Assembly (NCBI GenBank): GCA_002256025.1
Contig: NKIB01014993.1
Coordinates: 1-38,992, forward strand
DNA from: Asterionella formosa
Taxonomy: Eukaryota
Length of the DNA stretch: 38,992 nucleotides
Direction: 5' to 3'
The position numbers and the translations under genes are program-made. The notes under the pieces were generated by a model. That model was not told the DNA's origin. It did not search any database and saw only the letters and a program-made list of their open reading frames with translations. This document shows positions 1 to 38,992 of this stretch, in pieces (position 1 is the first letter of the stretch; each line of letters starts with the position of its first letter).

Positions 1-1167
1 TCTACATTAAATTTAATTCATGTAATTCCAACCTTTTTCTTTCAATATTACCTGGAGGTCTTTGCAAACTCATGTTAGCAATTCTTTCAAGAATAACATC
101 TCGAATGACAGAAGTACCAGGCATTACCTCCAATTTCTCAACCGTTGGCAAATATCCCCAACCAAGTGGAGAATTGTAGACTGGGGTGATTTTAGCTAAA
201 ATCTCCTGGATGTCATCTGCCTCATCACTTCCAGATAACCCAGAAATATCCTTATCAACTTTATTTTCGTCTATGACATAAATGTGCAAACGTGAAGCTA
301 TGCTACATCCATAGGCATGACGAATGTCAATGTAGCTGCCTCCAGCCAACCATCGAATGCCAATGGCCAGCACAATTTCTGGGTAAATTGTAGTAGCTGT
401 ACCGCACTTGGAGAAATTCCCAATGACATCTCTCTCCAGCAAGTAAACCAACTTCTTAAAGGCTCGAAGGGACATTCTATAAGTCTTTTCAAATGCGTCC
501 TCATGACACAGCTTCTTGACATGAGAATGCCATGACATTCTCTCATGCTCCCATTTCGCCTTCCTCTTTTTAACTTTCGTTTCAGCCTCCAGAGCCAGAT
601 GACAAAGGATAAAGAATTGATCATGGTCATCGTAATCAAAGAATTGATGGTTGTTTTCATTATCAAAAAATTGATTACTGATGACATCATTGCCATCGTT
701 GATATTCACGGCACCTTCTTCAGTCCAATGTTGATCCACTTGTTCGTCATTGTGCACTGACAATGATGACATGGTGCTGATTGCTTGTAAACCTGAAAGG
801 GGATGATGGCAAGCGGAAGTGTAAGAAGAAGTGTATAGACGATCTTGCATGTCTGTGTTGACTCATGGCAAATCAAGAATTAAGCAGGTATGTCAGCTAT
901 ATATTCCATACTGCTACATAATACGCGTAGTTTTCCTACATGGTTTTAGTAATGGAAAATTATCGAAATAGTCTGGAGGGAAGCCTGGAGGGATATGCAA
1001 ATGATTGTAGCCAGCCCGTAACCGTTAAATTTTCGTGATACTTTTTGGTGATACAATTTCATTTTTATTTTTGTGGAGAATGGATTTTTTCGGTTTAAAT
1101 CGAGTAGCCGTTACATGATACTTTTTCAAAAAAAATGATACCAAATCGAAAATGATAAGAACGACCC
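1..1167 (-). mobile_element. One end of a non-autonomous PIF/Harbinger element (other end lies outside the window)
   Basis: Minus strand reads TAA|GGGTCGTTCTTATCA at 1170-1153, i.e. a GGG-starting terminus next to a TTA/TAA target. Subterminal TGATAC motifs occur at ~1036, 1049, 1117 and 1136, and the transposase ORF lies inside. Confidence 0.55.
2..850 (-). pseudogene. PIF/Harbinger transposase, internally deleted (N-terminal region fused in frame to the C-terminus, no DDE core)
   Basis: Harbinger-like motifs 'FEKTYRMSLRAFKKLV' and 'IYPEIVLAIGIRWLAGGSYIDI' run straight into the C-terminal 'RLHIYVIDE' (LHN motif). The GCxGAIDG / NVQAVCD / GDxAY catalytic region is absent. Confidence 0.75.
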
Positions 1168-1388
1168 TTAGAATAACGATGGAAATGCATCATCTTTTTG
1201 TTGTTGGGATTCTAAAAGCAATGCCTTCTATGTTCATACTATACTATCAGGAGTAACATAGATGTACCTGGTACCTGGTACTCCGTACATGATAAAAACT
1301 GTGAATTCGGCATTGATGCCTTAAAAAAATTCATTGCTATCTACTTCGTGATATTGCTACCTACATGTACCAGTACTATCGTAAAAAT

Positions 1389-1490
1389 GCTGACTTCAAC
1401 TTGCCAACTGCTGACTGCTGACTTGATTTGCTGAAAATTTGAAAAATCTCTGACTACTGGCTTCAACTTACTGACTGCTGACTTCAAGTT
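1389..1490. repeat. Short array of (CT)GCTGAC/CTGACT motifs, probably transposon subterminal repeats
   Basis: tgctgacttc, ctgctgactgctgactt, ctgactactgg and ctgactgctgacttc occur within ~100 bp. Confidence 0.5.
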
Positions 1491-1523
1491 CATTTTGACA
1501 ATAAAGCGAGTAACGGCTTAACA

Positions 1524-4387
1524 TCTATCTAAACAACTATTTAAAGAATATTGGAGTGGCTCAAAATTTAGGGGTTCGACAATTTTTGGGGTATACCCCT
1601 TCTTTTTTCTCGTACGTGAATCGATGAACAGAAGACGAGCAACCTGCACGCTATGTGCGCTGAATACCGGACCTTCCCGGGACTTTTCCCAAACAGGGTT
1701 GAAAAAGAGAAATCTACCGGTTTTTGTAAATTCAACTACCAATGGGCATTTGCACCACAATTGCACCACTAGTACTTAGAGAAACCAAAATCGCACCATC
1801 AGACTACCCATATATTAAATCCTTGCTACTGCCTGCACCACCGTAGTGATATTGTCTACATAGAATCACGATCAGATTCACATAAGACATGTATTTTGTT
1901 GTAGTAGCCAACGGCTGTAGGCTACCCGGTACATACATGTAATGGGACATACCAGTACTAATAAAATATTGCAAGCATTTTGTATCATATGTATAGGTTA
2001 GTAGCTACTGGTAATGAATTTTTAATTAAGGCACTCCTTGCTGACGTCATATTGTCGCTGCACCACATTGCACTACCATAGACCTACTGGGACTTTTCCC
2101 AAAACGGGATGAAACAGTAAAAGCTATATTAGTAAACAAATTCAATTGCCCATCAGCTTTTGCACCACAAGCAATTGCACCGCTGTACTTAGAGTAGCCT
2201 GAATTGCACCAGACTAAATCAAATCCGTGCTACTATCTTAATATTCATAACTATATAGGAATACACATGATCCTCAAAATTACAGCCCACAAATATTTGT
2301 TCAACACTTAACTTGCCAATTTCGCATCCATATACTTGAATTGTCAGAATGAGTAAGAAGAATACATGCAGTGAGACTAAAAAGCTTGCCAATCTACCTC
2401 GGGATGTCTTGTATGCCAAGGATATACGTAGCCCAAGGAATTCTGAATGCTTCTTTGGAAAAATTAAAAAATATATCTGTTGACAGACACTTGGTTAAAT
2501 TGACTGGTAAAAGTGCACTATGATATTGCGCAGAGATAAGCTATGAGGTTCACTTTTGTTGCTTTACAAATTTCTTCAAGTTGATTGGTGTATATGAGTC
2601 ACTGTTGATCCTTAGGGACAAATGTCCTGCAAACTGTCTATCCATGAAGGTAGAATCCCTTGTAATGTATGTATGGTGGAAATACAATGCATCTAGTATG
2701 ACATAATTGGATCTTGGAGGAAAGAAAGTGGTTGATGTCATGGGGATTGGAATGCCCCTGAAAAGCGCAAGGGATTTCATGCTGCAGTATGGTGCATTCA
2801 TAAGGCTCACAATCAAACTGGTAACTTCGTACAGGCTTGTCAAGATTGTTGTGTTGATATGCCCTTTGATGAGTGGTATAAGGGATGCAGTACCCACAAG
2901 CAGGGTCATCTTGTTGCCCTACTTAGACCTGGTAAGCCTGCTGACGATTCAGTCTTTTCAGATTGTTTGGATAGAATATGGATGGAAAGACGAGACTAGT
3001 ACTCAAGGCAACCTACCGAGCAGCTCCAACCTTACTGGGTACAACAGTTGTGTGATCTTCTCTTGTACAGAAATTCCTTAATTGACTTGCAAAAACATTT
3101 ACAGTCATCCAGGTTTCTACTATTTGTCTGTTTCTTCGCTTTGATGACTTTGTGGACATCGAGCTAGACCATTTTGAAGGAAAGAGTTGTGTCTTTGATG
3201 ATGCTGGAAATATCCGATCTCTATGTCTAAAAGTCTTTAGGAAGTCAGACGAAAGCTGGGTGCATCAGTTCCTCTGGATCGATGAGTAATTCCCCGAGTT
3301 ATTATGTCCAGTGTCTCTCCTACTGTCTTATTTGCACTGTGCAAAGATCAAGGGAGGTTTTCTTTTTCCTACAGAGGACGAATTGAAATCTCCACCGGCA
3401 AATGGCATTTGCAGGTATGTGCCCTTGCTATGAGCTACTCCGTATGGCCACAGAATGCCAATGAACCACAGGTCGGTTTTTTGAACGAGCTAGCTAGCTA
3501 CCCCTCGTGCAGAAAAACCACGCGGCCTAATCAACAGTATGGTACGCGCACGAGTTATGAAGAATGAAGAAGATTGAATGTATTCCGATGCTATTACTGC
3601 TAGCTACTAAAATGAATCAAGATTCAATGAAAAGTGCTTCTACTAACACTATACTGCAATTGAAGTAACTGATGCTGCTACCATCCCCACGGCACCAAAG
3701 AAAAACCGGAAAAATGGGTCCATTGAATTTGACGAGATTTTTGAGGTTGCCAAAATGAAAAATTATCATGAGCAGGCAGCTTGAATAGATCTTGAATTTT
3801 TAGAGCAAAATGGAGCGTCTCCTCCAATCAGATGTGACTGAAAGGATGCGACTCTTTGATGTAAAATTAAAAAGCCGATCATCAAGTGCTTCCGGAATCA
3901 TTGCGATGGAAACAGAGAGACTTTCGATGGCCTCAATTCCCACTTCCTCTACTCAAAATTCTCCAATGGCTGCGGATGTATCAAAGGTTGATTGTAGAGT
4001 TTAAATTGGTTAGTAAAATCAAAGAAATAGTATGGCAACTATAGCAACAACCAGTGACCGATTTCAACCATCACATTTGGTGAGTTTGTTATTTTCATTT
4101 CTGTGCTGATGTGCATATTGCAACGTTGGAGTAGAATATTGAACAGGTGCACATGCGCAAAAATAATTTTACAGAAATGACTCCGTGCTGACTTCATGTC
4201 ATCGCTGCACCACATTACACCACCATATACCTACCTATTGTAGAAGCATATTTTCTTCAAACGTTGTTATTGAATTTTGTTCTTATGAACTCTGTTGCTG
4301 GTCAAAAGTCCTGGCGCAGCCATGGATTCCTCTTTGTACCACAACAACTTACAATCTACGCGAAACGACCTGGCTTAGTCTTGCTAA
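1524..4387 (+). mobile_element. Possible non-autonomous Helitron/Helentron-like element carrying decayed captured sequence
   Basis: 5' end A|TCTATCTAAACAACTATTTAAAG. 3' end is GC-rich 'ACGCGAAACGACCTGGC' followed by CTAA|T (CTRR|T). Internal repeats link the two ends (1675-1830 ~ 2085-2235; 2030-2088 ~ 4178-4238). The 3' hairpin is weak. Confidence 0.35.
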
Positions 4388-4754
4388 TAGTGTGTCCAAA
4401 CCAATTTCTGAGGCTTCAAGTGTGCCTTTGCTTGAACAAATACGACAAGAAGGATAGGGTACAGCCAATAGTCACTCCTACTACTAGCTAGCTAATAGCA
4501 CATACACTGGATGACCTACTAGACTTCGACTAGAATAATAAGTATGTATCTGGATTTGTATTGAAAAAATCAACTGATCGGCTGATTTGAATAGTTCATT
4601 TTTAAAAATGGTGATTTGTCTTTTCTTCACCAATTATGCAATTACCCTAAAAATATTTAGAAGGGTGTTAAATCTGGGCATAATGATGAAAATTTTTTCA
4701 TTATGGCTTCCTCAATTTCTTTGGTGTCATCCTTATATTCTGGGTTATTCAATG

Positions 4755-4948
4755 TAGACGACGAGGAGGAGACATTTGTAACATGTTGGTTTACTGGCGA
4801 GGGATGACTAATGATAGATGCAAAAATTTGATATTAGAATTTACTTTGACACTGAGCATTCCCATCCATTTCTTGGAATAAGTTGTGGACGCCGACGAGG
4901 AGACACTCGAACATGCTACTTTACTGGTGAAGAGTGATGACAAATGAA
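4755..4948. repeat. Degenerate ~60-bp direct repeat pair, ~130 bp apart
   Basis: gacgacgaggaggagacatttgtaacatgttggtttactggcgagggatgactaatga versus gacgccgacgaggagacactcgaacatgctactttactggtgaagagtgatgacaaatga. Confidence 0.6.
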
Positions 4949-6309
4949 TGATATATAGATTGAGTTGTTGGTCTATCGGGCTGACAAATCAGCATGATAA
5001 ATTGGAGGAAGATCCAAAATAATGAGATTGTTGTTTGCTTTTGGCATTTCAAACCATGCATTCGAGTTGCGCTGTGCTATGGGAGGGACTTACTAGCTAG
5101 GGTGGGTGATTAAGACTATAAATTGCATGAGACTTGGCAACGCTTTAGACTGCTACTCTGATTTGCATTCAAAGAATTATGCGCTTCACCGCTGCAAAAT
5201 TCCCACTGATTCGACCTCTCGTGGTTGTTGTCTTCTCCCATTGATTTAGCATCCGCTGACACTTGAATGTTCAATCCACCTCTAAAGCTAGTAGACCTTA
5301 ATAGTCGCGTTGTCACTATATCTCTCTCTCAGGTTGGAATCATTCGATTCGATTTGCGTGGTTGTCTAGTATGGTGCTTGCGTGGCATAGTCACATCATG
5401 TCCGTCCTTCTCCAAAATATTAATTGCGATGAATTTATATTTCAGAAATTACTTTAATTAGCAATTGAGAGTTTATACTTACGTCATTTTAAATCATATG
5501 AAACGCATTTTTCCCGGATGCTGATCCTTGCGTGGTAGAAAAATGGTATATTTTGTATGTAATCTGTCCTAAAAATAAGCTGCATGGCACTTGAGTTTTC
5601 AACCAGAGGGTGTACCAGGGTACCAGGTTTTTCTACTTGTGGGTCGGCTTTCTTGAAAAATGCGTTATTTTTTATGAGGTACATCGACAAAAGTATTTAC
5701 CGGTACCATGCTCCTGTAATGAAAGTACTAGCTTCTAAATAAATTGTTCGAAGCCAACTTTACCTAACTTTTTTTAAATTTGGCTCATGCATGTATCAAG
5801 CAATGGGCCTGCGTTGATTGAGCTATTATGATTTCATTCATCATCATCATCAACATCATCATCGTCAATATTATCGTCATTGTTATTTTCAAAATGTATG
5901 TTCATTTGGGTGACATGCACGCATGCCTGTCCCTGATGCTGGTCAGATCCTTGGCTTGAATTTAAAAATGGAGTAATTCTAAAAGAGATACATTTTTGGA
6001 TCTTTTTTACTGAGATACATTTGACAATATATCTCAGATAAGCCAAAACATATCGCCGCTTTTTTCGTGTCTCCTCAAACATGTGCATCAGACTCAGGAA
6101 CATCATACCGATGTGCTCTTCAATTTTATAATCTGTCAGATGATCGTCATCATTACTCCGACAACTATGAAAATTCGACCAGATGAAGTTGACAGCTAAA
6201 AAAGTTGAACTGTCATTGACACTCTTGATTAGAAAAGGAAATAAAACAACAACTGAGCGTTCTATTTCTTGCAGCAGTTGCATTATTATTTTTGCAATCC
6301 TCCTGTGGC

Positions 6310-7040
6310 GACTCGAAGTCAGTGCGATCACCAAAATGGGAGCATCAACGACTAGACTGGAATGATCATATCATGAAGGTTTCATCATGAATACTGCGAG
6401 TTCTTTATATTTTTCAATCACCTACTGGAACTACTTCGACCTTTCGTCAAAGTTGATGCTCCTGTCAACTCAAATTCAAGTTCCGGTATAACATTACAAA
6501 TCAGCATATTTATCCACCAGGGTTGATCCTCACCACCGGCCTTCACTGACTTGCCGGCAGAAACGCACCTAATTGGTATTTGCTGTATCTTTGGAGTTCT
6601 TGTTCCTTGATGCTGTAATCTCCTGCAGAGCATCATCAATTAAATTCCAAACAAAAAGCAAAGAGCAAAAGAAGAAGTGATGAATGGCTTGATTTCTTGA
6701 AAAAAGCGAGCAACAAAAATTTCGTGGATGCATTGTTGTTATAATAGCTAAATGGGTTTTTACATCCTATCACCAAACCAAGACAAAGGTATTGTGATGG
6801 CTTCTTCAAGCATATTGGTTTTGGCATAATATGTCAAATGGATGAAATGTTCAAGCTGTTCGTGATAGGAATTGTTGTTTCTTATACTTTGGTGTAATGT
6901 CACCACCAGGAAAATGTCCAGATCAGAAGGCATGTGACAGAACACAGCTTTTCATATTATTTCTAACCTTCTTCCATAACGACAATACATAGTAGGTGAT
7001 TCTGTTTACACGTTGACTGATCAAGTATAATGTCTCTTTT
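6310..7040 (+). pseudogene. Heavily decayed PIF/Harbinger (DDE_Tnp_4) transposase
   Basis: Manual translation across frameshifts gives KWEHQRLDWNDH, IYPPGLILTTGLH*LAG, FRGCIV, GFLHPITKP, NVQAVRDRNCCFLYFGV, PGKCPDQKA and YIVGDSVYTL in the canonical order. The N-terminal motifs match the ORF at 2-850. Confidence 0.75.
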
Positions 7041-7916
7041 TGTCATCGTCATTCTTCCCTGCTGTCAATGAAAAAATCAGCAGTAGTGGTACTCCTTACA
7101 ACCCACTAATCTTCCAGTTTCCTAGGGATGGAGTAACTTTCATTGTCTGAAGAATCACATGATGCCATGAGAGGAAAAATACAACAAGTGCAACTAATAG
7201 CTATATATAAATAGTGCAATTTTTTGCAAGTGATCAAACACATAATTACTTGAGCATAGCAATACTAATTGCTGTTGATCCCTCCTCCTAAAAATCATTT
7301 CTGTTGTTGCCACTAGTAGTAGGGATGATGGTGTCGTTGTCGACTAATTTAATTACAAAACATACATTAGTTTTGTAATAATAGTGCTGTTGCTTAATGC
7401 TGCATTCTGCAGTGATACACACAGAAACACATCTCCGAGCAGGAACAAAAAAGTGCGGTTGCTGGAAGCAATATATCATCCAGATGTATGTGCAACAAAA
7501 ATTTAAGCCGAGCTGAAAACACTTTTCATTTTGTATCTTTATATCAGTCTACGTACAGGTAGCATATAGATTATGTCAAGAATATAGGATCAATGGCTAT
7601 AACGAGTCACGAGGACTGTGGACTCGACCATAGTCCAATGAGTCAAATGGTGCGTTCCCATGCCAAGAAGCTTGCTCATGAGACTGATGTTTTAGATCAA
7701 TCAGAAGAAGGTTTACATCAACGAAAAGGGAACAAGAAGAACAGGTTTTCAAAGTGTGATGAGTAGGATTGAAACTTAGTTTTAGTTTAAGCTTATAATT
7801 AAGAAACAGTGAGAATTGACAGAGTAAGGTCAATTGCGAAACTAGCATGAAGGCTAGCAGCAAAAGATAACAGTACTAGTAGCACAAGATGCAAGGCCTA
7901 CGTAAGAGGATACCCA

Positions 7917-9052
7917 TCTGGAAGGTGCGGTAATTGCGCCTTCTGCTCGCCTTTTTGGTTTCAGCCCGCCTGCAGGGCTTCGAAACCACAACAGACCGAC
8001 GGAGTCGGAGTCGGCTGACTTTCTAGCCAATGATTTTTTCTTAAGTAAATTCAAATTATAATCGTAACTACGAAAAGGTAATAACTGCTAAGCAAACTGA
8101 GCCAGCTCATAGTGAGCAAATTGTTTTAGCAATGAGCAAATGCTCTGAGCAATGATCAAATGCTAGGAGTGATGAGCAAAATTTTCTCGTAGTGAGCAAA
8201 AAATTTAGCGATTGAGAAAAAAATTCCGGATTGAGCAAAATCGATAAGGATAAAGAGAAAGCAAAAAGTCATGGGCAAAAATAAAACCTTGTAATTTTTA
8301 GGCTGAAACAATTTCGTCTTCATTTTTCTGAATTAGAGCAACAATTAAATACCAGTAGTAAATTCTATGTAATACCGGTCATTGAGCAATTTTAATTATA
8401 CCACCGCTATTTGCTTGAATGAGGGGCCAGGAGGTTGTAGGCCGAGTAATAGCAAAAGCCTGACCCTATGTATGTATTTACCAGTAGTATTTTGCGCCTA
8501 AAAACCCTTGTTAAAATCGCATTGACCATGTTGATATTATTCTGTTGGTTTACTCATTAATTTTGCAACCTCCCATGCCACTTGATTTATCAACATAGCC
8601 GCCATGATCAGCGCTTTCAGTAAATGCATCAAGCGGCACGGGAGCACACGATTTCGTTTACATACGACCTATTTAGTGTTGAGCATCGCAAATCCACGCC
8701 TACATGAGCAACCAAATCACGTGCAAAACCTCTTGAGCTTGACAGTAAGGTACCAGGTACCGGTACCTGGAGTTGAAACTGTACAGGAATTCCTCAAATA
8801 GGGTGCTATAGCAGTTACAACATAGCTACTTCAGCGATTTCTCAACCATCGCTGTGCAATGGACTTCGATTTCAAGGTCATCATGAATGAACTCAACCAT
8901 GACAAACAACGAGATCGGATGGTAAAATTATTTTTATGTCTTCATACAATTTGTTCATGCGTGGCTCCAACGGTTGGTCGTAATTGCAAAGCCCTGCAGG
9001 CGGGCTGAAACTAAAAAAGCGCGCAGTTTGCGCAATTATAGTACCTTCCAGA
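7917..9052. mobile_element. Non-autonomous DNA transposon with ~90-bp terminal inverted repeats
   Basis: Left end TCTGGAAGGTGCGGTAATTGCGCC...GTTTCAGCCCGCCTGCAGGGCTT. The reverse complement of 8960-9052 reads TCTGGAAGGTACTATAATTGCGCA...GTTTCAGCCCGCCTGCAGGGCTT. No convincing ORF inside and no TSD found. Confidence 0.8.
8088..8280 (+). repeat. Array of TGAGCAAA motifs with ~20-bp spacing inside the long-TIR element
   Basis: About 9 TGAGCAAA/TGATCAAA/TGAGAAAA-like motifs in under 200 bp. Confidence 0.7.
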
Positions 9053-9324
9053 CAGGAAGGAGTAGACTACGTGACCTTTTGACAAGATTATACTACTGGC
9101 ATGTATATACATACCGGTATGTAGGACCTATTTTTGTTGATGTGTGATAATAGCCACTCATTGTTTGCAACGAGCGAATAAATTATTATTTTTTATTTTA
9201 GAAGCAACCATATTCCATGTATCGGTGTATTGCACACAATGTGTTAATAAAAAATACGTGAGTGATTGGGGCCCTCCATTACTTGTTGACCCACTCTTGC
9301 TTGTGCACCTATTCACTGCTGCCA

Positions 9325-12300
9325 ATGAATTTCTCCTCGTCGCATTGGAAACCCGTTGACGTGGGTCTCCCTGATGAAAGTGATTTCGAGCAAACAAGGA
9401 ATCATTATGACGACTCGAAGCTCAGCAAGCGAGCCACTCACGACCTAGAGAGTGATCCTGGCGAAGACGTTGCCATGTTTTTCGGCCTTGAAGTTATTGA
9501 TGGAAGCCACTATCACGTCACTACGAAGGGAACCACTAAAAAAGTTATATTTCATGACGCGCAACCAGACAGTGCTATTGATGCGGCCAATAGAGGAAAA
9601 CAGAAAGGAATCAAACGAACCCTACAGGCAGCCCCCTCACCCGAAGGCTCCAAAGATCTGCCTGAAGCCAACGAGACGGGAAAGATAGAATCAAAGAGTC
9701 CAGATCGCGAAGATTGTGATCCCGTCATTTCAAATTCAAGAGATTCACAACGAAATGCTGTTTCTACTGAGAACATCAAACCCAAAAGAAGCAAGTCCAA
9801 GAAATTGAAGGATAAAGAAAAGGAAGTTTCAAGAAACGACTCAAATATGGACCCTATTCTCGTATCTAGATTGCAAAACTCTTGGATGACAGAAACAGGC
9901 GGAGTTTTGCTGAAAGAATCCATTTGTGAGCGACTCATGAAGCAAGGCTTTGAGCGCCCGACTCCGATCCAAGCTGCCACTCTCGCAGCTTCTATTCTTG
10001 GTCGCCGCAATATCGTTGGCGCAGCTCCCACAGGATCAGGAAAGACACTGGCTTACCTTCTTCCCATTCTGCAGGAATTAAACGAGGAATCCGTTCTACA
10101 AGCACTCATTCTAACCCCAACTAGAGAACTAGCACTTCAAGTTTCGCAAGAGTGCAGCAAATTGGCACCTAAATCTTGTGGCACATTAGTAGGTGGCTTG
10201 GCTTTGGCGAAACAGGCCAGAGTATTGACACAGAGACCACCAATTTTGGTTGCTACAGCCGGACGTTTATGGGAATTGGTAAGTTGATCCTCCGCCAATT
10301 TCACTTCTGAAACGTTTCATTGCTCCTAACACATTTTTTTCCATTTCTTCGTTCATGCATCAGATGTCAAGCAAGGAGCATCTACATCTAAATGAACTTT
10401 CAAAAATTCGTTTCTTAGTTGTTGACGAAGCGGATCGAATGATACAACAAGGTAGCTTTCCTCAGCTGGTGAAAATTCTAGACGCCATCCACGATGCTAA
10501 TCCACTTTACGACGAAGGCGAATCTGAAGACGACGAGGATGACGACGACGACGAGGATCGAATGTCTGGACTACCAGGAATTCCCGGAGAAGCTAAAGTT
10601 GTGATGCTGGGCGATTTGATGGAAAGAATCAATCAGCAAAAGGGATATGCACACCAAATCCTCGAGGAAATCAATGATGAGATTGAAAATACAACTGTGG
10701 ATAATGAAGAAAAAATTGAGAACCGAACAGACCTGGTATCCCTAACTCCACGGGTGAATCGTCAAACATTCGTATTTTCTGCAACATTGACTTTGCCACC
10801 TTCAGAATCATATATCGCAAAACAGGGTAGGAAAAGCAAGAAGAAGAATGTCCCTAAAAATCTGAGCATTGATGGCGCCATTGCGGAAATTCTCGAGAGG
10901 ACTCGTTCTCACGGCAAAACAAAAGTTGTCGATTTGACTTCATCCGATAATTTCCTTTCATTTGACAACAAAGAGGCAACAGCGACTGACAAAACAGGCA
11001 AACAAACCAAGGCCTTTTTGTCTGCAGAATCCTCACGACTTCCACCTGGATTGTCCCTACTTCAAATCCAGTGTACACAAAAGCACAAGGATTCTCACCT
11101 CTACGCATATCTTGTAACAACAACCCAAGGTGGATCAGGACCCTGCCTTATTTTCTGCAATTCAATAGCCGGTGTCCGCCGTGTTGGTTCAACCCTCCAA
11201 ACTTTGCGCCTACCGGTCCGCATGCTTCACGCAAACATGCCACAGGTGAGTACGACAGGAGACGGAAGCTATTGTGGCACACTAGCAGCTATGAGGATGA
11301 AACTTATGTGAACTCGAATAGGTTGGATCAAAATGATTTGAATCTTTTCTTTCGAAAAAGGTGGGAGTCAAGTGAACAATCTCTGAGCTAAATTTTCCGT
11401 CCAGATCATGCTCCCACCCTGCCAATAGTTGCTCTAACTCGCTGAATTTCTTCTTTGGTTTAATTAACAGAAAGCACGGTTCAAAGCCGTTGAATCCATT
11501 CAGCAGCCAAAGAGCAGAGATATTGTCGTAGCCACCGACGTTGCTGCTCGCGGCCTCGACATTCCTTCTGTCGCAACCGTAGTACACTATGACGTTGCAA
11601 GACAAGTGGATACATTTATCCATCGTGCTGGACGAACAGCGGTGAGTACCTTAGCACAATAGGAAGGGAAAACGAGTAAGCGAAAAAGACGATGATGATA
11701 AAAATTGGTTTCGGACTAGAGTTTCTGAACGTTCGGGGTAGTAGCCGACCATGAAGAAAATTGTATTCTCTTGGCTGTCTGAGTCTGACCTTTTCAGTTG
11801 GTCTCGTTGCAGCGGAAATGATACTTTTAGACTCACATTTCTTGTTTGACTCCTTTTCAGCGCGGTATGGGAGTAGGCGCCGTTGGGTCAAGCCTTTCCC
11901 TCGTTGCACCAGGGGAAGATAAAGCTCAAGATCGAATTTGTAAAGCGCTCGGCTCAAAGCGATTGTTCCAAGGGGTGCCTCTTGACGGGCGTCTTCTTTC
12001 CGAAGCGCAAGCACGTGTGAATTTAGCTTCAAAGATTGTGGAGTGCGAGGATCTTGAATCAAGAACGAGAAAGCAGAACCAATGGTTTCAGAAACTTGCT
12101 GACGAAGCTGGGTTGGAGGTTGATGATGGCCTGATAGAGGATGGGTTGGCCGGTGGAGATAAACGGGAACAACAGCAGCTGCAAACGGCATTGCAAGCTC
12201 GGTCCCAACTTCGTATATTGCTTGCCCAACCTATGACAACCCAACGATTTGGCAAGTTCCTTTCCTGTAACAGTGCTGCGTTAGCCCTCCCAATATCCCC

Positions 12301-12355
12301 GCACGTTGTTCCATTGAGCTCGCAAAACAAGAAGCGAAAGCGTCAACAGCACTAG
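9325..12355 (+). CDS. DDX24: DEAD-box RNA helicase, DDX24/Mak5 family; exons 9325-10278, 10364-11245, 11471-11641, 11861-12355
   Basis: Q motif (GFERPTPIQ), [31 protein letters not shown] and HRAGRTAR. Mak5-type features: N-terminal WKPV...FFGLEVIDG, an acidic insert after DEAD, '[11 protein letters not shown]' and C-terminal 'QLRILLAQP'. Three GT-AG introns restore the frame. Confidence 0.9.
11287..11389 (+). ncRNA. Intronic box C/D snoRNA, predicted guide for the LSU A-loop uridine (yeast Um2921 equivalent)
   Basis: Box C ATGAGGA 11291-11297, box D CTGA 11383-11386, terminal stem AGC/GCT. GTGAACAATC (11372-11381) is complementary to conserved LSU GAUUGUUCAC, and the D+5 rule hits the second U. 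Confidence 0.7.
11687..11786 (+). ncRNA. Intronic double-guide box C/D snoRNA (snR78/U52-type plus U53-type LSU guides)
   Basis: C ATGATGA 11692-11698, D' CTGA 11725-11728, C' ATGAAGA 11751-11757, D CTGA 11779-11782, stem AGAC/GTCT. Guides: TCGGACTAGAGT versus LSU ACUCUAGUCCGA, and TTCTCTTGGCTGT versus LSU ACAGCCAAGGGAA (one G-U). Confidence 0.85.
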
Positions 12356-12396
12356 AGGTGAGTGTACCGTTTGATCGCGAACATTTGAAAACTCAT

Positions 12397-12495
12397 GGTG
12401 ACAATGAAGAATTGCCATTTTTCGGACTAGAGTCTCCAAATATTCGGGGTAGTAGCCGAATCTGTGGAAGCATGCATCCTTATGTCAGAGTCATC
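12397..12495 (+). ncRNA. Divergent paralogue of the 11687 snoRNA, in a predicted 3'UTR intron (12358-12557)
   Basis: Same guide (TCGGACTAGAGTC, 12422-12434) and identical hairpin TCGGGGTAGTAGCCGA (12444-12459). Variant boxes C ATGAAGA and D CAGA; stem GGTGAC/GTCATC. Donor AG|GTGAGT lies 2 nt after the stop; pyrimidine tract and CAG end at 12557. Confidence 0.65.
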
Positions 12496-13059
12496 ACCTC
12501 ATGAACCTACTTCGCTTGATACTTCGCCTCCCCTTGTTTCTCACACCTTCTCTCCAGTTTTATGTTATGGTCACTTTCTTGAGTGAGCTGAAGATCTTGG
12601 CCTGCTAAAACATGCTTTTTCTAAATTCTTAATCTTGTAACTATTAAAGAATTTTGTTTAATTGCATGGAATTCTTGCACTCGTTCGACAAATGAATCGA
12701 TACATGTACCGGTAGTTCATGTGTGAACTTTCTGGCTGTTGTCTTTAGGCTCTTAAATAGTCCCTTGATTCAAAGCCCCTGTTGTCGGACCAGGGTACCT
12801 GGTACCAGGTAATACGGCAATCGGAGTTACATACAACTCTGATGTATACCGGCAGTCACTATCCCCAAACCTCAACACGAGATAAGTAGAACTCATCCAG
12901 TGACTTCGCAATTGCTGTTGGACAATCTACTGTACTTTCGATTCCGGGAACGTGCAGGTAAGTATGTATCTTTGTCGTAGACATCGTCGCAGGAGCGTTC
13001 TGTCGACATAGCCAATAAGATAAGGCTGAGTAGTACATAGTAGTCGAACGTTTGCCTTT

Positions 13060-13974
13060 TCAAGTATTCCTCGTTTTGTTTCTAGGTGGAGGCCCGAACC
13101 CATCAAGTATATTGAGATCCAACTGATCCATAACAGTTTCGTGAGCCCACAGGGTCTCTCCCCATTTAGTCAGTCTCTTCAAAAACTTGAATCCATTCTT
13201 TTCAAGAACATCTCTCAAGGGACCTTTGGGTCGTTCAACTGTCAAAATACTGATTCGATATTCGCTGAGAGGAAAGTTCAACATGATAAGCTCTTCTGCG
13301 CCTTCGACATCCAAACTGAGGTAGTCAATTATTTTAGGGGAATTGAATCGTTCCAAAATCTCTTTAAGGGTAACAGTGTATCTCCTCAGTGATTTTGACT
13401 TAAACTTGGGTCCATTATCGAATCCTTCACCAGCAATACCCGAGTGATCCCCGGCATCAAAGCGGAAATGTACCTCATCCATTCTTTCGTTTCCAACAAT
13501 TGCTGCAACAACCTGACAGTCTCGATAGGTAAGATTGGCCCAATATTGAGGATTTGGCTCGATGCAAAGACCTGTCCAGCCCAAGCGCTGTTCCAAAGAG
13601 TATGTATTAGATAGCTCAGTAGCATCGTTGGCAGCCAAGTCCACAAAAAATCCGTTTCTCTTGTAACCAAGAAGCTTAGCAACTACTTCGTCTTGAGATG
13701 CTTGTGAGAACCATTCTTTATCTTTCGGCAACATTTCTTTAATGTGCGCTTGATTACCGTAAAATACTTCAATGGAATGCCAGCCAATGCTATTTGAACG
13801 GCTCTCTGTTGAACACGAGGTTGTCGCGCCTGCTTGACCGCGGTTGAAGTCATTGAAAACTGCCAGATTTGCGTGCCATCGACCTAACATGAGGCCGACA
13901 AGAAAAACAAAGGAAGTCCCTAAAGGACCCACAAGGAATGATTTTCGCTGGTTGGGAATGATCGGTCGTACCAT
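13060..13974 (-). CDS. FkbM-family (Methyltransf_21) SAM-dependent methyltransferase, type II membrane protein
   Basis: N-terminal transmembrane segment; motifs FSQASQD, GFFVDLAAND..SNTY, GWTGLCIEPN, IDYLSLDVEGAE and ILTVE. Confidence 0.85.
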   Translation of the reverse strand: MVRPIIPNQRKSFLVGPLGTSFVFLVGLMLGRWHANLAVFNDFNRGQAGATTSCSTESRSNSIGWHSIEVFYGNQAHIKEMLPKDKEWFSQASQDEVVAKLLGYKRNGFFVDLAANDATELSNTYSLEQRLGWTGLCIEPNPQYWANLTYRDCQVVAAIVGNERMDEVHFRFDAGDHSGIAGEGFDNGPKFKSKSLRRYTVTLKEILERFNSPKIIDYLSLDVEGAEELIMLNFPLSEYRISILTVERPKGPLRDVLEKNGFKFLKRLTKWGETLWAHETVMDQLDLNILDGFGPPPRNKTRNT

Positions 13975-14391
13975 GTTGCCTCGTCTTGTTTTCTCAAAAC
14001 ACTAACAATACCGGTGTATGAATTACCGCTATACCGGTAGGTGAACAGAGGGGTGCCTTAAGACATTTATTTAGCCATGCGAGAATAACAAAGAAGCAGG
14101 AAGAATAAAAGATTACAATCTCATATGTACTACTTTAGTGTAACAATGATTCTTGTAAGTATATTAATTATATTCTTGGATTACCGGTATGCATTTGACA
14201 GATGCAAATATACATCTCCCAAATTCTTGACAGCGTCTTTGTTCATACATTCATCCCATCTCATCACATTAGAATCGCTCTATTCTTGTCCCATTGTTGT
14301 GTCGATCCTGAAGGAATCCATAACCAGTCTTCAATTTTTGTTATAGTCTAGGCGATTCTATAAGACTAGGTTCTCCTAGCTTCTTTCGAAA

Positions 14392-15696
14392 ATGGCCACG
14401 AAAACTTCCATGGAACAGGCCCCTGAAGAAGGAAATGAAGCGACACCCGATAGTGCTCCAGAAGCGAAGGAGGAGGGTGAGAAGGAAGTCGACGAACCAG
14501 AAGAAGAAATAAAACTGTACAAATCTTCGAGATTGAAGGGATACCTGACGCTGACCCTGGCGTCTTCAATTAATTTGAACTCGGCGCTACAGTCCAAAGA
14601 GGCTATTCAACCGACAGCAGTCGCCGCATCAGAGAAACAAAGGCGCTATTCGATGGCTGTAAGCATTGTGACTCTCATTTTGTGTGTTATAATCATATTT
14701 GCACACTTGGATCGTTACACTCCATTGAAAAAATACTGGTACCAAGCATTCGGGCCCAAGGACAAGATTGAACTCTATTTAGTTGTTTTTGTGTGTGTTT
14801 GGTGGCTGGTGGCAACTTCCATTCAAACTGGTATTCGGGGCATCGCAGGCGATGGCAAGGGACAATACAATTTGTATTTTAGTACCTGGGCTTGCTTTTG
14901 GGCCTCTGTATGGACCTTCGAACGATGGTTGGTAAGTCGTGGACGGTCATCTTTCCAGGGATTCATGGCATCTTGGCCACATAGGGCACCAGGCTGGATA
15001 GCCATTTTCTTCTTTTCATTCGGTGATCTTATGTGCATCTTGGATCTGTTTCTAAACTGGGACGCAGCGTATCCTTCCGATGATGATCCGCAACGAACCC
15101 AATTCGACGCGATTAGTAGACGTCAGTGGGAATGGTTGCTATTTACCACAGCATTTACAAGTAAGTGGTACCAGTGATATGTTTCGACTTGCATTTGCAA
15201 TGACTTACGAAACGGCGCAATTTTCATGCTAGTACCCTTTGCGGTTGGGTTCGTTCTTGTTGAGCTATTTCGAGAGACAGCTATAGGGAAAACTTCACCG
15301 AAGAGTGGATGGGAAACCATTCTGGAAGGCGTTGTGCTCTGTTTACTTGTTTTGACTTGGATTCCCAGTGTCATTGTAGCGACGACGCCAGGAGGAGTGG
15401 CATCGCTTGTTGGAAATGCCTATTTTTTCACCTGGCTCGGTACCACTTTTGTGATCGAAACCGCTGTCTGGTGGATACATGATTGGAGAAAGAGTATCCA
15501 ATCAATGCTCGAACAACAAGAGGAGGACTACCGAAAGATTCAGAAGGAAGTTCTCGAAGCGAGTCTTGCAGTAGAGCGTGACGAACAAATTCCAGAAGAA
15601 GATCAAATTATTGACGAAGGAAATCCAGAAGTGGAATCTGGTGACTATTCTGACTACGATGAAAATAGTGTAATCCCCGATGTTTTGGGCGCATAG
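14392..15696 (+). CDS. Multi-pass membrane protein of unknown function with an internal duplication; intron 15161-15232
   Basis: About 8 hydrophobic segments in two similar halves, ending NLYFSTW and NAYFFTW. A GTAAGT..TAG phase-1 intron joins the two ORFs. Confidence 0.8.
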
Positions 15697-16315
15697 CGAC
15701 TAGTGATTGGAATTGCTTCTTCTGTGCCAGCTTTTTTAAACGAATTACAGTGACTTGCGCGGGCGTGCGAGGAGAACGTTGCTTCAAAGATTTGGGCAAT
15801 GAAACAGGGCACACATTTACTTAGGTCACGAAAAGGCTAATGCAGTTGCTGCAGCCGATAACAAGAAAACAGCTCCTAGAACAAAACGCGAGCTCCGCCA
15901 GCAAATACCGAAACGCATAGAGGGGTGAGAGACAAAAGTAACCAGTAGGGAAATGAATCCAATAAAATGTGAGAAGAAAGAGACCGAAATCGAAAATTGA
16001 CAGCCGTGAACCTTGTTCACCATTAGCCCATGCACTCCAACGGGGTCAAGCCAAACAATTGGAAGGCGGTTTTAACAGCCATTTTCCCTACTAATAAAGT
16101 AGACTAATGCAGTAATTCTTGAAGAAATACTCGCGTGATCCTCTTCGTTCGATAAATTCTAAATTAAGTGCACGAAAACAGGTTCGACAGATTGAGTTTG
16201 TCGACCCAGCAAATGCAAATCGTTCTAGATGCTAGCTTCCCATCCAATTCAAGACTATCACTAGCAACAGCGATACATATCCCTCCACCAAGCCACTCAA
16301 AAAAGTTCATCCTGC

Positions 16316-17487
16316 TCATAGGGATGGGAAAGCATTCTCGTCCATGGCATTAAGGCCTGCACCAGAAACTCCACGACCTCGTCCAGTAGTTGCACCGCGG
16401 CCACGGCCTCCTCGCCCACCAGTGGGTCGACCTATATGAAAAAAAGAGAAAGAAAGAGGGTAAGAAAGTGTCGAGAAAATCGTGCAGAAAGGGTCTTACA
16501 CAGTTTCCACGCTGACCTCTTGCGCCATCTCCGCGTCCAAAATCCCTTCCTCGTCCACCACCACGACCACGGCCCCCACCACGACCACTATCATCATCCC
16601 TTCTCCTTTCTCCGCCCTGGTCCGACGGGGCTACTCTAATATTGACATCAAGAGTCTTCTTTTCCTTGAGCTTTTCTCGTTTTCGCTGCTGCTTCGCACC
16701 TCCCATGACCAAAAAGTCTTCCTCAGAGAATGTCTTTGCCTGCAGTCCTGCGAACTCGTTGTCAACGGCTCGCTCATCCTTGGGCTTGAAGAGCTCATTC
16801 GTTGGAGCCTCCTTACTCTTCAAATATTCCTCAAAGGAAATGGTATTGTCCTCGGGTTCAGGCTCAGGCTCAGGTTCTACAGCAACTTCGACAACAGCTG
16901 CCACAGCTTCACCGTCTTTGACAACAGGCAATTCCTCGCCTTCAACTACAGGGCCCTCAGCAGTACGGGCTTCATTCCTGTCAGATCCCCAGTTTCTGGC
17001 ACCACCACCACCCTTTTTTATTTCCTTGCCACGTCCTGTTCCACTTCGACGATCATATTCGCGTTTTCCGTCGCGAGGGGGAGCACGACCACCGCGTCCG
17101 TGCTTGGTGTTACGATCATCGTTGCGACGAGGCTTCTGAGGGGGCTGTGATGGTTCTGCAACAGGGGCCTTGGCAGCAGGTTTCACTGGTACTTTATTGG
17201 CCACCGGAGCGGGCTGAACTTTGGGAGCCACTCCTTCATCGTCCGAATCGTCTAGGGCTGAGAAAAAGTTGTTCGACTAAGAGGAAAAGGAGGGAGAAAA
17301 TATGTAAATATCAATGTCTAATTAACATTGCAAGGTTCTTCCCCTCAAAGCGACAAAATATAATGGGCCGTTCCGTTGTCTAAAACGTCAAGCCATCGTC
17401 GTCGCACAGTGCTTGCTTTCTGTCCTGAAGGTGTGGTCTGACAAAAAAAACCAAAAAAGCCATTACGTAAAATACAAGACGCACCAT
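16316..17487 (-). CDS. Stm1/SERBP1 (HABP4_PAI-RBP1) RGG RNA/ribosome-binding protein; ATG-only first coding exon 17487-17485, introns 17484-17277 and probably 16516-16432
   Basis: N-terminus SNNFFSALDD; motifs KREYDRRSGTGR, KKGGGGARNWG and TISFEEY; RGG boxes; C-terminal DENAFPSL*. Confidence 0.85.
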
Positions 17488-18143
17488 GATGAGCTATTGA
17501 CTCGACAGAAATTCAAGATGTTTTCTGAAGGAAAACCGATCAATCAAACCAACGCAAGAGGAATCTTTGCTTTTCGTCGGCAATTGATGTCTGATCACCG
17601 TCGCAAGGGTTGATGCTACCAGGTGAGTAGTGATAAATGCCAAGCACTTTGTCGGTCAATCAAGCAGGTAAGAGGTAAGATTTATCCAGGCATCATTATG
17701 CCGGTATTCGTCATCATTCATGTACTGCATTGTTCTACATACGTGGAGACGACTTCGGCATCGTGCGGCTCCTGATGATGGTTGATTGCTTTGAGGCGCA
17801 CAACAATTTGCGCGAGCGTTTCTCCGGGTCTGTACGATCCTGTGGGTGCATTACAACAACCGGTATGTGCGTATGATTCGTATTCGAACGTCTGGGTTTA
17901 TGAAAAGCCTACTGTATGTAACAGGACACAGGCGGTGGTTGAGCATACTTTACGATGTATCATACCAGGTACCTTATTCCGGTGAGGGGCATCGAATGGA
18001 GCAAAAATCCTCGGCACCAACGAATTCATAATCAGAAAACATTTGCAACTTTTTTTGGAGTAAAACCAATGTCACTTTTTTCTTTCTTCGTTCGTTGTAA
18101 CTTTCACCTTTAATCGTCTATGTGATTCCTTTCCCAGATCGAG

Positions 18144-19209
18144 ATGATTAGACTAAGAAATCAAAGTGCCCGTGGAATCGTAAAATCGTTTTCAGTAACA
18201 CCCTCGAGATGCGCCCAAACCACAACGCAATCAATTAGACGGCGAATCCGTCCTCCTATTTCAGTTTTCACCCCATCATGTTGGACGATTTTGTTAAAAA
18301 ATCAACCAAGCTGTTCATTTGCACGTTGCTTCGCGACTTCGAATGGTTCTAGTCAAGAAAAGGAGACAGAAACAACTGAAGTAACTTCGGGGGAAGCGAT
18401 ACAAACGAAAACTACCTCAGAACTGTGTACTCACTTGTTCAAACAACTGAAATCACCACCTAATGTTATCACAACGTTCAGAATTATGTCTGCACCATAT
18501 TTATCATATCTTATCGTCACTGAAAACTATGAGCTGGCATTCTATGGTTGCTGTGCCGCGGGATTGTCAGACATTCTTGATGGATATCTTGCTCGACACT
18601 ATAACATGTCTACAGTCCTTGGTACATACCTTGATCCCTTAGCGGATAAGATCATTATCAACGTCTTGGCTGCTTCGCTGTGGTATAACAATATTTTGCC
18701 TACACCTCTTGTGTCGCTCTGGTTACTTCGAGATGTTGCCTTCATGGTGGGGACTTACATTTATGTTCGATCCAATACAGGTAAAGGCCAGTGGGTCGCC
18801 GATCCGGTCACTACACCGCTCAAAGTGGAACCCACTATGATAAGCAAGGTCAATACCGGTCTGCAGTTTTTGACTTTGTCAATCGGGCTCCTGCAACCCA
18901 TTTATGCACTGGTCCCTCCTGAAGCATTGGTTTTGCTGTGGTATGTACATGCGTTTCCTGTGTTGTACGAGTTTTAATTGTTCGATGAATCCTTACATTG
19001 TCTTATCCTCACTGATCGGTTACAGTTGGCTGACGGGAGGAACAACAATAGCATCCATCTTTAGCTATGCAGGCATGTCGGCATTTACTAACAGTGGAAA
19101 CAGTGTGATCAGTAATAGCAGCTTTGTACTTCAAATAAGGGAAAAAACCAATGCAATGCTTCAACATGCAAAAAAGGTAAAATCAATGAAAGGAGGTTCG
19201 TCGAAATAG
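18144..19209 (+). CDS. CRLS1: Cardiolipin synthase (CDP-alcohol phosphatidyltransferase) with mitochondrial presequence; intron 18941-19025
   Basis: PNVITTFRI, DILDGYLAR, GTYLDPLADK and PTMISKVNT; Arg/Ser-rich N-terminus. Confidence 0.85.
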
Positions 19210-19871
19210 AAGGGCGAAAATTTTTGTTAAGCTAGCATCAGCTACTCTCGCTTGCTCCTCTTTGGCTCTCTAGATTCTGAAGCAGTTAGCTTGAGGCATA
19301 GGGGGAGAGCTCAGATTTTAGCTAAATGCGCCAGAACTTATTAACATACATGAAAGTGATAATGGCTGATCCAATTCACTTCAGTTCAATCTGCGCGACA
19401 GTTGAAAAACCATTTGTTGCTAATAGTGCTGAGTACTGGTACTATACTCCCGGAGTGGCCATGAAACTTAGTGCAGCAGTTCATTTATTGCTTGTATGTC
19501 CCTCCAACAAACATCCAGCAAGTGATGGTTGCAAAGTTTCTCTGCTACTCCCTGGCACCATTCCCGATCCTACAATTTTACATGTTGTTTCCTGAACTTA
19601 TTGGATTCCTTCCGGCTAGACTGAGTCCAGTCTAATTGACTGGATTCAATCTAGATTTTCAATCCATTGCTGTTTGTTCAATTCATCAAGTATTTCATTT
19701 CTGAAAAGATAATCTGTATCTGCAGAAATGTAGCTTTCTGAAAGTATGGATGGTAATGAGTTTCTAGTTTTAAAGATGCATTCAGTTACTTGAGAAGGCT
19801 GTTTGCCAAAATTATGTCAAAAAGTAGCTGTGCAGGATGGCGATAAAATGAAAATTGGCAACGAGTCAAGG

Positions 19872-20195
19872 TGTTGAAACCACTGTGTCTACAGCAGCAC
19901 CTCTGTGCAGATCAAGCAACAGATCCAATGTGCAATAGAGACAGGGCATTCAAATTGTTTGTAAGTTGGAGAATTAAAATAGAATGAGCCAATTTCCATG
20001 CTCATTAATCTACACTGGTAGTCGTGAAATTTCTGACATCTGTCTTGTTTTCGTTCTTGGGTACACTATCCTTTTTCTTCCTTCTTGCTTCAACTGTGAC
20101 CTACTCGTCATTGTGACCTAATAATTTTGTCTTACCACATGCTGTTTTTGTCTCACCATCTGACAACTTTGTCTTGCCATCTGTTAGTTTCAACA
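19872..20195 (-). repeat. 3' LTR (324 bp)
   Basis: Direct repeat of 29300-29624; by manual count ~19 substitutions and 1 indel. Confidence 0.95.
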
Positions 20196-23100
20196 CACTC
20201 CTGCAATCCTATGGCATAGTTGTAATTAATGGAGGGATTGATATTCATAATGGAGTTGCGCATCTTCCTGAAGCTTGAGCCCTGCAGTGGTTTTGTGAAA
20301 TAGTCAGCAATCATTTTTTCTGTAGGGCAATATCTCATAGAAACTTCCCCAGAAGCCACTCTGTCAGTTACAAAGAAATATCATATATTAATGTGTCTGT
20401 TCGGCAACTGCTTGATGTTCAGCCATTATTCTCCAGAAGAATTGCGCTCTGATTGTCTTGGTACACCACTGTGTCCTTAATGTTGTACCCCTGTGTCTCC
20501 ATGAAATATTGTGTCCACAGGATTTGCGGCATTACATTGTTCACACCAACTAATTCTCCCTCTGTTGAGCTTTTTGTGTTTATTTTCTGTCAAACAGATG
20601 ATCCATAGATCATTCCTTGACCAAGTGTCATAGCCCCACCAGTGTGGCTCTTCATGTCGGGGTGCACTGCAAATGATGCATCTACCCACCATTTGATGAT
20701 CTGAACATTTTCGGCTTCCAGAGTGAGAGGCATGTGTAGTGAACAAACCTTGCAGTTATCTCATTGTTCGACACAGCTTCTTGTAATCATCCACATCTGG
20801 TTTCTTTACTCTTGTGCATAGAAATGCTACGGCAGTCTGTAGATCTGGTCTGGCCCTCTTGCATAGAAATAGTAATTTTGCAGTGTTGTGGTGATATAGG
20901 TCAGCAAGGTGGTCTGGCAGTGTTTCTGCAGCTTTGTTCACGTCAAACAGGTGTGAAGCTGCAGGTGTAGGGGCTGTCCCATTCATATCCTCAGGTAGTT
21001 CTTCCAGCATTTCCTTTATGTAATCCACCATATTGAATTTGACCTTTCCTGTATCACTGAAGTCAATGTTCATACCTAGATACTCATGAACCTTTCCTCA
21101 TGTCTTAGTTAATGGTGCCTCTTTACCAAATAACCTTTGAGCTTCTGTATGATGTCATTTACCACCTCTGGGATGATATGGGATATTTTCAAATCATCTA
21201 CATGCAATAATATTGTGCGTTGTTTTCCATCCACCATTTTGTTCATTACACATCTGTCATATGGATTTGTGTTGCAACACCATTGATGAAGTTGTGAACT
21301 GAGCATCTTCCAGAACATTAGGGCGGCTTCAATGTGCCATACAGTGCATTTTTAAGCTCCACATATAGGAATGTTCTCCCTTTCTCAATCTGGATGTGCT
21401 GCCTGTACATTTTTGGGTCAATTCGGACCAACAACTCTGCCATTTTTCCTTCTAGCTTCATATGTACTGTATCTTCCATGTCATCCTGCATAAAAGCCCA
21501 GGAATGTCGACTGTTGCTACATCACATCCTTTTTTTGCATCTATGACACAGGATAACATTACTGATTTGATGGCCACTGTTGGTGAACTAGCCTCCTCTT
21601 TTGTAGTAGTTGCTCGTTGTTTGCGTCTATTGGCGCACCCTCTTCCTTTAATTGTTCCGTTTCTTTTCTGTTTAAGAAACATGAGATACTGTAATGCTTC
21701 CTTGCGCTGTTCTGGGGACAATTGGGCAGCAGTTTTGGGTTCGAGCACTTCACAATCTTGAAGTTGATGCAATTATTTCATTATTGTGTTGACTCCAGCA
21801 TCTCCAAAGAGCTTAAGACCTTTTGTAATACTGTGCTGCGTCATGGCAATGCTCTCAAGAGTACAATGCAAATGCCCATAGTCTCGAGTTTTTCGAGCCC
21901 CACAGATTGTATTGACTGGTTTGCCTGCCGTATCTCTTGTCCATTTGAGTTTCAATGTTGTCCTCATCAGTTGTGTTGTCCTCATTTTCTGTTTGGACTT
22001 CTACATCGACCATATCAGCCAGATCAACTTCTTCATGATCTTCATTTTGGTTGGTTATGATGTTTTCATCTTCATTTTCGCTTTTGTCTGCATTCTCGGT
22101 TTGAGTGTCAGTTTGACTTTCATTTTCATTTTGGTTGATTACATCATTGCCATTGATTGCGATGTTTTCATCTGCATTCTCGGTTTGACTCTCAGTTTGA
22201 CTTTCATTTTCATTTTGGTTGATTATATCATTGCCGTCAACTACATTATTTTCGACATTATTTTCGTTCACTCCTGCAATCTCGTCAGACTCGGTATGAA
22301 TGGGATTGTTTCCAGCATGGGTTTCATCACCATTATTATAATCGTCATCATCAGTGCTATTGTCATCGTCATTGTCATCAGTGGGATGATATGATTCATC
22401 GTCATCATCTTCATCAGCCTCAACCCCGTCAGGGTTGGCAAAGGTGAGAGTGTGGTTGGATAAGCTACGTTGTGCAAGGACATGCACTCTGTCCACAACT
22501 TCCAAGGGCATAGGGAGGGCTGTCCAATGGTTTCGATTTAGGATCTTACCTGTACTGAGGCTAAAAAATAGGTGCCCACCTTGATGATTTGTAGAGCAAG
22601 AGCACTGGTTGTGCGAGGAGTCATGCTGTTATCATGGGTCTCACGTGTCTGCACATATGTGCCAAACTCAATGCAACAGTGTTGTGCATAATCAATGGTA
22701 GATCCCACAATTATGGTGCGTGGGCTCAGTGTATCAGATATTCCCCCAGCGGTAGGAAAGGTGTTGAGCCAAAACACAGAGTGATATGTCAACTCAATTA
22801 TGATACGTGTTGGGATGCGTTGAAATGGCAGCATTGTGTAGACACTTCGGACCCTCTCTTTTGGAGTTCAGATGTGACGTTCAATCTCTGGCACATCTTC
22901 ATCATTGGAAGCAGTATTGAGCGTGATTCCTAATGTAGCAATGTAGCAATGTCGCCTCGCAGTCCGTCATGAGTAGTGTTGTGATTTTGAATCCCCATTT
23001 TGAATACTGTTGGTATACATGTTTTATTGCAGCTAGTATGGTACCATGTTGTTGGTTTTGAAGCAACTCAGCTGTCCTGAACTTGATATTCCTTGATATT

Positions 23101-23420
23101 GTGACCAGAAATGGGAGTTTATTAACAAACATGATGTCACCAGCAATGGTCACTTGACGATACCAATTCAATATAGAGCTGGGCACATATGACTGTTGTG
23201 TGGATACTGGAATTGGTTTCTGTTGAACAGTCTTTCCTTTCAAGGATCCAATATCTGGTCCAAAGATGTGCTCTGCGGCCAGGATATCATCCTTGGTAAT
23301 AGGACAGTTGGGCAACAAATTCTTTTCAAGGATCTTGATATATGCTCGGGTGCTTGGTCGTCCAATTATTTTCTGTATCTTATGAGCTAATACAGCTTTA
23401 GAGTAGTCTTGCTGAGAATA
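20153..23420 (-). pseudogene. Copia pol (integrase, reverse transcriptase, RNase H) with many stops and frameshifts
   Basis: IGRPS, GDIMFVNKLPFLVTISR, FLKQKRNGTIKGRGC, SSPTVA, VDDLKISH, LLFLCKRARPDLQTAVAFLCTRV and ADYFTKPLQG. Includes an 84-bp-period Asn/Glu-rich duplication at ~22087-22235. Confidence 0.9.
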
Positions 23421-23783
23421 TACTGCAGTGGGACAGTAATTCATCATAGTTTTAGGATGGTATGATCATAAAATTGAAAAAGAATAGTCAGAGTAGTATG
23501 TGAGCAATAAAACACCATATGTTCACGACTGTTGCTACTGCAGTGAGACAGTAAATCATCATGGTTTTAGGATTGTACGATCGTAAAATTGAAAGAGAGT
23601 AGTAGGAGTAGTAAGCAATCAACAGAACACCACATGTTCATGACTGTTGCTACTGCAGTGGGACAGTAAATCATCATAGTTTTAGGATTATATGATCATA
23701 AAATTGAAAGAGAGTAGTCGGAGTAGTAAGCGAGCAACAGAACACCATATGTTCATGACTGCTGCTACTGCAGCGGGACAGTA
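23421..23783 (+). repeat. 115-bp tandem repeat, 3 full units plus a partial unit
   Basis: Units begin TACTGCAG at 23421, 23536, 23651 and 23766. Confidence 0.9.
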
Positions 23784-24035
23784 TATTGTCATATTTTTAC
23801 GCTTGTATAATCGTATAATTGAAAACATGATATGCTATTACTTAAACTCGGTTCTGATTTTGTATCATATGATAATGTAAATAGCACTGTTGGTTTTATG
23901 GTATCATATCTAGACAGCGTAAAATATTATATGTAGGTGGCTGATGATTCATTTCATTGTAGCTTGCAACACTTGATTTTAAGATCATCGAACTTTAAGG
24001 AAGAGAACGACAACAGTTATCTAGTAGTACAAGCA

Positions 24036-25430
24036 ATGTCTTCAAAAAAACATAAAGAGGTTCATGGAAACAAGCGACAGGTGACAAATACTGCCGGTAT
24101 GGAACAAATAAGCAAGTTCCAAAATGAGTTAACAAAGAAAAAGCGAATAGCCGATTATCCAAAGGGGTACTACCCCATCTTTGATGGGGACACCATCAGC
24201 TACTAGTAGAAAGGCTCCCGTAATTGATACTGAAAGCAATGATGACGTTTCTATTTCAGTTGTTGATACAAGGAAAATGACTCCTGTTGATGATACCATT
24301 AATAACTCCCGGATGCAGATGGATGACATGGTACCATATCATAAATTTTCTAATCGCACGGACCAACAAGTACATGACAAACTGAGGGAAAAACATTTTG
24401 CACTTGCGAAAGGATATTATCAATTGGTCAATGAACTCAATCACTACAAAGGTTGTAATTTGGTTCAAAACTCGTCCATACAAGGTTATCAAGAATCTTC
24501 AATTTCAGCAGCCTTATCAGAACGTCGTTCCCGCTAAGCTAAAATTGAACCGAACTATCAATTGTAACAAACAAGGTTGTGAGTTTTATTTTCAAGACCA
24601 AGAAGTTTTGCTGTGAACATGTAAGTTTGAGGTTATTGTTCGTGAATTGCAGGTACTGTAAAAAATAATGAAAGGCATTTCCAATCAAAAACAGCCAGGA
24701 TTGGTTTGCCCAATGTTGACCTGCCTAACTCGGCTATACACAGTGAAACCGGAGTTAGGCAAAGCAGTGGAGAGTGACCCAGAGCTTGCCGATTTCATGT
24801 GGAATGGTTCTGATGCACTACTTCCGATGAATCAGACCATTGAACGTACCAACAACATTTGGTGGCATGCGGCCTGCATTGAAGAGTTGAGAGAATGTCA
24901 GAATGTATTGAATAATCAATTTAAAGGAATCTTAGGTAAGTTCTTGCAGGGCAGGAGATGCTCTGAAAGCATGATGCTTTGAGTTGGTGATTATATTATT
25001 ATCAAATATGTATGAATTAAAAATACTAACATAATTCAAGACACACCAGCTGGTCTAACAGAATATAATTTCCAGACTATGGATATTGATGACTTGCTTT
25101 ATTAGGTGGGCGTTCACTCTTTATCGTTTTGCGCAGTCAAAGGACATTGACAGGGGAAGCCAAGAATACCAAGTCTGGCGTGATGTTCTTGCTCCAGTGT
25201 ATTTTATAGGCCGGACAAGCCGTGGAGAACCATTTATAACAGGAGACAAATCTGTTGTGACCAAAATTCAACTAAGTCTTCAGGCAAAATGTGATTTGCA
25301 ATCACGTTTTGTTGGTTCGCTGATCAATGCCAGTAAAGAAGCCTTTTGCTTCTAGGGGCTGAAAGGAAAGAAAAATATTTGGGTTTCAATCCAGATACGC
25401 ATGAAATTTCAGAGAACGATATTCGTCATT
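24036..25430 (+). pseudogene. Decayed intron-containing ORF of unknown function, possibly a transposon accessory protein
   Basis: Successive ORF pieces (23937, 24181, 24668, 25086) on one strand; GTAAGT donors at ~24621 and ~24936; branch point TACTAAC at ~25024. Confidence 0.45.
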
Positions 25431-25446
25431 CTACTGATTTTGTCGA

Positions 25447-26962
25447 CTATCCACAATCATCTTCTGGTTGAAATAACACGGAATCATGTTCAGTGGCCAT
25501 AATGATCTGCAATGGTGCTTTGTTGCGCGTATAGAAAGATTCCGATAAACCAATTTCTTCACGTGTATGGGATTCTTGTGGAAGATATCCTGTATCAGTG
25601 CGAAACAATTCCAATTGTCTGCAGCATCCAGGGATGATGCAGTACTGACGGGCCAGGTGAAATACTTGATCATAATGTTCATCCAAACTTGCATCTTTTC
25701 CTCGATCACAGACTTGACATAATCCATCATTTATAGCAAAAAGATAATGCACAAAATGGTTGTTTTCCTCCTCATCTGATCTTTTGCAGTAAACAATTAG
25801 CACATAGTTACTGTCATGATGAAGTGGATGACAATCACCTTGGTATATTTACGGTTTGTAATTACCCTTTTCTGGGTTCTCATCCAGATCAAATATAGTA
25901 TAAACTTTACATCATTTGGATGAAGTTCATGAATTATATAATGGATCATAGAGGCAATTGTTTCAAGGTCCCAATATGCAAGCTCTTTAAAATCTGAAGA
26001 TGATTTTTTGATACCTTTGACTCCATAAAATACAGAGGCGTACTTGCATATATCTTGCGGGGTACTAGTGTACAACTCTTTCCAAAATTTTAGTTGTCCA
26101 TGCGATTTCGGCAAACTCAAGGAAAATGCCGTTTGCTTTGGCATAATAACTCTACAAATTTCACATGCCGACTTTTCACAAAAGTGGCTGGCTTCTGGAT
26201 TGTTTTCAATGATTTTACAAAGAAATTCTTTTTCTTCCATGTATGATTTGGAAAAAGATTCAATTTTGTGTTTCTGACTTCGTTCCCGACTCAGAGCATC
26301 AACTGCCTTAGCCAGCATCACATCTCTGTCTGCATTAATCTTCTTGAATTCGAGGTCTTGATCTAGCTCGCACTTTTTCTTGAATATCTTTTCTTTTAGA
26401 AATGCAGTAGTTTCTCTATTTTCGTGATGTTCATCTTGATGTTCTGGACAAATAGTGAGACATATTTCTTGGTTTTGCAACTTTTCAACCATTTCTACTT
26501 CTGAAGTGATGTCTCCCACATTTCCGCCAATATTTTCATTCATCACATGAACTGATTCATCAAATGAATGAGAATCACTGAGTTCTTCTTCATTATCAGC
26601 GCTTTCAGGAGAATGAGCAAAATACATCACTGGATGGAACTGTGACTCTTTAGGAATAGAGTCTTCATCTGCGAAGAACAACTGTTTGGGTTTCCTCGGC
26701 TCTTCGAAAGCAAGCCAATCTTTCCATCTTTTCATTCTCGGCCACTATTGTATCGGCATTCTTCATTGCTTATTTTTTCTGGATTATTGTGAATCTGTTC
26801 AAATTTATCTGATCTTTGAGTGTATTCAAAGGAATCTTCGATTGATTTCATAAGTTTCTTCATCTTCTTTTCCGAAAACATAAAGTCGTGTAGTGTAAAC
26901 AATGGAACTAAGTCACGTTTCTTGTTTGACTGATCCTTTGCATGAAATCCATGAAATGCCAT
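25447..26962 (-). pseudogene. Frameshifted ORF of unknown function (acidic region, coiled coil, Cys-x4-Cys-x2-Cys)
   Basis: Abutting 76, 312 and 118 aa ORFs on the minus strand in different frames. Confidence 0.5.
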
Positions 26963-27684
26963 TTGGAAAGCAAGTTGTCAAAGGGACAGAAGACTATTAT
27001 GTAAAACAGTGATGGAAGGGAATCGCCGAGCTTCTTGCGGCGCTTGTGGAGGTGCAGCTGGTGTGATGGTAAGCGAGTGTAGTAATTGTTGAACAGCGCA
27101 CAGCAGTGTAATATGCATGTTCCGCCAGTGTAATATTTGCACAATACACATGCCGGCATAAATACAGCTATAACCAAGAAAAACGACATGACAATGAATG
27201 TGATGGCTGGTTGTTGAGGATACCGGTATGTGATGTGCATCAATCCATATCACAAATCATATTATAGTGATGTACATATCAACGCATCAGTAAACTTAGA
27301 TCCTATCCACTGTATAATACTATCATATTAACTGTTAGCTTTCACTGTATACATTAAAAGTCGAATTTATTTATTAAGTAACATAGTTTTTTTCTTCTTC
27401 TGTGATGTATTGATAACACTTGCGTACATATTTTATCGTATTTTATTGTCATTGTATTATTTTAACATGATCATATTTTGATCAAAATTATATCATAAAC
27501 ATTTTAAGAAATCATCATAGTTCTATGATCAATGCATCATAGCTATGTGATATACTTTTTTCAATATTGCGTATCATACTTTGGTGATGTACGCATTGAT
27601 TGGAAGAATAGTATTCTGCATTGTACTACGGAGTATGATATTATAACACGCACTTTAGTAGCTAAGTCACTCCTGTAATGTACA

Positions 27685-28160
27685 ACACAAGTCGACAGTG
27701 CACATACACACACGCTAATCAGGTTGGAGGCAACGGACAGTGGTTACAACGAGCGAATGACGATACCCTGGGTACCAATTTTTCCAGCGGCAAACCGTAA
27801 TGATGAAAGACACTTGTCCCTCTATTGATGAGGATGACATGGACACCGACTTTTCCAGAAGCAAATGAAATGAAGAGACCCACTTGTCGTTCTATGGATG
27901 GTGACAAAGATGCGGACAAGGTCAACAGTGAATACAAGAACAAAATACCAATGAAAACATGTCAACAGTGTGTGTACGCAGACGCCAAGGAGGTCACGTT
28001 TGAGGCAACGGACAGTTCCAACAAGCAAATGACGATATGGATATCAAATTTTTCCTACAAGAAAACAACAATGAAGAGAGCCACTTGCTTTCGCTCTTTT
28101 GATGGTATCAAAGATGCGGAAAAGTTCAATAGTAAATACAAGCACAGGATACCAAATGCA
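27685..28160 (+). repeat. Degenerate internal duplication
   Basis: gaggcaacggacagt occurs at ~27727 and ~28002. atgaagagac/gccacttg...aaagatgcgga...aatacaag occurs at ~27870 and ~28071. Confidence 0.65.
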
Positions 28161-28851
28161 GAAACGAGCAACATGAAAAAGAAATTGTAATCAGAATCAT
28201 TCTATAACTATAGCTATGTAGACAGTAGTCTGTTACATTTTCGTATCTCCTTCTATGCTGAATCTCAATAGTAGATGTAGTATCATGTGAGAATTGAAAA
28301 TGTCAACAAGAACAAGTAGAATGTGTTTGTTTATGGGTTGATTGGCGAAATTGTAATGCTTGTGGTCGACGAATCGGATAAACGGATTCACAATGTGCGC
28401 TATGTGCGGAACCATTACGAGTTCGAATGATTTCTTCTCTCCTGTAAACTCTTAATTGAATGATTATGAACAAAGGTTCACTGCACATGATGATTACTCG
28501 AAGATATAGTGATCACATGACCAACAATTGAAGACGTCATTATTGCAAACAATCATTCCACTTGTCATTACTAGAATTTCGTTGTTGTTTCAAAAATTGG
28601 AGTGATGACAGATGGAAATGATGAGCCAAATTGCATTACTTCAGCTGGTACTTTATCCTACCAAGAAATTCGAATACAGGAATCTAGTAGAAACAATACA
28701 TATAATAATTAAACATGTGTAGTCAAAAGGGTTACTATTTAAATTTCAAGTGCATTTATCAAAATTATTAGAGGATATAACGAAAAATTATGATCAGATG
28801 ATACAATCTTATATTGCATAATGGAAATATGATAGTTTTTATTTGCAGATT

Positions 28852-29285
28852 GGAGTATAGAGTGTGAATGTTCTCTTTGAGATAAGCTGTCTGTTTGACA
28901 TGCTCATCTCCCAGATCCTATTTTTTGTCCGTGTTGCCCCTTCGGGTGGGTCTTTTGGCATGTCAATGGCAACCATTTCAATATTCTTGACCACCAGGCA
29001 AATGTTGCCGCCATTCTTGTATGTTCTTCCAACATAGCCGGAAATCTCTTTGGTAGTCTTTGCAAACAAATCTGATTGTCTTGCATCAGAACAATCATAT
29101 ATGTTCCCTTTAAGGTTGTTGCATTTGCCTTCAAATTTTGTAGGGATGTGTCGATTTGTGGACTTTGAGAACTGATATGATCCTTTCTTCTTTAGGTCTA
29201 TGTTCTTCTTTTTGTACTTTGTTATGCCTTCCCTGGCTTCAACCTTGATTCCTTCACCCTTTTTCATGATTCTATATCTCTGCAC
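28852..29285 (-). pseudogene. N-terminal part of Copia gag
   Basis: KFEGKCNNLKGNIYDCS..QSDLFAKTTKEISGYVGRTYKNGG, resembling diatom Copia gag N-termini; lies immediately after the 5' LTR. Confidence 0.85.
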
Positions 29286-29299
29286 TTCTATTTTAATTC

Positions 29300-29624
29300 T
29301 GTTGAAACCACTGTGTCTACAGCAGCACCTCTATGCTGATCAAGCAACAGATCCAGTGTGCAATAGAGACAGGGCGATCGAATTGTTTGTAAATTTGGAG
29401 AATTAAAATAGTATGAGCCAATTTCCATGCTCATTAATCTACACTGGTAGTTGTGAAATTTCTGACATGGGTCTTGTTTTTGTTATTGGGTACACATTCC
29501 TTTTTCTTCCTTCTTGCTTCAACTGTGACCCACTCGTCATCGTGACCTAATAATTTTGTCTTACCACATGCTGTTTTCGTCTCACCATCTGACAACTTTG
29601 TCTTGCCATCTGTTAGTTCCAACA
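29300..29624 (-). repeat. 5' LTR (325 bp)
   Basis: TGTTG...CAACA termini; direct repeat of 19872-20195. Confidence 0.95.
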
Positions 29625-29897
29625 AAAGGTGCTGTTGTTTCATGCCTTTTTAAGGAAATTCACCAATCAAACAAGCAAATTGTGATGATTTGCGCGTCAT
29701 GGCGGTTACATTGATACATATACACGCACAAATGCTAGACTACCGGTAGTACCTCGTGGTCCTCTACAAACGAAAAAACATATCGGTATGTTGAATTTTG
29801 TGATGATTGTACATTGTATTACCTACTTAATTCCAATTTTGCTTCTCGGTGCTGAGCGATTGCATTGCGCCTTGAACATTTTCATCATCTGTGGATC

Positions 29898-31226
29898 ATG
29901 AACGAAAGCTTAAGAATACTCATATTAATCCTCCTTACCTCCAACATATGCAAATCTTGCCAAGCCGCTTTTGTAAGGAACAGTAAGTCAGCAAATCCAA
30001 CTTCATTCCTGCTTTCACCCCGTAGGACAATGTCGCTCGCGCCTGAATCAACAAGTCGTTTCATGAGCGCATCTCTCAATACTGACGACATTCTTGAGAG
30101 AACAGCGACCATGGATGCGAGATCCACAGCTTTTTCTCCCCTGACTGACTTGGAGCTGAATGATATTATCATATCCATTCAAAACATAATCCCAACAACT
30201 GCAAACATCGATTATGACGAGCTTCGAACGCTTCTGTCGGAGATTGGCCACCTGTCTCACAAGGATTGGGCCCGCACAGGAGAAAGCTCTGAAAGGATTG
30301 GTAGAGTTCTTTTCCCTGAGGGTATGTGTTTCAACACTCGTCAAATGTTAAGTCGCATCTTGGACGAAGGCAACTGGAATGCCGCGGAAAAGCATGCGAC
30401 GGAACAGTTGACAATTGACATGCCATGGGCCGTCCTGGTCACAGGAGTCAATGGAATCCGTAAGACCACGTCCATGTATCAACCTTGGTTTCAAGAGCTG
30501 CTAGCTGAAGCTCTCACGGCTCCCGATGATGGTCCGACGACCACCATTGTCAGAGCTGCTTTGCCTTGTGGTGACAACTCATTTTTTCGTCAATTGGACC
30601 ATATGATTGCGACCCTTTGCAACGAAGACTTCTCGCAACTCTACGCACTCACTGGAAAAGATTTGAAGGAAGGAGAGGAGCCTTCCAAGGAGTTGATCCA
30701 AAAGTATTCGAATCTAAAGGCTGCTATTTTTACGAGGTATCGAACTCTTTCTGAGCTTCTGGGTGTTTGGCTTCTCCGAGAAGCTCAAAAACTCAAAACT
30801 AACTGTATGATGGAGACCTCTGGAAGAGATGTTGCTATGTTTCACTATGTTGACCACTTCTTTCCAAAACACTACAAGAAGTTGGCTCTTCATTTCACTA
30901 TCAACGATTTGAGTTGCGCTCAACAAAGCGTTGATGCCAGAATGGTCACAGAGTTGAAGGATGGCATCCAAGCTTTGAAGAGCAAGGATGTATTTAAAGT
31001 CGTCTATGCCAACGCTGGTGGTCCGTATGGTTCGGAGGTACTGGCTGGAGTTCAAGAAGCCTCTGACCAAGTTTGGAATGAAGTTGTCATGAAGGGCGAT
31101 CAAGTTGGTCAAGACTGGTACAAAGCCACCATTGCCATTCATGCCCATCCAACCGAACCATGGTCTGCGCAAGCTGTTCGACCAGATGGAAGCCTAGGCA
31201 AGAAATTCGTCTTTGAGAATCGTTAG
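29898..31226 (+). CDS. Zeta-toxin-like P-loop kinase-fold protein, probably plastid-targeted
   Basis: Intact ORF with signal peptide ending CQA-AF and a Ser/Arg-rich transit region. AVLVTGVNGIRKTT (variant Walker A), NCMMETSG (Walker B-like), later 'SVDARM'. Confidence 0.65.
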   Translation: MNESLRILILILLTSNICKSCQAAFVRNSKSANPTSFLLSPRRTMSLAPESTSRFMSASLNTDDILERTATMDARSTAFSPLTDLELNDIIISIQNIIPTTANIDYDELRTLLSEIGHLSHKDWARTGESSERIGRVLFPEGMCFNTRQMLSRILDEGNWNAAEKHATEQLTIDMPWAVLVTGVNGIRKTTSMYQPWFQELLAEALTAPDDGPTTTIVRAALPCGDNSFFRQLDHMIATLCNEDFSQLYALTGKDLKEGEEPSKELIQKYSNLKAAIFTRYRTLSELLGVWLLREAQKLKTNCMMETSGRDVAMFHYVDHFFPKHYKKLALHFTINDLSCAQQSVDARMVTELKDGIQALKSKDVFKVVYANAGGPYGSEVLAGVQEASDQVWNEVVMKGDQVGQDWYKATIAIHAHPTEPWSAQAVRPDGSLGKKFVFENR

Positions 31227-31775
31227 CATCCTCTGTTATGTGCAGCTTGGCATAGTTTCCCTTTTTGCTCGCAGTTGAGACTATGCAACAATACAGTAGA
31301 CTAACCAAGTCACCATATCATGCATAGTTTTTGAAACAAGATATCCTCACCATGTGCATGTGAAGATGACCAACTATTTGGTTGCCAGAACTTGATATGA
31401 TCATTTCATAGTTTGAATCTTCATGTCCTCACTGTGTGCATGTGAAGGTGACCAAAAATACTACCAGTATTTAAAAACTGTAAGCCACTATTATTTTACT
31501 CCATCTTCCTACTGAAAATGTTTAAGTAATTTATCAATCGAAAATTGATGCAAGTAATAAGTGTATGTTAGACAATGCACTCTACTCAACAAATAAGTAA
31601 TCAGTTTTGATTCAGTGAATTCAGCCATGAAGATCAAATTTTTTCATAGTCATTAGCAGAGAAATATTACAACGTAGCTCTGGTAGAGTCATTCAATGTT
31701 GAATAGGTATGGTGGCAATTTGTAATATGTATGTTGAACCTACGGATGTACAGCAGACAGCCAGCCAACTGCTAC

Positions 31776-32629
31776 CTGGAAGGTCCGGTAGTGCACCTTC
31801 TAAGTGCACCATTTCAGTTTCGACTCACTCCGAATGATTCCTCCCATGGGTTAGACTGGCTTTCCATTCCAAACTTTCTTAAGTAACTTTTTATGCCGTT
31901 AAATTATCATTCATTAACACCATGTCAACTTCTGATTACCGAAATCGTGTTCAACTATTTCTACAGGTGATAGTATTCAGGAATGGGAAGACGGTTTGGT
32001 TACAGAGTTCACATATCGCTCAGTAACTCCTAGTCTTGTCAGGAAGTTCAATTTGTATTCAGCAAATTCTAGTCGTCGTCAGCAAATTTCTAGTCATATG
32101 TAATCAACAACTGAATCAGTAGTACTCATGAGCAAAAAGTCATTTTGAAAATATCAATGGACTATGGAGAATCAAACAAAATTTGGTTCACCCCATAGAT
32201 TACCGTATTCTAGCGTGTTGCATGCTGTGAAAGTCTTAAATCTCGGCCGTCGCAACTTTGTCATTTTGAATTGTGCATTGTTGCTCCAAACTACTACGTG
32301 AAGCAATGCACCATCAATGACTTCAATGTCTGTTGTCAATATTAGGGTTATTCCAATCATTTTTAAAGATTGTATTATCTATGTCGTGTTAGATATGATT
32401 ACCTAATAGCATCTTGTTGTTTTCATTTTCCATTGAGAAATTCCCGTTATTTTCAGAGTTTTATTCTGCAAATCATCGGTCAATAAGAGTAACATATCCT
32501 AAATTGTCTAAGCAAGGAAAATTATTTTCATCGAAAGATGGCCTACCTTGTCTGATAGGCATGGGACGAACCATTGGGAGTGAATTGTAACTGAAAAGGC
32601 GGGCATAAAACGTGCGCAAAAATCAACAG
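31776..32629. mobile_element. Second long-TIR non-autonomous element, related to 7917-9052
   Basis: Begins CTGGAAGGTCCGGTAGTGCACCTTCT. 31791-31857 aligns with the reverse complement of ~32550-32617 (tttcagtt..tcactcc.aatg.ttc.tcccatg). Internal (T/G)CAGCAAA and TGAGCAAAAAGTCAT motifs. Confidence 0.6.
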
Positions 32630-32940
32630 GGTCACATGCCCGGTGGAACATTTGACATGTACAAAAAGAATTGTTCCTCCGGTATGCTGGGTACGGAAAC
32701 TTTAGTAGGAGTGAATACTTAAAGGAGATGATTGTTATCCATCTTTTCCTATAGTATACTGATCAATAATTTTATGAGTTGCCAAGTGTTGCTCAGTATT
32801 TAGACGCCACTCTCACAGGAGACAGACAGAGCAATCATACATCATTCAGTGCCAATCACCATCATCAATGATGGTTCCACTTGATGAATAACTAAAACTA
32901 CTAAAGTAACATGCATGGCTGAGGCTAATATTCGAACAAC

Positions 32941-33100
32941 AATTGCTAGTCAATTAGGGGCTATTGGAATGATGAATTGGAATGCCACTGTATTTATAGA
33001 GCATCTATTTATCATTCCCCAATTGCTAGTCAATTAGAGGCTATTGGAATGATGAATGGGAATGCCACTGTATTTATAGAGCATCTATTTATCATTCCCC
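32941..33100 (+). repeat. 80-bp tandem duplication (2 mismatches)
   Basis: aattgctagtcaattag...tttatcattcccc at 32941-33020 and 33021-33100. Confidence 0.95.
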
Positions 33101-33476
33101 ATTCTAGTCAGTTCCTAAGGCCGATGGATAGGCTTATTGATGGATTGTTGTTTGCAAAATCCATTTTTGATCCCACAGAAGGTACCAACAAGAACTTTCT
33201 TCGGATGTAAAACTACCCTCCAGCAGTACTTCCCAAAACTGGCCACCTGGAAATTGCCCAACTCATGCTGGTTTCTTGGTTTTTTCGATGCAATATAATC
33301 ACGGCCGCATCCATCTCTTCCTGTTCCATTTGTCAGAAGCCCTCTCCCATGCAGTCGCTCTCCATGGAGTCACGAGTACCGCCGACTAACGGAGATTTAT
33401 AAAGAGTGTGAGTTAGTCGATGTTTAGAATGGCAACACAGCTCCTCTATGTATAGCTAAGGCTGAAACTTATGGTG

Positions 33477-33541
33477 CCCGAAATACGAAGATCGAATATT
33501 GCGAAGCTATCATCGCAAAATCTTCAATCTTCGTATTCGGG
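33477..33541. repeat. 65-bp imperfect palindrome
   Basis: CCCGAAATACGAAGAT..TTGCGA-loop-TCGCAA..ATCTTCGTATTCGGG. Confidence 0.8.
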
Positions 33542-35712
33542 AAATTTTGTGGCCACCTTGTTACGGCCCCAAAGATTAAATAGAACGTCAATCCATGTGT
33601 CAAATGACCAATCTCATGAATTGAGATTTATTTCTACATAAAAATTGGTAGTCTTATCCGTACGAATATTATTGTAATTAATTATAATGAAAATCGTCAA
33701 CACTCAATGCTCCATCGTTGTTGTTGCTGTTGTTGTAAGGTGATCGGCCTTCACATTGGCCTATCTCCTTTCTCCTCTCCCACCACCAGTATCTCCCTAC
33801 CATCACAATGACGACTCAGAGGTCTTTTCATTCTTTTTCGCTTAGCAGATGTTGTTGGATGGCGACAGCTGATTCCCTTGTTCAGATTGAACTTCCAAAT
33901 GAAACTGAGAAACCAGCTCATTTTGCAACGCAGCTGGCAAGGCTGCTGGTAGTTGCCATGACAACCATTGTTGCTTCCATGGCTGTACACACTGTTGATA
34001 ATGTTCCCGGAAGGTTGACGATAGTGTTGGCGGAGTCATGTATGTAATGATGCTTAACGGATATTCTACCGGTTACCGGCAGTCATCTAGTCTACATAGG
34101 TACGTGCTACTAAAAACAACCATGCATGGTTTAAGTTATGCTTTAACGCTTACTTTGAACACGTAATAATATTATCTCTGTAGACTCGGTATTATTTTTA
34201 CAAGACCTGAAATGTTGAATTATATCGTTCACATATTCATTGATTTTACGTACCATATGCCCGATTTCGTCCTCACAAATATAGTTCTCACTCTATCTTG
34301 CCTGCCTTTGCTCTATTCGGGCTTGCAATAGGCAACGTTCGTCTTTCTTTGATCCCATTGTCTGCTGCTTGTTATGCTAGTTGAAGCGGATCGGTGAGTA
34401 CAACAGTGAAATACTGAATGTGGATTGTTGTAGATCGTATTTATCGGGCCGACTTTCCGATTTGATTGCTTCCGTGGTTTGTTTTGTTCGCTTCCATCGT
34501 TGTTTGTCGTTACGCACTGTCGTTTTGTTTCGATTGTACATATCTACATAAGAACCAATGCATTTATCAATGAATACTCATTGAAGATGTGGTATTGTGC
34601 TGTTGTTGATCGTATTTGTTGATTTGTATAGTCGTTGACAATGATGTCAATATTGCCGCCAAGCAATGCTTTTCTTGTACTAACGCGCTTTGCTACATTT
34701 CTACTGTGAGTTCGTATCAGAAGCTACATGAATACTCAGCTAGAGAGAGTCAATAGTGCTGGAGCAGCGTGGCGATCATGCTTGCTCAGAATGGAATGAT
34801 CAGGGTTGCCTGTTTGGTGGGCAGAGAGGAATGACTGTGGCGGAAATACTGCTACTGGTGTCAGGCTACTACAGTGATGCGCATTGTTGCAGCAACCAGA
34901 CCACAATGCAGGTCTACATTGGGTTGAGCTTTTTTCTTCTTATTTCGGTCTTCGATTGTGTGGTGATGGAAAGTCAATGTTGCCTGTGTAAGTACTACAA
35001 TGATTCACAATGCATGCGTCTCCATTGGAACTCTTATTCTTTATTTCATTTCTAACCCAAAACAATTTTTTCTATTTCTCATTTGATGCTACTTATTACA
35101 TCGCATTTCATACTTTGGTTGCTCCAAACATCATGTTCAATTATTGATGTTGCATGTTACAATCATTCTCGTGTGTTTTACGCTTGTTGTACCATCTCTA
35201 TGCTTATTACCGATATTCTGGTTGTCATGCTAAAATCGGCAATTTTATTTAATTCCGAAAAATTCGATGTGCCCCATATTGCCCTTAAATAAAAATTACT
35301 TAAGAAATTACTTAGAGCCTAAAAATTACTAGAAGTACCCGAATGGCAAGACGATAGCTGGAGCGGGAATTGCTGACAAACCACCCTGTTGGCTGTGCCA
35401 GGTACTACACAATGTACCGGTAGCTAGCCCGGTATGATACCACCACGTCCAAAATTTAACTAGATACCTCACCAGGTACTGGTATTCTGCATCATCAATA
35501 ATCTATCATAACAGAGAGTCCGAGCAGACGTATTCGTCAAGTCAACAGTGGTCGATTGCTGTGTCTGTAACTACCGGTATACTAGCGAACTGGTACTGCA
35601 TTGACAATCCAAGCATTAGACAAGCAAGATCAAAAGTAGATTTGTCCTGTTGACTGACCCTTCAGCTCGCGTCTATATTTCACAGCAGCGACCAGCCCTC
35701 GAATCCGTCAAA

Positions 35713-36916
35713 ATGTCGTCGCCCGAAGACATCCAAAAGAAGATCGATGAGTTGGAATTCGAAATGGGTCGTACCCAAAAGAACAAGGCGACCAATTATC
35801 ATTTGGGTACTTTGAAGGCCAAAATTGCCAAACTCAAGTCAGAATTAATAAATGGCCCTGGCGGGAAAGCGGCTGGTACGAAGAATGCTGAGCGTGGCTT
35901 TGATGTAACGAAATCTGGTGACACACGCATTGGGCTTGTCGGTTTCCCTTCGGTTGGTAAATCTACTCTCTTGACGACTCTGACGGGAACCAGAAGCGAA
36001 GCTGCAGCGTACGAGTTCACGACTCTGACCTGCATTCCGGGAACAATGAAATACAAGGGAGCAAGAATTCAGGTTCTTGATTTGCCTGGTATCATCGAAG
36101 GAGCCGCCGGTGAGTCACGTCGGCAGTTGTTTTGCTGTGAAGTAACAATTTTTCGTAGCTCACAAAGATGCAATTTAAGACGGACGAGGACGTGGTCGAC
36201 AAGTGATTTCAACAGCCAGAACTTGCAATATGATTCTAGTAGTTCTCGATGCTGCAAAACCACTAACGCATAAGAAGATTATTGAAGCAGAACTTCATTC
36301 ATTTGGGATTAGAATCAACCAGACTCCTCCAGACATCAAGATTGTTAAGAAAGACAAAGGAGGAATCGGTTACCAAGAAACAGTTGTTCAAAGCAAGGGA
36401 ATGAACGCAGATGTAGCCAGGCTGGTTTGCAAGGAGTACAAGATCTCCTGCGCCGAAATTATTCTTCGAGAAAATGTCACGGTTGATCAATTCATTGACG
36501 TTATTGAAGATAATCGATCTTACATACCTGTTCTCTACGTATTCAATAAGATTGATTCATTGACAATTGAAGAACTCGATATACTAGATGAGATGCCCAA
36601 TTATGTTCCGATTTCGAGTCAGCACGAGTGGAACCTAGAAGAACTCATGGAGGAAATCTGGAATAGATGCAACATGCTCAGAATCTATACCAAGCCAAAA
36701 GGACAGATCCCCGACTATGAGGAACCTGTTATCCTTCACTCGGAAGGTAATCCAACGATTGAACAGTTCTGCAATCGATTGCACAAAGGTCTCATCGCAC
36801 AGTTTTCTCATGCATTTGTTTGGGGACGATCTGCCAAGCACCAACCTCAAAGATGTGGAAAAGACCATATCTTGATGGACGAAGATATCGTGCAAATTTG
36901 TAAGAAGGTGGGTTAA
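35713..36916 (+). CDS. DRG1: Developmentally regulated GTP-binding protein, DRG1/Rbg1 type; intron 36110-36179
   Basis: [31 protein letters not shown] and a TGS domain; DRG1-type '[24 protein letters not shown]'. Confidence 0.92.
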
Positions 36917-37249
36917 GCGCCAATATATCTATAGCCAATCATGAGTTTTATCCGGTACAGACGTGGGGACAAATGGAACTTTCCGAACACGAATATTGTA
37001 CGAAAACTCGGTCTCTAGTTCTGAATATTGTACTGGTGGATATCGCAAAGTAAAGTATGAAGATGATTTAAAGTAGAATTAGAAAGGAGCACGAAACGAA
37101 GTAAGGCTGAAATGAAAGTAGGCACTGATATGGCATCGGTGTTAACGAATGTAAAGCTTTCAATTTTAGAAAATAGTGGGCATGCGAATGTATTATGTGA
37201 TGGTAGTAGGCATGCAACAGGGAGAAAGAGCACTATGGTAGCTCTCTTT

Positions 37250-38350
37250 TTAATTGTTGTCGATGATCTCCTGATTCATAAGTCGAACAGATTCTATGAC
37301 TTTGATTCCAACATGATTCGAGAAGTCATGGACGAAATTGTGAATGACCCCCATTCCCTCAACGACCATTCCAAAGCAAGCCTCCTCACTTTTATCGTGT
37401 CTTTCATTGCAAATGTCAAGAGAATCAGTTTTGATGTAGAAGTATGGTTGTCCTGGTGCTCTCCTGACCCCGAAAGTACACAGAGAATATGGATAGCTTT
37501 CATGATCCTGAACAAACGCCATTTCGGAAAGCTGCGCTTTTTCAGAAGGATCATCATCTAGTAGGGATGTCTTGGCATTGAACGGAGATAGTTGCACCAT
37601 ATTCGATAATTCCTCATGGTGAACCAAAACAAAGCCACCCCAGAGCTTGTTAGTCACCATCCCGAGAAATGTGCGTACAGTATGGGACGAGTGAGATCCT
37701 GACGCCAACTCGACAACGAATCGATCGCCGTTTTTATCGCCGAGAGGATTTGATATTCTGAATTCAATAAGATATGGCCCCTCTCCAAACTTCTCTTCAA
37801 TAAATATTTTCTCGTGATTCTGTACCTGGGATTTAAGCACCTCGATTCGGTTCAGTAATATCTCTTCGATGAGCTCAAGCTGTTGGTATTGATCGTCATT
37901 GATGTCTGTCACATATCCCATTCCACTCTCCCACAGAAAATTAAGCGCGGCCTCGTTTGCTTTTTCCCAGTTGCTAGCTTCCCGTTCAAGTTGACTAACA
38001 ATCTCAGTTTTCTGTCGGAGATCACGAGCTGCTAGTGAACTTGACAAAAGTAAATGATCGACTTTCTTTTTCAATTCCTGGTGTTGAAAATTCATGACAA
38101 CAGCAGGACCCCATGGCAAGAGCAACAACGCCACCGCTCCAAGAATAAAACCTCGACTGCTCAATGATATCGTCTGAATCTGCCCATTGGTGAATGGTGG
38201 AGGCACAGTTAATGACCTCCCCCTGTCGTGATCATGCCCATGTGGCCGCTGTTCATGTATGGAAGTCGTCAATGTTGCCAAGTCATTTTTACGATCTAGG
38301 CGATATAAAGGCGTCATCCCGTTCCCACACATTGGTAAATAGCTTTTCAC
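37250..38350 (-). CDS. Membrane-anchored coiled-coil protein with a degenerate cyclophilin-like C-terminal domain
   Basis: TM segment, coiled coil, then FGEGPYLIEF, FVVELA..HTVRTFLGMV, GQPYFYI and ACFGMVVEGMGVI. Confidence 0.65.
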   Translation of the reverse strand: MKSYLPMCGNGMTPLYRLDRKNDLATLTTSIHEQRPHGHDHDRGRSLTVPPPFTNGQIQTISLSSRGFILGAVALLLLPWGPAVVMNFQHQELKKKVDHLLLSSSLAARDLRQKTEIVSQLEREASNWEKANEAALNFLWESGMGYVTDINDDQYQQLELIEEILLNRIEVLKSQVQNHEKIFIEEKFGEGPYLIEFRISNPLGDKNGDRFVVELASGSHSSHTVRTFLGMVTNKLWGGFVLVHHEELSNMVQLSPFNAKTSLLDDDPSEKAQLSEMAFVQDHESYPYSLCTFGVRRAPGQPYFYIKTDSLDICNERHDKSEEACFGMVVEGMGVIHNFVHDFSNHVGIKVIESVRLMNQEIIDNN

Positions 38351-38992
38351 AAAGTCTTCGGTTGGGGCTCGCGTTTGATGAAGCAGTTCCGTATTCCCTG
38401 CTAAGAATTAATGAGCTCACATTTTGTAAGTTTGCGTTTCAAAACTCACAATAATGTTTAGCGAGCGACCATAAGTACTTGCTGTGGTAATTTAATGAAT
38501 ACACCGGTTATCCACCTATATAAAAATGTTGATGATATCGCCGAAACCCTTTGTTGCTATGTATGATGTAGTGATGATGATAAGTAATTTCAGATATCAG
38601 TATGTACCCCCACGGGAAACTCCGAACTGCCACGCGAAGTGGAAAATTCCTCATGTGTACAGTAATCGTGGACAGAGGACATCGCTGTTTTTTTTCCAAA
38701 TCGCTCACCTTTGCGAATTTCCAATCGCGCATTGTTTCTGCGACGTTCACATACTTAAGAAATATGCGCGACTGTCATTTCGTGAAAGCTAGTTGCTTCC
38801 GGCTCTGACGAATCATGAAACCTTGTCAATGCAATATCAAAAGATGAAATGCAAAACTATAATATTACTCAGGATATTCTTCTACGATAGGAATGTAGGT
38901 AGATGTAGTGTAGATGCATATCAAGTACATACCGTACTGTATTACAGTAGTGCATCACTACTAGTACATACATCACAGTACCACGTAGTACA

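Follow-up and report, generated by a model that had tools for sequence, protein, structure and literature searches.

Intronic snoRNAs of animals are hosted by NOP56, NOP58, EIF4A1/2 and ribosomal protein genes. The A-loop uridine, in domain V of the large subunit (LSU) rRNA, is methylated in bacteria, archaea and eukaryotes alike, and to our knowledge the routes to this modification are protein enzymes or, in yeast, the snoRNA snR52, which is transcribed from an independent gene and has a second guide for 18S rRNA. snR52 is reported to be the box C/D guide for 25S Um2921. For another pair of LSU positions, Um2422 and Cm2366 of Arabidopsis, the assigned snoRNA is AtsnoR37, with Um3925 and Cm3869 listed as the human counterparts and Um2421 as the yeast one (PMC8583080, Table 1). 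A literature search that extended to titles, abstracts and partial texts turned up no catalogue listing the box C/D snoRNAs of diatoms together with their targets.

Here we describe a locus of the diatom Asterionella formosa, within a window that comprises the whole 38,992-nt stretch of DNA analysed (contig NKIB01014993.1). Our main reading, to which we assign a probability of roughly 80%, is that a DDX24/MAK5-like helicase gene of this diatom carries a box C/D snoRNA in three of its four introns, that these RNAs are made from the spliced-out introns, and that two of them, snoRNAs A and B, guide methylation of LSU rRNA.

A helicase gene with four RNA-supported introns

The host reading frame was taken from the first ATG of the helicase ORF, located by eye (Table 1); the gene caller placed the start of its product P0001 at a GTG more internal than this ATG. 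The encoded protein has a DEAD-box core, with Pfam matches to DEAD (PF00270, 2e-23 and 1.4e-7) and Helicase_C (PF00271, 1.4e-14). Diatom and oomycete homologues in JGI and NCBI are named "ATP-dependent RNA helicase DDX24/MAK5" or ddx24, all automatic annotations, and it is from these names that the host's apparent orthology is drawn; a PDB search with the protein returned generic DEAD-box matches only and no Mak5/DDX24 structure. All four introns are bounded by GT and AG. The joints 10278|10364 (85 nt), 11245|11471 (225 nt), 11641|11861 (219 nt), and 12357|12558 (200 nt) are each present in RNA contigs of the runs X10 (polyA), X8 (metatranscriptome), and X13, contigs that give neither RNA ends nor abundance.

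The original prediction, made from the sequence, had named a 60S-biogenesis helicase as host of snoRNAs in the last three introns. The intron coordinates it proposed agree exactly with the RNA joints, and the helicase core is borne out by Pfam, while the DDX24/MAK5 identity comes from automatic names. It had also set apart the 85-nt intron 1 as lacking a C/D structure, and by eye we found no snoRNA motif there; the intron is too short for such an RNA. One correction concerns the last intron, which is spliced as proposed but lies in the 3' untranslated region (UTR), unlike its homologue at metagenome locus L050, which is a coding intron. The snoRNAs occur one per intron and in sense orientation, with the D box 84 (A), 78 (B), and 68 nt (C) upstream of the 3' splice site. 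X8 also contains separate contigs at 11245-11480, over intron A (depth 187), and at 11683-11885 (depth 298). It contains none over intron C, an absence of contig cover that carries no evidential weight.

Table 1. Positions of the host gene, its introns, and the snoRNA elements in the window
Feature	Position	Strand	Evidence
Host gene CDS, DDX24/MAK5-like DEAD-box helicase, 833 aa	9325-12355	+	ORFs, RNA contigs, Pfam, homologue names
Host exons	9325-10278, 10364-11245, 11471-11641, 11861-12355	+	ORFs and RNA joints
Stop codon TAG	12353-12355	+	ORF list
Intron 1, 85 nt, without snoRNA	10279-10363	+	RNA joint in X10, X8, X13
Intron A, 225 nt, hosts snoRNA A	11246-11470	+	RNA joint, 3 runs
Intron B, 219 nt, hosts snoRNA B	11642-11860	+	RNA joint, 3 runs
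Intron C, 200 nt, 3' UTR intron, begins 2 nt past stop	12358-12557	+	RNA joint, 3 runs; stop position
snoRNA A, ~103 nt	11287-11389	+	Alignment with 6 homologues, stem covariation, covariance model
snoRNA A terminal stem AGC / GCT	11287-11289 / 11387-11389	+	
snoRNA A C box ATGAGGA	11291-11297	+	
snoRNA A D'-like TCGA; C'-like TGGGAG	11314-11317; 11362-11367	+	
snoRNA A D guide GTGAACAATCT	11372-11382	+	
snoRNA A D box CTGA	11383-11386	+	
snoRNA B, snoZ157/SNORD52-clan type	11683-11790	+	Rfam RF00333, LSU duplexes, hairpin fold
snoRNA B stem AGAC / GTCT	11687-11690 / 11783-11786	+	
snoRNA B C box ATGATGA; C' box ATGAAGA	11692-11698; 11751-11757	+	
snoRNA B D' guide; D' box CTGA	11711-11723; 11725-11728	+	
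snoRNA B hairpin; loop GGTAGTAG	11733-11748; 11737-11744	+	Hairpin fold
snoRNA B D guide; D box CTGA	11766-11778; 11779-11782	+	
snoRNA C, paralogue of B	12397-12498	+	Rfam RF00333, D' guide duplex
snoRNA C stem GGTGAC / GTCATCACC	12397-12402 / 12490-12498	+	
snoRNA C C box ATGAAGA; C' CTGTGGA	12404-12410; 12462-12468	+	
snoRNA C D' guide; D'-like CCAA	12422-12434; 12436-12439	+	
snoRNA C hairpin, loop as in snoRNA B	12443-12460	+	
snoRNA C D-like CAGA; D guide lost	12486-12489	+	

snoRNA B resembles RF00333 and pairs with two LSU sites

snoRNA B aligns with Rfam family RF00333 over the full model length (positions 1-100; 40.8 bits, E 1e-6), short of the family's gathering threshold of 55 bits; at gathering score the whole window gives no Rfam match. 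Both guide elements of the family (GGACUAGAG..CUGA and CUUGGCUGUCUGA) are present in family order and are equal to the consensus. The hairpin between the D' and C' boxes, with loop GGUAGUAG, is clade specific and occurs in 16 of 77 distinct B-type sequences.

To obtain rRNA for comparison, the reverse complements of the two guides were joined by a gap of 35 to 65 nt and used as a query, which found 23 loci in prokaryote assemblies and none in viral contigs. Sixteen of the 23 (short contigs or a 68-nt span) were examined further and all are eukaryotic LSU rRNA, present as contaminants of the prokaryote assemblies and not from A. formosa. Duplexes were sought in LSU rRNA beyond its first ~840 positions (model positions 1-837), so that the guides may have further targets in that 5' part, in SSU rRNA, or in 5.8S rRNA; chance was gauged with 5,000 shuffles of each guide against a 2,540-nt LSU sequence. 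Arabidopsis numbering was carried over from locus L023 with an offset of +2240, and 38 of 38 sites match. The D' and D guides of snoRNA B each form 13 bp with the LSU, and their +5 nucleotides are the equivalents of Arabidopsis U2422 and C2366, 56 nt apart and both mapped Nm sites, which from an E. coli alignment we take to lie near the border of domains IV and V. These loci were selected with the guide cores, so what the result shows independently is that the rRNA is LSU, that the pairing extends to 13 bp, and that the two sites are spaced by 56 nt; shuffled guides matched the observed duplex in 5/5,000 (D') and 15/5,000 (D) cases.

snoRNA C retains one guide of snoRNA B

snoRNA C is a degenerate duplicate of snoRNA B, in which the Um2422 guide alone survives. 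It scores 24.1 bits against RF00333 (E 0.053), and of that family's two guides and canonical D and D' boxes it has the D' guide only, which forms 13 Watson-Crick bp with the LSU in a register set by hand (equalled by 2/5,000 shuffles). Its D spacer has no target in the 2,540-nt LSU, where 3,486/5,000 shuffles do as well. The RNA may be a weak back-up for snoRNA B or may be decaying, and that it is already a dead copy, spliced out and degraded without guide activity, strikes us as only slightly less probable than even. The low Rfam score, the deletion that removed the D guide, and the departures from consensus in the D (CAGA), D' (CCAA), and C (AUGAAGA) boxes all fit a dead copy. The distribution of differences from snoRNA B fits it less well: the 16-nt D' guide block differs at one position and the hairpin is identical at 17 of 18, whereas the remaining RNA has diverged, a pattern not expected under uniform decay. 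The D' duplex is moreover better than that of snoRNA B, the C' box CTGTGGA is that of intact copies, and degenerate D' boxes are also found in sole or clearly intact orthologous copies (CCGA in L058 and L103, GCAT in L066/L082). L050 and L103 likewise retain second copies in which the D' guide is intact and the D guide altered.

snoRNA A and the A-loop uridine

snoRNA A was recognised through six homologues that share its guide and D box. The D box CTGA is invariant in all seven A-type members, as is the guide over its first 10 nt (GTGAACAATC), the last base differing in the homologue L124; outside guide and D box the remaining intron sequence diverges. The RNA has the C and D boxes of a box C/D snoRNA, with a C box (ATGAGGA) that departs once from the consensus RUGAUGA and reads ATGATGA, ATGAGGA, GTGAGGA, or GTGACGA in the homologues, and it has the short terminal stem. 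Across the A-type alignment this stem (3 to 4 bp) is paired in 89% of cells, and three of its four pairs change on both sides. Only 1/500 shuffles reached the paired fraction or the covariation score and all slid controls were lower; the number of pairs changed on both sides was reached by 19/500. RNAalifold, run on the same alignment, predicted a weak local hairpin only (-0.41 kcal/mol) and not the terminal stem. Covariance model R1 gives snoRNA A 77 bits, and no Rfam family matched it at E ≤ 10 or its L124 homologue at E ≤ 1. Only snoRNA A appears new as a family, because snoRNA B belongs to the catalogued RF00333/SNORD52 clan.

Three further features were considered for snoRNA A and set aside. 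A C box read as GGATGA was rejected, since the homologues show ATGAGGA. A second (D') guide at 11316-11327 pairs over 12 bp (three G-U) with a single LSU locus, and was rejected because it lacks a following box and the homologues do not conserve the spacer. An internal CCC/GGG pairing, noted by eye, was discounted because the G-runs permit several registers.

The D guide pairs with LSU GGATTGTTCAC over 11 bp (10 Watson-Crick and a terminal G-U), and this A-loop duplex is its best one in all four LSU loci covering the site, loci chosen independently of the A-loop target. Shuffled guides match it in 102/5,000 cases (2%). At position +5 stands the uridine of the A-loop, a mapped Nm site that is U2922 in Arabidopsis numbering and corresponds to yeast Um2921 and E. 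coli Um2552. Pairing adjoining the D box over at least the 9 to 10 bp expected of a guide, with position 5 at an Nm site, is thus found on rRNA from other eukaryotes. Published accounts give the sites of the snoRNA A and B guides as 2'-O-methylated in Arabidopsis, yeast, and human.

Pairing need not entail methylation: snoRNA A could mask the A-loop while the 60S subunit is being assembled, in the role of a chaperone or timer, and an Spb1/FTSJ3-type protein would then add the methyl group. In Arabidopsis no snoRNA guide for the A-loop site is known, the guide being reported as "not found" (PMC8053127, PMC8583080). Methylation by an Spb1/FTSJ3-type protein has been proposed for human and is suspected for Arabidopsis, a review table assigning FTSJ3 to human Um4498 (PMC11542601), and in human cells modification of the site is reported to be late (PMC12350172). 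The noncanonical C box of snoRNA A would also suit such a role. We nevertheless regard masking alone as unlikely, given that the duplex register sets the known Nm nucleotide exactly at position 5 from an invariant CUGA, that guide and box are jointly invariant in 7/7 homologues, and that yeast snR52 is reported to guide methylation at this site.

The original prediction had further assigned each of the three introns a C/D structure with a terminal stem, aimed at LSU domains IV and V. This holds for A and B, which look fully functional, A being apparently aimed at a universally conserved nucleotide of the ribosome; in C the structure is present with degenerate boxes, and the claim stands for its D' guide and falls for its D guide. 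The domains were roughly right, with the A-loop in domain V and the snoRNA B sites probably near the border of domains IV and V. Rfam and other diatoms had been suggested as checks: the first ties B to RF00333, C weakly so, and leaves A without a match, and the second finds the A and B RNAs in orthologous helicase introns, as follows.

Conservation of the intronic RNAs among diatoms

B-type units were found at 123 metagenome loci from many organisms, seven of which include helicase exons (six clear matches and one weak). On these contigs the corresponding helicase intron contains a B-type RNA in five further diatom lineages, pennate-like and Thalassiosira/Cyclotella-like, and in the loci covering that site the RNA lies between the equivalents of exons 3 and 4. 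Where the exon 2|exon 3 intron is covered, an A-type RNA with the invariant A-loop guide and covarying stems is present in 4/4 loci. Helicase proteins of these loci are nearest to those of pennates, Cyclotella, and Thalassiosira. Orthologous B-type copies match RF00333 with E values between 6e-7 and 8e-4, and one copy with the D' guide only matches SNORD52.

Conserved intron blocks might instead be cis-regulatory elements of the helicase pre-mRNA, acting in splicing or autoregulation, and not stable RNAs; in six loci conservation of the blocks is confined to the introns of a single gene, and the stable RNAs are themselves predicted from sequence. We consider this very improbable. The same A-type and B-type units stand in tandem away from any helicase gene at L024 and L124, B-type units recur across the 123 loci, and neither the box, stem, and guide architecture nor the Rfam match nor the complementarity to known Nm sites is expected of splicing elements.

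In the mechanism we favour, the three box C/D snoRNAs would be produced from spliced-out introns of the helicase pre-mRNA, with release from the introns, assembly into snoRNPs, and accumulation as ~100-nt RNAs. Production from these introns would tie snoRNA output to transcription of a gene for an LSU assembly factor. snoRNA A, through the single guide beside its D box, would direct 2'-O-methylation of the A-loop uridine, and snoRNA B, through its D' and D guides, that of the Um2422 and Cm2366 equivalents; the conserved 8-nt hairpin loop of snoRNA B may add pairs immediately upstream of the stretch bound by the D guide. snoRNA C might add to the Um2422 activity or be on its way to loss.

We think it somewhat more probable than not that the A-loop uridine of diatoms is methylated via a dedicated box C/D snoRNA, kept in the same DDX24/MAK5 intron since before the split of pennate-like and Thalassiosira-like lineages. 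If so, RNA-guided A-loop methylation is no peculiarity of yeast, and in diatoms it is linked through shared transcription to a factor of 60S assembly. A conserved candidate guide makes the spread of the RNA-guided route testable. The locus also supplies three defined snoRNA genes of a diatom, with sites predicted for their guides, and the conserved combination of helicase and snoRNAs can serve to recognise this gene and its introns when diatom genomes are annotated.

Comparison with known systems

snoRNA B is like RF00333 (snoZ157/R69/R10; clan CL00063, which includes SNORD52) over the whole model and in both guide blocks, and has the same target pair as AtsnoR37. It differs from the family in its score below gathering, its clade-specific hairpin, and its location in an intron of a protein-coding helicase gene. 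snoRNA A shares with yeast snR52 the target nucleotide, as predicted for snoRNA A by the +5 rule from its D box. It differs from snR52 in being intron encoded and without a conserved second guide, and no sequence homology between the two was detected, in so far as snR52 is represented among the Rfam families searched. No title or abstract found on DDX24 and snoRNA host genes describes DDX24 as a host. In its layout the helicase locus is like those of animal intronic snoRNAs, with one RNA per intron in sense orientation, ~70 to 85 nt before the 3' splice site, in a ribosome-biogenesis gene; it differs in that the host is DDX24/MAK5-like and in that one unit occupies a 3' UTR intron just past the stop codon.

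Host gene and splicing

Four open stretches on the + strand together encode a DEAD-box helicase. Exon 1 matches Pfam DEAD (2e-23), the remainder of which lies in exon 2; exon 3 carries Helicase_C (1.4e-14), and a Pfam search found no family in exon 4. Searched against longer proteins, exon 2 gave 125 matches at E ≤ 1e-10. Beyond the window's own product, the best of these have 44 to 55% identity, and those that are named are from diatoms (Mayamaea, Nitzschia, Fistulifera, Cyclotella, Thalassiosira, Epithemia, Seminavis), with oomycete proteins among the weaker matches. Several homologues are called "ATP-dependent RNA helicase DDX24/MAK5" or "ddx24"; because these names are automatic and a PDB search with the helicase returned only generic DEAD-box matches, we describe the host as a predicted DDX24/MAK5-like helicase. 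Mak5 and DDX24 are both established to function on pre-60S particles. That ribosome-biogenesis genes carry snoRNAs in their introns is a familiar arrangement, and we therefore regard the snoRNAs described here as new members of it, of moderate interest.

Splicing was read from contigs of four public runs placed on positions 9000 to 13100. All four junctions occur in a single contig per run in the three RNA runs X10 (polyA), X8 (a metatranscriptome), and X13, which come from different studies; all runs consist of contigs, from which RNA ends, strand, and level cannot be read. The intron coordinates of the original prediction agree with these junctions to the base. The last intron (12358-12557) starts 2 nt past the TAG stop codon (12353-12355) and is hence a 3′UTR intron.

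Coordinates of the host gene, its introns, and the three box C/D snoRNAs
Feature	Position	Strand	Details
Host CDS	9325-10278, 10364-11245, 11471-11641, 11861-12355	+	833 aa
Intron 1	junction 10278|10364	+	85 nt skipped; GT..AG; RNA contigs of 3 runs
Intron A	junction 11245|11471	+	225 nt skipped; GT..AG; RNA contigs of 3 runs
Intron B	junction 11641|11861	+	219 nt skipped; GT..AG; RNA contigs of 3 runs
Intron C	junction 12357|12558	+	200 nt skipped; GT..AG; RNA contigs of 3 runs
snoRNA A	about 11287-11389	+	D box CTGA 11383-11386, guide just 5′
snoRNA B	11683-11790	+	Rfam RF00333 match
snoRNA C	12397-12498	+	RF00333, 24.1 bits, E 0.053

At 821 aa, the database product of the gene, P0001, is shorter than the 833 aa obtained from the first ATG of the reading frame (9325), and its start is an internal GTG translated as M. 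Elsewhere than in exon 2 it also departs from the window translation, probably because of strain polymorphisms such as those seen when the run contigs were compared with the window. An acidic low-complexity stretch in exon 2 (10507-10560; runs of GAC, GAT, and GAA codons) draws many foreign contigs, loose ends, and backward joints in X8, which are not features of the helicase gene. Contigs of the helicase mRNA extend beyond 13100 (the X10 record has 4,011 nt, 3,117 of them up to 13100), and open stretches on the - strand begin at about 12930 (region 12558-13100 and beyond). The extension may reflect a convergent neighbor gene overlapping the 3′UTR or two transcripts merged by the assembler.

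snoRNA B and its predicted targets

In a permissive Rfam scan of 11200-12650, snoRNA B matched RF00333 (snoZ157/R69/R10, clan CL00063) over the full model with 40.8 bits (E = 1e-6), which falls short of the family's gathering score of 55. The two guide blocks equal the RF00333 consensus exactly, and TtnuCD15, a Tetrahymena family with the same two blocks, is a weaker match. snoRNA B is a member-like relative of this catalogued family. The Rfam check proposed with the original prediction thus matches snoRNAs B and C to RF00333 below the gathering score (at gathering level the window has no matches) and leaves snoRNA A without a family at E ≤ 10 in the permissive scan.

Targets of snoRNA B were sought as the reverse complements of its two guide cores, 35 to 65 nt apart. 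This pattern occurs at no locus in viral contigs and at at least 23 in prokaryote assemblies; all 16 of these that were tested, on short contigs or with a 68-nt span, are eukaryotic LSU rRNA. In five LSU loci each guide forms a 13-bp duplex that includes one G-U pair, the D′ guide with GACTCTAGTCCGA and the D guide with ACAGCCAAGGGAA; neither has a conserved rival duplex of similar length there. One LSU locus, L023, aligns colinearly with Arabidopsis 25S at a numbering offset of 2240, at which 38 of 38 2′-O-methylated (Nm) sites from Table 1 of PMC8053127 show the right base. On this numbering, the nucleotides opposite guide position 5 (+5) are C2366 and U2422, 56 nt apart. Table 1 of PMC8583080 assigns Cm2366 (human Cm3869) to AtU53/AtsnoR37 and Um2422 (human Um3925, yeast Um2421) to AtsnoR37. 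Because both sites fall to AtsnoR37, snoRNA B is a predicted AtsnoR37/SNORD52-type guide, with the same pair of target sites as its Arabidopsis counterpart. The LSU loci were picked with snoRNA B's own guide cores; independent of that selection are their LSU identity, the extension to 13 bp, the spacing, and the landing on two mapped Nm sites served by one plant snoRNA. Polymorphisms in intron B (11680, 11760, 11801) all lie outside boxes and guides, three sites being too few to argue selection.

snoRNA C and additional B-like copies

snoRNA C has a D′ guide block and hairpin almost identical to those of snoRNA B, the rest having diverged, and its boxes read AUGAAGA, CCAA, and CAGA. Its D′ duplex comprises 13 Watson-Crick bp (2 of 5,000 shuffles are as good), whereas the D spacer has lost its target (3,486 of 5,000). 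snoRNA C is a degenerate paralogue of snoRNA B; that it is a dead copy we put at a little under even odds. A C/D snoRNA in each of three introns, as originally predicted, holds as an observation and its interpretation largely so: the proposed aim at LSU rRNA is supported by pairing for snoRNAs A and B, and for snoRNA C by the D′ guide but not the D spacer.

Relatives on metagenome contigs likewise have second B-like copies whose D′ guide is intact and whose D guide is altered. L058 carries two intact homologues of snoRNA B (B-type) in tandem in the same intron. In L103 a 509-nt intron holds a B-type unit, a U14-like unit, and a D′-only copy that matches SNORD52 (E = 0.002); the U14-like unit (RF00016, SNORD14; 38.8 bits, E = 2.6e-6) lies at 3355-3449 on the - strand between the two B-type units. 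Intron B of the window has no U14-like unit, which is present in the orthologous intron of the Thalassiosira-like L103. The B-like copy of L050 lies in a last intron that is coding (phase 2, six codons downstream); the window's 3′UTR intron thus probably corresponds to this last intron, the stop codon having come to lie shortly before it.

Conservation across diatoms

Scanning metagenome contigs for snoRNA B's two guide cores gave at least 123 loci; in tblastn with the window exons, 7 of the 123 listed contain helicase exons. Six are clear (L050, L058, L066, L082, L083, L103; 40 to 81% identity per exon), L066 and L082 overlapping as one organism, and L071 has a weak match of 33 residues. In all six a B-type RNA is found a short distance upstream of the equivalent of exon 4; in those that include exon 3 as well, it sits between the equivalents of these two exons, at the same splice position. 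The intron between exons 2 and 3 is covered in four loci, all of which contain GTGAACAATCTCTGA with a C box 80 to 110 nt upstream, the remainder being unalignable. The proposed check of orthologous diatom introns thus came out positive for snoRNAs A and B.

Among seven aligned sequences of the snoRNA A family (A-type), the window's included, the D box and first 10 nt of the guide are invariant. The terminal stem varies (AGC/GCT, GGC/GCC, GGTT/AACC, GGT/ACC); 89% of cells pair, versus 14 to 46% in slid controls, and three of four pairs have changed on both sides. Shuffles reached the paired fraction or covariation score in 1 of 500 cases and the number of pairs changed on both sides in 19 of 500. 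A covariance model built on six A-types, run over the window and 122 loci, recovered its training sequences plus L024 (30.9 bits) and found no second A-type copy in the window.

By nearest named proteins, which are not a phylogeny, L050 is closest to pennate diatoms (Mayamaea, Epithemia; 51 to 58%), L058 to Cyclotella and Stephanocyclus (79 to 80%), and L082, L083, and L103 to Thalassiosira (54 to 64%). On these sequence affinities, the arrangement of snoRNAs in helicase introns is common to distant diatom lineages. Away from any helicase gene, two further A-type units (in L124:98-760 and L024:3214-3590) are arrayed in tandem with units of the B-type; the linkage of A and B may therefore predate the helicase host or be independent of it. 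One apparent intron of L124 contains both A and B, and the next intron contains another B; the exons between are very short and non-coding-looking.

Intron geometry and hairpin loop

For snoRNAs A, B, and C, the D box precedes the 3′ splice site by 84, 78, and 68 nt, and the C box follows the 5′ splice site by 45 to 51 nt; this spacing is like that of vertebrate splicing-dependent intronic snoRNAs. The D′-C′ stretch folds to a hairpin in all 10 diatom-type B copies examined, with stems that vary in sequence and an 8-nt loop, GGUAGUAG, that shows a single-base change in each of two copies. Among the metagenome matches listed, the loop motif occurs in 16 of 77 distinct B-type sequences. snoRNAs B (11737-11744) and C (12448-12455) have the same loop, GGTAGTAG. 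It could pair over 9 bp with LSU CTACTATCC (Arabidopsis 2344-2352), which lies upstream of the D-guide duplex at a distance of 10 nt, resembling the "extra pairs" described for Arabidopsis and yeast snoRNAs; the loop is a possible accessory pairing element, as a candidate.

snoRNA A and the A loop

The 11 nt 5′ of the snoRNA A D box pair with GGATTGTTCAC in all four LSU loci covering the site, which were chosen independently of this target. Because shuffled guides equal the duplex in 102 of 5,000 trials anywhere in 2,540 nt of LSU, the match taken by itself is only suggestive; it gains weight from conservation and from hitting a known Nm nucleotide. On L023 numbering the +5 position falls on Arabidopsis U2922, the A-loop uridine, for which the published equivalents are Um2921 in yeast, Um4498 in human, and Um2552 in E. 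coli. snoRNA A is a new diatom-wide family with this uridine as its predicted target. A TGGGAG, TGGGGG, or TGTGGG motif is kept in all A-types 5 to 8 nt upstream of the guide (11362-11367 in the window). Read by eye, it could be a C′ box or, alternatively, could extend the pairing to CCAC after the target, over a guide-side bulge.

The Arabidopsis mapping papers PMC8053127 and PMC8583080 both report that a guide for U2922 was not found and that yeast uses snR52. In the review table of PMC11542601, the entries are Spb1 and snR52 (yeast), FTSJ3 (human), and, for Arabidopsis, candidate protein genes together with "nd", meaning that no snoRNA was detected. The wider, testable point is RNA-guided A-loop methylation outside yeast, as predicted here: snR52 guides Um2921 in the yeast A loop, and snoRNA A is predicted for the equivalent uridine.

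What the first reader, a model, noticed from the sequence alone, without database searches (positions are those of the whole stretch)
29286..29413. No tRNA PBS: the Copia element appears to self-prime
Seen: on the element's sense strand the 5' LTR is followed directly by GAATTAAAATAGAA (29299-29286), not a TGG tRNA-type PBS. The complement of this 14-mer lies inside the LTR ~100 nt upstream (13/14 match at 29400-29413; 14/14 in the other LTR at 19971-19984), just after a small AATGAGC/GCTCAT hairpin. Established: fission-yeast Tf1 (Ty3/Gypsy) primes by folding its RNA 5' end onto the PBS. Inference: the same mechanism in a Ty1/Copia element, predicting a transcription start near 29413. I recall a similar suggestion for a Phaeodactylum CoDi element, so this may not be entirely new, but it is unusual for Copia.
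Basis: partly seen in the sequence, partly recalled or inferred. Interest (0 to 1): 0.7.

Follow-up and report, generated by a model that had tools for sequence, protein, structure and literature searches.

The report
Self-priming Copia retrotransposons in diatoms
A dead copy of a Copia-type jumping gene, likely from a diatom, has no tRNA-binding site, and the 14 letters where copying must start pair with a stretch of its own terminal repeat, as they do in 26 sequence clusters of this lineage with different letters, so the lineage likely starts copying with the front end of its own RNA, a trick shown so far mainly in the fission-yeast element Tf1.

Summary
Observation confirmed. The 14 nt after the 5' LTR (29299-29286, minus strand) pair with 29413-29400 (13/14; 14/14 in the 3' LTR). 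Among 167 scored gag loci from this genome and metagenomes, 26 of 52 sequence clusters reach 14/14 with their own LTR, each with a different 14-mer; 1 of 2652 swapped pairs does. No fetched tRNA pairs beyond 7 contiguous bases, and all 12 exact genomic copies of the 14-mer lie in the element's LTRs or primer sites. Two covarying hairpins sit inside the loop. Best reading: Tf1-like self-priming with a 14-nt primer (0.85). Start site and cleavage are unmeasured; only RNA contigs were available. Self-priming is already predicted for plant TAR Copia (PMC6317226); I found no paper on diatom elements. This scan has reported the same feature on other DNA several times. New variant of a known kind.

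The parts
29300..29624 (-). 5' LTR (325 nt, TG...CA)
   Evidence: Direct repeat with 19872-20195, 305 of 325 columns identical; the repeat ends at 29300 in 3' and solo copies
29412..29416 (-). Initiator-like TCAH(+1)W; predicted transcription start at 29413
   Evidence: Motif from PMC4686930; it abuts the duplex in 22 of 26 clusters against 0.7% background; the start itself is inferred
29400..29413 (-). Predicted 14-nt self-primer (first 14 nt of the RNA); 13/14 in this LTR, one change at 29412
29304..29379 (-). Long U5 hairpin that ends a few bases before the LTR end; its apex (about 29350-29331) covaries across families
   Evidence: Predicted fold; apex helix 94% paired, 6 of 7 pairs with changes on both sides
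29286..29299 (-). Primer-binding site, 14 nt, directly after the LTR; not tRNA-type
28842..29267 (-). Start of gag (ATG 18 nt after the PBS); broken off near 28880
   Evidence: tblastn with full-length relatives matches 29177-28887; 79 matches in the genome
23421..28841 (.). About 5.4 kb with no match to the polyprotein (insertion or replacement of the rest of gag and protease); includes a 115-nt tandem repeat at 23421-23824
   Evidence: Gap in the tblastn matches; repeat family D1
22416..23420 (-). Integrase region, frameshifted
   Evidence: tblastn, 55-73% identity to full-length relatives
20231..21898 (-). RT and RNase H, broken by stops and frameshifts; lies after the integrase (Copia order)
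   Evidence: (most relatives carry PF07727 RVT_2)
20196..20209 (-). Purine-rich stretch before the 3' LTR (probable PPT)
   Evidence: Sequence; the same stretch precedes related 3' LTRs
19872..20195 (-). 3' LTR (324 nt); holds the intact 14/14 copy of the self-primer at 19984-19971

Best explanation
This is a dead Ty1/Copia element whose 14-nt primer site pairs with a stretch of its own LTR, and its lineage likely primes reverse transcription with the first 14 bases of its own RNA. Shown by sequence: the pairing; its fixed place at the LTR end; its covariation across 26 clusters; the initiator-like motif at its outer edge; two covarying hairpins inside the loop. Inferred steps: (1) transcription starts at 29413; (2) the RNA's first 14 nt fold onto the PBS and close a junction with a short hairpin and a long U5 hairpin; (3) the RNA is cut after nt 14, probably by the element's own RNase H as in Tf1, which frees a 3'-OH opposite the LTR's terminal A; (4) plus-strand synthesis copies the primer, so the PBS is rewritten from the LTR each cycle. 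Step 4 would explain why both sides drift together with strict Watson-Crick pairs.
For: Minus-strand priming defines the LTR end (established), so the primer's 3' end must pair at PBS nt 1. The PBS differs in all 26 clusters (mean 7.1 of 14 letters, 91% A+T), and only the element's own LTR tracks it: 26 of 52 cluster representatives reach 14/14, against 1 of 2652 swapped pairs. All 14 pairs show changes on both sides in 22 aligned families. Pairing stops sharply: 7, 2 and 9 of 26 pair at PBS nt 15, 16 and 17. That edge is +1 of TCAH(+1)W in 22 of 26, background 0.7%. No cluster's best member sits at 13/14, so there is no family-level G-U in this helix, while the two inner hairpins accept G-U. 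In family G one A-T to C-G change appears on both sides together (about 18 copies against 7, none discordant; one event). No tRNA match: longest run 7 for this family, 5-8 for seven families. The same tRNA set does find a half-tRNA-Met site (9 nt, tRNA positions 30-38) in another Copia clade of this genome. Elements with the pairing fall in one RT clade (100/100).
Against: Neither the start site nor the cleavage was measured. TCAH(+1)W is a short motif, proposed from a few genes and present in 68% of Phaeodactylum upstream windows; families F and G have CCA instead. A TATA-like motif lies upstream in only 3 of 26. Tf1's duplex downstream of the PBS has no counterpart (7.04 own, 7.04 swapped). 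The cut 14-mer duplex is weak (mean -11 kcal/mol). This copy's leader folds little better than shuffles (z -1.3) and does not form the short hairpin. The 26/26 pair counts are partly circular, because representatives were the best-scoring cluster members. The tRNA set is incomplete (63 of 3876 candidates scored). Related families are not independent events.
Confidence: 0.85

Rival explanations
1. The primer is element-encoded but acts in trans: the 5' end of the second packaged RNA, or a short RNA made from an LTR, pairs with the PBS.
For: It predicts the same covariation and the same edge. LTR sequence of family G is present in RNA-library contigs joined to many different flanks.
Against: The loop length is tightly kept (90-104 nt in 22 clusters, 120-130 in 4). 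The in-cis duplex forms with 12-14 of 14 pairs in all 26 predicted folds. Two covarying hairpins bring the ends together.
Confidence: 0.07
2. The copy of the 14-mer in the 3' LTR is the RNA's 3' end and primes directly, without cleavage.
For: The 3' LTR carries the same 14-mer (14/14). Sequence alone cannot tell which copy pairs.
Against: The initiator-like motif sits at the 5' edge of the 14-mer.
Confidence: 0.03
3. The duplex regulates translation or packaging (it closes 18 nt before the gag ATG), and priming uses a host RNA such as a tRNA half.
For: Half-tRNA priming exists in Copia (PMC6317226) and in another clade of this genome. The tRNA set is incomplete.
Against: 26 different AT-rich PBS sequences cannot all match host tRNAs. 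The exact 14-mer complement occurs in the assembly only in element LTR or PBS sites (12 of 12). The duplex ends exactly at the LTR boundary.
Confidence: 0.04
4. A chance or low-complexity inverted repeat in AT-rich DNA.
For: The 14-mers are 91% A+T.
Against: Swapped pairs of equally AT-rich families reach 13/14 or better in 8 of 2652 cases. Sliding the partners by 1-3 columns drops pairing from 96% to 36-46%.
Confidence: 0.01

Closest known systems
Tf1/Tf2 of Schizosaccharomyces pombe and the Tf1/sushi group (Ty3/Gypsy), including Tj1 and Tcn1
   Same: PBS directly after the 5' LTR and complementary to a site inside the LTR taken as the RNA's 5' end; no tRNA site; a U5 stem beside the PBS. In Tf1 the first 11 bases pair and RNase H cuts between bases 11 and 12 (passages of PMC7175516; 10.1101/2022.12.06.519325; PMC4600332).
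   Different: Copia domain order and RVT_2-type RT, so not a member. The primer is 14-15 nt, not 11. There is no duplex downstream of the PBS; a short hairpin follows the primer instead. Nothing is shown by experiment here.
Plant Ty1/Copia lineage TAR (Houba, Osr-1)
   Same: Copia elements predicted to self-prime from a complement of at least 10 bp between the PBS position and the 5' LTR (passages of PMC6317226).
   Different: Plant lineage; prediction only in the passages seen. Its relation to this clade was not tested (no TAR sequences in hand), so independent origin is an inference.
CoDi elements of diatoms (lineages CoDiI and CoDiII; PMC2806351)
   Same: Copia order, 5-nt target duplication, named homologues from diatoms. 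A long-branch RT clade apart from the genome's other Copia fits the description of CoDiII as the most distant lineage.
   Different: That paper's main text has no occurrence of priming, tRNA, Tf1 or self; its supplements could not be read. No CoDi reference sequence was available, so the subgroup is unassigned.
Fungal GalEa Copia elements with a conserved hairpin site (PMC5445492)
   Same: Copia elements with no tRNA PBS (passages).
   Different: They have a palindrome and hairpin after the LTR, and the authors found no complement in the LTR. That design resembles a different clade in this genome (L275, L283, L286), not this element.

Membership tests
Ty1/Copia LTR retrotransposon | LTRs with TG...CA ends and a target-site duplication | tested here: met
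   (flanks match 4 of 5)
Ty1/Copia LTR retrotransposon | Order gag-protease-integrase-RT-RNase H | tested here: met
   Collinear tblastn with full-length relatives. In family F the zinc knuckle (378-393) precedes RVT_2 (1158-1291), with protease and integrase motifs read by eye between them.
Ty1/Copia LTR retrotransposon | RT of the RVT_2 (PF07727) type | tested here: met
   Close relatives at 64-79% identity mostly carry PF07727. The window's own broken pieces gave no relevant Pfam hit.
CoDi (diatom Copia), subgroup CoDiI or CoDiII | RT clusters with reference CoDi elements | not testable with these tools
   No reference CoDi sequences in hand; only named diatom homologues and tree shape
Tf1/sushi group | Ty3/Gypsy chromovirus, RT before integrase | tested here: not met
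   Copia order
Tf1-type self-priming (mechanism) | PBS abuts the LTR and is complementary to an LTR-internal site, not to a tRNA | tested here: met
Tf1-type self-priming (mechanism) | The complementary site is the 5' end of the transcript | tested here: inconclusive
   Initiator-like motif at the edge in 22 of 26; only RNA contigs were available, which cannot place a start
Tf1-type self-priming (mechanism) | U5 stem next to the PBS | tested here: met
   Predicted in most of 26 folds; loop z below -1 in 20 of 26; apex covaries. Prediction, not probing.
Tf1-type self-priming (mechanism) | Third duplex between PBS-downstream sequence and the LTR ('pretzel') | tested here: not met
   Mean longest run 7.04 own, 7.04 swapped
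Tf1-type self-priming (mechanism) | RNase H cleavage releases the primer | not testable with these tools
   Needs a bench test
tRNA-primed or half-tRNA-primed Copia | PBS complementary to a tRNA 3' end (TGG) or an internal tRNA half | tested here: not met
   No TGG; longest run 5-8 nt against 71 tRNA sequences for seven families; the set is incomplete

The most novel reading that the evidence does not exclude
A whole diatom Copia clade invented self-priming independently of Tf1 and of plant TAR elements, with its own design. The host initiator sets a 14-nt primer, a three-way RNA junction without Tf1's third duplex presents it for cleavage by a Copia RNase H, and the PBS is rewritten from the primer each cycle, so every family carries a private, freely drifting primer key. 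One diatom genome would then hold three priming strategies: self-primer, half-tRNA-Met, and a GalEa-like palindromic hairpin.
Probability: 0.5. Interest if true: 0.68.

Novelty: new variant of a known kind. Interest (0 to 1): 0.52.

Why it matters
In the passages I read, self-priming is demonstrated by experiment for Tf1 and otherwise inferred, including for plant TAR Copia. A Copia clade with dozens of natural compensatory variants, a predicted start at single-base resolution and young multi-copy families gives a direct test of whether a Copia RNase H can cut an RNA duplex to make its own primer, and of how often LTR elements gave up tRNA primers. It also means that annotation tools which require a tRNA PBS will misjudge these elements.

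Tried and rejected
RNA evidence for the start: 13 runs on record as RNA held family G, all as contigs. In the 4 runs laid, summed depth was far higher downstream of the predicted start than upstream in 3 (X2, X7, X10) and flat in X1. Contigs cannot show a start, no DNA run was laid as control, and the stretch was family G, not this family. Not counted as evidence. Viral contig scan: 38 pattern hits, no relative. Pfam on 9 window fragments: no relevant family. Rfam on 29200-29700: nothing. No tRNA gene in the window. The first tRNA run gave artefacts from wrap-around introns and was redone. Conserved TATA box: rejected (3 of 26). Conserved U3 hairpin: rejected. Third 'pretzel' duplex: rejected. 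A 10-nt tRNA-Ile match in L274 lies in repetitive sequence without an LTR pair and was not counted. Cluster look-up of 10 proteins gave no organism names. Only 3 metagenome loci held a second LTR: two end at the called boundary by eye and one is a tandem or duplicated copy. Literature: no paper in the library links self-priming to diatom elements (searches); most subscription journals are not searched.

Full report
Observation. The element lies on the minus strand between two LTRs, 29624-29300 and 20195-19872. They are identical at 305 of 325 columns (K2P 0.061), end in TG...CA and are flanked by CCTTT/CCTTG. The 14 nt after the 5' LTR (29299-29286) contain no TGG. Their complement lies at 29413-29400 (13/14, mismatch at 29412) and at 19984-19971 (14/14). 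The LTR's terminal A adds a 15th pair, with a 98-nt loop. Three close copies (L032, L034, L043) have 15 of 15 pairs, one more (L033) has a change in the PBS, so the mismatch is decay of this copy.

What the element is. Full-length relatives match in the order gag start (29177-28887), integrase (23420-22416), RT-RNase H (21898-20231), with frameshifts and about 5.4 kb of non-matching DNA after the gag start. This copy is dead. Most close RT relatives carry RVT_2, and a long open frame of a related family shows the zinc knuckle before RVT_2. The only named homologues are from diatoms, Fragilaria crotonensis and Attheya, so the host is inferred to be a diatom. In an RT tree of 23 rows, 11 rows form one clade (100/100) on a long branch, apart from 12 other Copia rows of this genome; the tool warns that long branches meet. 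The clade holds family G, six metagenome loci with the pairing and four close protein relatives of the window's RT.

Covariation. I collected gag-start loci from this genome (110 loci) and from metagenomes (79 loci). A blind script took every CAACA-like end 60-450 nt before a conserved gag motif and scored the next 14 nt against the 150 nt lying 50-200 upstream. Of 189 loci, 167 could be scored; 37 of 67 metagenome loci and 60 of 100 own loci reached 13/14 or better. They fell into 52 clusters. The best member reached 14/14 in 26 clusters, 13/14 in none and 12 or less in 26. Swapping LTRs between clusters gave 13/14 or better in 8 of 2652 pairs and 14/14 in 1. Representatives were the best members, so the comparison leans somewhat towards self. 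The 26 primer sites are all different, by 7.1 of 14 letters on average. In an alignment of 22 of them (the 90-104-nt loop class), all 14 pairs show changes on both sides, and sliding the partners drops pairing of the whole structure from 96% to 36-46%.

The misses. I read the 21 metagenome loci under 12/14 by eye. Three have the full pairing but were too short for the rule (L175, L181, L218), and one has 13/14 outside the window (L225). Four have imperfect pairs in the right place (L212, L217, L245, L248). Five have deletions (L186, L222, L226-L228). Eight cannot be judged (L188, L196, L202, L208, L210, L211, L236, L237). I saw no LTR end followed by TGG among them. The low-scoring own loci are truncated, rearranged or lack an LTR, by eye.

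Start site. Pairing stops after 14 nt (7, 2 and 9 of 26 pair at nt 15, 16 and 17), and CA lies directly before the duplex at a fixed offset in 24 of 26. A passage of PMC4686930 proposes TCAH(+1)W as the diatom initiator, building on mapped starts CAY(+1)A; the motif occurs in 68% of 80-nt upstream windows, so it is weak alone. Here H falls on the partner of PBS nt 14 in 20 clusters and of nt 15 in 2, 22 of 26 in all, against 0.7% of other LTR positions. In the window TCA is 29416-29414 and +1 is 29413. This makes the primer the RNA's first 14 bases, fully paired. It is an inference. The only RNA data were contigs and are not counted.

tRNA test. 71 distinct tRNA sequences (33 anticodons, nuclear and organellar) were taken from fetched loci; the genome search scored only 63 of 3876 candidates, so the set is incomplete. 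The longest complement to this PBS is 7 nt, and 5-8 nt for seven families. All 12 exact copies of the 14-mer complement in the assembly are LTR or PBS sites. As a control, of 20 loci from other Copia clades 4 showed an LTR pair that reaches the LTR's inner end. One (L276) has a site with a 9-nt complement to tRNA-Met positions 30-38, the half-tRNA type; one (L288) has a similar-looking site without such a match; two (L275, L283) have a palindrome with neither tRNA nor LTR complement.

Structure. The central duplex forms with 12-14 of 14 pairs in all 26 predicted leaders, and the loop alone folds better than shuffles (mean z -1.6; below -1 in 20 of 26). Two inner helices covary: a short hairpin after the primer (87% paired) and the apex of a long U5 hairpin (94% paired). 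None of 500 shuffles reached their covariation score, though 18 reached the count of pairs with double changes; the helices came from the same alignment and related sequences can inflate such scores. Both accept G-U, whereas no family fixes a G-U in the central duplex. That fits a PBS rewritten by templated synthesis (inference). This copy forms the long hairpin (about 29379-29304) but not the short one, and its overall z is only -1.3.

Mechanism. Most likely the RNA starts at 29413, its first 14 nt pair with the PBS, a cut after nt 14 frees a 3'-OH, and RT copies from the LTR's terminal A. The cut by RNase H is taken over from Tf1 (11-nt primer, cut between bases 11 and 12; PMC7175516 passage) and is less certain (about 0.65) than self-priming as such (0.85). 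Rivals are priming in trans by element RNA (0.07), a regulatory duplex with a host primer (0.04), priming by the RNA's 3' end (0.03) and chance (0.01).

Known or new. Papers were seen as passages only: PMC5445492, PMC2806351 (supplements unavailable, and its element table could hold PBS notes), PMC6317226, PMC3601003, 10.1101/2022.12.06.519325, PMC7175516, PMC4686930, PMC3599244, PMC2206039 (irrelevant), PMC4600332. PMC6317226 states that self-priming was proposed for the Copia families Houba and Osr-1 and predicts it for the TAR lineage, so a self-priming Copia is not unprecedented. Earlier notes of this scan report the same feature in this and other genomes; I saw them after my own tests and do not count them as support.

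Verdict. A real, lineage-wide signature of self-priming in a diatom-type Copia clade. It works like Tf1 but is not a member of that group. New variant of a known kind; interest 0.52.

Noticed in passing
L283 (G000:C241), L286 (G000:C4696), L275 (G000:C971), directly after the 5' LTR: Other Copia families in this genome have a short palindrome right after the LTR (CGCTTTAAAGCG; GCTTGCAAGC), followed by GGAT, with no tRNA or LTR complement. This resembles the conserved hairpin site of fungal GalEa elements and may be a third priming mode.
   Followed up: partly
L276 (G000:C14326) and L288 (G000:C15389), after the 5' LTR: GGTTA-type sites; L276 has a 9-nt complement to tRNA-Met positions 30-38 (half-tRNA type), L288 has no such match in my tRNA set.
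   Followed up: partly
L140, L152 and other family G loci (L134-L169): A subfamily carries one compensatory A-T to C-G change in both the LTR site and the PBS, with no discordant copy.
   Followed up: yes
L063, L067, L099 (family F), just upstream of the predicted start: A 10-nt partial copy of the PBS lies 6 nt before the primer sequence and could pair with it in the 3' LTR copy of the RNA; not general across families.
   Followed up: partly
window 23421-23824: Tandem repeat with a 115-nt period at the edge of the inserted DNA, with a related 33-nt piece at 27509.
   Followed up: no
window 22082-22249: Two 84-nt tandem copies in the acidic linker between integrase and RT.
   Followed up: no
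window 7917-8004 and 8965-9052: 88-nt inverted repeat, 80% complementary, 960 nt apart; possibly a small DNA transposon.
   Followed up: no
L145:923 and 1188 (family G LTR ends): Contigs from RNA libraries join both LTR ends to many different flanks, which confirms the LTR limits and shows many insertion sites.
   Followed up: partly
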